From an uncultured Planctomycetota bacterium (GTDB lineage Bacteria; Planctomycetota; Planctomycetia; Isosphaerales; Isosphaeraceae), in contig CAWGMQ010000007.1 in the NCBI GenBank assembly GCA_963823665.1, forward strand, positions 608,001 through 672,000: 64,000 nt of DNA, given 5' to 3'. The stretch's first letter is position 1. The number at the start of each line of letters is the position of its first letter. The notes beneath the pieces were generated by a model. It was given only the letters and a program-made list of their open reading frames with translations, did not search any database and was not told where the DNA came from. The position numbers were made by a program, and so were the translations under genes. Below, piece by piece: positions 1 through 64,000 of the stretch.

Positions 1-588
1 CCAGCTCACGGGCCTGGACCAGCAGGTCGTACGCCCCGTTCGGGTCAGGCGCGATCAGCGGGTCGCCCGGCTCGAGAAGTCGACGGGCATAGTCATGATA
101 GATCCCGGCAAGCTGATCTTTCCGATCGCCGGAAAGAAGCCGCTCCGCCTCCGCACGGGCTAGCTCTTCTGCGGGCGCCCAGTTTCCGGAAGCAAGCTCG
201 ATGCCCGCGAGCTCGTACCGGATCTTGATGACCCATCGGCCTTTGGGATCGAGCGAGATCGCTTTCGCCAGGATTTCGCGTGCCGAATCTCGGTGGCCCG
301 CCAGCCGCCCCGAAATCCCTCGAAGATACGAATAGTAAGCCTTGTCGTCGATCGACGGTGTCTTTTCAATAAGAGCGGCGAGAAGCCGATCGGCCGCCTC
401 GTACCGCCCCTCCTGCATGGCGTCGATCACTTCAGCCGGGAGGATCGGAGCAGCCGGTGCGACCAGACCTTTCGGGGCTGCCACTGCTTTAGGTGGATCG
501 TCACCTGCGGCCGCAAACGCCAACCAAGGTAAGGTCAAAAATGCCGCAAGTGCCAGGCAGACTGCGTGATGCACCCCCGCCGCTTCAT
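1..588 (-). CDS. Partial (runs off the window edge) secreted TPR-containing protein, possibly the N-terminus of a planctomycete alpha-2-macroglobulin-family protein
   Basis: Manual translation gives an open frame from 574 to the edge: VHHAVCLALAAFLTLPWLAFAAAGDD...AMQEGRYEAADRLL...EAERLLSGDRKDQLAGIYHDYARRLL (signal peptide plus TPR-like helices). ATG at 588 (MKRRG) is out of frame across a G5 run, suggesting a 1-nt indel. Not in the ORF track. Confidence 0.6.
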
Positions 589-1062
589 GATGTAGCTTCA
601 CGACTCAGCCTCCTCTCGAGGTCCGACGCGACGGGCGTCACGTCGCGCGGATATTGTCCGTAGAAAACAAGCACGTGTTGGTCAGCTTCGCGTTTCGCTT
701 GCGTGACCGCCTCTGGGAACATACTTGGGGCGCTGCCTCTCGAACCGACGGGTTCCTCCTGATAGTTTGACGATGCAGCGGCCGGATTATTAGAGCGCCG
801 AACTCGCGCCCGGAAAAGTGTTTGCGAATCGCGGTGCCGAGCCAGCATTCCTCGATCTCGGGGATCACCCTTGTGGCCGATCGCCGTGCTCTTTACATTT
901 TGTAAAAACGTGTGTCCGAGATTGTCGTCGATTTTCGAGGTGATGGGATAGCAGGGATTGTGTCTGCACTATAATAATAGTCGCGAGGGATCGAGTCCGC
1001 GGTAAAGCGGAGACTGACGGTGGCTTTCAGATCAGATAGTCGGGATTCTTCTGACCGCACCG

Positions 1063-2855
1063 GTGGTGCGCAAGTCGAGTGATCGGGCTTCTTTCCGACC
1101 TACCCGCCGACGATTGCTCCTCGAGCAGCTCGAAACCCGCGTGATGCTTTCGGGCAGTCCGCCCAGCGCGCCCCTCCAGGTCATTGCAGTTGGCCCCGAT
1201 CCGGCTCAAACATCGATTTCTTTGATCGCGTCAATGCCCGCGACTCGTGACGATGGACTCACCGCGCTCGCTCCGACCGGAGAGGATATACGTTCCACCA
1301 TCGCTGTTTATGACCCGTCGCCTGTAACAAGCTCGATACAAACCGGTCCTCCTTCGATCGGTCCCTCTGGAGTGAATGAATGGATTGGTCCGCCGATCGT
1401 CGGATCAATCCAGGAAGGCCATTGGCAGGCCGCACTGCCCGATTCTCAGGCGCAAGATAGCGTCGTGGTCCCTCAGGAATCCGGTATGCAGGTCGCGGGG
1501 GGCTTCGGCGCCATTGGGCTCGATCAGGCCCGCTATGATCGCATGATGTACCTGCAGACTGGCGTCTCTCCGTTAGGCCCCGGGTCGGATGTTAGCCAGA
1601 ACGAACCGGAGTTACTCGCGTCTGAGGGTTCGGGCGGCCCACCTGGAAGCCGCCTGATCCTCGACGGATCGCTTGCGTTTCCCAGGCCGCTCATCTTTTT
1701 GCAATCTCCTGGCAACGCGGCGCCCGACACATTCGTGTTCCCTGGTCGCGAATCGGACGACCCAGGTGCGCAGCCGTTCATCGCCTCTGAAGGGTCGGTC
1801 GATTCGGGGGGTGCCACATACTCCCAGACGGAAGTCTTGGGCCCCTCCGCGATGCTCCCTCCAGCGATGATCGCGTCCTCTCGGGCGCGGCCCCGATGCT
1901 GGGCCATCTTCTCATCACCAAGAGCTCGACCGGGTCCGGAAGTTCGTCGACGAGCGAGTCGGGGATCGCCGCGGTCTCCGCCTCGAATTCGAGCGCGCCC
2001 TTCAATTCGTTGGTACAGCGACAGGATGATTCGGACGCGGCCGCAAGTGGCACCGCACCCGCCCAGGGATTGTTCGCCAGCGGTATGGTACCTCTGCAAC
2101 TCGACGCGTTCGGGTCTTGGTCCACAAGTGTCGACAGCCCCGCCCAAGGAAACGTCGATACAACCGCCGCGACGGCCTCGCAGTCCAGTTCCGACTCGGT
2201 CACACCCGCGCCCGTGTCTACTACTGCGGCCGACCCGACCGTGTCGGGCTCGGCCGACGGCTTTAACCTCCGAATTCCCACCGGGCCGTTTGCGTCTCGA
2301 AACGCTGGTCCGCTCGGCCCGATCCTCGCCTCCGTCGGTGGTGATCCAACGCCTGAAGTCGAGCGCGACGGCCGCGCCTTGTATCAGGAAATCGACCATC
2401 GAGATGGCGCTTCCGGATCCGCCGATGATCTCCGGGCGTACGCAATCCGGGAGGACGGCTCGACCGAGGAAGCACGGGGCGGCGATCACACTAACTCGGG
2501 GGTCACTGCCGACGGTGCGAGCCGATTTTCGCTGTGCGCCCCTGCCGCTTCGAAAAACCGCCGCACGGATCTGGGCGGTCTGGTCTCGTCGATCGGATTC
2601 GGCGCAGCCGACGTTCGCACGGGGCCCGCTGAAGGCTCTCACCAGCTTGATCGCTCCCAGGTCGGCGTTGTCGCGGCCGCAGCCGAAAAGCGAGATGACG
2701 CGCCGGGGTACGCCGTCTTTCTCAAGGCGGCCTGCGGCGTCGCGATCGGTCTGGCCATGTCCTCGCGCGCTCTCTTCCCCGGCCTCTTGCTCGGAGCGAA
2801 GAATCGCATACGCCTAGGACTGCGGGGCTCCCGAGCGAAAGACCGGCGTCGTTGA
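1063..2855 (+). CDS. Secreted or membrane-anchored Ser/Thr/Gly/Pro-rich protein with the planctomycete extracellular N-terminal motif; frameshift near 1890
   Basis: RRRLLLEQLETRVMLS motif in ORF 1063. Sensible S/T-rich sequence continues in ORF 1896..2855 and ends in a hydrophobic segment (VFLKAACGVAIGLAMSSRALFPGLLL) plus a basic tail. Confidence 0.65.
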
Positions 2856-2858
2856 CAA

Positions 2859-2892
2859 GAATGCCGGGTCGCCCGCGGGCGCGGCGGCATTC
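2859..2892. terminator. Hairpin between convergent genes (possible bidirectional terminator)
   Basis: GAATGCCG...CGGCATTC inverted repeat between the stops at 2855 and 2914. Confidence 0.4.
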
Positions 2893-2913
2893 CCGCAGTC
2901 GCCATTCGCCCGC

Positions 2914-5900
2914 TCATCGAGAAAACATCCCGTGGAAGTCACGCACCGTCCGCCCCGCCAGAGCCAGCCATCGGCCAAACCGATCCGGCTGGCTCGGTAG
3001 ACAGAGCAGATAGGCCGCAGCGATCGCCAGCTCCGTCGGCGGATCGGATTGGGCCCATGAAGCCCCCTGTTCCAGGTCCGCCAGTGCCAGGTCCCACTTC
3101 CTGAGCCGGATCGCCACACGGGCTCGCCCGAGATACGCCTGGGGCAACTCGGGGTCTCGCCGAAGCGCCAGCGTCCACTCCCGCAGCGCCGCGAAATCCT
3201 CTCCCAGCGCTTCCAGCGCGGCGGCCTTGTGCAGATGGATGCGGTCGAACGCACCCCGGTACATGGCGTCGTTGTAGCTCCGGACTGCCCCTGCCGCGTC
3301 GCCGGACGCAGCCTGAAGTATGCCACGCATCTCCAGCAGCCCAGGGTCGTTGGGTTCCAGTTGCAGGCCGCGCTCGACATCCTCCCGCGCGGGCCCGATT
3401 ACCGGCGAACGAGCTCACCCGCGCCCGGATGAGATAGGCTCGTGAAGATTGCGGTGCAGAGCCCAGCGCTCGCGTGGCCGCATCGAGCGCTTCTCGCCGT
3501 CGCCCCAGGGCCGCCAGCAGCACCGCACGATTCAGCGACTCGCGCAAGCTTGAGTCAGGCCGCGCAACGATAGTCTCTTCGAGCGCAGGCTAGGCCCGCG
3601 CGCACGTCCCTCGTCAAACGGCTTCCACCCACAGGGAAGGCAAGCACGTCTTCGGGTCGATCGAGCTGAAGGCTCCTGAACTGCCGGGCAGCCAGTAGCG
3701 CCCGCTGCCGCAGTCGCTCGTGCGCCGGGCTCGGGTGCTGACGCTGCGCTTCCTTCGCATCGGCGATCGCTTCGGTCGATCGACCCAGCAGCAAGAGCGC
3801 GAGCGCTCGCGCGGCCAGCACTTCGTGCCGGTTCTTGAGCTCGGTCTTGGCCTCCAGAAGTGCGGTGAAATCGATCAGCGCTCGGTCTGCCTGACCCAGC
3901 CTCAGCTCGAGCAATGCGCGGCTCTTGCGGGCAGTCGAGTCCGTCAGGTCTTCCAGGATGAGCGCGTCATACGCGCGCCGGGCCTTCTCGACCGCGCCCG
4001 ACTCGGCATCCATGTTTGCCTGGTTCAAACGGGCCGCTCGCGCGTAGAGGCCCGAATGGTCGGCCGCGATGATCAGCTCGCACTGGCGTCGCGCCTGCGA
4101 GAAGTCGCCCAGCTCTTGATAGAGATAGGCCAGCTCCAGACGCACCTGCGTTGCCTCGGGCCGGCCCTGAAGTGTCTCGAGGGCAATGCCGATGTCTTCG
4201 CGCGCCCGGTCCCACTGCCCACGCGCACGGTAGATTCTGGCCCTGCTGAAGAGAACCCAGGGCGATCGCGGCCGCAGCGAGCATGCGATGTTGTAACTGT
4301 TGAAAGCCTCGTCCGTTCGATCGGCCTTGTTCCGGAGATATCCCAGCAAGAACTGATACCAGTAGTTCTTACCTCCGTCGAGCCTGGTCGCTCGCTCGAG
4401 CCACTCGATCGCCCGCGATAGGCGTTCGGCTCGATATGCCAGAACTCCCCACTGAAAGCAGTCGAGCGCCTTGGTCACCGCCGTGACTTCGCGCGGCTCA
4501 TTGAGCTCGGATGCTCCCGCACGATCGCCCAGGTTGACCGCAGGGCCTGGGCCGACGGCCTTGCTCTCACGCAGCCGCGCCTCGAGCGCCCGCCACGGCG
4601 CCTTCGAGTCGACCCAACCAATCGCCTGTTCGCAGATCGCCACCACCGGCTCGAGCAGAACTTGATTCTCACCCGGGCCCGGCTTGCCGTCTGAACTTGT
4701 GCTGTTCCACGCCGATTCGTCGATCGTCGCCATCCAGAGGAACAGCAGCTCGTTCACGTCGTTCACGATGCGCACCCGGCGAGCGTCGTCCAGGAGGTTC
4801 ATCGTAATGCCGAGCTTGGTCCAGTCGTCGCTTTCCAGAACGAAGAATGGGCCCAGAACTCGCTGAAGCTCGACCGTCGCCTCGTTGAGCTCGGCTCCTT
4901 CGTCCAGCAGAAGCTGAAAGCGAAGGTCGTCGGCGGCCTGAAAAAGCGCGTCGGCTTGCTTTTGCATCTGCCCGGCGCGTTCCGCTAACTGCGATTTCTC
5001 GGCCGCTCGTGCCCCCAGACTTTCGGGCGTATCGAGCGTGCTCAGGTCCTCGATCTTCGATTTCAATTGGGTCGTGATCTGGCCGATGCCCTCCACCCTG
5101 CTCAGGTAGCTCCACGGCGTCACGTTCGACCTCGCCGCAAATTCGGCTGCGTCGTCGAAGTGGGTCTTGGCGTCGGAGAAATCCCGGTGATCGAAGGCCG
5201 CCTGGCCCATTTCGAGCTTGTCCCGGGCCTGCCGCAGCAGGTTGGACTGCTGAATCCGCAGCCCGAGCCCCCCGGCGAGCAAAGCCGAGACCACGATGAA
5301 AACCGCTGCCGCGATTGTGATCCGCCTCCGGCGGCGGCGGATCCAGGATCCTGCGCGATAAAGCCAGAGCTCCCGGGTGTGGGGAAGGGGCAGATCGTCC
5401 GCGACGGCCTGCAGGTCTTCGGCCATTTGAGATGCACGCTGGTAGCGGTATTCCGGCTCGGGCTCGAGCGCCCGCCTGATCACCTGCTCGAGAGCAGCCG
5501 GGATTTCCGGATGCCGGTCGCGCAGCCGCGGCAGCGGGCGAAGCCGCAGGTCGGCCGCGCGATTCAGCAGGTCGATCATCGATCCGCCCCGGCGCAGCGA
5601 GGCAAACGGCCGCTTTCCGGTCAGCGCCTCAAAAAGAACCACGCCCAGACTGTAGATGTCAGCCCGGGCATCGACCTCGTCCGAGCTACCTTCGGCCAGG
5701 GCCTTCAACTGCTCCCGCGGCATGTAGTCGATCGTTCCCCCGAGCGTCGGCTCTCCCCCGCGTGTTCCGTCCTCGAAGAAGGGCTCGCGCGCCAGATTAA
5801 AATCCAGCAGCATCGGCATGCCGTCGGCTGTGACCAGGACATTCGACGGCTTGAGGTCGCGGTGCAGAACGCCCCGGTCATGAGCGTGATAGAGCGCCTC

Positions 5901-6821
5901 GGCCAGCCGCGCCCCCCACCACGCGATCGCCTGCGGATAAGATCGTTGCTCGAGCGCCTCCCGGCTGCTCGAGTGCGGCGACGACGGAACTCCGCCAGGC
6001 TCGAGCCGGTCCAGTGCACGGGCCACGGTTTCGCCCGATGTCGCCGTTTGCACCTCCGGGTCGGCCAGTATCCGCGCCAGAGTCAACCGCCCAAAGTAGG
6101 GCATGCAGAGCAAATGGAGCCCCGTCGCCGAGTCGACGCGATGCGAATACACCGGCACGATGTGCGTGTGCTGGAGGCGGGCAAGCGTTTGCGGCTCGCG
6201 CGAGCCGCGGCGCGATACCTTCAGAGCAACCGGCCGGTCCGCAAGCTGCCGCTCCTTGGCCAGAAACACCCGGGCGAACGCTCCTCTTCCCAGCTCCTCC
6301 ACCAGCGAGAATCCACCGATCGTCTGGCCGGCCTCCGGCAAGATCGCCGTTCCTGCGGTCGCTGGGTCGCCCAGCGAATTCGGGCTCACCGTCGCCGGAG
6401 TTCCCGACCCCACGAGTTCGTGAATCTCCAGCACCCGCGCCAGCGACCCGGATACTCCCGGGTAACGGGCAAGATACTCGGCGGCAGACGGATGTTCGTC
6501 GTCTTCCTCCCGGAGACAGAACTCCTCGTACACAAGCGCAACGATCGTGTCTTCGCCAAGGTCCGAGTAGCGGTCCAGATACCACTGCGCAGGCACCTTC
6601 TCGCCGGTCTCCCATCGCAGCGCCATGTCCGCACGCAACACCGCCAGCCGTGCCCCCGGACCGTCGCTCGAATCGCCGGCCCTGACCACATAGATCTGGA
6701 GACTCGGCCGCCTTCCGGCCCGGTCCGAATCACGCCAGGCTTGCTCATATTCTCGGGCCAGGAGGACTGCGGCGGGCGAGGCTGCCTCTTCCCACGTCCG
6801 CCGGCCGGCGGACAGATTCAT
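2914..6821 (-). CDS. Hanks-type Ser/Thr protein kinase with TM helix and long TPR C-terminus; frameshifts near 3590 and 3385
   Basis: GRGAFARV, VALKV, HRDLKPSN, DFNLA and DIYSLG motifs; TM ITIAAAVFIVVSALLAGGLGL; TPRs continue in ORFs 2939..3547 and 2914..3330. ATG 6821 overlaps the ECF stop (ATGA). Confidence 0.85.
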
Positions 6822-7426
6822 CCCGGGCTCTCCCACTCCGTCTCCATGCGCCGGCGCAGCTCCTCGAGAACACGCTGCACAGTACGTTCGCTCATCCCCA
6901 GTCGCTCGCCGATGTCCTTGCTCGAATATCCCTCGGCTTTCAACACCAGGATCGATCGCTTTTCCTCAGGCACCAGCTCCCGCATCCGCCCCAGCGTCTC
7001 GTGCGCCTCCGCCACCTCACTCGGAGTATCATTCGAGGCGGCAACTTCCCGAGGGCGGTTTCCATCCGCCCAGAGCGGCTCCTCCCGGTGCATATTCTGT
7101 TTGTGGCTGGCTGCTCGGCGGTACTCGTCTATCACTTTATTCTTCGCAGCCCGCGCCAGAAATGCGACAAGATGACGCGAATCCTCGAATTCAGTCGGAG
7201 AAGTACGCATCCGCCGAAAAAAACTTCCCCACACGCTTTGCAGAAAGTCGAGCGAGTCGAACCGCGATCGCAGCAACCGCGGCAACTGTCGCCTCACCAC
7301 CAGGCGGACCTCCGCCTCGAATCGCTGCAAAAGCTCGCGCGCAGCTCCCTCGTCTCCAGCCTGGATCCGCTTCAAGAAATCAGAAATCCCGGTCTCACCG
7401 CCGGAAAGCTGTTCGTCCTGCGACAT
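6818..7426 (-). CDS. ECF sigma factor, kinase-associated planctomycete type
   Basis: sigma2 region (GDEGAARELLQRF...DSLDFLQSVW) and sigma4 HTH (EGYSSKDIGERLGMSERTVQR); translationally coupled to the kinase. Confidence 0.9.
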   Translation of the reverse strand: MSQDEQLSGGETGISDFLKRIQAGDEGAARELLQRFEAEVRLVVRRQLPRLLRSRFDSLDFLQSVWGSFFRRMRTSPTEFEDSRHLVAFLARAAKNKVIDEYRRAASHKQNMHREEPLWADGNRPREVAASNDTPSEVAEAHETLGRMRELVPEEKRSILVLKAEGYSSKDIGERLGMSERTVQRVLEELRRRMETEWESPG

Positions 7427-7676
7427 TAGTACGCCGCCCCCACCCGGTCGACAGGCATCGCTCCTCCGCGTCCCTCACGTCCCTGCTTCCGACACGAATG
7501 ATCGCTGTCGCCCATCAGCCGCCAGCGTAACCCGGAGCCCGCTCTCATGGCAAGCGAACCACTCATATACCATCCATCCATTCTTGCATTGAATTATAGC
7601 TTCCCGCGTCGCGAATCTCTAGCGGATTCTAGCTCCGCCTTTCAGCCCGGCGTCCCCCCCGCACGTCGGAGCCGCC

Positions 7677-7826
7677 GCTCGAATCGCTACCGCCGTGCCG
7701 GATAGTCGCCTTTTGCTCCGCGAAAGTGCATCCCCTCTTGAATCCCAAGCGTCGTGCCGCATAGTCGCCTTTCGCCCCGCGAAAGTGCGTCCCCGCTCCT
7801 CGCAGCGACCGCTCGAATCGCTACCG
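7677..7826. repeat. REP-like cluster: two copies of ATAGTCGCCTTTYGCYCCGCGAAAGTGC and two copies of GCTCGAATCGCTACCG
   Basis: Copies at ~7702-7729 and ~7761-7788, each with a CTTT(C/T)GC...GCGAAAG hairpin; 16-mer at 7677 and 7811. Confidence 0.7.
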
Positions 7827-9062
7827 TTGTGCCGGCGCAGGGCATTGCGGCATGGAAGCCAATGACGTGTTGAACTTTTGATCGATCTGATCGCGCGCAC
7901 TTTTATACAGCAGCCGCTCAAATTCATCGGAGCGCTCCGGGCTCACCGCGACCCGGGTTGCCAGGTAAGCCGGCAGCCCTGGAAGCGGCACCACACTCCG
8001 CGCCCGTGGACTCGTCCGCCAGATTTCGCGTTTTCCCTGGGTCACGAGCAGGTCGATGTGGATCAGCGTCAATCGGTTTTCCGATGAAAAATAGTTGTCC
8101 GCCTTCTTCTCGTCCACGTCCAATCTCGCCTCGAACGGCGACTTGGGCCATGCGTCCCGCCAGACCGAGTCCCCCCGCCGCGGCAGGTAGCCCTTGGCTA
8201 CGAGCGCCCGTTCCAGCACCGGAACCAGCTCCGATACGTAGCTGTTCGATCCGTACACGAAATTCCCAGGCCGGACGATCACCCCGATACCCGCCGTCCC
8301 GACCAGATCGTTCACCAGTGATTCCGCCGCCTTGCGGGTCTCCGGCTCCGCCTCCTTCGAAAAATGCTTCAGAAGCGCCCCCACACGATCACAAGCATCC
8401 ATCGAGCTGCTCACATTCCCCGACTCGAAAAGCTGACGCCCGAGAGCCAGCTCACGCTTGGCCTCCTCCTGGAGCGACTTCTGGAATTCTTCTTCGATCC
8501 GCGGCGCGAGCGGGGCCAGATCCGCGTCGCGAACAGCCCAGGCGATCAAGTTGAGCCAGTCTCCCAGACGGAAAGTCGACGATGGTTCCCCGCACAAGCC
8601 CGCCAGCCGCGAGCCCGCAACCCGCCGCGCCAGTAGGCCACGCGCGCTCCGCTCTTGCTCGCGCCGCCTCACCCAGGCCGGGCCCGCCTTGTCGGCAAGC
8701 TCGAGCGCGGCGTCCAGATCGATCAGCGCTTCGCTGATCCGCCCGTCCGACTCGTGACGCCCCGACGTCGCGAGCAACTCGTTGATGGCCCGGTCCTGGA
8801 TCGAGCTCGACCGTCTCCGCAGCATTTCGACGGCCCCGGCCGTCACGACTACGACCAGCACCAGACCAAGGAGTGCCCATGCCCAGCCGACCCATTTCGG
8901 GCGCGCGTACCGACGGCGCTTCCACGACGGGCCCGCGGCGCGCGGCAGATACGGAACCTCCAGCAGCCGATGGCAGAAGCCGCATCGAACCTGCCGGCCA
9001 GGAGCGAGACCGTCCATCTCCACATCCGAGCCGCATTCAGGACAGGCAAACGCCCCATCCAT
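7821..9062 (-). CDS. Zinc-ribbon plus single-TM hypothetical protein
   Basis: MDGAFACPECG...VRCGFC (two CxxC), then TM WVGWAWALLGLVLVVVVTAGAV; start reassigned to ATG 9062. Confidence 0.7.
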   Translation of the reverse strand: MDGAFACPECGSDVEMDGLAPGRQVRCGFCHRLLEVPYLPRAAGPSWKRRRYARPKWVGWAWALLGLVLVVVVTAGAVEMLRRRSSSIQDRAINELLATSGRHESDGRISEALIDLDAALELADKAGPAWVRRREQERSARGLLARRVAGSRLAGLCGEPSSTFRLGDWLNLIAWAVRDADLAPLAPRIEEEFQKSLQEEAKRELALGRQLFESGNVSSSMDACDRVGALLKHFSKEAEPETRKAAESLVNDLVGTAGIGVIVRPGNFVYGSNSYVSELVPVLERALVAKGYLPRRGDSVWRDAWPKSPFEARLDVDEKKADNYFSSENRLTLIHIDLLVTQGKREIWRTSPRARSVVPLPGLPAYLATRVAVSPERSDEFERLLYKSARDQIDQKFNTSLASMPQCPAPAQR

Positions 9063-9238
9063 CCTCGAGGGTCTCCCCGACCGTGGTTGAGTGCGCCCGG
9101 AACCCGCGTGCGGGCCGCTACTTCCAGGATACACTCCGTTCGAGGTCCTTTGGAGAGCGCACCGCCGAAACCGCTGCCGGCGCCAGCCCGCTCGACATCG
9201 TCCTTCAGTCGCCACCTCGCGAGAAGGGCCGCTTCCGC

Positions 9239-10024
9239 TCAATAGCTCGGGCTCGCCGTGCAGTGGCCCATCAGCCAGGTGTCAACGTCCGAGAGCATCG
9301 CATTCGACAACCGGTGTGCGCTTGGGTACGACTGAAACGCAACTCGCAATCCACCCGCCCGAAGTGTGCCCACGTTCTGCCGGGCATCCGCCAGCGGGAC
9401 CTTCGTGTTCCAGGCGCCATGCACGACCAGCACCGCCAGATTGCGACATGCCTTCAACCTGGACAGTGGCCGCAAACCCACCGGAAGCCAGCCGTTGATC
9501 GCCACCACGCCCGCAAACCGCTCCGGGAAGCTCATCCCCAGCCAGTACGCCACCGCCGCACCCTCCCCGCAGCCAACCAGGAAGATGCGCTCGGAATGCG
9601 TGTGCAGCAGCCGCCGCGTCTGCAGGATCGACTCGAACACCGACTCTTCCAATCGCTCGATCGCCTCCGGCTCGGCGCCGAAAAACGCCCGGCGCACCAC
9701 CTCACCCTCCGGGACTGTCGCACCCGCTCGCACTCGCTTCCGCCCTGCCTGCTCAAACTCGGGCCCCCATCCGAACCCCGCCATGCGATCGCGCTTGATC
9801 ACCGGCTCCGGTCCACGCAGCCCCAGTCCAATGTAATTCCGCCACGACACCGCCGGCATCGCTCGGACAAGCTGATCCTCGTCTCCACCCCGTGCGTGAA
9901 AATGAACCAGCAACGGATACGGATAGTTCGGTTCATACTCTCGCGGGATGAACCTCGCCTCAACCAGCGGGCTGGGAGCCGATGTTGTGGCGTTCGATGG
10001 TGCTTGCAGCCGGTCGAAACTCAT
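9239..10024 (-). CDS. Alpha/beta-hydrolase fold protein (phospholipase/carboxylesterase-like) with a degenerate catalytic triad
   Basis: YPLLVHFHARGG, RIFLVGCGEGAAVA, FPERFAGVVAING, VLVVHGAWNTKVP and YPSAHRL motifs. Confidence 0.8.
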   Translation of the reverse strand: MSFDRLQAPSNATTSAPSPLVEARFIPREYEPNYPYPLLVHFHARGGDEDQLVRAMPAVSWRNYIGLGLRGPEPVIKRDRMAGFGWGPEFEQAGRKRVRAGATVPEGEVVRRAFFGAEPEAIERLEESVFESILQTRRLLHTHSERIFLVGCGEGAAVAYWLGMSFPERFAGVVAINGWLPVGLRPLSRLKACRNLAVLVVHGAWNTKVPLADARQNVGTLRAGGLRVAFQSYPSAHRLSNAMLSDVDTWLMGHCTASPSY

Positions 10025-10390
10025 CTCAGGCGAACCTCCTGCTGATCGAGAGCCAAGCGAACAACTCGTCGCATCTCATGAGCCAGATCCCGCACCCGGG
10101 CTCCTTTGCCTAGCTTGCCTCGCCAGGCAACTTCAAGTGGTGCCAAGCATAGCTTGCGCGAATCCCGCCTTCAACCAGTAAAACCCTGTGTTATTTCCAA
10201 TTTTGTCTCAAGTTTTTGGAGATGGGAACCGAAACTCCCGTAATTCGACGGAAGATGCTTGGATTATGCGGGTTGCACCTGCGCTTGTCGCCGCTTACTG
10301 GGCATATTGGTCGCTCGAACCGTCATACACCCATCATTTTCTCGAAGTCGATTTCGTTCGTTGATCTGGCCGTCCGGCAGGGCGGTTAGC

Positions 10391-11962
10391 TCACACGAAC
10401 TTTTTAATCAGATTGTTCACCTTGGTCGGAAGCTCCGTGAGTTGATGAACGATCGAAGGTTCCGTCTTGGGCGCTTTGCGATGCAGCTTCTTGAGTGGTT
10501 GTTCCGCGGCCAGTTTCGCTCGCGCGGCCGCGCGTTTGGGATGAGGCTTGGTCACAGGCGCCGGCTGCGCCTTGAGCGACGGCAACGTGTTGGGAGATGC
10601 GGCCGTCGGCACGACGCTGGTGCCGTTCGTGCCCGGCAACCGGACCACAATTGGCCCCGATTCTCCCAGGTTGTTGCTGATCAGGCTCTCGTTGACCGTG
10701 TTCTCCGCATCCACGATCACCGCGATCCGGGCGTATCCCACGCTGTTCAGGTTCATCCCCGCGGGCACGCGCGTCGGAAGCTGCAGCGTCTGGACCAGGG
10801 GCTGGTTATACCCGGCCGCCAGGCTCGGTATCTGTGCGTCACCCAGGAAAATGCCCTGGTTGACCTGGCCGTTCTCCCCGATCAGCAGGAATCGCACCGT
10901 GAACGGCCCGGCGTCACCGGTACCCAGGTTCTGCACCGTCGTCGTCACCTGGAACGTCTCGCCCCATGACAGAGCGTTCGTTGACATGAGCACCGAGGCA
11001 GCCGCCAGGTCCGGCAGCGCCGGCGTGGTCGCCGCTGTCGTCGTGGATGGGTTGATCGTCATGTTGACCAGGTCGTAGCCAAGTCCCACCGACGGCAAAT
11101 GCGGGTAAAGCGAGTTCGTCACGTAGTCGGCGTCCTGGATCATCGACAGCGTGAACGCCGTGTTGCCGCTGTTGTTGAGCAGGACGGGAACGTTGGCCGG
11201 TAGCGTGATGGTCTGCACTAGGTTCACGGTCTGATACGCCGGGATCGGCGGGACGGCGAGACTGCCGATCGACACGTCATTCGGCCACGTAGGGGCCGTG
11301 CCCGTCGGTGTCAGAACGAGGAGCGCCCGCGTCGCCGGTGAGCTTCCGGCGCCCGCATTTCGCACCTGTGCCGTCACCGTGACTGTCGAGCCCCACGTCG
11401 TGGTCGGCGCCGAAACCGCCAGCGTGCTTCCCAGCAGCTCCGAGGGCTGGTTCGGCGTGATCACGATATAAGATGACTCGTACGGAATACCCACCCCCGA
11501 GCTGGTTCGCCGATTGAGGTCCGGTACGCTGTCCGTTGGATCGATTTTCTCGTCGATGTAGACGATGCCGCCCGTACCGCTCACGCCCGGAATCGGTGTG
11601 GCCGGCAGCTTCACCGTCGTGCTGAACGGCACCGACTGCCCCGGCTCGATGCCGGCGGGAATCGTCACGTCGCCGATTTCCACCGCATATCGGCCGATCG
11701 CCTGCGACGGCGAGGCATACAGTGCCACGTCGAACGGCACATTCACAGCGGTGCCGCCCTGGTTCACGATTGTGCCCTGAACGCTGACGGTGTCATTCCA
11801 GTCGGCAGCATGCGTCGTCACGAGCGAAGAGCCGGCAAGTTCCGCAGCGGGAGGGGGGCTCGTGAGCAGCTCGCGCCGTTCCAGCGAATCAAACTTGAGG
11901 ATGATCGGACCGCGGCCCCAGGCGCGACGTCGGCCAGCAGCCCGGCGGTTAAGGGTCGGCAT
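10391..11962 (-). CDS. Secreted protein with three CARDB/Ig-like repeats and the planctomycete N-terminal motif
   Basis: FDSLERRELL motif; three repeats of W..T..V...V.N.G...; VDAENTVNESLISNN; GGAGGAG RBS before ATG 11962. Confidence 0.8.
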   Translation of the reverse strand: MPTLNRRAAGRRRAWGRGPIILKFDSLERRELLTSPPPAAELAGSSLVTTHAADWNDTVSVQGTIVNQGGTAVNVPFDVALYASPSQAIGRYAVEIGDVTIPAGIEPGQSVPFSTTVKLPATPIPGVSGTGGIVYIDEKIDPTDSVPDLNRRTSSGVGIPYESSYIVITPNQPSELLGSTLAVSAPTTTWGSTVTVTAQVRNAGAGSSPATRALLVLTPTGTAPTWPNDVSIGSLAVPPIPAYQTVNLVQTITLPANVPVLLNNSGNTAFTLSMIQDADYVTNSLYPHLPSVGLGYDLVNMTINPSTTTAATTPALPDLAAASVLMSTNALSWGETFQVTTTVQNLGTGDAGPFTVRFLLIGENGQVNQGIFLGDAQIPSLAAGYNQPLVQTLQLPTRVPAGMNLNSVGYARIAVIVDAENTVNESLISNNLGESGPIVVRLPGTNGTSVVPTAASPNTLPSLKAQPAPVTKPHPKRAAARAKLAAEQPLKKLHRKAPKTEPSIVHQLTELPTKVNNLIKKFV

Positions 11963-12237
11963 GAAATTCGTCTCCTCCATGAGATCGCGGCCAAGGCAAC
12001 CGCTTCCGGCGGGCCCCGCCCGGCAACTACTGCAACCGGCGAGCCAAGCCATCGGTCCGGTCTGCCGGCGCAAGCTTTCGCTCAAACCCGTCCCTGGGTT
12101 CTCGCAAACCTTAATCACGCCCGCCGATTCGGTCAAGCCCGGCTGCACGGAATTGAGACGCCCCATTTGGCGCGTTATAAAAGTGGATTCCCGATTTCGC
12201 AACGTTCAAGCCACCTCAGGCCAGGAGTACCGTTTCC

Positions 12238-12675
12238 ATGTACCGCGCACTGTTGACAAGCGTGTTCGCGCTGGTTCTGATCTCGGCCACTGGCGGCCCT
12301 GACAAGTCCAAAGCATCCACCGAGGCACCCCCCGTGGCCAACCGAGTGTTTGAGCTCCGCACGTACTACACCAACGAAGGAAAGCTCGACGACCTCCACA
12401 AGCGCTTCCGCGACCACACGTGCGCTCTCTTGAAAAAGCACGGCGCCGAGCTGATCGGCTTCTGGACCCCGCTCGACGACGACAAGGGCAAGGGTAGCAA
12501 GCTCGTGTACCTGGTCGCCTTCCCGAGCCGCGAGGCCGCCAAGAAGACCTGGGAAGAATTCGGAAATGACCCTGAGTGGAAAAAGGTCTACGAGGAGAGC
12601 CACAAGAATGGAAAGCTGGTGGACAAGGTCGACTCCGTGTTCATGGAGCCGACCGACTACAGCGAAATGAAGTAA
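12238..12675 (+). CDS. NIPSNAP family protein with signal peptide
   Basis: VFELRTYYTNEGKLDDLHKRFRDHT...LVYLVAFPSREAAKKTWEEF..DPEW. Confidence 0.9.
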   Translation: MYRALLTSVFALVLISATGGPDKSKASTEAPPVANRVFELRTYYTNEGKLDDLHKRFRDHTCALLKKHGAELIGFWTPLDDDKGKGSKLVYLVAFPSREAAKKTWEEFGNDPEWKKVYEESHKNGKLVDKVDSVFMEPTDYSEMK

Positions 12676-12944
12676 GCAGCGGCTACTTATAATATGGGCG
12701 CTATTTGCGGAATCGGCCGGTCATTCCGCAAAGAAAGTCCGGCTGTGTGAACGCAAATCCTTTGCAGCACCGCGAATAGGGCGGCGAAGAAATCGTACAG
12801 ATGAGCCCGTCGATCGCGCGAACTAGCATTCCTCCCCCTCTCGTGGCGGAGGTCCCACCTCCCGGCGGCGGTGCGGGGCTGTCGCAGAGGGAAGGCCTGG
12901 CATCCCAAGTGCGTTCGGATCTCCGGTACTGCTCCAGCGTAAAC

Positions 12945-12990
12945 CCCGCGCCTCCCTTTCCCCCCTTGCAAAGGGGGGGCCAGGGGGGTG
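12945..12990. repeat. Palindromic REP/MITE-like element (CCCCCCTTGCAAAGGGGGG core); related copies at 48975-49022 and 53275-53311
   Basis: The reverse complement aligns over ~45 bp with 48975-49022. Confidence 0.7.
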
Positions 12991-13042
12991 AAGGGCGTCA
13001 CCCACAGTGATCCGCTCGCCGCGCATCAGAACTCACATCAAC

Positions 13043-15105
13043 TCACGGCCCCCGCACATCATGCGGCGGCATCGCTTCCCCCGATGTCGACGAAGTGGCC
13101 CCAGCATCCGGCACCCCCGCGTCCAACCGCGCCCTCTGCTCCCGCTCCCGCGCCTCTTTCTCCGCACGCGACCGAATCCACTCCCGCCGCCTGATCTCCT
13201 TCCACGCGTCCCGCCGCTCGCCTTCCGTCAGCGGTCGTGCTTCCGGCTTGGTCGAATCTCCCGCTCCGCCCGCTTCCGGACCACCCCCCGGAATTGGCTT
13301 CGTTTCCAAAAAAATTGGCTTCGTTTCCGAGTTGTCAAGTCCCGAAGAACCGCCGGAATTCGCCGGAACCTCAATAGTTTCTTCATGTTGTGCTATGCAC
13401 ACGTCATCACAAAAATTGGCTTCGTTCAGCGCTTTTTCAGCGATTTGTACCTCATCGACGCTCCCGGCAACCCCTTCATCGCACCCCCGATCCGCAGCTT
13501 CTGCCAGTTCATCCTGCCTGACTTCACCCACACCACCCGCGTTCAGCTCCGCGTCACAGGTCCCGGCGCCCTCAGATTCAGAGCTCCCCGCTCCAGGACT
13601 CGGCACATCTTCCTCCACCGCAGCCGCAGGCTCGACCTCGCAGTCGCCGCCACCCGCAACGCCGATGTACCTCTCGGGCAGATACCCCCCACACGCAAGA
13701 ACGTCCGATTCCTCAACCACGACCGAATCCCACCCGCGGCGCTTTTCCTTCGAAGTAGCAGGCACACTCCGTGTGCCGTCCGCCGGAGTCTCACGGCCGC
13801 TTTCAACTGCCGCGCCCGAAGTGCCATCCGCGATTGGCCCCCCGCTCCCACACTCACCCGCACCCGCCCCACCCTGCGCGTGTTCGGCGCGGGTCTCACC
13901 ATGTTGGGCGCGGGTCTCCAGACCCCGCCCTCCGCCCGACCGCAGGTCTCCCGCCCCTCCGCCCTCCGCCCTCCGTCCTGCCTTCCGCTCGCCCCCCACG
14001 CTCTCCCTCCACCAAGACGCCGGCCGCCCGTCATAAGGGCTAATATCTTTCCCCGGCACCGGCGGCAATGCCTCCGCATCGCTATCCGCTTTCCTCGCCC
14101 GTTTCTCCCTCCGAACCGCCACGAGTCCCCGCTCCAGCGAGCCCTTGTATTTCACATACTCTCGGCGCAGCGCCACAGCCTTCGGGCTATTCTCGAACGC
14201 CTTGAGCGCCCGTATCCGTACAGCATCCTCCCCGGCATTCTGTTCGTGCTCCGCCGCAAGCGCCCGGATCCGCTCGATCTCGCCCTCCACCATGTCGATC
14301 AAGCTCTGCCTGGCCTTCTCCGGTTCATCTTTGCGTGATAGGTCGCGCCACTTCACCTTGATGGTCTGTATATGGGCCTCGAGCACCGGCTCGCTCATAT
14401 CGCTTTGTAGATCATCAAACGGTTTGCCCACGGGCCGAATCGCGTGACTTGCCGCGAAGACCTCAGCGACCCGCCGGTCTGCGATGCCGTCCACGGGATT
14501 CCGCCCCAGCAGCCGGATCATCCGCAGCCGATCTCCCGCGGCCCAGAAATGCTTCTGCGCGTTCTCCAGCAGTTCTTCCAGCACTCCGAGCATCCAGAAG
14601 CAACCGATCGCGCTCGATTCCAGTTTCCCGACGAGCTTATCGGGCTCGAGCGCGGCGCAGTCTCGCTGCCCCACGACGGTCCCCCCGGTTTCCTGTTGTT
14701 AAAGCGACTCGTGCCATACAACGCCAGCGGAATCCCTCGCGGATCGGAGAACAGCAAGTTCCCCCTGTCGTATGCCTCTTCGATCTCGACGTCCACGGCC
14801 TGATCGATCGCGCTCTGAGCTTGTTCGAAGTACGCGCGCTCCGCACGGTCCATCTCCCCTGCCACGAACAAGTTCGAATGCACCAGAAATTCCTCGGAGT
14901 CGGTCTCAGGCGCATAAGTCCCGGCCCAGCGAAAGAATCGCGATTCATACGCGATACTCTCGTCCCGCCCGAGCTTCTCCTGCTCGGAGCGAATCGTTCG
15001 CTTCCGAGCGTTCATCGCCGAGCGGGCACGCCCGCGCGGCGAAGACGGCCCAGTCGAACGCAAAGCATTCAGCCGATTCGCATTGATTTGTGCGTCAGAG
15101 GCCAT
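13043..15105 (-). CDS. Hypothetical protein of the 'QIxANRxNAxxSTGPxxxxG' family; frameshift near 14685; contains in-frame palindromes
   Basis: MASDAQINANRLNALRSTGPSSPRGRARSAMNARK (ORF 14518..15117) continues across a C homopolymer into ORF 13043..14674; NEANF/TKPI low-complexity motifs. Confidence 0.65.
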
Positions 15106-15612
15106 ATCAGTATACATTCCTATTCAAATAAGCTTGGAAGCCTGGCCCGAAGTCCCGCGACCCCGCGACCGGGTCCTGACGTCAAGCGATCGAATAACGT
15201 TCATCAGAATGTTGACGAGTGGAAAGGCACATCCCGGATGTGGTGAATGGAAGAGATGAGAAAGAACTGCGATTCGAGCCACGGACCAACCAGCATGGTT
15301 GGTTACGCAGGCGAAGGTCAGCTTCGCGACGCGGGCCGGGCCGGCATCACGCCGCACCGCCGGGTAGGGGCCAAGCGACCGAGCCGCCCACAGCGGCGGC
15401 GCTCCCTCCCCACGACGACTGACAACGGCCGACTCGCAATTGATCTCCTATACTATTATGCGCCGATTTGGGCCCGACAAATCTCTAAACCGCACTCTCT
15501 TACGATGGTGTATAAGCGCAACCTCATTCAGCACAAGTGATTGAGATCGGAAGAATTTCACACTGAAATGCCCGTTCAATACGGTTCGAAAAGTCTAGTA
15601 GGGTGGGTGCAA

Positions 15613-17159
15613 CTACCCCTGTGAACATGCAGATTTAATTGTCATAACCTCTTTTGCCGAAAAGGATTGGTAGGTTCGCGCTGGATCAATTCGTCCGGAC
15701 AAGGAGGTCCAATGGTTCTCCCATCCAAACTCGACCCATTCGCGGAGGAGGCAGCTCCGGCGGTCATGGCCCGGATCGCCCTGGATTGGATGATCGAACG
15801 CACTTCGATTGACCCCATTCTTGATGAGGTGTCCGAGGGACAATACACGCGAGAATTTTTGCTCGGTCATTTCGTTCAGGTGATGTGTGATGTCGCCTGC
15901 GGCTTTCGGCGCTCCCCGCGGGAGGCATTCCTGAAGCGCCAACTGCACCTCGTGGCTTCGCTGTCCGCTTTCTACCGCAAGCTGGGTCGGATGGAACCTG
16001 GCGTAGCCGCCGCCATCGTACGAGAGACCGCCAGTCGAGCCCGCGAACTCATCTCCGCTGCTGATTGCCTCCTGCCCGAGCCGATCCCGGGATATACAGC
16101 AAGGATCCTCGACGGCAATATCCTGACAGGGACCGATCATCGCATCAATGAACTGCGCTCGACTCGTTCGGCGGCCCTGCCGGGCATGTCGCTGGCCATT
16201 TACGAGCCGGTCAGTGGCCTGGTGCTCGACCTCATCCTTGAGGAGAACGCCCACACCCAGGAGCGCTCGCTGCTGGATCAGGTGGTCATCGCGCCGGGCC
16301 AGCTCTGGATCATGGATCGTAACTTCTGCGTCCGGAGCTTCGTGTTTCGGATCCTGCGAACCGAAGCGTTCTTCTTGGTCCGCTGGCATTCTTCCACCAT
16401 GCCGTTCCAGGCGATCAAGCCGTTGCGGTCGGTCGGACGCTGCAAGGCCGGCGAGATTCTTGAGCAAGCAATCTGGGTCGATGATCCGGAATGCGAGGGG
16501 CGTCGCTATCGCCTGCGACGGATCGTCTTGAGGTTGGACCAACCCACCCGCGACGGGGAGACCGAGATCATCTTGATAACTAACCTCCCGGACACGGCCT
16601 CGGCGGAGTTGTGCTGCCAGGCCTACTGCGGACGATGGGAAATTGAGAAGCACTTCCAGAAGTTGACCGACCTTCTGCATTGCGAAATCCCCACGCTGGG
16701 ATACCCTCGAGCAGCTCTGTTCGGCTTCTCCATGTCTGTAATTGCCGGAAACGGCTTGGCCGTCTTGAAGGGGAATCTGCGAGCGGTCCACGGCGACGAG
16801 ATGGTCAATGAGGTGTCGAATCACGCCCTGGTCAATGACATCGCCGAGGTTTACCCCGGGATGATGATTGCCGCACCACCGTCGGTTTGGTCGTTTCTGG
16901 ACGGCTGCGTGGCGGGCGAAGTGGCCGGACTGCTCAGCGCCTTGGCCGCCAAGGTGCCCGTGGACCGGATGCTCCGATCGCGACGGGGCCCGAAGAAGCC
17001 CAGGAAGACCAAAAAGACTTCCGGGAGCAGGATTCATCACGTTGCCACCAAGAAGCTCCTGGACAAGTCCCGCGGAGCCCCTGCCGCGGGAACAAAGGGA
17101 TCAAAGCATAGTAGAATCACAGTTTAGCTAATTTCGCATCTGCATGTTCACAGGGGTAG
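15613..17159 (+). mobile_element. Complete IS4-family insertion sequence (1547 bp)
   Basis: Perfect 22-bp TIRs CTACCCCTGTGAACATGCAGAT (15613-15634 and 17138-17159); 10-bp target duplication GTGGGTGCAA (15603-15612 and 17160-17169). Confidence 0.95.
15712..17127 (+). CDS. IS4-family DDE transposase
   Basis: RILDGN (D), IMDRNF (D) and YCGRWEIEKHF (YREK signature); AGGAGG RBS before ATG 15712. Confidence 0.92.
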   Translation: MVLPSKLDPFAEEAAPAVMARIALDWMIERTSIDPILDEVSEGQYTREFLLGHFVQVMCDVACGFRRSPREAFLKRQLHLVASLSAFYRKLGRMEPGVAAAIVRETASRARELISAADCLLPEPIPGYTARILDGNILTGTDHRINELRSTRSAALPGMSLAIYEPVSGLVLDLILEENAHTQERSLLDQVVIAPGQLWIMDRNFCVRSFVFRILRTEAFFLVRWHSSTMPFQAIKPLRSVGRCKAGEILEQAIWVDDPECEGRRYRLRRIVLRLDQPTRDGETEIILITNLPDTASAELCCQAYCGRWEIEKHFQKLTDLLHCEIPTLGYPRAALFGFSMSVIAGNGLAVLKGNLRAVHGDEMVNEVSNHALVNDIAEVYPGMMIAAPPSVWSFLDGCVAGEVAGLLSALAAKVPVDRMLRSRRGPKKPRKTKKTSGSRIHHVATKKLLDKSRGAPAAGTKGSKHSRITV

Positions 17160-17700
17160 GTGGGTGCAACCCTCCGACCGTGATGCGACATCGAGTGGCG
17201 GGTTGCACCGACTCGGCGGAGTGGTGGTCGGGCTTCAGCCTGACGACCCGGCCCGATAGCTCTTCTCATCCGTTGCACTTTCTTGCACTCCATTGCACTA
17301 ATCTCGAAGAATTCTCGTTCCTCCCACTCGCGGTTCTGAGCCCAGGCCAAGGGTTTGCGTCGCACATTCGCAGCCAGCGCCAGCGAAAGCGCCCATCAGC
17401 TCCACAGGACCAACCATGTCACCCCAATGCTCCGCGCGTTATATGTCGTGCTCATTGTTGTGCACATTTGCCAATCGGCCTGAACTGCCCGATTCGAGTA
17501 GCGACCGGCCCAGTGGCGCGAAAGATGGGAAAGCCGTCCAACGCGAGAAGCATTCCGCCCGCCGCGCGTGTTTCTTCTTCGTGACCTTGGTCTTCCTTCT
17601 GTTCAAACTCCCTTCTTCGGCGTATCTGCGGTTCGACGTCCCCCGCCATGTCAAACGGCAGCGTGGCCGCGCTCCGCAAGCTGCAAATAAGCAGAGGTGG

Positions 17701-17727
17701 ATGGGACAAAATGGGACAAAATGGGAC
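17701..17727. repeat. Tandem decamer ATGGGACAAA, about 2.7 copies
   Basis: atgggacaaa atgggacaaa atgggac. Confidence 0.85.
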
Positions 17728-18372
17728 GATTACCCTGAAAAAAGTCTCATTTTGCTCGCTGTCATGAACGCCGGGCGACGGCTGGTTGGAAGGCCCTGAA
17801 GCAGCATATAAATCCTGAGAGGCAAAGAGTATAACGCGACGAGTCCCGCTCCACGATTCCCCGGCCCGACAGGTGAAAACTCACCTTCACCGCGGTCCAG
17901 ACCCGTCCCACGCTCGCGCAGCACAAAACTCGACAGCTTTTCGCCGCGCACCGTTCCCCCTTTCCGGCGCAATCCGGCCCAATTTTTCCGACTCCATGCC
18001 ATGGGCCTGGTCAGGCCGAGCTGAGATACTCGAGCAGGTGCTCGAGCAAACGAAGGAGTCATTCTCAGTTCCAGAGACGTGGCTGCCCCTCGCGCCGACT
18101 CCAGTGTCGGCGATCGAGATGCCGCTACATATAATATGCGACGGTTTTCCCGGAATTAGCCATTTCGTCGATTAGAAATCCTGGAATTTTTTTCACGTCG
18201 CAACGGTCATAACGACGAACTCGATAAAAAACCCAAATTTGCGCACGCCGCGGCCAAGAACGAGGAAAATACACTCGACGCGATTCCCGCATCGAGGCTG
18301 CCCGTTCAGTCCGTGAGCCTCTAAGACCGCCGCCACACTGGACGCGCGCATCGAGCTCCCGGTTGGCGAGGA

Positions 18373-18520
18373 CGTAGCCCGGCGTGTCACCGCCGGGAGC
18401 AGACCAATGCCACCCAAACAACCCGAGCCCCGCAAGGGGCGACATCGTATAGCCCGGCGTGTCAACGCCGGGGAAACAACCGACGAATCCAAACCACCCG
18501 AGCCCCGAATCGGGCGACAC
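18373..18520. repeat. BIME-like tandem of two ~75-bp units with alternating palindromes
   Basis: TAGCCCGGCGTGTCAMCGCCGGG followed by ACCCGAGCCCCG....GGGCGACA, present twice. Confidence 0.75.
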
Positions 18521-18854
18521 CCGAAACCCTAACGTTTTAACGCCCGCGGAGCTCGCCCCAAAGGGATGTGAGCCGATTTCATGGAACGTTTTCTTGGAAC
18601 CGCTTCGCAGCGAGTACCACATTCGGGACACTTCGTGATGGCCATCTGTGCGGAGGCGATCACACCCATCTGCCGTGCCTGGATCTCACGACTAAGTTGT
18701 TGCCGAGCGTCCCATGAGAGGCAGCAAAAGCTGACGTGCACCCGTTGGCGGCAGCGTGTGGTGGGGCAGAACAGACCTTGCAATGTCTGTTCCTTTCTTT
18801 ACAACCACAATTGGACCTGGTCAAAGAAGGGGTCTCGACGCTGGGGGATCAACG

Positions 18855-19539
18855 GTGAAACTACTTACGATCAGGCCGAAGATTTCTATCAGGAACCTGA
18901 TGGCTGGCAGTCGCGGTGCTTGCCGTGACTTTGGCGTCCATTCGAGGACTCGAGCCGACGTACGAGCCCCCGCTCACGGATAAAACGCACTTCCTGCTCC
19001 AGGTCGCCACCCTCGGGCCGGACGGCCACGTCGCCGAGCTCAACGGACGTCACCTGGAGAATGCATTCCAGCGGATGACAGAGCCGGCCGTGCTTGACGC
19101 CGCCCTGGCCGACGCGTGGCTTTCCTCGCTCCCGCAACTGAAAAAGGCAGCCGACCCTCGGGTGGAACTGCGTCGAATGATCCACCTCCGCTCCGTTCAA
19201 TCGACTGCCGGGCCCGGTGTCATCGCGCTATCCGTGGCGTCGCCAATCCAGCCAATCCGCGCCGCCAGAGTCGTGGCGTACGCCATCGCGTTCGCGGGAC
19301 CTCCCCGCACCAGCGTGGTCCCCAGGGTCTACCGCTGGGGACCGCTGGATCGCCCATGGAACTTGGCCGCCGCGTGCGTGTTCGGCCTGCTGGCGACGCT
19401 CTTCACTCTGATCTGCCCCTTGTGGCAACGCCGCCCGGAATCCTCCGCCGACCGAGCGCCGGGCCGACGCCCGACCTCGAACGAAAATCGGGCCAACCGG
19501 ACGCCTGACGCGGCACGTTCCGCGATTCGGGCCGAATGA
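18855..19539 (+). CDS. Hypothetical membrane protein with planctomycete-type 'ISIRNLM' N-terminus; probable frameshift near 18903
   Basis: GTG 18855 gives (M)KLLTIRPKISIRNLM, joining by a 1-nt shift to LAVAVLAVTLASI (ORF 18916..19539); C-terminal TM WNLAAACVFGLLATLFTLICPLW. Confidence 0.5.
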
Positions 19540-19737
19540 GCTTCGAGCTTCACCAGCGGTAGTCAGCCCATTTCAGCTCAAGGTTTCAATCTCGAGACTT
19601 TGACTCGCGCACCACCGTCAAGCTCCGTCAGCGTCCGCAGCAAGGCGTACTCGAACTCGTAAAGCTCGAGGTCCTATTTCGCCGTCAAGACCCGGGTCGA
19701 GCCCATCGCCATATCCTGAAAACGGTCGGCAGTGACG

Positions 19738-20181
19738 CTATTGGTTGGCATGTTCTTTCAAGTTGAAAAACCCGCGTCCTAAGTTGTCGAATTTGTCGCT
19801 TTTATTGATCGATCCATTGAGGGAATGGCCGAATCCGCGTAGCACTTCCTCTGGGATTTCGCCGTCTGAGTAAGACTTTCCTCGGTACTTACAACCGTTC
19901 TTTAACGCCTGCCTTGCGATGTCCATGTAATGCATACCTTTAGGAACCGGGCGCAGGGCCTCTTCCGCATAGTCCAATTGTTCTCGTCGTCGACGCTCAG
20001 GTTCTTCCGCACGCGATGCGATTCCATTCATCTTCGGCGGGTTACTCGTTAAGAAGTCCAAACCCCCTACAGCCTGCAAACTCAACTTGACGTCGTTGGT
20101 CGATAAGTACGCCGCTGCCTTCTTTAATGCTTCTAACGCGGCAAAAAAATCGATGATCCTTTTGTTCGACGACGATGACAT
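19738..20181 (-). CDS. Small protein with a probable HARE-type winged HTH domain
   Basis: AEEALRPVPKGMHYMDIARQALKNG...SLNGSINKSDKFDNLGRGFFNL resembles HARE-HTH; GGAGAGGAGG RBS; AT-richer DNA. Confidence 0.55.
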   Translation of the reverse strand: MSSSSNKRIIDFFAALEALKKAAAYLSTNDVKLSLQAVGGLDFLTSNPPKMNGIASRAEEPERRRREQLDYAEEALRPVPKGMHYMDIARQALKNGCKYRGKSYSDGEIPEEVLRGFGHSLNGSINKSDKFDNLGRGFFNLKEHANQ

Positions 20182-21217
20182 GGGGTGCCTCCTCTCCGGA
20201 CGTTAAACGCGCGCTCTCCATACGGTGTGCGCAGGGCTTGGTTCTCGCACTGGCAGCGGCGGACCCGAACCGGGTCCTACCGTTTTGTACGGCGATTGGA
20301 GACTAATCGCGCGCGACGATTTGTCAACCGTTCGACCGATGGTAATCGATGCGCCGCCAGAATCGGTCGAAAGCCGACGTTATCGGTCGAGTACCGCTAG
20401 AATCGGTCGAACGCCGTCACATTCATCGAACCACTTGCGTGGATATGTGTTTGGCACGAATGGCCAGTATGGTTGAAAGCCGAACATCGTGGAACGAACC
20501 AGACGCGAAGAAAGCCACCAGATTGATTTCGTGATGGCTCTTTCATTTGGTGGGTAGATTTTGGTCAAGGAGTTGGTTCGGACCCGTTAGCATCGCCCCT
20601 GGTGACAGCCACCCGTCCGTTCAATACGCGCCGGAAGAAATGGCCGAAGCATTTTCATTGGCGGGATGCCTAACTAATTGGCCACACGGCCGTTGGCCGC
20701 GTCACAGTTGCGGTTCTTCGGATCAATGATCCGTTCCGTGTCGAGTTTCGTGGAACGCTGATCGAGGAAGGTATCTTTCCGCCGGCCTGATGTGCATCAC
20801 GTTTGTGTGGTTGTGTTCGGGGGGTCGATACCCCAGACAAAATCACGTGCCGCCGGTGTCATCACTTCTCCGAACAGTTACGCATCAACCTGGACACCAG
20901 AGTCGTTCGCCCGATCGGAATGGACGACATTGTTGAACCTGAACCATATTGCATCATCAGCAAGCAACTTTTTATCGATAATCTGAACAATTTCACCGTT
21001 ACACGGAACTCTTGTAAGTTCAACTGACCCTCAAGAGCGAGTGGTATCTACGCGAATCGTTTGTAGATAGACAGATACCATTGTGACTGTCCTTTCAGCG
21101 AAAGTAAGACGATACTCGCCGATTCTAAATCCTCATCCTCGTTGCTCAAGAGAAGCCGCGAAACTCGAGAATGCCGTCGACTACCATCTTTCATCGTGAA
21201 TTCGCACGGGCATTGTT

Positions 21218-21497
21218 CAAGTTTTCGGCTCGAAGCCCTGAGCGAACCGACTGTGTTCAAGCATCAGAACCGTTGATTTCTGCTGTTGCGAAGGCAGGGG
21301 ATCGGGATAGCATCGAACTCCGACCTCGCGCAGCCGCGCCGTCATTTCTTCGGAAAGGCGTGCGCCAGATTGTTCATCTCAAAAATGTCGCACAATCCCT
21401 CCATCGTCGTGGCCCACACGAAGTTCTCTTTCGCTTCGATAATGGATCGAACCCTTTGGGCTTTGCGTGCTGCGTCAGATATGCGTTCGGCAGGCAT
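21218..21497 (-). CDS. Small hypothetical protein (~90 aa if a 1-nt frameshift near 21345 is corrected)
   Basis: GAGGGAG RBS and ATG 21497 just after the upstream stop; MPAERISDAARKAQRVRSIIEAKENFVWATTMEGLCDIF..., then MTARLREVGVRCYPDPLPSQQQ in the next frame. Confidence 0.35.
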
Positions 21498-21507
21498 GTT
21501 AACTCCC

Positions 21508-21999
21508 TCAATGAAACGGAAGTGATTTGATGAAGTCCGAAAGCCGCGCAGCTTCCGCTCCTGTCAGATCCACGGGAAGTGTAATAGCGAGCGGATAGTC
21601 GGGACGAAGCATAAACTGATGAGTTAGCGTTCTGATCCCTCCTTGCTCATTCCCAGCAGGCTCTCTTCTCGCACCAGCGTTGGCAGCGCCAACAGAGGTG
21701 GGTTTGGGTTGTTCGGCCCGGGACTTCGTCTCCGGCTCGGACAGCGTCTTAGGGTCTAAGAGATCGCCGAGTATCCGGAGTCCGCGAGGAGCTTCGAATC
21801 GGGATTTATGGCCGCGACGCCCGGCCGTAAATCTTCCCCAATTCTCCTCTTCAAGTTGTTTCAGAAATTGAATAACTCGTTGACGAACGTTATCGAGATT
21901 GGGCACGTAAGTTAACAATGAATCAACATCAATACTGATTTCCGATTCGCTAAGCTCGGAGAAATGTTTAAGAACGGCCTGAGCAATCGGATCTCTCAT
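21508..21999 (-). CDS. Hypothetical protein (wHTH-like N-part, LRPD...LPxDLTxxEAxRL C-terminus)
   Basis: GGAG RBS and ATG 21999; WGRFTAGRRGHKSRF and FMLRPDYPLAITLPVDLTGAEAARLSDFIKSL motifs. Confidence 0.65.
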   Translation of the reverse strand: MRDPIAQAVLKHFSELSESEISIDVDSLLTYVPNLDNVRQRVIQFLKQLEEENWGRFTAGRRGHKSRFEAPRGLRILGDLLDPKTLSEPETKSRAEQPKPTSVGAANAGARREPAGNEQGGIRTLTHQFMLRPDYPLAITLPVDLTGAEAARLSDFIKSLPFH

Positions 22000-22297
22000 A
22001 TAGGTTCTCCGTATTTTCTTATATGAAGTGGTGAATGCGGCTTTCCTTGTCAATAAAGTTGCCTCAGGTATTATTGATCCAGAAGTTAAGAATGAATCAG
22101 GGCGCCCCCAATTGGTGACCACGGGATTCCAGACACCCATCCTTTTGTCACGGTCCCCCGGGTTCCATTCATTCGCGGCTCGTGCGTTCGGTGCAAAACT
22201 ACGCCTATGGTCATTTCGAACACGCATAAGACGAGGGCTTGCGAAGCATCCCCGATAGGGATAAACTAGGCTGATAATCTAGTTAGGAGATCACGAA

Positions 22298-22543
22298 ATG
22301 GAATCCGTCGGGACGTTCGAAGCCAAGACCCACCTGACTCGCCTGCTTGAGCGCGTCGCGCGGGGGGAGCGGATTGTCATCACCAACCGTGGGAAGCCGG
22401 TGGCGATGCTCGTCCCGCCAGAGGCAACCGGGCGGGCCGACGCGGGGGAGGTCGGCCGCGCGATGCTCGCCTACCGCGACCGCGCCGGACGGCGGCTCGG
22501 CGGGACGTTCCGGGAGTTGGCACACGAGGGGCACCGGTACTGA
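22298..22543 (+). CDS. Phd/YefM family antitoxin
   Basis: VGTFEAKTHLTRLLERVARGERIVITNRGKPVAMLVP. Confidence 0.92.
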   Translation: MESVGTFEAKTHLTRLLERVARGERIVITNRGKPVAMLVPPEATGRADAGEVGRAMLAYRDRAGRRLGGTFRELAHEGHRY

Positions 22544-22561
22544 CGCGGAGGCGGACGAACG

Positions 22562-22996
22562 ATGAGCACGCCCACCGCCACGGACCGGTTCGTCCTCGAC
22601 GGTTCGGTCACGCTCGCGTGGCTCTTCCACGACGAGCAGGATCCGTACGCCGACGCGATCGTGGCCAGGCTCCCTGACATCGAGATGCACGTGCCCCGGC
22701 TCTGGCATCTAGAGGTCGCCAACGTCCTGGTCGTCGGCGAGCGCCGGGGCCGTTGTACGCAGGCCGACACGACGAGCTGGCTCGGCTTCCTCGCCGGGTT
22801 GCCCGTCCTGGTCGACGCAGCGACGGAGGCACAGGCGTGGTCGGTCACGATCAACCTGGCCCGACAGCATGGCCTGACGGAATACGACGCCGCTTACCTG
22901 GAGCTCGCCTTGCGACGGGGGTTGCCCCTGGCGACCCTCGACGCCAAGCTCGAGGCAGTGGCGACGGCTGCCGGGGTGGCGCGCTACCAGCCATGA
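22562..22996 (+). CDS. vapC: PIN-domain (VapC-type) toxin
   Basis: FVLDGSVTLAW..., EVANVL, LTEYDAAYLELA, LATLD. Confidence 0.9.
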   Translation: MSTPTATDRFVLDGSVTLAWLFHDEQDPYADAIVARLPDIEMHVPRLWHLEVANVLVVGERRGRCTQADTTSWLGFLAGLPVLVDAATEAQAWSVTINLARQHGLTEYDAAYLELALRRGLPLATLDAKLEAVATAAGVARYQP

Positions 22997-23069
22997 AAGG
23001 GAAAAGGTGCCAGAAAGGGAAAAGGAAAGGGAAAAGGTGCCAGGAACCAATTCGCCCGGACGAGAACGG
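22996..23069 (+). repeat. Partial copy (left end) of the GGAAAAGGTGCCAGGAACC element, with stuttered end
   Basis: aaagggaaaaggtgccag-aaagggaaaagg-aaagggaaaaggtgccaggaaccaattcgcccggacgagaacgg. Confidence 0.85.
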
Positions 23070-23554
23070 AGGGTGTCCCGCGTGTAGTTGAAATGTAGAG
23101 CGGCTCCCCCGGACATTTTCACGCGACGCCGGTTCGGTATCCAGTCCCTTGTTCTCGGACCGAGGACGCCAGGCTCTTCATGAGAGTCCGTATCCCGCGA
23201 TGGCTCTTCAGTCACCGGTGGTGGGATTGCACCCCCTAAGTTCATCGGACGGCATGATAAGCGAGATCCGACTCAGGTTCCCTTGCCGGAGCCATGGCGC
23301 ACGGAGGGGTTTCATGGGGCGACTGCGGCCACTCCGGGGTCGCCATCACGCACCAACCGTGACTCAGGCTCTTCGCAGCCTGAATCGTCGCCCCCGGACC
23401 CGCCTGCAACCAGCGGGGCGGGGTTCTCGCCGACCGGACATCTGCGGACGTTGCAGTCCTTAACGCCGACGGGAAAGGTTCTGGCAGCGGCGTTCCGTGA
23501 TCTTACCACACACGGCTGAAACTATCTCCCGAACAGAGAAGAATCCCAAGGATA

Positions 23555-23604
23555 CGACGTACGACGGGGACATCCCTTGCGACGTACGACAGGGACATCC
23601 CTTG
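23555..23604. repeat. 25-bp tandem direct repeat, 2 copies
   Basis: CGACGTACGACRGGGACATCCCTTG twice. Confidence 0.85.
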
Positions 23605-23685
23605 ACATACAAGCAGAATGGAAAAGGTGGGGAAGGGCGCCATTCAGAGACCAAGGCACCGCAAGCAACTACGGAGTAGCAGTTT

Positions 23686-25565
23686 CTAACTTGCCCAGTC
23701 AACCGCCACGTCCAGGGCTGTCCCCTGCGCCCCACCGGTCGGCTGGGAGATCGCCTTGCCTTTCAGGAGCGCATCGACATCCCGCCAAAGGGCCTCCCAT
23801 GCCTTCTGCTCGTCGGCGAAGAGCTTTTTGAGAGCATCCCGCTCACGGATGCCGGCGAGATCGGGGTCAACCTTCCAGTGCCCAAGGTTCTGGACGACGA
23901 CGGGGCGGGCCCGGGGACCTGGGCTTTGAAGGATCTTGCCCCAGTCGGCGAGCTCGGCCGTCAGCCAGTCGCGCGCCTGGTCGCGTAGCCGGCGGCGGGC
24001 GGCCTCGTCCGGCGGTGGGACGTCCTTCGATTGACCCGAGCCAGCCAAGGCGGCGGCGCAAACGGCGTTGTAGCGATGGCGGAGTCCAGGATCTCGCCAG
24101 CCTCCTCGGATCGGCCTCGGGCCTTTAGCGCCCGGCCGAAACAACCCAGATGAAGGCCGTTCCGGGCACGGATGAGGCAGAGCTGGCGAAAGACCTCGAT
24201 CGCCTCGTCCGACTCGCCCCGGTTTTCCAGGGCATGGGCCAGCTCGTGGGCCGTCTCGGGACGGATCGCGCGCGCGGCAGTAAAGTAGCGGATGGCCTCG
24301 TCGGTCCGGTCGACCGCCTCCAGCACGCGGGCCAGGTTGTAATTGACCCAGACGTCGTCCGGGTGCCGGCGCTGTGCGCAGCACCGCCTCGGCCGCCGCG
24401 CGGTCCCCGGCCGTATCCAGGGCCAACCCAGCAGGTTCAGGCTCACGGGGCCGAGCTCGTCGAACCGGGCGTCTTTCGCCAGGGCGATCAGCTCGGCCTC
24501 GGACCCGCAGGCGTCCAGCCGCGCCACGGCGTCGGCGGTTGCGCCCTCGGTCGCCTTGCGGATGATCTCGGTCGCGGCCCGGCCCGTGAACGCCGGCATC
24601 CCGGTGAGGACCTCGCAGAGGATCGATCCCAGCGCGAAGACATCGGCCTGCTCGTCGCCCCGATCGGTCTGGCCCCGCGCCTGCTCGGGGGGCATGTAGC
24701 TCGGCGTGCCCATGATCGAGCCGGCGCGGGAGTGGTCCCGGTCCGAGCCGCTCTGCGCCGTGGTGATCAGGGTCTCCTCGGGCGGCTCCTGGCCCGCCCT
24801 CGCATCGGCGGCGACACCGCCCCGCGGCAGGACCCGCGCCAGGCCCCAGTCCATCACCTGGACCTCGCCGAAGCTGCCGACCATCACGTTGGAGGGCTTG
24901 AGGTCGCGATGGATCACCCCGCGGGTGTGGGAGTAGGCCATTGTCTGCGCGATGGCCGCGAAGATCGACAGGAACCGGGGCAGGTCGTCGGCCGGCCCTG
25001 AGCGGTCCTCGAGCAGGTCGGCGAGTGTCTGCCCTTTCACCAGCTTCATGCTGAAGAACGGCCGGCGGTCGGCGAAGGTGCCCAGCTCGTAGATCGGCAC
25101 CACGCCCGGGTGCTGGAGCTGGCCGCCGATCTGGGCCTCCTCGACGAAGCGGCGGACCAGGTCGGCCTTGTCATGGAGGTCGGCGCGCAGGACCTTGATG
25201 GCGACGTCGCGGCCCAGGTCGGGGTCGCGGCCCTTGAGGACTGCCCCCATGCCGCCGCGGGCGATCTCACCGTCGATGCGGTAGCGGATCGACCGGTCGG
25301 CGTCAGTTGAATCGGGTCGGACGACCGGCCCCGGGGTCTCGCCCGGCGCCGTGTCCCGCAGGAGCACGCGGGGGACGGTACCGATGCTCTGTGCGATGGA
25401 GTCGAGGACGCCGGGGCCGGCCAGCTCGAACGTGCCGGTCGTCTCGTGCGACGCGGGCGACGTGCTGGGGAGCGCGGCCCCCATCAGGCAATTCGGGCAA
25501 AGCCCGCGCGGGGCGTCGGCGGGCAGCGTCGCGCCGCAATCCGGACACGTTCGCTGAGGTTTCAT
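23686..25565 (-). pseudogene. Ser/Thr kinase-TPR gene with apparent internal deletions and frameshifts
   Basis: MKPQRTCPDCG zinc ribbon; ARGGMGAV, HRDLKPSN, DWGLA. The C-lobe stops at ELIALAKD with no subdomain XI Arg and no TM. TPR pieces and the YNAxCAAALAG module lie in different frames. Confidence 0.75.
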
Positions 25566-26047
25566 GGCAAGGTCCTCCCCGGGGTTCCCGACGACCCCTC
25601 GTCGTCTTCCTCTACACATAAGAACGGGAAATCGCCCCGAGGTCACACGAATCCGCGCGGTTTCATCGAGCGAGGGCCGCGAACAGGGCCCGGGAACAGG
25701 GTATTCGATGACGTTTCGGGAAGCGATCGGGGCACGGTTGACCTCGCCTCCAGCTCCGGAGCGAGCGTGAATTCGCAGCTTCGCCGATCTGCGCGAGCCT
25801 ACTCTACGGCATGTCGGCCCGGCGTCGCAACCGACGGCCGCCAGAAGGCCGAGCCTATTTCACCGGCGCCGACGAACCCTACGAAAAACTCACGAATCGC
25901 CGGCAGATCCTTGTGATCACCTTCCTGCGGCGCGGATAATCCGCCGGGTTCTTGAATCAACGTACAATTGGACATTTTACAAGCTGCCCGCTCAGCGACC
26001 GAATACTTGTAAGGCGCCGGGGTTCGAGCTGCGGGAGGTGAGTTGAG

Positions 26048-26470
26048 GTGGGTACACGCGTTCCTGAACGTTTGTCGGTGCCCGAAGCGCGTCCTCGATG
26101 GCGCCTGGTGGTGGACGGCATTGCGCTCCTGTTAGCCGTCTCCTGCTTTGCGAGCGCCTTGTTCCTCGCCATCGCGGTGTTCTGCGCAATTCCACTCGTT
26201 TACTCTACCCTCACCAGCGATTGGCTTGGGGAGACGTTCCGTCGCTTCACTGAAGTCCCCGGAGAGATCAGCCGTTGGCTCGGCCTCGTTACCGTGAGCG
26301 CCCTACCGGGGGGGCTGAGCCTCCTGTTCGCTCGCCGCGGACGGAGCGCGCCCCGTGCCAGAATATCGGGGAGCGCGTTCCGGTTCGCGGTCTGGGGCCT
26401 GTGCATCGACGGGGCTCTGACGGTTTTTCTCGTAACCCTGCGCCCCGTTTATCGGCTGTTCAGCGGATGA
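26048..26470 (+). CDS. Small membrane protein (3 TM)
   Basis: Three hydrophobic segments; GAGG before the GTG start. Confidence 0.55.
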   Translation: MGTRVPERLSVPEARPRWRLVVDGIALLLAVSCFASALFLAIAVFCAIPLVYSTLTSDWLGETFRRFTEVPGEISRWLGLVTVSALPGGLSLLFARRGRSAPRARISGSAFRFAVWGLCIDGALTVFLVTLRPVYRLFSG

Positions 26471-26526
26471 CTCGTTTGGACAACAGCCTCGTGACTTCGT
26501 CCAAGAAGGGAAGACGACGATAACAC

Positions 26527-28002
26527 TCATCCGTAAATTACGGTCCCATATATGTTGCTGTTGCTGGTCGACGCGAGGTTCTGCGCGACCGCCGATTTCT
26601 TGAGGGTGACCACGCCGCCGGTGGCGACGTAGAGGCCACCGCCAGAGCCTTCGCTGTTGCCGAACAGAACGGTCAACGCCTCGTTCAGGAGGATATTCGA
26701 TTGGTCGAAGCTCGCGGAGCCGCCCGCGCCGACCCAGGCGCCGCCACCCCAGGCGTTGCCGCCTTTCGCTCCCGACCCGGCTCGACCGCCCTGGGCGAAG
26801 TTGCCGGTCACCAAGCTTCCGGTGATGGACAGCGAGGACGTGTCGGCGTTGCCGGAGATGCTGCCGATGGCCACCGCAATGGCACCTCCGATCCCGTCGC
26901 CGCCATTGGCCCCGGAGCCACCGGCACCGCCCTGGGCGAGATTGCGCAGGAAGAGCGTGTTGCTGACGCTCGCGGTGGCGTTGTTTTCGAGAGCCAAGCC
27001 GCCGCCGATGCCGTCGCCACCTGAGCCGCCGCCCGCCCCGGCGCCGCCGATCGCCGTGTTAACCATCACGTTGCTGCCGGCGAGCGCGACACTCCCACCA
27101 CTGCTCAAGATGCCGCCGCCGGCTGCCAGGCCGCCGCCGCTTTCGCCCGTCGCCTTGTTGTTGTTGATCGTGCTGGAGGAGACTTTGAGCGTGGCCGTGT
27201 GGGGCATGCCAAAGGCGGGGGTGACCGTGTTGGCAATGCCACCGCCGGTGGTGGCGGAGTTGCCACTGACCGTGCAGTTGTTCAGCGTGAGCGTCGGGCT
27301 GAAGAGGTAGTTCGTGTTGTACAGCCCGCCGCCGCTCGTGCCGGCGGTGTTACCGCTGACGGTGCTGTTCGTCAGCGTCATCTTGCCGCCCCTGTTGACC
27401 AGGCCGCCACCGTCGTCGGTGGCGGTGTTGCCGCTCACGGTACTGTTGGTGAGCGTGGCTGTGGCCTGGAAGTTGAAAATGCCACCGCCGGCGACGGCGT
27501 TGTTGCCGCTGACGGTGCAGTTGGTCAGCGTCATCGTGCCGTTGCTGTACACTCCGCCGCCGTAGTAGCTGCCGGCGTTGCCGCCGGTGATCGTCAGCCC
27601 CGAGACGGACGCGGTGACACCGCTGTCGACCTGGAACACCCGGCTCGAGTTGTTGCCGGAGACGGCCACCGCGCCGGAGCCCGATCCATTGTAGATCTTG
27701 GTCGCATTGCTCGTGTTGCTCAGCTCGAGCTGACCCTGCTCGAGCGCCACGGTTGCCGCCCCGGGACCCAGGTCGAACTCGATGGCGCTGGGACTTGTCG
27801 CCGCATTAGCCTGCTCGACGGCCCAGCGCAGCGTGCCCGGGGTGAGAGTGGCCGGATCGGCCGCGCTCGTGACCTGGAACGTCGACAGCAGCCGCCGGTC
27901 CTCCAGCGTCATCACGGTCGGCAGCATCCGCCGCCGCCGATTCCGGGACTCGACCGCTGCCCGCCCGCTCCGTCGCTGCTCTCTCGCTTCCTTGCGACTC
28001 AT
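26527..28002 (-). CDS. Secreted Gly/Asn/Thr-rich right-handed beta-helix (Pmp-like GGG[IL]xN repeat) protein
   Basis: RRRRMLPTVMTLEDRRLLS motif; GTLRWAV; repeated TLTNxTVSGNxA..GGG[IL]xN. Confidence 0.85.
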   Translation of the reverse strand: MSRKEAREQRRSGRAAVESRNRRRRMLPTVMTLEDRRLLSTFQVTSAADPATLTPGTLRWAVEQANAATSPSAIEFDLGPGAATVALEQGQLELSNTSNATKIYNGSGSGAVAVSGNNSSRVFQVDSGVTASVSGLTITGGNAGSYYGGGVYSNGTMTLTNCTVSGNNAVAGGGIFNFQATATLTNSTVSGNTATDDGGGLVNRGGKMTLTNSTVSGNTAGTSGGGLYNTNYLFSPTLTLNNCTVSGNSATTGGGIANTVTPAFGMPHTATLKVSSSTINNNKATGESGGGLAAGGGILSSGGSVALAGSNVMVNTAIGGAGAGGGSGGDGIGGGLALENNATASVSNTLFLRNLAQGGAGGSGANGGDGIGGAIAVAIGSISGNADTSSLSITGSLVTGNFAQGGRAGSGAKGGNAWGGGAWVGAGGSASFDQSNILLNEALTVLFGNSEGSGGGLYVATGGVVTLKKSAVAQNLASTSNSNIYGTVIYG

Positions 28003-28222
28003 GATGCTCTCGCTTTCTTGTGATGAAAAAGCTTTCTTACGCCTTCACTAACGCTCGAACGGCACACTCCCGTTTTCTCGTGGCCTCGGACACCGATGGC
28101 TCAAATCAGTGAGTTCACTCTGCTGTCTTCAACGCGACAGAAGCGCGCGAAACCCCTCACTCCCCTTGAAAAACTCTCGCGATTTTCTCGGAATGGCCGT
28201 CGTCGCCGGAATCTCCTCGGTC

Positions 28223-29327
28223 TCAGGGCTCGTTCCTAGTCCCGTCCGTGGGCTTCGCCAGCTTGGTCCGCCATTCGGCGGCCTTGTCCTTCTTGCCCCA
28301 CTCCTCGTAAAGCCGGATGACACGTTCGCCGCCCTCCGCGAGGCGCGGCATGCCAGGCGGGTGGATCTTGGCCTCGCGCGCCTTCATGCCCTCGTAGCCC
28401 GAGACAATCAGCGGCTCGGCCTCGGCGTACTTCTTCTGGCCCAGCAGGCTGTCGCCGAGCAGGCTGCGGGTGTTGAAGGTGGTCCACTCGTCGGGCTGCA
28501 CCTTCTCGCGGATGGCCAGGCACTCGCGCAGAACGGGCTCGGCCTCGGCCCATTTGCCCTGATGGATGAGGCTCAGGCCCCGTACGGCCATGATGCCGGC
28601 GGTCCTGGGATTGTCAGCCCCGAACCGCTTACGAGCGCCGTCCAGGCCGGCGCGGAACAACGGCTCGGCCTCGGGGCCGCGGCCGGTCTGATCCAGGAGG
28701 TTGGCCAGGTCGAGCGTCAAGTCTAGGGTCAATTCGCCGTCCGATCCCTGTGCCTTGCGGTAGCCCTCGAGCGCCCGGCGAAAGAGTGGTTCGGCCTCGG
28801 TCGGTCGGTCGGCGTTCAGGGCATGAGCGAGGTTGTGGACGATCGCGAGCGTGTTGAGGTGGTCGGGGACCAGCTTCGGCTCGAGCAGCTTGAGGGCCTG
28901 CTCGAACAGTGGGACGGCCTCGCCGGCGCGGCCGATCCGCACGAGGACGGAGGCCAGGTCGAACGTCAAGACGAGGGTCAAGTCGCCGTCCGGTCCCTGC
29001 GCCTTGCGGTAGCCCTCGAGCGCCTGGCGGAACAGCCGCTCGGCCTCGGCCGGCTTGGAAGGTGCCAGCTCGCGGGCCCGCTTGTGGAGGCTGGCGAGTG
29101 CTTCGAGCGTGTCGGGCTTGCCGTCGGGCATGGCAGTCGCAGGGGCGAGAGGCTCCCGCGGAGGCACAGACGGCTTTGACCCGGCCGGAGCCTCGCGTTC
29201 CTGGACCGATGCGGTTCCACTCGGCTTCCTCCCCGTCGGTTGGGAGATCGCCTCGCCCTTCAGGAGCACATCGACGTCCTTCCAGAGTGCCTCCCAGGCC
29301 TTCTGTTCGTCGGCGGGGAGCTTCTTG
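28223..29327 (-). pseudogene. 5'-truncated C-terminal TPR portion of a Ser/Thr kinase-TPR gene
   Basis: Begins mid-module (KKLPADEQKAWEALWKDVD) directly against the repeat at 29328; EAEPLFR TPRs; PDEWTTFNTRSLLG...YAEAEPLIVSGYEGM terminal module. Confidence 0.75.
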
Positions 29328-29545
29328 GAGGGGAAAAGGTGCCAGGAACCAATTCGTCCGGACCAGAACGGGTTCCGTAGGGCAATCCGTTTGACGATCG
29401 CGCGATACATGTAAACCCACGTCCAAATGTCGAAAGCGCGATGCTGCTCCGCGAAGGTGCATCCCCGTGCCGCTTCATGCCTCTACTAATCGTGGGGATA
29501 ATGTTCGCGGAATCCGGACCCGGGCGCGATTCCCGCCGCCTTCAC
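29328..29545 (+). repeat. ~215-bp repeat, copy A (GGAAAAGGTGCCAGGAACC ... degenerate tmRNA-like 3' end)
   Basis: Colinear, highly similar alignment with 30566-30784. Confidence 0.9.
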
Positions 29546-29761
29546 TTCTTCGCCGGCCTTGGCACGAGTAACATCCAGACTATGGGCCGGGTCATGGCTC
29601 GCTGCTCGCTGACTTCGTCGAACCGGAGCTCGCCGCGCCGGAGGGTTGCCGACTCGTCGTACCGGTCTCGGCCCCGACGAACTTGAGGCGTGCCCGGCCG
29701 AGGCCGATCTGCGCCACGCTGGTATCCCGCTGGAGAGCCGAGCAGCGCTGGAGTCCCGGCC

Positions 29762-30397
29762 TCAGCCGGTCCTTTGCGACGGCAGGATATCTGACACGGC
29801 GATCAGTCCGAGCTGCTGCCCGTCGATTACGACCGGCACGCACTGCCCCTCCGGAAAGACTTCGGTGGAAAGATAGCCGGCCGGAGCCGGGTCGGTATAG
29901 ACCTCGACCTGGCGATCGCCCAGGTTGACGATCCAGTAAATGGGAATCCTGGCCGGCCCGTACACCTCGGAAGCCAGAGTGCGATCCTCCGCGAGGCTGG
30001 TGTCGGCGACTTCGACGATCAGGGCGATCTCGTTTGGACCCGGTTGGTGATCCTCGTAATCGCGGATCGTCCCTCGCACGACGCACCGATCGGGTTCGGG
30101 TTCGCTATCCCGCCCAGGGAGCCGGACCGGCTTGGCTGCCGCGACATGATATCGATCGCGAGGAATAACCCGGGTCAGCTCCGCCCCGCAGAGTTCGTCG
30201 GCCACCCGATGAGGCGGATTCTGAGTCGTCTTGGCTACCAGGTATCCGTTGATGAGATGGAATTGATTGCGGGACTTCAAGCCGCCTGATTCGACCAGCG
30301 CTTCGTATTCGTCGACGCTCATCCGGTAGAGCCGCGACGGGATCCACCCCGACTGCGACTCTGGAATCGTTTGTTGACTCGGCGCGATCGCGGACAT
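29762..30397 (-). CDS. Uma2/DUF820 family protein (restriction-endonuclease-like fold)
   Basis: YRMSVDEYEALVESG, EPEPD, LIVEVADTSLAEDR, IPIYWIVNLGDRQVEVYTDP. Confidence 0.9.
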   Translation of the reverse strand: MSAIAPSQQTIPESQSGWIPSRLYRMSVDEYEALVESGGLKSRNQFHLINGYLVAKTTQNPPHRVADELCGAELTRVIPRDRYHVAAAKPVRLPGRDSEPEPDRCVVRGTIRDYEDHQPGPNEIALIVEVADTSLAEDRTLASEVYGPARIPIYWIVNLGDRQVEVYTDPAPAGYLSTEVFPEGQCVPVVIDGQQLGLIAVSDILPSQRTG

Positions 30398-30548
30398 GCG
30401 AGCTGATCCTTCCCTTCGGCTGCGGGCGTGATTGGGCACTTTCGCTGCTCACTGCATTGTACTCTGGTAACAGACCCAGTTGAAGCCGCCGCAGCCGGGC
30501 CTCACTGCTCGCTCCCGAAGCGCTGACTCCGTTGTCTGGGTGGCTAGT

Positions 30549-30784
30549 GAGGGGAAAAGGTGCCAGAGGGGAAAAGGTGCCAGGAACCAATTCGCCCGGA
30601 CGACAACGAGTTCCGTAGGGCAATCCGTTTGACAATCGCGCGATACATGTAAATCCCCGTCCAAATGTCGCAAGCGCGATGCCGCTCCGCGAAGGTACAT
30701 CCTCGTCCCTCTTCACACTGCAACTGATCTTGGGGAAAACGTTCGCGGAATCCGGGACGCGGGTGCAATTCCCGCCGCCTCCAC
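30549..30784 (+). repeat. ~215-bp repeat, copy B, with a duplicated 17-bp left end and an intact tmRNA-like T-arm/acceptor strand
   Basis: GAGGGGAAAAGGTGCCA x2; ends GGACGCGGG-TGCAATT-CCCGC-CGCCTCC-AC (30755-30784). Confidence 0.9.
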
Positions 30785-30807
30785 ATCCTATGTTGTAATT
30801 CGTCTGA

Positions 30808-31269
30808 TTATGATGCGTTACGACTACAAGCGGTGCGCGGCGAGACGCCCAGAACCTGGGCACACTCAGAGAGTGTCAAGCCGCCGAAATGTCGTAGCTG
30901 GACGAGCTCAGCAAGTTTTGGCTGGTCGACCGCCAGCCGTGAGAGGGCAATATCGAGTGCTTCGATGTTGGTATCTTCCGGCGTTGTAGCCAGTTGCTCG
31001 GTTTCAAGATCGACGCGGCGCCCGCCTCCTCGCTTGGCGGCGTTCCTGGCGCGGGCGTGGTCGACGAGGATCCGACGCATCGCCTGCGCGGCCGCTTTCA
31101 AGTAGTCGCTGCGCGACGCGAACGACCGCTCGCCGCCGAGCTTCAAAAATACTTCGTGAACAAGAGCCGTGGCGTCGAGGGTATGGCCGGGCTTTTCCGA
31201 TGCGAGCTTCGCCGCCGCGAGCTGGCGGAGTTCGTCGTACACGTACGGAAGGAGTTCCGCGGGGTTCAT
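30808..31269 (-). pseudogene. ECF sigma factor (TIGR02999/ECF43-like), 3'-truncated
   Basis: LLPYVYDELRQLA, HTLDATALVHE, AMRRILVDHAR. It ends VSPRTACSRNAS instead of ...W.YARA.L (compare 53898..54470) and no kinase follows. Confidence 0.75.
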
Positions 31270-31277
31270 TTCATCAT

Positions 31278-32006
31278 TCAGTTGGCGGAGGCGATCACTC
31301 GTTGCCAGCGTGCCGGCACGGTGTCCCATGCCGATTGGTAGGTTACTTCCAGAGGCACCATGACGTACAGCTCTGGTGCGAGAAAGAGCGGCATGTCGGG
31401 CAACGCGTCCCCGACGCCGACAGTTTCAATGTAGGCCCTCGTGCAGAGGTCCGCATCGTAAGCGACCATGGTGAGCGGTTTCTCCGGAGGTAGTTCAAAC
31501 GGCTCGTCAGTGAATTGTTCCCAGATCGCTGAGTGAATGCCGTTCGGATCCCGGCGACCGGGAGGAAACGGGTCGAGCAAAAGCAGATGAATCCGTTGCT
31601 CCATCAATTCGCAGGCCTTCTGTACGAACGCTCGGAAGGAGTTGGCATTGTTTTTGTTTCCCGGCGAGACGATTTCGACGATGGCGACAATGTGATCCCC
31701 GCTGACGTGACGGACTGCCACCATGCTTTTCTTGCGCTGTTGGAACTCGCCGGGGAGTTCGGTGTAGTACGTCGTCTTGGGACGTGCCTGAGTCGCGACA
31801 CCCCCGCCGTTGTAAGCCGTGGCGACCGTCCGGTCTTGCAACGTCAAGACATCCGGCCCAAACCCGGCAGCCACTTGCTCAGCAAGGGCATAATAATCGG
31901 GTGGCAGCAACCCTCGGTTCAGCGCGCGTTTGATTTCCGAGATCCACTCGTGGTGGAAATCGTGGTAGATCCCGGCATCCACGCGAGTCCAGTCGTGCAT
32001 TGGCAT
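31278..32006 (-). CDS. DUF4058 family protein
   Basis: MPMHDWTRVDAGIYHDFHHEWI, VAIVEIVSPGNK, IHLLLLD, LPDMPLFL. Confidence 0.85.
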   Translation of the reverse strand: MPMHDWTRVDAGIYHDFHHEWISEIKRALNRGLLPPDYYALAEQVAAGFGPDVLTLQDRTVATAYNGGGVATQARPKTTYYTELPGEFQQRKKSMVAVRHVSGDHIVAIVEIVSPGNKNNANSFRAFVQKACELMEQRIHLLLLDPFPPGRRDPNGIHSAIWEQFTDEPFELPPEKPLTMVAYDADLCTRAYIETVGVGDALPDMPLFLAPELYVMVPLEVTYQSAWDTVPARWQRVIASAN

Positions 32007-32041
32007 GGATCACCTCCTGCCGAGATTATACTGCGCCGGGT

Positions 32042-32167
32042 TCATTTCTTCTCCGTCGGCTTGCCTTCGGGATACTTCGCCCGTTCGGCCTGCCACTTTT
32101 TGACTTCCTCGGGCTTGTTTGTGGCGGTGTATAGCTCGATCAGCGCATCAAGGGCTTCGGGAATACG
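32042..32167 (-). pseudogene. Orphan 41-aa C-terminal tail of a kinase-TPR protein
   Basis: Manual translation RIPEALDALIELYTATNKPEEVKKWQAERAKYPEGKPTEKK*, homologous to the RLAEGGERVIRLYEEWGKKDKAAEWR tail at 28223. Confidence 0.65.
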
Positions 32168-32540
32168 GCGGTGTCAGCCTTTGTTTTCGGTCGCTCAGTT
32201 GAATAACGGATGGTAGCGAAGTCCCGATCAGAGGCGGGCTACAAGATCAGCGGGCGACGGAAGCACGGTCTCGAATTTTTGGCCCGTGAACGCGGACGAC
32301 ATTCCAATCGCATGCTCGCGCCATTGAGTATCTCAAACCGGCGATGTTCATCATAAATATTTCGCCAATAAAAGTTCAGGCCGTCGATGTCGGAACAACT
32401 CTGAGTCAAGACGTATTGTAATTCACCTGCGTCGCTGCCGGAATCCCGACCAATACCCGATCCGCCGCCGATCTTTAGTGCGAATGGGGCCGACGAGCGC
32501 TCAGCTTCGTCTATCAAGGCTGATCGGCGCCTACTCGGGG

Positions 32541-32626
32541 TTGTCCGGGCCTCGTAGCTCCGAGCAACGTTGAGTTCCTCGACGAGCGTGCAGTAGTTCA
32601 GCACCGATCGCTTGGATCGGACCCGT
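32541..32626. repeat. ~87-bp direct repeat, copy 1 (copy 2 at 35001-35086)
   Basis: Ungapped alignment at offset 2460: TTGTCyGGrCCTCGTAGCwCCGAGCAACGTTGArTTCCTCGACGAGCGTGCArTAGTTCAG... Confidence 0.9.
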
Positions 32627-32843
32627 ACGATCATACGTCCAAGTCCCACCGCCCCGACTCCGTGTAACATCAAATCCCGTCGTTGGTTGCGAATGCGACC
32701 GGCGACGGGATTTGAACTCTTGTTGGGGGTAGTTGTTCGAACGGCGGATTTCAAACTCTGCATGGAATCAGGTAAAATCTCGCCGTCTGAACCAATGTCG
32801 ATACAGACCCCGGACGCGGTCAAAATGGCATGAAATAATCGAC

Positions 32844-34091
32844 ATGAACCTCAATGCCTCTGTAACAATACGCGACCAGATCGACGATCTCTACCGCTCC
32901 GACTCGCGTCGCGTGTTCGCTTCACTCGTCCGATTGCTGAACGATTTTGATCTGGCGGACGATGCGATGCACGAGGCGTACGCAGCCGCCATGGAGACTT
33001 GGCAACGAGACGGAGTGCCGGCAAATCCGAGATCGTGGTTGATCTCCACGGGAAAATTCAAGGCGATCAATGCGCTTCGTCGGCAGGGCCGCCTGAAGGC
33101 ACTAGAGCCCGAAATCGCTTCGCGAGTAGACGAAGTGGCCGATGAAAATGCGGCCCGGGCCGCCACGGAGATCGAAGACGATCGATTGCGTCTGATCTTC
33201 ACCTGTTGTCATCCCGCCATCGACCCAAAGCTGCAGGTGCCGCTCACGCTTCGCGAGGTCTGCGGACTGACGACCGAGGAGATCGCCCACGCGTTCTTGA
33301 CTTCCAAGGCAACGATGGCCCAGCGAATCGTACGCGGCAAGGCCAAGATTCGTGATGAACAAATTCCCTATGTCGTTCCGTCTCTGGCGGACCTGCCCGA
33401 ACGGCTGGACGCGGTACTTTCCGCCATCTATTTGGTGTTTAACGAAGGATATGCGGCCTCGCAGGGCGGTTCGCTCTTACGGGTTGATTTAACAGCCGAG
33501 GCCATTCGGCTGGGCCGGTTACTTCTCGAGTTGCTTCCCGATCCGGAGGCCAAGGGGCTGCTGGCCTTGATGCTGCTCCACGAATCGCGCAGGCAAGCAC
33601 GTGTTTCCCAAGACGGTGAAATCATTCTGCTTGAAGAGCAAGACCGCTCCCGTTGGGACTATCAAATGATTTCCGAAGGCACGGCACTCGTGGAGCAAGC
33701 CCTTCGGTCGCGTCGATTTGGTGCGTACACGCTCCAGGCTGCCGTTTCGGTAATTCATGCCCAGGCCGGCACCGCCGCCCAGACGGACTGGAATCAGATT
33801 GTCGTGCTTTACTCCGCACTGCTGAGCATCGATTCATCGCCGGTCGTCGAACTCAATCGGGCCGTCGCGGTAGCGATGCGGGACGGACCGGAAGCGGGGC
33901 TGGTCCTGATCGATGCGATTCTAAAACGCGGGGACTTGGTGGACTATCACCGTGCCCACGCGGCCCGAGCGGAGCTGTGCCGGCGCTCCGGAAAATTGTC
34001 CGACGCGAAGAACTCGTATGAGCGAGCATTATCGTTGGCCCGGCAGGAACCCGAGCGGCGATTTTTGACTCGGCGACTGTCCGAAATCTAA
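32844..34091 (+). CDS. ECF sigma factor with C-terminal TPR extension (ECF42-like)
   Basis: DDRLRLIFTCCHPA, TMAQRIVRGKAKI, IYLVFNEGY, TDWNQIVVLY, SPVVELNRAVA. Confidence 0.92.
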   Translation: MNLNASVTIRDQIDDLYRSDSRRVFASLVRLLNDFDLADDAMHEAYAAAMETWQRDGVPANPRSWLISTGKFKAINALRRQGRLKALEPEIASRVDEVADENAARAATEIEDDRLRLIFTCCHPAIDPKLQVPLTLREVCGLTTEEIAHAFLTSKATMAQRIVRGKAKIRDEQIPYVVPSLADLPERLDAVLSAIYLVFNEGYAASQGGSLLRVDLTAEAIRLGRLLLELLPDPEAKGLLALMLLHESRRQARVSQDGEIILLEEQDRSRWDYQMISEGTALVEQALRSRRFGAYTLQAAVSVIHAQAGTAAQTDWNQIVVLYSALLSIDSSPVVELNRAVAVAMRDGPEAGLVLIDAILKRGDLVDYHRAHAARAELCRRSGKLSDAKNSYERALSLARQEPERRFLTRRLSEI

Positions 34092-34158
34092 TTCTCGCCC
34101 GCAATTTATTCTGTGAAATGTAAAGGAAAAAGATTTCTGGCGAAATCTTGGGGACCGT

Positions 34159-34187
34159 TGTCGATTTGTGGAATTCTCGTTTGACTA
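34159..34187 (+). promoter_or_regulatory. Putative ECF42-type promoter of the YCII gene
   Basis: TGTCGA (-35), 17 nt, then TGAC (near the CGAC -10 element), ~70 bp upstream of the DGPF gene. Confidence 0.55.
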
Positions 34188-34254
34188 CTGTGTGAAAGTC
34201 GGAAAATGATTGACTTCCATCGCATTCCCATCCACCAAGTTCAGGAGTTCCGTC

Positions 34255-34704
34255 ATGAAAGTCATGGTGATCGTCAAAGCGTCAAAGGCGTCAGAAGCGG
34301 GCGACATGGGGTCCCCCGAAATGTTCGCGGCCATGGACAAGTTCAACGAAGAATTGATCAATGCCGGAATCATGCTCGATGGTACGGGACTGACGCCAAC
34401 TTCTCGCGGCGCCCGTGTTCGGTTCTCCGGCTCAAATCGCACCGTCACCGACGGGCCATTCGCTGAGACGACGGAACTAATCGCCGGGTTCATGATCTGG
34501 AAGGTCTCTTCACTGCAAGAAGCGATTGACTGGGTGAAGAAATGCCCGAACCCGATGATTGAAGACTCCGAAATCGAAATTCGCCCGTTACTTGAACCTG
34601 ATGACTTCGCCGGGCTGGTCACCCCCGAGCGGCTGGAAGAAGTTAAAGAACTGGAAGCCCGCTCGGCGAATCGTGACGGTTACGGCTTGGCCCGTTTTAA
34701 ATAA
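34255..34704 (+). CDS. YCII/DGPF family protein
   Basis: MKVMVIVKAS...VTDGPFAETTELIAGF...EIEIRP; AGGAG RBS. Confidence 0.92.
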   Translation: MKVMVIVKASKASEAGDMGSPEMFAAMDKFNEELINAGIMLDGTGLTPTSRGARVRFSGSNRTVTDGPFAETTELIAGFMIWKVSSLQEAIDWVKKCPNPMIEDSEIEIRPLLEPDDFAGLVTPERLEEVKELEARSANRDGYGLARFK

Positions 34705-34771
34705 TGAATGAGAGCTTCGCAGCGTGAAGGCCGAGCGAATCCAGCAGGGCAGTCCTTGAACGGAGAGTCGC

Positions 34772-34903
34772 ATGAAATACGTCTGTTTAGGGTTCTTCGA
34801 CGAGGCGGCGTTTGCTCAGATTCCGCAGGCAGACGCGCAGAGAATAATGGAGGAATGCTTTGCCGGGGCGCGTCCATCGCTGGCTGGAACCGCGATTGAA
34901 TAA
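34772..34903 (+). pseudogene. Truncated second YCII-family gene (N-terminus only)
   Basis: GGAGAG RBS plus MKYVCLGFFDEAAFAQIPQADAQRIMEECFA, then unrelated sequence and a stop. Confidence 0.6.
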
Positions 34904-35000
34904 CGCGACCGCTCAAACACAAAACAAATGATAGCATCTTTGGCCAAATTCATTGATTGGTCAGTTCTCCAGGTGGTATACGCCATCGCGCTGAGAACTG

Positions 35001-35086
35001 TTGTCTGGACCTCGTAGCACCGAGCAACGTTGAATTCCTCGACGAGCGTGCAATAGTTCAGGAACGATCGTTTGGATCTGGTCCGT
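35001..35086. repeat. ~87-bp direct repeat, copy 2, fused to a tRNA 3' half
   Basis: Aligns with 32541-32626. Confidence 0.9.
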
Positions 35087-35119
35087 GAGGTCGTGGGTTC
35101 AAATCCCGTCGCCCCGACT
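35080..35119 (+). other. 3' half of a tRNA (Pro-like); att-site remnant, not a full tRNA
   Basis: GGTCCGTGAGGTCGTGGGTTCAAATCCCGTCGCCCCGAC: variable loop AGGTC, T-loop TTCAAAT, acceptor 3' strand CGCCCCG-A; no D-arm or 5' acceptor strand upstream. Confidence 0.75.
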
Positions 35120-35128
35120 TGAAATGCA

Positions 35129-35162
35129 AACAGCTCGCCACATTCATTTGTGGCGAGCTGTT
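35129..35162. terminator. Perfect 14-bp hairpin after the tRNA fragment
   Basis: AACAGCTCGCCACA-ttcatt-TGTGGCGAGCTGTT. Confidence 0.7.
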
Positions 35163-35376
35163 AGTCTTTGGTTAGCTGCCGGTTGCGGCGTCCTGTCGGG
35201 TTATTCCGGGGGTTTCGAAAAATTGCGTCAACTTCGCCGTTCTCGATCATCGTCTTCGTTGACCCATTACCTGCCAACGACTTATCAAGTTCAAATCTCG
35301 TCGCCGCGTTTGCGCCGAAACCACATCGCTGACGTGACGGCTCTGACGTGTGTGCCGTGCGATCTGACTGCGCCGC

Positions 35377-37146
35377 TCATGCTGAGTCGCCACCGTGCCG
35401 GCGCAAAACCTCTGCCAGATCCCCGCGGCCCTTTTGCAGCATCTGGTCGGCGGGAGTGCGGCCTTCGTTGTCCTTGGCGCTCGTGTCGGCGCCGTGGGCG
35501 ATGAGAAGCTCGATGATCTGGGCGCCGTGCTGTGTGTCCCTGTACGGGTAGTGCAGGGGAGTGCGTCCGTCTTTGTCTCGGACGCGCACGCACTCAGGAT
35601 TCTCACGCAGCAACGCGCGGACTCGATCGAGTCCTCCGTACTTGACGGCGTCGCAGATCGGCGCGAACTGAAGCAGATACTCAACGACGTGCCGATGGCC
35701 CTTGTAGTTTGCGGTGCCCAGCGGCGGGGAGTCGTAGAAAGGGTTGCGGGCGTGCAGGTCCGCGCCGAGTTCGACGAGCAATTTGACGGTGTCCAGGTGA
35801 CCGCCACGAGCGGCGCACCACAACGGCGATTCACCGCCCGCCTTGCCGTTGACGCTGGCGCCCACTTCCACCAACGAGCGAACACTGTTCGCACAGCCTC
35901 CTTCGGCGAGCTCGGTGAGGAGTCCCTCCGCGTCCTTCAGGAGCGACGGATCGCTCGCGACGAGTACACGGACGCGATCCGCGTCGTCTCGGTAGCAGGC
36001 TATGTGAAATTCCTCCGTCTTACTGAGAGTGATCGCGATTCGCTTCGCTCCCTTGGCGACAAGATAGTCGGCGATTTGCTGATGACCGCCGTAGACGGCT
36101 TCCGCATACGGCGTTCGCCCGCGGTCTGGATGGTTAACGTCCACGCCGTTCTCGACGAGCAGTTTGACGCGGTCAAAATAGTTCGCGCCAACCGCCCAGC
36201 GCAACTGATAGGCGAGAATGTCCGCCGGGCTGCGCGCCGCATCGGCGTACGGCCAGTGCTGCCAGAACCGCTTGAACCATGGCCCGCCCTGATCCTTGCC
36301 CAGGCCATATTCGAAGAGCAGCTTCAAGTGGTCGTCGTTCGGTTGTTGCATGCGGTTGTAGAGTCCCTGGTTGTCGTTGGGGTCGGCGCCCGCTTCGAGC
36401 AGGAGCCGCGCGAACTCGACCCAGTGTTGATGCGGCGGCTGCCACAACGGCCCTTCGCCACGACCCGCGTCGTCCTCGCCCAGGCCGAGCACTCCCGAGA
36501 GCGCTGTAAGGACGTAGCCCCCCTCCCACAGGAAGCCCGCGTTCGGGTCGGCGCCATGCTCGATCAACAGCCGCCCTGCTTCTAACGTCGAGTGCCCTTC
36601 CGCTTCGCTGTCGAGTCGTGAGTACGCCGCGTATAGCAGCGGTTCCCAATCGAACGGCCCCCCTTTCGCATGCACGTCGGCCTTCTTCGCCAGGAAGTCG
36701 GCAACCGCCGCGACGTCGCCAACCGCCGCCGCGGTGTAAATGTTGGCCTTCGCGAGGTGCGGCTTTTCGGCGAAGAGCTGCCGCGCCCTCACACGCCGCG
36801 AAGGATGATCGTCGTCGAAATAAGTGATGCACGCCAGGCGCAGGAGCCTGTTCGCATCGTCAGCAGACTTTGGGTCGAGCGGGCGCCAGTAGGGCTGGAT
36901 CGTCTGGACGTAACTCTTCAGCTTCTGCCAGTTGGTGAAGCCGTAGCTTCTGGCGAGCACACGCTGCGCGTCATGCAGCGCGAACGCAGTCGGGTCGGGC
37001 GCCTGTTCGTGCCGCTGGACTTCGGCGACTGCGTTGGCGTCGCCGGCACGGTAGGCTTTGAGCAGCTCCTTCGCCTGGCGCTTGAACTGGTTGAAGTCCG
37101 GCCGGTAGGGCCACTGGCGATCGAAGGAGAAAGTCGAATCGGACAC
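35377..37146 (-). CDS. Ankyrin-repeat protein with N-terminal 'KRQAKELL...L.DAQ...AR.YGF..W.KLK' domain
   Basis: Multiple ankyrin repeats (LLIEHGADPNA, GRTPLH, LIAHGAD); AAAGGAGG RBS before GTG. Confidence 0.9.
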   Translation of the reverse strand: MSDSTFSFDRQWPYRPDFNQFKRQAKELLKAYRAGDANAVAEVQRHEQAPDPTAFALHDAQRVLARSYGFTNWQKLKSYVQTIQPYWRPLDPKSADDANRLLRLACITYFDDDHPSRRVRARQLFAEKPHLAKANIYTAAAVGDVAAVADFLAKKADVHAKGGPFDWEPLLYAAYSRLDSEAEGHSTLEAGRLLIEHGADPNAGFLWEGGYVLTALSGVLGLGEDDAGRGEGPLWQPPHQHWVEFARLLLEAGADPNDNQGLYNRMQQPNDDHLKLLFEYGLGKDQGGPWFKRFWQHWPYADAARSPADILAYQLRWAVGANYFDRVKLLVENGVDVNHPDRGRTPYAEAVYGGHQQIADYLVAKGAKRIAITLSKTEEFHIACYRDDADRVRVLVASDPSLLKDAEGLLTELAEGGCANSVRSLVEVGASVNGKAGGESPLWCAARGGHLDTVKLLVELGADLHARNPFYDSPPLGTANYKGHRHVVEYLLQFAPICDAVKYGGLDRVRALLRENPECVRVRDKDGRTPLHYPYRDTQHGAQIIELLIAHGADTSAKDNEGRTPADQMLQKGRGDLAEVLRRHGGDSA

Positions 37147-37284
37147 AACGACCTCCTTTCATGGCGCCCGGTGTCCGCGTCACGGGCTGAAAGAAGGTTC
37201 GTCAGCCGAAGTGCAGTCGCTTCGTCGATCGCAGTCGGGTGGACTCAGTCCTCTCCGCGGACACGGCAGCGCCCCGATACGCTA
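37147..37284 (-). ncRNA. Putative structured 5' leader (cis-regulatory RNA) of the ankyrin gene
   Basis: Long-range stems GGCGC/GCGCC and GTGTCCGCG/CGCGGACAC enclose hairpins CGAAG/CTTCG and GGCTGA/TCAGCC and close just before the SD. Confidence 0.5.
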
Positions 37285-37290
37285 CCGAAC

Positions 37291-37319
37291 AGCTTACGTG
37301 TCTTGATGCCCCGGGTCAA
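37291..37319 (-). promoter_or_regulatory. Sigma70-type promoter of the ankyrin gene
   Basis: TTGACC (37319-37314), 17-bp spacer, TAAGCT (37296-37291). Confidence 0.6.
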
Positions 37320-37659
37320 TCGTCGCAAGTGCTTTGGCAGCGCAGATCAAGTCCGCTGGCAGCAGGTGACGCTGGCGAGAAAAAGTTCTAACGGTGTCCT
37401 GTCGCCCCGACTATCTTTTCGGCACAAGCCAATCGTCGTTTCGACGGCTGACTTTTTGCCTGGAATCACCGGCCTTTCACCCGGCAAGACGAGTTCAAAC
37501 GGCGTCCTGTTCTTTGAGGGTTACTGGAGCAAGATTGCCGCAAGTCGTTTCCCAACCTGGGATTTTCATGGTTCAAACGAGGGCTTCCCGATGACTTGGG
37601 AAGTCGGCTCCGATAGAATCAGCCTCGTTTCAATGGAATGGCGGAAATGACAGGCTTTC

Positions 37660-40600
37660 TTGCGGGAAACGACTGCCAACGTGAACGACTCAAATCCTCA
37701 CGATGTGACGCAGGACCATCAGGGAAATCCGATCCAGAACGATGAAGGTTCGCCTGCCAAACATCCTCAGCGGATCGGTCGCTACCGTATCGAGACGGTG
37801 CTGGGCAAGGGGGGCTTCGGTCTCGTCTATCTGGCCCAGGACGAGCAACTGAATCGGCCGGTCGCCGTCAAGGTGCCGCACGCCAAGCTGATCTCGAAGC
37901 CCGAAGATGCCGAGGCATATCTGGCTGAGGCTCGCACGGTCGCCAATCTCGATCATCCCCACATTGTTGCAGTCTACGATGTCGGCAGCACAGTGGACTG
38001 TCCCTGCTACGTCGTTTCGAAATACATCCAAGGGACCGACCTCGCTACAAAGCTGAAGCAGCAGCGACTCCAGTACCGGGAAGCGGCTGAACTGGTCGCC
38101 ACCGTCGCTGACGCTCTGCACTACGCCCACAAGCAGGGACTCGTCCACAGAGATGTGAAGCCGGGCAACATCCTGATCGGCAACGACGGCAAGCCCTATG
38201 TCGTGGATTTTGGGCTGGCACTCCGAGAAGAAAACGTCGGCAAGGGACCGAAGTACGCCGGGACGCCGGCCTACATGAGTCCTGAACAGGCCCGTGGCGA
38301 AGGGCATCGGGTCGATGGCCGGTCAGACATTTTCAGTCTGGGCGTCGTGTTCTACGAGTTGTTGGCCGGTCGCCAGCCGTTCCGGGGTGACACGCAGGCA
38401 GAACTGCTGGAACAGGTGACGACTTACGAGCCACGTCCCCTTTTGCAATATGACGAAAAGCTACCGAAAGAACTGCAACGAATTTGCCTGAAGGCGATGT
38501 CCAAGCGAGCTTCGGAGCGTTACTCCTCGGCTCATGAATTGGCCGAAGACCTGCGGCACTTCTTGCATGAACAAACAGTCATCCAGAGTGGCACGCTTCC
38601 AGGTGGGATTGCCGGGGTGGCTTCGGAGACGTCCGCTTTGCAAGCTGCGTCCACATCGGTTGGTTCGATGGCGGTATCCCGTGCCTTGACGGGAACAGGG
38701 TCATCCGACATCCAGCCCATCAAGATCGTGCCGAAAGGCTTGCGGTCGTTTGACGCTCACGACGCCGACTTCTTTTTGGAACTTCTCCCCGGTCCCCGTG
38801 ATCGTGAGGGACTGCCGGACAGTCTGCGGTTCTGGAAGACCCGCATCGAAGAAACCGACGCTGACAACACCTTCACGGTGGGGTTGATCTACGGGCCGTC
38901 GGGCTGTGGCAAGTCGTCGCTGGTCAAAGCAGGACTGTTGCCTCGGCTGTCGGAAGACGTGATCGCCGTTTACATCGAGGCTACACCGGAAGAAACCGAA
39001 ACTCGCCTGCTGCATGGCTTGCGAAAGCGATGTCCCGCTCTGGAAGACAACCTGAGCCTCAAAGCAACACTGGCGGCATTGCGGCGAGGGCAAGGCATCC
39101 CGGTTGGCAAGAAGGTGCTGATCGTTCTGGATCAGTTCGAGCAATGGCTGCACGCCAGGAAGGAAGAAGAAAACACGGACTTGGTGCAAGCCCTGCGGCA
39201 GTGCGATGGCGGCCGGGTACAGTGCATCGTCATGGTGCGCGATGACTTCTGGATGGCGGCGACCCGTTTCATGCGGGAGTTGGAGATTCGACTTCTTGAA
39301 GGCCAGAACTCTGCGGCGGTCGATCTCTTCGACATGGATCACGCCCGGAAGGTATTGGCGGCTTTCGGGCGTGCCTTCGGCAAACTGCCAGAGAACGCCA
39401 GCGAAACAGAGAAGGAGCAAAAGGAGTTCCTTAAGCAGGCCGTGTCCGGCTTGGCTCAGGAAGGCAAAGTCATCTCCGTCCGGCTGGCCCTGTTTGCGGA
39501 GATGATGAAGGGCAAGGCATGGACCCCGGCCTCCTTGAAAGCCGTGGGTGGAACCGAAGGCGTCGGCATCACCTTCCTTGAGGAAACCTTCAGTGCAGCC
39601 ACGGCTCCTCCGGAACACCGCTACCACCAGAAAGCAGCCCGTGCCGACCTGAAAGTGCTGTTGCCGGAAACCGGCAGCGACATCAAGGGCCACATGCGCT
39701 CGTACGCCGAACTGCTGGAAGCAAGTGGCTACGGAAGTCGTCCCAGGGACTTCGATGACCTGATCCGCATTCTCGACAACGAAATTCGCCTCATCACGCC
39801 GACCGACCCCGAAGGCAAGGAGACAGGCGGCGACTCCGTTCTCCAGACGAAGCCGGGCCAGAAATACTACCAACTGACCCACGATTATCTGGTTCACTCG
39901 ATACGGGAGTGGCTGACGCGCAAGCAGAAAGAAACTCGGCGAGGCCGGGCGGAACTGCTGCTGGCGGATCGAGCGGCGGTATGGAATGCCCGCCCGGAGA
40001 ACCGGCAACTGCCGTCTCTGCTGCAATGGTTGCAAATCGGCTGGCTGACGCAGAAGAAGAACTGGACTTCGCCGCAGCGGAAGATGATGCGGCGGGCACG
40101 CTGGTATCATGTCGTGCGCGAGCTGGCTGCCGTCGCTATGCTGCTCATTCTGGTGGTGACGGGCCTGCTGGTTCGCAACAGCGTGGTCGAGCAGCAGAAG
40201 GCAACCCATGCCGAAGGTCTGGTGCATCGGCTACTCGATGCCGACATCGCCCAGGTGCCAGGGATCGTCTCGGAAATCGAGCCAAACCGACAATGGGCCG
40301 ACCGTCTGCTCCGGGATGAAAATGATAAGGCAGCCGCCAACTCCAGGGAGAAACTGCACGCCAGCCTCGCCTTGCTGCCCGTGGACCCCGGCCAGGTGGA
40401 CTATCTCTACGGTCGGCTGCTCGGCGCTGCTCCGAACGAAGTGCCGGTGATTCGAGATGCCCTGGCTCCGCACAAAGACGCCTTACTCGACAAACTGTGG
40501 GCCGTCGTGGAAACACTGGAGAAGGGCAAGGAATCGCAACGGCTGCGAGCGGCGGCGGCGTTGGCGAAGTACGACGCTGAGAGTGAAAAGTGGGCGACCG

Positions 40601-42257
40601 TTCAAGAGGCTGTAGGCAACGATCTGGTGGCAGTGCCTGCCTTGCACTTGTCCTTGTGGATGGAATCGCTGCGTCCAGTGCGAACGAATTTGCTCCCGCA
40701 ATTGTCGGCTGTCTATCGAGATTCCGGTCGCCGGGAAACCGAGCGATCCTTGGCAACTGACATCTTGGCCGACTACGCTGCCGACAATCCGCAAGTGCTG
40801 GCCGATCTGCTCATGGATGCCGACGACAAGCAGTTCGCCGCGATCTATCCGAAGTTCAAGGACCGCAGCGAGCAGGGCTTGCCGCTGTTGACCGGCGAGA
40901 TCAACAAGAAGCTCCCGTCCGACCTGCCATCCTCGGATGAACAACGGGAAACGCTGGCGAAGCGGCAGGCGAATGCGGCGGTGGCGCTGCTGCAGGATGA
41001 GCCAGCCGGAGAAGGTCTGGCCGCTCTTGAAGCACTCTCCCGATCCGAGGCTGCGGAGCTACCTGATCCATCGGCTGAGTCCGATGGGTGCAGACGCCGA
41101 GGCGCTCATCAAGCGATTGCACGAGGAACCGGACATCACGATTCGCCGGGCGTTGCTCCTGAGCTTGGGAGAGTTCAACGAAAAGGAACTGCCACCTGCC
41201 AGCGGCACATCCCTGCTGCCGACGTTACAGACAATCTACCGCACCGACGCTGATCCTGGCCTTCATGCGGCGGCGGAATGGCTGCTGAGGACATGGAAAC
41301 AGGAAGCGTGGCTGAACCAGGTGAATGAGGAATGGGCAAAGGACAAGGAGCAGCAGGCAAAGCGTCTGCAAGGCATCCAGCAGCAACTCAAGGCGAGCAG
41401 AGCGGCGTCAGCCCCCGGAATACCGCCGCAGTGGTACGTCAACGGTCAGGGTCAGACGATGGTGGTGATCCCCGGCCCGGTGGAGTTCGTGATGGGATCG
41501 CCGACGAGCGAAGCCGGGCGTGTGCCCAATGAAAATCAACACCGGCGGCGCATCGGTCGGACGTTTGCTCTGGCAGTGAAGTCTGTGACGTTGGCGGAAT
41601 ACCAGCGCTTTGATCCAGCCTACGGGACCGAAACCAAGCAATGGTCTCCGACCGGGGATTGCCCGGTGCTTGGCATATCCTGGTTTCAGGCAGCGGAATA
41701 CTGCAATTGGTTGAGCAAACAGGAGGGGTTGCCGGAGAGCGAATGGTGCTACGTACCGCTGCGAGGCCGCGCAAGACGGGCCGGAATACAAAGTGGGGAT
41801 GGAACTGGCGGCGAACTATCTAAAACGCAGCGGCTATCGTCTGCCTACGGAAACGGAGGTGGAATTTGCGACACGAGCGGGGTCGGTGACATCCCGATAC
41901 TACGGGGAGACGGAAGAGCTATTGCCGAAGTATGCGTGGTACAACAAGAACGGGCAGGACCGGGCTTGGCCGGTGGGGAGTAAGAAGCCGAATGATTTCG
42001 GCTTGTTCGACGTGCATGGCAATGTCTTCACCTGGTGCCAGGAGCGCATCCAAGCGTACCCCAACTCAAAGGAAAACGAGGCATATGATGATAAAGAAGA
42101 TGTACTAAGTATAAGTCTGGATAACCGGGTGTTGCGTGGCGGCTCATTCGCCGTTCAGGCGTCGATCGTGCGTTCTGCCTTCCGGAACGGGGTTGTGCCG
42201 ACGTATCGGAGCGACGGCGACGTCGGGTTGCGTCCGGCGAGGACTCTTACGCCTTGA
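37660..42257 (+). CDS. Ser/Thr kinase, nSTAND-type P-loop NTPase, TM and formylglycine-generating-enzyme (FGE/SUMF1) domain fusion; frameshifts near 40995 and 41765
   Basis: GKGGFG, HRDVKPGN, DFGLA; Walker A GPSGCGKSS, Walker B LIVLDQFE; FVMGSP, GYRLPTETEVEFA, PNDFGLFDVHGNVFTW, RVLRGGSF across three ORFs. Confidence 0.88.
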
Positions 42258-42290
42258 ACGCAACGGCGAAGTCGTTCTCGGGAGAACTCC

Positions 42291-42806
42291 GTGCCTGATT
42301 TTGAACATGGACTCGATTTTCGCAGTCTTGATGATGCCGTCGCCTATGCGCGACGGTGCCTGTCAGCGGGCTATGATCGGACCGGCAATTGGGACCTGGC
42401 TCAGACATGTCGCCATTTGACGGACTGGCTCCGTGCGCCGCTCGAAGGCCTGCCGCCCATGCCGTGGTTGATGAGGCTACCGATGGCGATCATTCGGCTC
42501 ACGTTGGGACCGAGAATTCTGAAACAGTTTCTGGGCAACCGCCGGCTCCCCGTCGGCATGGGTACAATCGACGCAACCGTCCATCCGCCAGAATCAAACG
42601 CGAATGCAGCGGTCTCAGCATTTGCCGCGATGGTGGCGCAATTCAATTCCCACACCGGCCCGCTCATGCGACCATCTCCATTGTTCAACAGGCTTGAGCG
42701 AGAGCAGACGCTGGACTTGCAGATCGTTCACTGCATGCACCACTTCGGTCGCCTCAAGCCGCACTCGGGAATTGTTGCGGACACAACAGAGGACCTCGCG
42801 CAATGA
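42291..42806 (+). CDS. DUF1569 family (DinB-like) protein
   Basis: LDFRSLDDAV, GNWDLAQTCRHL, SPLFNRL, HCMHHF. Confidence 0.8.
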   Translation: MPDFEHGLDFRSLDDAVAYARRCLSAGYDRTGNWDLAQTCRHLTDWLRAPLEGLPPMPWLMRLPMAIIRLTLGPRILKQFLGNRRLPVGMGTIDATVHPPESNANAAVSAFAAMVAQFNSHTGPLMRPSPLFNRLEREQTLDLQIVHCMHHFGRLKPHSGIVADTTEDLAQ

Positions 42807-43036
42807 GAGTGTGTTGAACGCCAATTCAAGAACTCACCCGGCGCAGGACACGGCTCGCGTCACGTGACCGCGAGGTTACCCTGGCCAACTGGACCTACGA
42901 GAGCCGCCATGTGCAGATACAGCTTCTTTATTGCTTTTGCGGTTTTGCATCGAGAAAGTCGTTCACCATCGGGACGATGACGGGCATGCGCTCACCGGTG
43001 GTGTTTGAGTAAGTCGGCGAGCAAGGGCAAAGCGAA

Positions 43037-44230
43037 TCAGGTGAAATTCGTCCCGCCGCCGAGATGGTTCCAGACGTCGATTACGACCTTTTCGCTGGGT
43101 ATGTCCAGCGAGCGATAGATGGAATGGGGCGCACCTACGATCAGAATCCGCGAGCGAGCGACAACCTGCTCGACCGGGAGAAAATCGGGGTGTTGCACGA
43201 ATGGGTCGGTACAAAGAACCGACCCGGCCTCGCGCTCCAGGATTTTCCGAAGTTTGAATGATAACGAGCCACGGCTGTCATCGCTCTCGCCCTTGAACGC
43301 CATTCCGAGGATTCCGACGGTGATCTCAGCCAAGGGGTAGCGCTTTTTCAGGCGGCTGACGACGAAGTCCGGCAGGCCTTCGTTGATGGAGATCGCGGCG
43401 TCACCGAGGGTGAACTGAGTGTCCGAAGCAACCGACAATTGCACCGTATCCTTGAGGAGGCACGGACCGGCGGCAAAACCACTTCGCGGCAGGTTCGCCA
43501 TCCGCGGGTAATCTCGGGTCAGTGCGTGATGGATTCGGTGGAAATCGAGTCCTTGGTCCGTCGCAATCATGAAGAACTGGTTGGCTGTGGCGAACTGGAT
43601 GTAGCGCCAGGCGTTGGCGAAGATCTTCACGATCTCGGCTTCCTCCGGGGTCAACGTGGTGATCGGGCAACCGAGCTCCTGAAACAGGCTGCTGGCAATT
43701 CGCACGGCCTCGGGCGAACAGCCCGATACGATCTGCGGCAGCTCGCAGAGCTCTTTCACCGCCTTGCCCTCGGCAGCGCGCTCGGGGCAGTATGCGACCT
43801 CAACGACCGTTCCCGATTTTGAGATCAAATCATGGATCTTTCGCGTCGTCCCGGGGGCTAGCGTACTTCTGAAGATCAAGCACTGGCCGTCACGGAGTGA
43901 GGGTATCAGGTCTGGCAGGACCCTGTTCATGAGATGAAACCTGGACGAGAGCTGCTCATCCAGCGGGATCCAGATCACCACGACCACGACGCGAGCCCTC
44001 TCGATCAGGGTGCGGTCGTTCGCGACCACGAGACCCTTGGCGAGAGCGCTCTTGAGAAGGCTTGCTGCGCCCTCATCCCGGAAGGGCATTTGTCCGTTCT
44101 TGATGGTGGCGATTGCGGAATCGTCCACATCATAGATAGCGACTCGAAGACCACGATCGGCCAAGAGGAGCGAGAGCGGCAGCCCTGCACGACCGCAGCC
44201 GCCGAGAACACAAACGTCGTGACTGTGCAT
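43037..44230 (-). CDS. Nucleotide-sugar dehydrogenase (UDP-ManNAc/UDP-glucose 6-dehydrogenase family)
   Basis: VCVLGGCGRAGLPL, FRSTLAPGTT, AYCPER, AGPCLLKD, GMAFKGESDDSRGS. Confidence 0.9.
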   Translation of the reverse strand: MHSHDVCVLGGCGRAGLPLSLLLADRGLRVAIYDVDDSAIATIKNGQMPFRDEGAASLLKSALAKGLVVANDRTLIERARVVVVVIWIPLDEQLSSRFHLMNRVLPDLIPSLRDGQCLIFRSTLAPGTTRKIHDLISKSGTVVEVAYCPERAAEGKAVKELCELPQIVSGCSPEAVRIASSLFQELGCPITTLTPEEAEIVKIFANAWRYIQFATANQFFMIATDQGLDFHRIHHALTRDYPRMANLPRSGFAAGPCLLKDTVQLSVASDTQFTLGDAAISINEGLPDFVVSRLKKRYPLAEITVGILGMAFKGESDDSRGSLSFKLRKILEREAGSVLCTDPFVQHPDFLPVEQVVARSRILIVGAPHSIYRSLDIPSEKVVIDVWNHLGGGTNFT

Positions 44231-44517
44231 TGCGCTAGAGCCCAAACCACAAATTCTTGGCGCGGGAGCCGGAGGTCCGAACCCTGTCACAATTCGCGGG
44301 CTTGATCGCACGAGAACGCGACACCGCATTCGACTCCCCGTTGCGACACGGATTCGCGCTCGTGTACTATTCACTATAGCGACCTGATCCGTTGGAGGTA
44401 GCGGAATCTCGAGACCCGCGGTGGTTTCCTCTCACCAAGCAGGCCGCCTGGCTGCGAAGACGCGTCGCATTCGACATCGGGTGAATATCACAACCATTGA
44501 CCGGGGATGCGTGATAC

Positions 44518-45621
44518 ATGGGCGATTGGCTCGGATTTCGAATGCGCCAATTGATGCGGTTTCCCGTAAACGCGCTGCTCAGCACTACCGTCGCGTGGGA
44601 GCCACCAGGCCAACTCGCCGACGGCTATTCCATCGCCATGGCGTGCGTTGCCTCGCTCGCTCCCCTCGCCGTGGCCAACTTCCGGCTCTGCGCCAAGAAC
44701 TGCGGGCCTCGACTGTGCGAACTGATCGCCGTCTTTGATTGCCGTCCGGAAAACATTCCCGAATGCGTCGTCGAGGCCGCGAGCGAGATTTCATCGTCAA
44801 TCAAGGTGACTTTGGTAGGCTATGACGCCCGTCAGTATCGCGTGAATCGTCTGGCGAAACATGGCTGGGTCTACGCGTGGACGTCGTGGTGCCTGGCCAT
44901 CGCGAGGTCGAAGACCCGCGCCGTGATCATCCACGACCTGGACGCGTTGCCGATAGGGCCGATGCTTTTCGAGCAAATTTATGATCATTGGGTTCTGGCG
45001 AACGCCGAGTTCTGTGGTATCAACCTCTACTCAGGAAATGGAGTCGACGAGGAAATGGGCCTCGTCCGCACCTCCGAGTTGGCCTTCGATTCCGATTACA
45101 TCCGACGTCGGTTCCGCCCAATCGATCTGTTCAACAAGATGCGTCATGTAGACGGGCGGCTCGTTAACTTCGACACGATGCTCCACGCGCAGTGGAAATC
45201 GCTGCGACGCGTGGTGCAGCCGATTGATGAAGTCAAGCTCGTCCACCCTTCTCAGCTCATTTGCCAGTACAATGACCTGATCTCGGGACGTTCGGATCTT
45301 GCGGGTCGGAACCACTCATTGCCCGTCCTTCCGTATTTTCTCTACTTGGGAGGCGACGCGACGTGGCTAAGGGTCGTCGGATCCCAGCTCAAGGATGCGG
45401 TCACGGCACGCGTCAGCTTCGTAAACCGCTGCATGCGACTCGACGCAATACCCCCTGAGCACTGGGCTTGGATGGAGAAACAGATCCGCAGGCTCGAGCA
45501 GGCGAATTTCGGCGAGACTCGCCCCGAAGTGTCGGACTATCTGACCGGTTTCATTCACCGCGCGGGGAGCCGCCGCAGCGTCGGCAAAGAGACCGGTGCC
45601 GGCGCCGTCCCCGAAAGTTGA
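44518..45621 (+). CDS. Hypothetical protein, possible GT-A fold glycosyltransferase
   Basis: VIIHDLD (DxD-like) motif; lies within the glycosylation cluster. Confidence 0.5.
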   Translation: MGDWLGFRMRQLMRFPVNALLSTTVAWEPPGQLADGYSIAMACVASLAPLAVANFRLCAKNCGPRLCELIAVFDCRPENIPECVVEAASEISSSIKVTLVGYDARQYRVNRLAKHGWVYAWTSWCLAIARSKTRAVIIHDLDALPIGPMLFEQIYDHWVLANAEFCGINLYSGNGVDEEMGLVRTSELAFDSDYIRRRFRPIDLFNKMRHVDGRLVNFDTMLHAQWKSLRRVVQPIDEVKLVHPSQLICQYNDLISGRSDLAGRNHSLPVLPYFLYLGGDATWLRVVGSQLKDAVTARVSFVNRCMRLDAIPPEHWAWMEKQIRRLEQANFGETRPEVSDYLTGFIHRAGSRRSVGKETGAGAVPES

Positions 45622-45670
45622 ACCGGCGGCCCGCGCCGTACGATTCACACCGCTGGTCCTTGAGGAATAA

Positions 45671-46921
45671 ATGAAGACGCTGGTCGTCGAAAACAGGCAC
45701 ATCGGTCATTACTATCTTTACTTACATTATATTTTGCCATGCCTTGCAGATCTCGTCGAAACCGTTGATGTCGCCATCACTTCGGAGGGCCGCGGCTCGT
45801 CCGAGTTCCAGACGTACCTCGCACCCCTCGATGACCGAGTCGCCTTCCACCCCGTTCTGGCCCCCGCGCATCCGACAGACCGCCTGCGGCTGTACCTGAA
45901 TTTGCGCGAGGCGGTTTCCCGATTTCGGCCCGATTACGTCCTCGTTCCATCGGGAGATGCGGAAACCTCGCCAATGGGGTTGTTCAGGGCATTGGGACGC
46001 GGGGGCTTGCCGCGTGAACCTCTCGGCGAAGTCGGGATCCACTACGGCTACGGAGCCAAGGAAGCCAGCCGCAAGGATCAAGCGAAGGACTGGTTCTATT
46101 TGGTGACTCAGCAGCTCTCCTCTTGGAAGAAGATCCATTTCGCGAACTTGCTCTTTTACGAGAGAGCGAAGGTTTGGGGCGGGTCGCTCGCGCGGCGGGC
46201 CGAGCTGATGCCAGCGCCTGTCCCCGCCAACGCGAGACTCAGCAAGCCGGAATCACGACGACTGCTCGGAATTCCCGAAGACGGGCGATATATCGGAATC
46301 GCCGCGATTCTCGACAAGCGGAAGGCGATCGACGTGCTCTTGGCGGCCTTCCGGACCGCGGCACGCCCGTTCGATCGGCTTCTGCTTGCCGGCTGCCTCG
46401 ACCCGAGCTTCGCCCGGCTGGTCGAGCACGAGTACGCCGATCTCGTTCGAGGCGAGCAGCTCATCGTGGTGAACCGATTCGTGGATCCGTCATCGTTCCA
46501 GACGATTTTGTCCGCACTCGACGTCGTCACCACGCCGTTTCCCGGGCATTGGAATCGCTCCTTGACGCTGCTTCACGCCATCGCGGCCGGCCGGCCGGTG
46601 CTCTCGAGCAACGTCGGGTGGATGCGAACCATGATCGACCGCTTCGGGTTCGGCTGGACCTGCGACGTGCTCGACCCCAAGATTCTCGCCGCCACAATTC
46701 GCGAGGCCCTGGACCGCTGCGGGGATTATCGCGAATCCGAGGCGATCCGACGGCTCTTGCAGTTCTACTCTCCGGAAAACCTGGTGGACCATTGGCTGGC
46801 GGGAATTCGGGAGACGCTGGCACTTCCAGCTTCTGACCAAATCTGTTCCTGGGCTATGGTCGAGACGGCCCTCGAGGAGCACGGCCCTGCAACGTTCTCA
46901 AGGCGCGGAAATCCTCGCTGA
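45671..46921 (+). CDS. GT-B glycosyltransferase (family 4-like)
   Basis: GHYYLY, KRKAIDVLLAAF, LSALDVVTTPF, HAIAAGRPVLSS; GAGG RBS. Confidence 0.8.
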   Translation: MKTLVVENRHIGHYYLYLHYILPCLADLVETVDVAITSEGRGSSEFQTYLAPLDDRVAFHPVLAPAHPTDRLRLYLNLREAVSRFRPDYVLVPSGDAETSPMGLFRALGRGGLPREPLGEVGIHYGYGAKEASRKDQAKDWFYLVTQQLSSWKKIHFANLLFYERAKVWGGSLARRAELMPAPVPANARLSKPESRRLLGIPEDGRYIGIAAILDKRKAIDVLLAAFRTAARPFDRLLLAGCLDPSFARLVEHEYADLVRGEQLIVVNRFVDPSSFQTILSALDVVTTPFPGHWNRSLTLLHAIAAGRPVLSSNVGWMRTMIDRFGFGWTCDVLDPKILAATIREALDRCGDYRESEAIRRLLQFYSPENLVDHWLAGIRETLALPASDQICSWAMVETALEEHGPATFSRRGNPR

Positions 46922-48584
46922 TGAAGACCGTCTCGAGGCCCGTTGTCTCAGAGAGAAGCCGATCGAGCACGGGCGTCCTGCGGGATATCAGGTAGTCCGG
47001 CCGCAGGTCGTCCAGGATCGCGGTGAGGCGCTCGGAGAACCTGGGGGCGTCTGGATCCGTCCCGTAGAACGCTTCCAGGAGGTCTCGGCGCCTCGCCCAC
47101 TCGACCAGGCGTATGGGCGCGATTGGAAACGCCTTGGTCTGGTAGACGAGCCCGCGGCCCGTCTTCCAGGGAAAGTCAGCCGGCCACCAGAACTCGGGGG
47201 GCGCCAGGAACACGCTCCCCTCGGGGGTCGCCTTTTTGATCCATTCGTACAGCGACGCGACCCGTTCCGGTTCGGCAGCGAGATAGGTCGTCTGCGCGTA
47301 ACGGAAAGGAGCCTTGAAAGGAATGTCGCGTTGAGACCGGACCAGGATCCCCGGACGGTATCGCGTCGCGACGACGCTCAAGATCACGGCCGTCACGACG
47401 ATCGCGAGCCACCGCATGGCGCTGATCCGGACCCCGGCGGACCCCGGCGACGGCGTCCGGAGGCGTGGCACGGCTCGAGCGAGAAAGAGAGAGCCGGCGA
47501 TCACGACCATCGCCCAGGTGCGGAACGGGTACAGCCTCAGCAGCGAGTAGTTGTCGGTCAAGTTCCAGAACGCCCCCAAAGCCCAGTAAGCGCCGACTGC
47601 CGCGAGCATCACGATTATCGGCCCGTCGTCCACGCTAGGGCGGCGGTCGTTCATCACTCCACGCAGAGTGAGGACGCCCGCCAGCATGACGACCGCCGCC
47701 GCCAACTGCTTGTACTGCTCCGGCTGCCTCATTTCGAGATGGTGCCTGTTCCGCTCAAAGTAGACGCGTGTGGCGGCCGCCGAGAACGGGTGGCCGAGCC
47801 CCGAAGCGAACTGCGCCGCCAGGCCAGGAGAGGCCGGCACCAGCGCGGCTGCCCCGAGCAGCAGCACGCCGCTTACCGGCTTCGGGCCGCGCGCCGCCTT
47901 GTAGATCCCGTACGCCATTAGCGGGACGCCGAGCTGCAAGCCGACCAGCACGTGCACCGTCGTAGCAAGCCCGGCGAGGGGAGCCGCAAGCCACCAGCGC
48001 GAGCGGACAGCGGCCGCGCATGCCAGCAGCGCAAGCCCCCAAGCGGTTTCGTCGGGATCGGCCCACACCCGCACCAGCCCGGTCGCCCCTAGCTGCGTGT
48101 AAGCCGCCCAGCTCAGCACGTGCCTCAGGGAGAAGACGCCGCAATATACGACGAACGCGATAATTGAGCCCGCGTCTGTCAATCCGATCGCACGACCCAA
48201 AGCCAGGAAGCCCGCGCAGAAGAGCAGGACGTTGACGATCCGGAGGGCCGCCGCATACCAGGCAACCGACGTCCAGCGGGAGATCACGATTGATGTTTTT
48301 ACGTATACATGGTGGTAAAGCGCCTCCTGTCCCTCGAATGCGAAGTCACCCTTCGCCCACCCCGGCGAGGCGGCTTGTTGTGCGAAGCTCAGCTTCGTCA
48401 ACTCATTGCCCGAGGGCAGTTCGTCCCAGCCCCTCCGGGCGAAGAGCACCGCTACCAGGACGGCCCAGGTCCCGATGAACCGCATGGCCCGGTCGCGCTT
48501 GCGCCCCGTTCGGGCGTCTGATGCCGCCACCGTCGCGGCGACGGGACCTTGATCAGGCCCCGGTACATCGTCTCTCACACTCAT
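46854..48584 (-). CDS. Polytopic membrane protein, GT-C-like (DUF6798-like)
   Basis: Many TM segments; GLATTVHVLVG, RNRHH, WIKKATPEGSVFLAPP, EWARR; start uncertain. Confidence 0.6.
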   Translation of the reverse strand: MSVRDDVPGPDQGPVAATVAASDARTGRKRDRAMRFIGTWAVLVAVLFARRGWDELPSGNELTKLSFAQQAASPGWAKGDFAFEGQEALYHHVYVKTSIVISRWTSVAWYAAALRIVNVLLFCAGFLALGRAIGLTDAGSIIAFVVYCGVFSLRHVLSWAAYTQLGATGLVRVWADPDETAWGLALLACAAAVRSRWWLAAPLAGLATTVHVLVGLQLGVPLMAYGIYKAARGPKPVSGVLLLGAAALVPASPGLAAQFASGLGHPFSAAATRVYFERNRHHLEMRQPEQYKQLAAAVVMLAGVLTLRGVMNDRRPSVDDGPIIVMLAAVGAYWALGAFWNLTDNYSLLRLYPFRTWAMVVIAGSLFLARAVPRLRTPSPGSAGVRISAMRWLAIVVTAVILSVVATRYRPGILVRSQRDIPFKAPFRYAQTTYLAAEPERVASLYEWIKKATPEGSVFLAPPEFWWPADFPWKTGRGLVYQTKAFPIAPIRLVEWARRRDLLEAFYGTDPDAPRFSERLTAILDDLRPDYLISRRTPVLDRLLSETTGLETVFISEDFRALRTLQGRAPRGPSRP

Positions 48585-48897
48585 CGCCGCGCACCCGTCG
48601 CCGGTTCGGAGCCAAGAACCGGGAGGTGTGCGGCGTCGTAACCGCCTGGCAGCGCCCCGGCACCGATCAGAACAAGGTGTCAACCATACCGACTCAAGAC
48701 TTCGACCGCAACAGTCCGTTTATCGCGCGCTGACTGGGACCTCTGACCGGCTGGCATTGCTGGCGTTTTTAACTCAATGGCTCAATGGCTAGGACATGCA
48801 ACGTCGCTCTTCTTCAAGGAACTTGATCTTCGTGTCCGGCGCTGATATCAAGGCATATCAGTTGGCGGCGGTGTGCTCTCTGAGGTAGTGCCGCCAC

Positions 48898-50332
48898 TTG
48901 GGGAAGCGCTTGGAGGACCCTAAAAGATCGGGGACGGATGCCTTGAACGCCCCGTACACTGATTGTGCCGGGTCCACCCCCCCTGACCCCCCCTTCGCAC
49001 GGGGGGGAAAGGAAACGGGGCGCCCGCGGAAGCTGCACACGTGGCGATCGCGCCTCTTCTGGATCTTGGCGGCGGCGCTCGCGACCGTCGCCTACGGACG
49101 GCCGTTTCTCGACTGCTTCCGGACCGGACCTCTCCGAGACTTCGTGCAGGAATGGGCGTCGGCGCGCAATTACCTCGAGGGTAGGCCGGTTTACGAGCCG
49201 CAGGAGATCAGCCTGGCCCGCCACATGGATTACCGGAGACAGCCTGACCGGGTCTTCCTCGAGCGCAACGTTCACCCGCCGACGTCCATCCTGCTGGCGA
49301 TCCCGCTCGTGCGCCTGAGCTATCCCGATGCCCTTCTTGCCTGGAACGTGCTCTCCCTCTTGCCGCTGGGCGTGAGCTTGTATGTGACTGCGCGAGTTGG
49401 GAATCGGCTTGACTCCCTGGTCGGCGCTGCCCATCTATACCCTGCTTCTGATCTGCAACCCATTACATCGGCAGCTTCTCCACGGACAGCTCAATCTCGT
49501 GCTGCTCGTGCTCATCGTCGGTGCCTGGTGGGCCGATCGGACGAACCGTCCCGTTTGGGCCGGCATTCTCTTGGGCACGGCCACGGCGATCAAGCTGTAT
49601 CCGGGGTTCCTCTTTCTGTACTTCATCCTCCAGCGCCGCTGGCGCGCCGTCGCGGCGGGGGCCGCGTCGATCATCGCGCTCACGCTTTTGACCGCTGCGA
49701 TCCTGGGGATCGCAAGCTATCGCGACTACATCGTGGAGGCGCTTCCCACCCTCGGTTCGTGGCGATCGAAGTGGTCGAACGTCTCACTCCTGGGATACTG
49801 GAGCAAGCTCTTCGACCCGAATAGCACTATTGACGCGACGATCCCGCTTTGGCGCAGCCCGCTCCTGGCTCGAGCCTGCACCGGGATCTCCTGTGCTCTG
49901 GTGATCGCGGCCGTGGTCGTGGTGGTGCGCCGGGCCCGGTCACGATCGGAGCAAGACCTTGCGCTGGCAACCTGCATCACGGCGATGCTTCTGGTCACGC
50001 CGACCGTGTGGGAACACTATTTCTTGCTCCTCCTCTTGCCGGTCGCCCTGCTCTGGATGAGCCTGCCCACATCGGGACCGGCCCGTTGGGATTTCCGGCT
50101 GATCCTCTTTATCCTCTGGATGTCGCGATCGCTCTGGTGGAAGATTTTTCTGGGCGCCGATCGGATCGCCTGGACCCATTTGACGGCGTTACCGTGGCAG
50201 ACGTTGACGGCTTTGTCGTTCCAGACTTATGCGTTGCTCGGGCTCTTCGCGTTGGGGTGTCGTCATCGGCCCACCGAAAGGGCGACATTGCGATCGCTGG
50301 CCGCCTTGACCGGAGATCCCATTCGCTCGTAG
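48898..50332 (+). CDS. GT87/DUF2029 family membrane glycosyltransferase; frameshift near 49395; start uncertain
   Basis: DFVQEWASAR, HPPTSILLAIPL, GQLNLVLL, AIKLYPG, PTVWEHY. Confidence 0.8.
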
Positions 50333-50480
50333 GGCAAGCTGCGCATCCGATACGCCCCGGCGTTTTGCCTGGCGACCGCGTTCATGTCATCCCGTTGCGG
50401 GGTCTGGGGGTGGGGGCGACCCTCCGATGGACACGCCCCTCCGCCCCCCTGGACCACTGCGCTTCTCAACTCGTCGTCCC

Positions 50481-53118
50481 TTAAATATTCGGATCACTCG
50501 TCGACGCGAAATTGAGGAACACCAAGGTATCCGTCAACGTCGCCGTCGCGCTGGTGACCACGTAAATCCCACCACCAATCCCTTCCCCAGCACTCCCCGC
50601 CGGTGCGTCCTGTCCGGCCCCGCCGCCGACGGCGGAATTCAGCGTCACCAGGTCGCTCGAAAGATCGAGCGTCGCGCTGGCCGAGGGCACAAACACGGTT
50701 GGCCCACTCAGGTAAAACGCGCCCCCCAGACCGTCGCCCCCGGTTCCTCCTTCGCCTGGCGAGCTCCCCTGCGCCGCCGGCACCGCCAACCACCGAATTG
50801 AGGCTGACCAGGGCCCCTGAGATGCTTGACACCGAGCCGGCGCTGCCGTAGAGCGCGCCTCCGGCGGCCTCACCGCCAGCGCCGCCGGCCCCGCCGCCAG
50901 TCGCCCGCACCCCCGGCCCCACCGTGGGCCGAATTCCCGAGGAGTGAGCTGTTCGTCGCCGTGATGGTCGACGGATCCGTTGTCCCCACAGACTGGCCGG
51001 CGGTACCCGTGCTATAAATCCCGCCGCCAAGGGCCGCGCCCCCTGCTCCGCCAGTCGCGCCGGCCTCACCGCTGCCGCCTGCTCCGCCGACCGCCGCATT
51101 GGCCGAAACCGGCGAGTTAGTCAGGGTAATATCGGTGGACTGGCTGTACACGCCACCCCCGAGTGCTTCATCCCCGTTGCCCCCTTGGCCCGTTGCAGAC
51201 GCCAGCCCCGCTCCGCCTATGGCGCTGTTGCCGGAAATTGGCGTGCCCGAGATCGTGACGAAGCCCTCACTCGTGAACAAGCCCGCCACCATCTGCGGAA
51301 CCCGCCTGGTAGACACCGTAGATGTTTGTCTTGCTCGAAGCCGCGCTGATGGCTTGATTGCCCGAGACAATGCAGTTCGTCAGGACCAGGCCCCCCGCCT
51401 CGTTGACGATTCCCCCGCCCGCTGCCCCGGCCGGGTACGACCCGACGGAATCACTCCCTGCAACGGCGGCGTTGTTGATGATCGCCGTCTTCGTGATCGA
51501 AAGCGTCGCGACTCCCGGCAGCAGACCACCAGTCGATTCGATGGCGCCCGCTTCGGCTGACCCCCCACCGCCCCCGTCACCCACGCCGCCAGTAGCCTGG
51601 TTACCCACGAACGTGCAACCGCTCACCGAGGCCGTCACCGAGGCGGAAGTCGATTCGTAAAAAATCGCTCCGCCGTCGGCAGACCCGCCGTCGCTGTTGT
51701 CGCCGGCGATCAGCGCGTTGCCGCCTATGGCCTGGTTGTTCTTGAATGTGCTGCCGGTGAGGACGAGCGGATCTTCAAAACTGGCGATCGCACCACCGTC
51801 TGCACCTCCACCTGAAAGGAAGAACGCGAACGGGCCCGCAACCGCGGGGCCCGCACCACCAACGGCCTCGTTGCCCGTGAACGTGCTGCCGGAAATCGAA
51901 AGCCCCAATGAGCTGTTCGAATCGATCGCGCCGCCAAACGCCTCGTTAAATCCGCCGCCTGCCCCGCCCAGGGCTTGATTATTCGAAAACGTGCAGCCCG
52001 CCAGCGTGACGCTCGATCCGGTGGAGTCTTCAATCGCACCGCCGAATGCCTGGCCTGCTTCGCTGAAAAACCCGGTTCCGGTTGCATTTCCGCCAATCGC
52101 CTGGTTGCCGTTTAACACGCTGTTCGTCATGGTCAATGTGGCAAAGACCGGGCCGGTGCTCGAGGTCGGGGAAGGCAAAGATATCGCTCCCCCAAACCCG
52201 AACCCTGCGTCTGACCCGTTGCTGCCGCCCTCGGCCTGGTTATCCGAGATCGTACTGCCGGAAATAGTCAGCGCCCCTCGTCGCTGATCGCGCCCCCGTA
52301 AGCCCAAGTGCCTTCAAAGAATCCGGGTCCGCCCACTGCGGCATTGCCCGTGATCGTGCTGTCTACGACCGTCGCCGTGCCGCCGGCATGATTGTCGATC
52401 CCGCCTCCGGTGACCGACGAGCTCGTCGAGCTCGTCACCTGGTTGTTCGAGACGACGCTCTGGGTCACGGTCAACGTTCCGTCCGTGGCATTCTCGATCC
52501 CGCCTCCGCTCCCGCCGATCTCCTCGCTGTTTGCCTGATTGCCCGTGACATCAGAGTGGCTGAGAGTCAGATTGCCCGTGTTGTAAATACCTCCGCCCTC
52601 CGCACGGAGGCCAATCGCCTGGTTCCCGCTGACGACCACGTCATCGAGCGTCAGCCCACCCGAGTTGACGATCCCGCCGCCGAAGGCGTACCCGAAATAT
52701 CCGGTGTTATTCACGCCGTCGGTGATCGTTAGTCCCGAGATGGTCGCGGTCACGCCGCCGGTGACGTTGAAGACCTCGCTCACCCCTCCGCCGCTGACCG
52801 AGAGCTCGGATTCCCCTAATCCCTCGATACTCACGTTCTGGTTGAGCGCAAGCGGTCCGCTGGAGAGCGCGATGGTCTCACCTCTCAAGCTGTTTGCAAA
52901 CGAGATGGTCGCCCCGCTCGCGCGCTCGCGATCGCCTGCCGCAGCGACCCCGGTCCCGAGTCGTCGTTGTTGGTGACGACGATGTTGCTGAGCAGGGCCC
53001 TGACCTCGAGCCCGTCGCAAACGGGCGCAAACCGCCTGCGGCGATTGAGGTAGCCTCGGCGGCTGCTGTGATGTTTCCCCGACGGGCCGTTTGAAGTCAA
53101 TCGACCGAAGATCGTCAT
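50481..53118 (-). CDS. Large secreted Gly-rich beta-helix (Pmp/PGRS-like) protein with planctomycete N-terminal motif; several frameshifts
   Basis: RRRRFAPVCDGLEVRALLS...GSLRQAI; NxAxGG..GGAI repeats across ORFs 52268, 51267, 50870 and 50481; ends NFASTSDPNI, like NLASTSNSNI at 26527. Confidence 0.75.
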
Positions 53119-53321
53119 GAGGAAGTCTCCCAGGATGTGGTGCTTTGGGTATATATGGAATCGCGACCGCAACCCTCCCTACTCAGAGGCGAACGATCCG
53201 CCTCCGCTGTCACGCACTTTCCGGAAATCTTCAAAAGACAGGGTCTTGCGAGCCTGGCGACTGCGCTAGCCCGCACCCCCTACGAAGGGGGCCAAGGGTG
53301 GCCTGTTGAAAACTTGCAAGC

Positions 53322-53378
53322 GGGAAAAGGTGCCAGGAACCAATTCGCCTGGACCAGGACGGGTTTCGTAGGGCAATC
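53322..53378 (+). repeat. Partial copy (left ~57 bp) of the 215-bp element
   Basis: gggaaaaggtgccaggaaccaattcgcctggaccaggacgggtttcgtagggcaatc. Confidence 0.85.
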
Positions 53379-53703
53379 AGGTTCTTCGCGTTCAACGGCG
53401 AATAACGAAACGCCTTTTGCGCAAAGGCGTCTCGGTCACACACACCCGGGCATACCGCGCGTCGCTCGATGTGACCGAAGCGGGCAACAGGTGGCGACCT
53501 GGAGTCGTGAAAAGCCGGTGAGCTCGACAGCGTTCCCAAACCCGTTTGCCTGCCCGCGCGCGAACGCGCCGTTTGGCGAATCGAAGACGGCAAGATGGAC
53601 GGCCCGCCTGCGCGTCCGTCGCCGCGGCGCTGGCGAAGCCGGGCCGCTGCGAGTAACTTGTTCGTAGCGAAATCGTTCTTGAAAATCAGGCGGGGGTTAG
53701 GCC

Positions 53704-53901
53704 TTGTCCTTGAACGACCCCAACAAAACGGCTGCGTACCAGCCAGGACGCGCAGACGGCGTCGATGATGCGATGACGAACCCGATCGGCGCGCGGCTCG
53801 GCGACTTCGAGGTGGTGCGCGAGCTGGGCCGCGGCGGCATGGGGGTGGATGAAGGACCCCGACTGGCCGCAGGCGATTTTGAAGCAGTGACCGGCACATG
53901 A
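53704..53901 (+). pseudogene. Kinase N-terminal fragment truncated at the Gly-rich loop
   Basis: RLGDFEVVRELGRGGMGV followed by unrelated sequence. Confidence 0.65.
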
Positions 53902-54470
53902 ACGAAGTCACCCGCATCTTGAGCGCCATCGAATCAGGAAACCCCCAGGCCGCGTCGCAGTTGTTGCCGCTGGTTTATGACGAGCTGCGTCGGCTTGCGG
54001 CCGGACACATGGCGAACGAGTCTCCCGGCCACACACTCGGCGCCACCGCCCTCGTTCATGAGGCCTATCTGCGACTCGTTGGTCCCGTCGGAGATCAGAT
54101 GTTCGCCAGTCGCGGGCATTTCTTCGCCGCCGCCGCCGAGGCAATGCGCCGGATCCTGGTTGACTCCGCACGGCACAAACGGGCCAGCAAACGGGGTGGT
54201 GGTCTGGTCCGATCTCCTGTCGAAGTTGACCGATTGCCGGCGTCGCCCGTCGACTCGGATTCTTGGCTCGACCTTGATGACGCCCTCACAGCGTTCGAGA
54301 ACGTCGATCAAACCGCGGCAGAATTCGCCAAACTCCGCATCTTCGGCGGGCTATCGGTCGAGGATGCTGGCGAATCTCTGGGTATGTCTCGGGCGACCGC
54401 ATTCCGGACCTGGACGTATGCCCGCGCCTACTTGACGGCCGCTCTTGCCGACCATTCCGAAAACTCTTGA
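53898..54470 (+). CDS. ECF sigma factor (TIGR02999/ECF43-like)
   Basis: MNEVTRILSAIESGNPQAASQLLPLVYDELRRLA, HTLGATALVHEAYLRL, AAEAMRRILVD, WTYARAYL. Confidence 0.93.
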   Translation: MNEVTRILSAIESGNPQAASQLLPLVYDELRRLAAGHMANESPGHTLGATALVHEAYLRLVGPVGDQMFASRGHFFAAAAEAMRRILVDSARHKRASKRGGGLVRSPVEVDRLPASPVDSDSWLDLDDALTAFENVDQTAAEFAKLRIFGGLSVEDAGESLGMSRATAFRTWTYARAYLTAALADHSENS

Positions 54471-54531
54471 GACTCTTTGGGCTCCATTTACGCCTTGTGG
54501 GGGTGAGTACAAAACCACGGAGCCAATTGCC

Positions 54532-57500
54532 ATGCCTGTCGAGCCCAATCTCGTGCGTGACGTTTTTCTCTCGGCCGCGGAACTGCCACGGGCTGATCGA
54601 GAGCGCTATCTCGCCGATCGCTGCGGCAGCGATGCCGAGCTGCGTGCCGCAGTCGAGCGCCTCTTGGCCGCTCACGAAGAACCCGCCCGCATCCTCGAGC
54701 AGGGTGCGGCCCGCGAGGTGGAGCACCCGTTAGCGACAACTCACCGTCCGATCGGCGGCACGGTCGGCGAAGATGATGATCACACCGGGGAACAATCGAC
54801 GGACTTGACGGCCGGCACGACGCTGGCTGCCCACGCGTCCGAACGTGCGAGCAGCTTCGTTCAGGGGCAGGTCATCGCTGGGCGATACACCTTGCAGGAG
54901 GTCCTGGGCGAAGGCGGCATGGGCACCGTCTACCGCGCCCTTCAGACCGAGCCGGTCAAGCGTCAGGTCGCGCTGAAAATCATCAAGGTTGGGATGGATT
55001 CGCGCACAGTCCTCGCTCGCTTCAATGCCGAACGCCAGGCCCTGGCCTTGATGGACCACCCCAACATCGCCCGCGTCTACGATGGCGGAACGACGAGCAC
55101 AAGCCCGAAATCCGAAGCTCGAAATTCGAAGGACCAAGGCGCGACGCCTGTTGCCTCGGTTTTCGGATTTGGTGCTTCGGATTTCTGCAGCGGTCAGCCA
55201 TTCTTCGTGATGGAACTGGTGCAAGGCGTGCCGATCACGGGGTACTGCGACGCGAAAAGGCTCTCGCTTGCGGCCCGGCTGGAGCTTTTCGTCTCCGTCT
55301 GCCAGGCCGTGCAACACGCCCACCAGAAAGGCATCATCCACCGTGACCTGAAACCGAGCAACGTGATGGTGACCGAGGTCGACGGCCGGCCGGCGCAGAA
55401 GGTGATCGACTTTGGTGTCGCCAAGGCCGTTGAGTTTGACCTCACCGACCAGAGCTTGGGCGACACCGGGGCCATCGTCGGCACGCCGGCGTACATGTCG
55501 CCCGAGCAGGCAGACCCGACATCGATGGATATCGACACCCGCACGGATATTTACGCGCTCGGGGTGATTCTCTACGAGCTGCTCGCCGGCTCACCCCCGC
55601 TCGATCCGGCGCAGTTCCGGCGCGGGGCGATCCTGGAAATGCTGCGGATGGTCCGCGAAGTTGATCCTCCCAGGCCGAGCACAAAGGTCAGCACGTCGGA
55701 CGCTCTGCCGAATCTCGCAGCTTCGCGAGGCATTGAGCCGGCGCAGTTAAAGCGGGCGCTGTCGGGCGACTTGGACTGGGTCGTGATGAAGGCGCTCGAG
55801 AAAGACCGAACGCGTCGTTACGAAACGGCCAACGGCTTCGCGGCCGACATCTCGCGTCATCTTTCGTCCGAGCCGGTGCTGGCCGCGCCGCCGAGCCGTG
55901 CGTACCGGGCTCGGAAGTTTGTGCGGAAGCACCGGGGCGCTGTGATTGCAGCGGGTCTCATACTCGCGGTGTTGCTCGCTGGAATTGCGGGCACGTCCTG
56001 GGAATGGTTCGCAGCCCGGCGGTTGGCTTCCGCCGAGCGCGTGGCCAGGCTCGATGCGCAGAAACAACAGACCCGCGCCGAGGAACGCGAAACGCAGGCG
56101 ATTGACGCCGTGAAGCGGTTTGGCGACGCCGTCGCGGGCGAGCCCGCCCTCAAGAACAGCCCGGATCTCGAAGCCTTGCGCAAGCGACTCTTGAAGGAGC
56201 CGCTTGCGTTTTTCAAGGATCTCCGCGACCGTCTCCAGGCGGACAAATATACGCGACCCGAGTCGTTGTATCGAACGGCAACAGCAAGCTCCGAGCTGGG
56301 AATCCTAACCGCCGAAATCGGCGACAAGCAGGACGCGCTGATCGCTCACGGGGAGGCGCTCGAGATTTTTCTGAACCTGGCCGATTCGAATCCCGCCATC
56401 ACCGAGCTCCAGCGCGACCTGGCGATCACCCACAACCAAATCGGCATGCTGCTTCGCGGAGACCGGGAATCTGGCGGAGGCGATGATGGCTTATGAGAGA
56501 GCGCTGGCGATCTGGCGGAAGCTGGCCGTCGCCAAGCCGGCCGTCACCGAGTTCCAGCGCAACCTGGGTGACTTGCACAACAACGTCGGAAACGTGCTAG
56601 TTGCCGCCGGGAAGAGGGCCGAGGCGATGAAGGCACACGAGGCGGCGCGGTCAATCCGGCAAAAGCTGGCCGACTCGAACCCCGCCAATACCGACTTTCA
56701 GAGCCGCCTGGCGAACAGCCACAACAACATCGGTAGCCTGCTGGCCGAAAACGGGCACCCGGCCGAGGCGATCGATGCGCACCGATTGGCGCTCCAGATC
56801 CAGCAGAAGCTGGCCGACGCCAACCCCGCCGTGTTCGAGCTCCAGCTTGCCCAGGCGACTAGCCGCAACGTCATCGGCCTCCAACTCGAACGCACCGACC
56901 CCGCCGACGCGAAGACGAATTACGAAGCGGCCTTGACGATCTTTCGGAAGCTGTCAACCGACAACCCTTCGGTCACACGGTTACAACATAATTGCTCGGC
57001 GACTCTCACCAATATCGGTAACCTGCTGTCCGCCATCGGGCAGCGGGCCGAGGCGATGAAGGCGCACGAGGAATCACTCGCGATCCTGCGGAAGCTGGCG
57101 AGCGAGCACGCTGAGGCGCCCGAATACGCCAGCGCTCTCGGCGCCTCCCTCAATAACCTGGCGCATATGGACCTTGCCGCGAGGCGATTTGGAGAGGCCC
57201 ACGATCGGCTCCGCGAGGCAGTCAAATGGCAGCGGAAGGCCCTGGCTGCCTATCCCGCCCATCCGGACTATCGACAGTTCCTGGGAAACCACCTCCGCAA
57301 TCTGCGCCAGGCGGCCATCGGGCTGGGTGATTCCGAGGGCGCAGCCGAGGCCGAGCGCGAGCTTGCACAGCTCCGCGATTCCGACCCGGCGATTGTGGTG
57401 CTCGACGCGCGGCTGGCCGCGGTCATCAAAGGCACGGAACAGTCAAGGAATCAAGACGAGCGGCTCGCTCTGGCCCAGCGAGCTTACGACAAGGCTCTAC

Positions 57501-57916
57501 ACGCGACGTCCGCACGCCTCTGGGCCGAGGCTCTCACGGCCAATCCCGCGCTCGCCGCCGACCGCACCGCCCAGCATCCGTATAACGCCGCCTGCGCCGC
57601 CGCGCTGGCCGGCTCCGGGCAGGCCAAGGACGACCCCGCGCCCGATGAAGCCGCCAAGGTGAAGCTTCGCAAACAGGCCCTCGAATGGCTCAAGGCCGAG
57701 CATGCGGTCTGGTCGAAACTCCTCGAATCCGACGCCGTGAAAGCCAGGCCCCTGGTGGCAAAGGCGCTCGCGGACTGGCAGAAAGATACGGACCTCGCCG
57801 GTATCCGCGATAAGAAGGAGCTGGCCAAACTGCCTGAGGCGGAACGCTCGGCGTTCCAGCAACTCTGGTCCGACGTCGACAGCCTGCTGACCAAGGCGAG
57901 CAGCGGAAAGCCATAG
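54532..57916 (+). CDS. Ser/Thr kinase-TM-TPR protein; frameshift near 56455; in-frame palindromic insert in the kinase domain
   Basis: GEGGMG, VALKII, HRDLKPSN, DFGVAK; TPRs; YNAACAAALAG...DLAGIRD terminal module. Confidence 0.9.
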
Positions 57917-57986
57917 TGAGCAACAGACCAAATTCAGATGCGTGTCCGAGCCCGCGTCCCATTCGCCAAACGCCACCTACATCCGT

Positions 57987-58619
57987 TCACACGTAAACCC
58001 GGCATCCCCCATTCACAAAATCGTGCTCCATCACGACCTTCCCTATCGCACGTGCAATCTTTCCCCCTCCTACAACCGACGGTTCAATCGGCGACGACCT
58101 GGCGTAGTCAGATTCCTCATTGCAAATCAGCCGCAGGTCGATCACCGGCACGCCCGCCCGCGCAGCCTCCCTCAGAATCACTTCGTTGAACACGCAAAGC
58201 CCGGTGTGTTCCGCTCGGTCCAGGTCGGGAATCGCGTCATAGATGGTACAGACGACGGTGGGTTTTCCGATCGCCCGCACCCGTCGCAGCATCTCCCGAT
58301 ACTCCTGTTGAAACTCCGCGCGGATCTTCCCCATTCGATCAAGCACCTGCGCAAATGACGAAGCCGGTTCACGCTGAATGAGAATGCTGTGATCGAGAGC
58401 GTTGTTGCCTCCCGCGCTGACGACCAGATGCGTCGCGTCGCCAGGCACGCGAATGAGCTGCTTCGTCACATCCGAGGCAACCGACCCATCGAGAGCCAGC
58501 AGCGTCGCCCGCCAACCCGCCGGTAGCCCCCGACCGAGGTGTTCAGTGACCGACGGCCCGCCCGGAACATACCGGGCGTTGTCGAAGATCGAATCGCCAA
58601 GCAGAACGATATTCCCCAT
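57987..58619 (-). CDS. SGNH/GDSL hydrolase family protein
   Basis: IVLLGDSIFDN, SAGGNNAL, PIEPS. Confidence 0.85.
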   Translation of the reverse strand: MGNIVLLGDSIFDNARYVPGGPSVTEHLGRGLPAGWRATLLALDGSVASDVTKQLIRVPGDATHLVVSAGGNNALDHSILIQREPASSFAQVLDRMGKIRAEFQQEYREMLRRVRAIGKPTVVCTIYDAIPDLDRAEHTGLCVFNEVILREAARAGVPVIDLRLICNEESDYARSSPIEPSVVGGGKIARAIGKVVMEHDFVNGGCRVYV

Positions 58620-58661
58620 GCGATCGCTCACTTCGTCTCGGTCCCTCCGACAAAGAACCCC

Positions 58662-61600
58662 TCACTTACTACCAGCCGCCCCGGCCCGACCGTCCGCTGA
58701 ACGCCCCAGTACCGCCTCGGCCTCACCTCGGAACGCCGCCAGTTCGTCAGAAGTGACATCACGCAGATCCTTATGTGCTTCCACCCAACGGACGGCCTGG
58801 TCATGGTAGCCGCGTGCCTCCCGCGGGTGCCCCAATTGGTGGTGGGCCATGGCCAGGAAGAACCGGTCGACGGTTGCGAGCTCACCTGGTCCTTCGGCGA
58901 GACCCTGGTCCAGGACCGTGATCGCCTCGGCGTACTGACCCGTGCGATACAGCGCCACACCCAGAGTATTGAGAAAGTTGTGCACTCCGGGAGCCAGTGC
59001 GACGGCCCGCCGCGCCCACGCGACGGCTCGCTCGGGGTCGCGCCGTTTGAAGGGAGCGGTCACGTCGATCCAGGCCCGAACGTTGAGGGATTCCGGGTTT
59101 TCTGGCAGCAACGATCGAGCCTTCTCCCGATCGGCCCGGGATTGCTCGTGATCGCCGAGGGCCTCGTAGACTCTGCCGCGGAGGTCATACAGCGCGTCGT
59201 TGTTCGGATCTCTCGAAATGAGGGTGTCAAGGTCGGCCAGTGCCTCGCGGGGCCGGCCGAGCCCGATCAGTGCCTGCGCCAGGCGGTAGCTTGCTCGGTC
59301 GCGATCCGGCTCGACTGCGAGAACACGGCGGAAATCATCCTCGGCCAGGTCGGGCTTTGAGAGGGCCAGGGCGACCAGACCGCGCTGGAATCGGGCCTGG
59401 TAATCCTCCGGCGCTCGTTCGAGCAAGCGGCTGAAGGCCGCCAGCGCGCTTGCCAGTTGGCCCGATTCCTGGTACGCCTCGCCCAGGAGCCTGCAGGCGT
59501 CGGTATCGTCCGGACGCAGCCGGAGCAAATGCACGAGATCGGCGATCGCTTCAGGCCACTTCATTTGCTGGTTGAACACCCAGCCGCGCTGGATCAGCGC
59601 TTCGGCATCGTCGGGCGCGACGGCGAGCCGGCGGTTCAGCTCGGCCAGTTCGACGGCGCGCTGCGCCTGGGGCTCGAGAACTTCGCCGACTACCTTGATC
59701 GCCCGCACCTGCTGCACCGGACCCAGGGCGGCGGGCGAATCCGGAGCCGTGGGATACAGTGGAGCCTCCCAGTCCAGCCCCCGCGAATGGAGCTGGTCAC
59801 GGATTCGCCGGAGGTCCCACACGAGCACTGTCTTTTGGTTCGTCCGCGCGATGAGCTTCGTGCTGTCCGGGCTGAACACCATCGGCGCCGGGCTGACCGG
59901 CCGCAGGGTCGTCAGCCGTGCCAGCTCACGTCCCGTGGCGGCATCGGCCAGCAAGACCTGATCGGGCGCGATTCCCAGAGCCATCACCCGGCCGTCGCCG
60001 GTGAACACCGGGCGGTAGAGCACGCCCCCATTGCGCTCGGGGTCGATCCGTAGACCGGGCTCCCAGGTCCCCATACGCCAGAACTGATAACAGAGGCCCG
60101 CATCGGAGGACACGGTCGAGACCAGCGTGCGACCGTCAGGGCTGAAGCCGGCGAAGTAGGATTTGTCGCCGAGCGGTTCCTTCGGCGTCAAGATGCGCTC
60201 GAGCCGCCGCCGGCGGAGGTCCCAGACGCGAACACCTGCTTCCTTCCAGCCGCCGGCCGCCAGCCAACGACCATCGGAGCTGACGGCGACCGAAGTCATG
60301 CGGTAATTATCCCCGCTGTCGAGGGCCGGTGTCCGAGTCCAGAGCGGATGGGGGTGGATGGAATCGATGAGCAAGACTCGTGCGTTGGCATTGTCGATCA
60401 GTGCCAGCGTTCGACGATCCGGCAGCCAGCTTGAATAGACCCGATCCTTCGAAGCGTTCGCCCATAACAACTCGGGCGGACCGATCGAGAGCGCCGCGGC
60501 CGCACCGTCGGGATCGGGCCGGATCGGCCAGTGATCCACGCCCCACCGGCCGCTGGTGAAGAGGCTTCCGCCGTCGGGGTGGAACAGCACGCTATCGATT
60601 TGACCGGACTTGAGATGGGCCTGCTCGCGCCCGGTGTCGGACTCCCAGAGCCGGACGCCGTCTGCATCGGAGGTCGCGATCAGCTCGCCGTCGGGGCTGA
60701 CATCCGCAGACGTGATCCCGACGTTCATCGTAGCCTCGGAGCGGTTCCCGAGCATGCCGGGGTGGAGCGTCCGACACTCCGGGGCCACGTCGATGTCCCA
60801 GACGCCGACTCTGCTACCCACACGGAAGGCCAGTCGGCGGTCGTCTGGAGCAAACCGGCCTAATAGGCCACCCGGCGCCATCGCCAGCGGCTCCCCCGAG
60901 ACGCCGTCCCAGAGCCGGGTCGTGCCATCCCAGCTCGAGGTCGCCAGCAGGTAACCCGAGTGCGCGAACTGGACCGTCACGACCGCCCCCGTATGTCCCT
61001 GAAGCATTGCAGTCAGGGCCCCGCGGCCGACGTCCCAGACGTAAACGTGGGTGTCTCCGGAGTGGCCGCCGGTCGCCAGCAACTGTCCATCGGCGCTCCA
61101 GGCCAGTCCGCCTTTGCCCACCTGCGAACCCCGGTCGAACAGCACGCGCCCGGTCTCGAGCTCGATGATCGCAACCCGCGGCTTCGCCCGATTCGATTCA
61201 TCCGGATCGAAATTGGTGACGGCGAGTCGGCGGCCTTCGGGATCGAGCGTCAGGGCATTCGGCCTGAACTCGAGCGGCAGCCGCCGGACGACCCGGCGCA
61301 GGGCGAGGTCCCAGATCGCGACGCCACCCTCCATGGCGAGGAACACCAGGTGGCGGCCATCGGCGTGGAACACCCCACCTCCACGGGTCCTCAGGCTGCC
61401 GATCAGCTCCCGGCGTCCCAGGCTCCATATCTGCACCAGGTCGCCCGCGGCCCTGTTCAGAACGTAGCTGGCGATCAGCAGCTCGCCGTCCGGGCTGAAG
61501 CAAGACCAGGCGTGCCAGAAATCGGGCCGGTCTGGCGCAGGCAGGCGGGCCAGTACGCCGTCGTCGTCCAGCCGCCGCACGACGACATCGCCGGACCACT

Positions 61601-63347
61601 CTGTGACGGAGTATCGCTCCAGAGCGGCATCGACGTTGACCTCGAATCCGACGCCGAAGTCATGCTGGCGGCTTACGCGGAGGTCGGTCAGCCCCATGGC
61701 CGCGATGGCATGGTTGCGGATTGCGGGCAATCGCTTCCGGCCCTCGGGGTCCGCGCCAAGGACCTGTGCGGCCCGGTCGAGCCGGTCCAGGCTATCGAAC
61801 CGCTGGCCGATCAGACCAGTGCGCTGGAGCGCCGCTCCCTCGGACACCAGCGACTGGCCGAGGGCGAGCTGTGCCTGATGCTCGGCACGCTCGACCCGCG
61901 CGAGGCTCGCCTGGGATGTCCATGCCGCCACTGTGGAGACGATCACCATGAGAATTGCCAGGGTCGCGGCCAGGGCGTTCAGGAAGGCCAGGCCGGGATT
62001 GCGCTTGCTCCACCGCCAGAGCCGCTCCGAGGCCAGGATGGGGCGCGAGCGGATCGGCCGGCTCTCGAGGTATCGACGCAGCTCGTCACCAAGCTCGCCC
62101 GCCGATGCGAACCGATCCTTGGGGTCCTTGGCCAGTGCCTTGAGTACCAGCGTCTCCAGGTCCCGAGGGATGCGGCGATCGTGCTGCCGCAACGCGGCCG
62201 GTGGTTCGTGCGTGATCCGGGCCATCAGCCGGGCTTGGTCGCGCTCATCGAAGGCCGGCTTCAGGGTCAGAAGCTCGTAGAGCGTCGCTCCCAGCGAGTA
62301 CACGTCACCCCGCGCGTCGGTGATGCCCCGCAGCCGCTCGGGAGCGATGAAGCGCAGGGTCCCGACCAGATCCTGCGAGTGCGAGAGGTCGTCCCCCTCG
62401 ACGAGCTTCGCCAGGCCGAAGTCGGTGACCCACACGTTTCCCTGGGCGTCGAGCAGAAGGTTGGAGGGCTTGATGTCGCGGTGGATCACTCGCTGACGGT
62501 GGGCGTAGTCGAGCGCGTCGGCGACCTGCGCGCCCAGGCGGGCGATCTCGCGGAAATAGACCGACTCGGGCTGACCGAGAATCAAGCTGCTGGCCTGACT
62601 AGCTCCGCCACCGGAGGTCGCGCCGCCGTTCGTCACGATCGCCGTCGAGCCAGGCTCGGCAACCAGGGGATCCATCGGTGCCTCGGCGAACCGGCCGGTG
62701 AGAAGCCCGCGGGTGATGCCCGTGAGCGGGTTTCCACCGCCGGCGGTCGCCGTTACCCGCTCAGCACCGATCGTCTCGGCCCCGGCGTCGCGGTCGGCTT
62801 GGGACCGGAGCCGGCGGACATCCTCGAGCACCCGTTCCAGCCCGACACCGGCGATATATTGCATCGCGTAATAGAAGACACCGTCCTGTTCGCCGTAGTC
62901 GAAGACCGGCACGATGTTGGTGTGGTGCAGCTTCGCCGCCGACCGCGCCTCGGTCTGGAATCGCCGTACGTAGCCCCGATCGGCGCGGAACCGTGGGTGC
63001 ATGACCTTGAGCGCCATGCGGCTCTTGAGCGATTCGTGCTCGGCCTCGTACACGATCCCCATACCACCCGCGCCGACTCGGCGAAGCAGCACGTATTCAC
63101 CCAGACGCCGCGGCTCCGGGGCGTCTGAGCCGAACGGCTCCACATCGAGGGCGGTCACATCGCCCTTATCGGCGCCGATGTCCTCCAGGACTACCAGAGC
63201 GGGAAAGATGGCGCGAATCCGTTCCGCCAGCTCGGGATACTTGGTGGTGTATTCGCTGAGCGACGGACGCTCGCCCCTGCGGTATCGCTCGAGGAAGGCG
63301 TCGGCCAGATCGTCGATCGGGTCGAATTCGCAGGACGGTTCGCTCAT
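58662..63347 (-). CDS. Ser/Thr kinase with WD40 repeats and TPR C-terminus
   Basis: GAGGMG, HRDIKPSN, DFGLAK; GH...WD repeats; LNTLGVALYR...FFLAMAH TPR; ATGA overlap with the ECF gene. Confidence 0.93.
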   Translation of the reverse strand: MSEPSCEFDPIDDLADAFLERYRRGERPSLSEYTTKYPELAERIRAIFPALVVLEDIGADKGDVTALDVEPFGSDAPEPRRLGEYVLLRRVGAGGMGIVYEAEHESLKSRMALKVMHPRFRADRGYVRRFQTEARSAAKLHHTNIVPVFDYGEQDGVFYYAMQYIAGVGLERVLEDVRRLRSQADRDAGAETIGAERVTATAGGGNPLTGITRGLLTGRFAEAPMDPLVAEPGSTAIVTNGGATSGGGASQASSLILGQPESVYFREIARLGAQVADALDYAHRQRVIHRDIKPSNLLLDAQGNVWVTDFGLAKLVEGDDLSHSQDLVGTLRFIAPERLRGITDARGDVYSLGATLYELLTLKPAFDERDQARLMARITHEPPAALRQHDRRIPRDLETLVLKALAKDPKDRFASAGELGDELRRYLESRPIRSRPILASERLWRWSKRNPGLAFLNALAATLAILMVIVSTVAAWTSQASLARVERAEHQAQLALGQSLVSEGAALQRTGLIGQRFDSLDRLDRAAQVLGADPEGRKRLPAIRNHAIAAMGLTDLRVSRQHDFGVGFEVNVDAALERYSVTEWSGDVVVRRLDDDGVLARLPAPDRPDFWHAWSCFSPDGELLIASYVLNRAAGDLVQIWSLGRRELIGSLRTRGGGVFHADGRHLVFLAMEGGVAIWDLALRRVVRRLPLEFRPNALTLDPEGRRLAVTNFDPDESNRAKPRVAIIELETGRVLFDRGSQVGKGGLAWSADGQLLATGGHSGDTHVYVWDVGRGALTAMLQGHTGAVVTVQFAHSGYLLATSSWDGTTRLWDGVSGEPLAMAPGGLLGRFAPDDRRLAFRVGSRVGVWDIDVAPECRTLHPGMLGNRSEATMNVGITSADVSPDGELIATSDADGVRLWESDTGREQAHLKSGQIDSVLFHPDGGSLFTSGRWGVDHWPIRPDPDGAAAALSIGPPELLWANASKDRVYSSWLPDRRTLALIDNANARVLLIDSIHPHPLWTRTPALDSGDNYRMTSVAVSSDGRWLAAGGWKEAGVRVWDLRRRRLERILTPKEPLGDKSYFAGFSPDGRTLVSTVSSDAGLCYQFWRMGTWEPGLRIDPERNGGVLYRPVFTGDGRVMALGIAPDQVLLADAATGRELARLTTLRPVSPAPMVFSPDSTKLIARTNQKTVLVWDLRRIRDQLHSRGLDWEAPLYPTAPDSPAALGPVQQVRAIKVVGEVLEPQAQRAVELAELNRRLAVAPDDAEALIQRGWVFNQQMKWPEAIADLVHLLRLRPDDTDACRLLGEAYQESGQLASALAAFSRLLERAPEDYQARFQRGLVALALSKPDLAEDDFRRVLAVEPDRDRASYRLAQALIGLGRPREALADLDTLISRDPNNDALYDLRGRVYEALGDHEQSRADREKARSLLPENPESLNVRAWIDVTAPFKRRDPERAVAWARRAVALAPGVHNFLNTLGVALYRTGQYAEAITVLDQGLAEGPGELATVDRFFLAMAHHQLGHPREARGYHDQAVRWVEAHKDLRDVTSDELAAFRGEAEAVLGRSADGRAGAAGSK

Positions 63348-63988
63348 GGCCTCAGCTCTCCCAGTCCACCCGGCGAGTGCCCCAGGATCCGTTTCAACCG
63401 TTCCAGGGCCCGGATGTACCGCTTGCCGGCTGCCCCCTCCGAAACTCCCAGCACCTGGGCAATCTCGGCGCGGCTCAATTGCTCGAAGTGGCGCAAGGCC
63501 AGCACCTCGCGATCGAGTGGGTCCATGTTGTTGAGCCCTTCTTGCACGCGAATCCTGAGCTCGGCACGGACCGCCGCCTCGCTCGGTCGCGTGTCATGCC
63601 CGAGGAGTTGGGCGGCCAGCGCGGCCGAAGAGGCTTCCGGCAACGCTTCCCGGCGCAACGCCACCTCCTGCCCGGCGGCGCGCATTTGGACGCCCAGATG
63701 ATGCCGGTGCAACGTCACCAGCTTCTGGCCGGTGAGGAACCGGAGCCATAAGAAGAACGGCATCTGCGGATCGCCCAGGTACTCGGTCAATCGAGCGGAT
63801 GCTTCCAGGTACGCTTCCTGGATGACGTCCGACGCGTCGATCCGCCCCTGCAACCGCCGATCCATCCTCAGCGCAACCATGCGCCGGAGCCGATCGCCGT
63901 GCCGTGTGAGCAGGACACCCAGAGCCCGCGGATCACCGCCGGCCGCCTGCTCGAGCAAGTGGTTGGTCGCATCCGAGTTGCTGGACAT
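63344..63988 (-). CDS. ECF sigma factor (Planctomycetaceae-specific TIGR02984-like)
   Basis: LRMDRRLQGRIDASDVIQE, DREVLALRHFEQLSRAEIA, KRYIRALERL. Confidence 0.92.
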   Translation of the reverse strand: MSSNSDATNHLLEQAAGGDPRALGVLLTRHGDRLRRMVALRMDRRLQGRIDASDVIQEAYLEASARLTEYLGDPQMPFFLWLRFLTGQKLVTLHRHHLGVQMRAAGQEVALRREALPEASSAALAAQLLGHDTRPSEAAVRAELRIRVQEGLNNMDPLDREVLALRHFEQLSRAEIAQVLGVSEGAAGKRYIRALERLKRILGHSPGGLGELRP

Positions 63989-64000
63989 CGAAAACACCGT

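Follow-up and report, generated by a model that had tools for sequence, protein, structure and literature searches.

A sequence of about 220 bp stands on both sides of a single Uma2 gene in a planctomycete genome, in the same orientation each time, and genes are broken next to it. Is such a repeat a mobile element in its own right, or a patchwork of signals that belong to other systems? We addressed this question in a stretch of 64,000 nucleotides (hereafter the window; G000:C7:608001–672000), which belongs to an assembly (G000) of 16.46 Mb in 12 contigs, 91.9% complete and with 3.5% contamination. Its gene content, and the phylum most frequent among look-alike clusters, likewise suggest a planctomycete. 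Our results indicate that the repeat is a local patchwork and not a new dedicated element.

Architecture of the repeat

Copies A (29328–29548) and B (30566–30787) proved to be genuine direct copies, 87% identical over 222 columns (E = 8e-75), and they flank Uma2 in colinear order as the initial annotation had described. The partial copies with the same left end that it had reported are also real: C (23029–23068) and D (53322–53378) have just the left 40 and 57 bp in common with A and B. The stuttering noted at this end was found as 17 nt repeated 2.1 times at 30549 and as units of 18 and 12 nt at 22995–23024, the units being partial copies with the same outer start and differing inner stops. 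Copy C starts within the stop codon of a vapC-like PIN gene. In copy A the ssrA part is decayed and the downstream arm is absent, and the similarity between A and B ends 3 nt beyond the ssrA end (Table 1). When B was searched against the genome, 27 matches emerged among the 40 of 79 candidates that were scored; among these only A spans most of B, and the others each cover one module.

Table 1 Repeat copies and adjoining genes in the window (positions are those of the window)
Feature	Position	Strand	Description
Copy C	22995–23068	+	18-nt and 12-nt start-anchored partial copies, then full TIR, ~20 nt shared inner flank
Kinase-TPR gene, 3′ part	28223–29327	−	Pfam TPR; cut at outer edge of TIR A
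Copy A	29328–29548	+	TIR 29328–29350, SnoaL stub 29372–29410 (minus strand), arm, decayed ssrA core
Uma2 (PF05685) gene	29762–30397	−	Between A and B, apparently whole
Copy B, left end	30549–30608	+	17-nt stutter, TIRtron-family TIR 30566–30588, short inner extension
Copy B, middle	30609–30686	−	SnoaL-like (PF12680) gene: upstream region and first 13 codons
Copy B, upstream att arm	30694–30752	+	Parts match G000:C3:725.8k and G000:C6:1649.1k
Copy B, att core	30753–30784	+	ssrA 3′ fragment (T arm and acceptor strand)
Copy B, downstream arm	30785–30830	+	AT-rich, homologous to arm following other ssrA cores
ECF sigma factor gene	30831–31329	−	Last 18 codons missing
Copy D	53322–53378	+	TIR and inner flank reaching into SnoaL stub, 57 bp

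The unit is a chimera of three modules: the TIR of a TIRtron, the stub of a SnoaL gene and an orphan ssrA att junction. It had been described as non-coding, which needs correction, because 30610–30648 (minus strand) represents the first 13 codons of a SnoaL-like gene; 30609–30686 is 82–83% identical to whole SnoaL-like genes at G000:C10:2458.8k and in genome G030. No intact parent locus, with SnoaL beside an ssrA core, was found. Nothing marks Uma2 as a precise cassette, and 29541–29800 gave no match in the DNA searched.

Both of the gene breaks annotated beside the repeat could be pinned by comparison. Two kinase-TPR paralogues match the TPR frame up to 29325–29327 and then run on into the kinase/TPR region; the frame is therefore the 3′ part of a kinase-TPR gene that was cut at ~29327, at the left end of A. 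The ECF gene has lost its 3′ end to the right of B at 30830/30831, where an intact orthologue in the sister genome G001 (87% identity) continues for 18 more codons. This second break coincides with the end of the downstream arm and lies away from any TIR. The neighbours of the repeat copies are fragments cut inside genes, and the window also holds other broken genes and split reading frames. Kinase-TPR genes are split into separate frames at 23686–25646 and 54445–57916, through either decay or assembly indels.

Other repeats were also observed in the window. A 59-bp tandem at 7675–7792 has an end resembling 29448–29466 of copy A, and a DDE transposase gene (PF01609) lies between 25-bp inverted repeats at 15610–17162. 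An Acido-Lenti-1 match above the Rfam cut-off was detected at 18426–18472, and at G000:C5:1393k repeats of this kind lie around another Y1 gene. At 23555–23604 and ~23720, where a kinase-TPR paralogue breaks off, a tandem of 25 bp whose core is GGGGACAT is present together with a GGGGACAG motif; these are possibly ends of other TIR families.

The left end is the TIR of a TIRtron

The left end had been read as REP-like. No hairpin fold was found there (z = −0.69 against shuffles), and the palindrome GTTGTAA..TTACGAC to which attention had been drawn is no stronger than in shuffles (z = −0.20). A REP/RAYT end was rejected on the same fold score and on the lack of a GTAG-tagged stem-loop. A structured ncRNA was rejected likewise, the fold signal being absent and Rfam giving only the tmRNA fragment at the repeat.

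The left end is instead the TIR of a TIRtron. TIRtrons, or TIRYTs, carry a Y1 gene between TIRs with the core GGGGWSAS, and their TIRs are found as singles, dimers and clusters (Di Nocera et al. 2013, PMC3733652). At G000:C10:640k, an inverted TIR pair surrounds a Y1 gene that is intact, encodes 225 aa and has the HUH (HWH) and Tyr motifs; a Y1 HUH transposase gene between terminal inverted repeats is the TIRtron layout. The same arrangement is present in G001, around the gene for a 93% identical protein. In the core, GGTGTCAG and GGTGCCAG differ from GGGGWSAS at 1–2 places; the TIRs, like the published ones, are dispersed as singles, dimers and clusters. At one mismatch, searching the genome for the left motif gave 102 matches, with dimers and head-to-head pairs among them, compared with 4 for the reversed control. 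The window repeat itself is a dispersed TIR and not a TIRtron, because its ends are single and co-oriented and no PF01797 match was found in the window. Each unit has one TIR, and not the inverted repeats at both unit ends that make a MITE layout. Miniature head-to-head TIR pairs of 42–70 bp, some of them stuttered, were seen at C11:717792–717861, at C10:2532760–2532809 and several times on G001:C4.

The family extends beyond these two genomes. Among 60 other genomes, 12 contain the exact 15-mer and 28 encode homologues of the enzyme; an inverted pair of related sequence was found at 13 of 18 relatives' loci, counted at a score of 25 or more with no null model. Relatives at 50–60% protein identity have a GGGGTCAG or GGGGACAT core. 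Other Y1 loci in the genome have end motifs of their own, some stuttered.

Genes in the TIRtron layout have mostly been assigned to TnpA-Y1 subclass 2.1, and such TIRYT-type genes occur in ~15% of the species sampled (Quentin et al. 2018, PMC6006769). The Y1 protein found here resembles this subclass in its length (~230 aa), HUH motif, SS tail motif, lack of REP hairpins and association with TIRs. It has NHWH and WSS, and differs in its Tyr motif, which is YVERNA in place of Y---NP, and in having no C-terminal HTH among its Pfam matches, of which PF01797 was the only one.

Inner flanks and orientation of lone TIRs

The statistics that follow rest on 87 TIR copies recovered from the 102 motif matches; a doubtful in-gene match, C10:1687779, is counted in the figures for flank sharing and pair distance and left out of the 28/29 given below. 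Inner flanks are shared from the TIR onward by 22 of the 87 copies, over 27–266 bp at 76–97% identity, with none detected for the other 65. Outer flanks are common to only two copies, and this pair is a TIR dimer match. One family forms a nested series over five contigs, drawn from an HNH operon at its 3′ end, with 29, 57–66, ~97 and 254 bp shared and some internal jumps. Behind one and the same TIR flank, a whole mazE stands at one site and a mid-mazF fragment at another, and DUF433 is found both whole and cut. A partial TIR occurs within 60 nt outside the TIR in 13/86 copies, compared with 2/430 control windows.

The copies are also clustered, with 30 gaps of up to 30 kb against 10.9 in simulations. 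Neighbours 0.2–30 kb apart are co-oriented in 28 of 29 cases, the sole exception being the TIRtron itself, and the 90 exact copies in G001 gave 27/28. Concordance is absent at distances above 30 kb (4/9 and 15/32; 5/10 and 7/24), on which ground a replichore bias was rejected as the source of co-orientation. Outer genes point towards the TIR in 31 of the 38 cases that a crude coding model could call, so the direction of transcription biases TIR orientation in part. Gene-strand bias alone was rejected, as a model built on this outer-gene bias expects only 16–18 of 29 pairs to be co-oriented. Of the flank-sharing pairs, 8/33 are no more than 30 kb apart, compared with 65/3734 of all pairs; a detectable inner flank is common to just 5 of the 29 close neighbour pairs. 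In G001, one local pair sharing 174 bp was found among the 30 loci examined.

Of the captured genes, HNH and SnoaL read towards the TIR and mazE and DUF433 away from it. Capture in both senses fits a DNA route, and retro-copying or DGR-like mutagenesis was rejected on these fragments together with the lack of an adenine bias. A preference for stop codons at the outer TIR edge was rejected too (23/82, compared with 22% in the control). No flank-sharing pair exceeds 95% identity except for one 29-bp match, and some families are shared with G001, so the TIR events are old. An empty target site was found for none of the TIR copies. Loose TIRs are likely to copy, remove and splice the DNA beside them, one end at a time, throughout the genome. 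The locus is a clear record of apparently one-ended behaviour by a class of Y1 enzyme known here from sequence.

The right end is an orphan ssrA core

The right end of B had been likened to the 3′ end of a tmRNA, and alignment to the host ssrA genes bore this out: of the three tmRNA genes in the genome, two have 3′ ends identical to 30753–30784 at 32/32 positions, and the third matches it at 30/31. At three mismatches, the core has 14 matches in the genome, compared with 2 for the control. Some of the orphan cores have the upstream arm of B in common with it, others the downstream arm. Two arms around a core would be the layout of an integrase att junction, and B appears to have it. The downstream arm of B stops a few bases short of the point where other cores have a second core-like site; such a site, ~47 bp after the first, follows many of the orphan ssrA cores in the co-oriented groups of G000 and G001. 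The cores of A and B are co-oriented and 1.24 kb apart, that of A being decayed at several positions.

The three complete tmRNA genes of this one assembly (G000:C10:360462, C10:422392 and C8:2039527) have near-identical tags. The gene on C8 adjoins an ORF that, from its translation, we take to be SmpB-like. One of the tmRNA genes is followed by repeated TGTCAGATAA boxes and by a single-copy ORF of 579 aa, in which Pfam found an HTH only. This ORF has an Atlas feature score of 0.99 to a cluster with PF00589 in 35% of its members, which points to a likely divergent tyrosine integrase. A search of the window for PF00589, PF07508 and homologues of the 579-aa protein returned none, in agreement with the annotation, which had seen no integrase there; Pfam did miss one divergent candidate.

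Core-like duplicates were also seen elsewhere. Four co-oriented orphan ssrA cores lie within 25 kb at G000:C4:2483k–2508k with no nearby integrase; they enclose the gene of a large surface protein and, next to Cmr-like neighbours, a Card1/CARF gene. In G001, four pairs of co-oriented orphan cores, again with no nearby integrase, were found on C4, C5, C8 and C9. A second co-oriented duplicate in the window itself (32540–32659 and 35000–35119; 83% identity) ends in a tRNA-Pro-like 3′ fragment and has no TIR. Its left copy is decayed, and the fragment has 7 matches in the genome, two of them in whole tRNA-Pro genes. Because this pair has a tRNA-Pro-like end and no TIR, att-driven duplication alone can make such pairs.

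A proposed one-ended mechanism and its alternatives

We consider it fairly probable that the repeat is a TIR joined to a cut SnoaL gene and an orphan ssrA att site, likely spread locally by a Y1/HUH enzyme acting in trans, one end at a time. The enzyme would nick one strand at the outer edge of the TIR and hold the 5′ end as a phosphotyrosine, and synthesis from the free 3′-OH would then run across the TIR and on into inner DNA for a variable distance. If the ends were rejoined in place, a stutter or a tandem duplication would result. Joining to a 3′-OH further out would delete the outer neighbour, as in the cut TPR gene, and joining at a nearby site on the same strand would give a co-oriented copy with a captured flank (40 bp in C, 57 bp in D and 220 bp in A/B). 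Here, an old ssrA-targeting island may have ended in a SnoaL gene into which a TIR was joined. This composite would then have been copied, and a tyrosine-integrase crossover at the att core likely reset the right side of A or B; copying and crossover may have come in either order. The A/B right boundary is likely such a crossover. Integrase accretion probably shaped the right side, because this boundary falls 3 nt past the ssrA end and the tRNA-Pro pair is free of TIRs. The chemistry and a nick-extend-rejoin model have been published for TnpA-REP (Ton-Hoang et al. 2012, PMC3333891); for TIRYT-type Y1 enzymes (subclass 2.1), no biochemistry was found in the literature searched.

Integrase accretion is also the main rival for the A/B duplication as a whole. 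Two mini-islands that target ssrA, related to each other and now decayed, could have been stacked in tandem in the manner of CIMEs by an integrase in trans; A and B would be their right ends, with the TIR and SnoaL as passengers and the TIR trimming the left neighbours later. The place where the A/B similarity stops, the two arms of B, the co-oriented groups of orphan cores in both genomes, the TIR-free pair only 2–4 kb away and the likely integrase after one ssrA copy are all consistent with it. However, it leaves C and D, which are anchored on a TIR and have no att, unexplained. This contig has no tmRNA gene, the window gave no match to PF00589, PF07508 or the 579-aa protein, and A is without a downstream arm. 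We regard this origin as rather unlikely.

Another possibility is a duplication of no special kind, made long ago by homologous or illegitimate recombination while this accessory region decayed; the TIR would then be inert and its place at the junctions incidental. The 87% identity, the unbiased substitutions (27 of 199 columns, 15 of them transitions) and the other broken genes in the region would suit such a duplication. Flank sharing on the inner side only, start-anchored stutters and co-orientation in two genomes are not what it would lead one to expect, which makes it improbable.

The initial annotation had raised the possibility of an undescribed hybrid element; in its dedicated form this would need both a HUH end and an ssrA att core to capture cassettes such as Uma2. 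Much of what it saw stands: an HUH-type left end and an ssrA att right end are both present, the two ends of the unit coincide with recombination signals, both junctions break genes, and one whole gene is bracketed by two copies. That a single dedicated element combines them is not supported. A TIR lies within 250 bp of only 2 of the 14 cores, A and B themselves, the next being 3.5 kb away (measured against the 86 recovered TIRs), and in G001 none of 12 cores has a TIR within 1.5 kb. The whole unit was found in none of 60 relatives, with at most 13 candidates scored per genome, and exact gapped patterns gave no TIR-att unit in public metagenome and genome collections, from which this genome's records may have been excluded. 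The middle of the unit, moreover, is an accidental gene stub. TIR and ssrA core are separate families fused at A/B only, and a dedicated hybrid is therefore very improbable.

Assembly error at the junctions or in the duplication is scarcely credible, for A and B differ at 13% of sites, beyond what chimeric assembly yields, and like TIR junctions, some orthologous, occur in the independently assembled G001, even though the assembly is of a metagenome type with the completeness and contamination given above and reading frames are split nearby.

Discussion

TIRtrons and dispersed TIRs have already been published, and the repeat, a chimera of two known signals, is ordinary as a unit. In the TIRtron text drawn on here (PMC3733652), there is no word of captured inner flanks of variable length, of stuttering outside the TIR, of TIRs co-oriented over kilobases or of neighbouring genes being truncated. 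The first three of these features were also absent from the article text of the literature searched.

Several known systems share features with the proposed mechanism. Like TnpA-REP and BIMEs (PMC3333891), it would involve an HUH nick, a 5′-phosphotyrosine, cleavage at a variable distance and local tandem copies by nicking, extension and rejoining, the enzymatic steps being predicted here from the copies. It differs in that no GTAG-hairpin REP is present and the copies bear gene fragments of up to hundreds of bases. In tDNA-targeting islands (Islander, PMC4383910), a tmRNA 3′ fragment serves as the att core, and copy B carries such a fragment at 32/32 identity. CIMEs (PMC5704250) resemble the locus as tandem stacks of integrase-less remnants. 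Islander further asks for a full tDNA within 200 kb on the replicon with an integrase in between, and a CIME retains attL and attR, has lost its integrase and can be excised in trans. Here, by contrast, the site has no tmRNA gene on its contig (the genes are on C8 and C10) and no integrase match nearby, and the scattered cores lie a long way from all three tmRNA genes.

Enzymes of the IS91 family belong to a different HUH group (Y2). Their one-ended transposition, as in IS801 (PMC3189936), combines a fixed end with variable length, capture of adjacent DNA and a transposase in trans; the repeat would work alike without being a member. In that family the ori and ter ends are not inverted and a tetranucleotide terminator is used, whereas the cognate enzyme here is a Y1. 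The study of IS801 attributed most of the end fragments in genomes to later rearrangements and not to one-ended transposition (PMC3189936).

As a tentative generalization, which we put forward as a possibility, TIRYT enzymes may be one-ended, rolling-circle-like splicers and not two-ended transposases. A 23-bp end would prime copying of variable length, rejoined locally on the same strand, and one domesticated gene with ~100 loose ends could then duplicate, delete and shuffle accessory genes, including att sites that would open landing pads away from tmRNA. The TIR-att fusion is a one-off and carries little weight by itself. The locus does suggest a route by which att cores come to sit far from tmRNA. 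The TIR scars of the locus yield a prediction of the strand, the edge and the products, from 12-nt stutters to flank capture; if the generalization is true, TIRYT splicing would be a built-in diversification engine of planctomycete-type genomes of 16 Mb.
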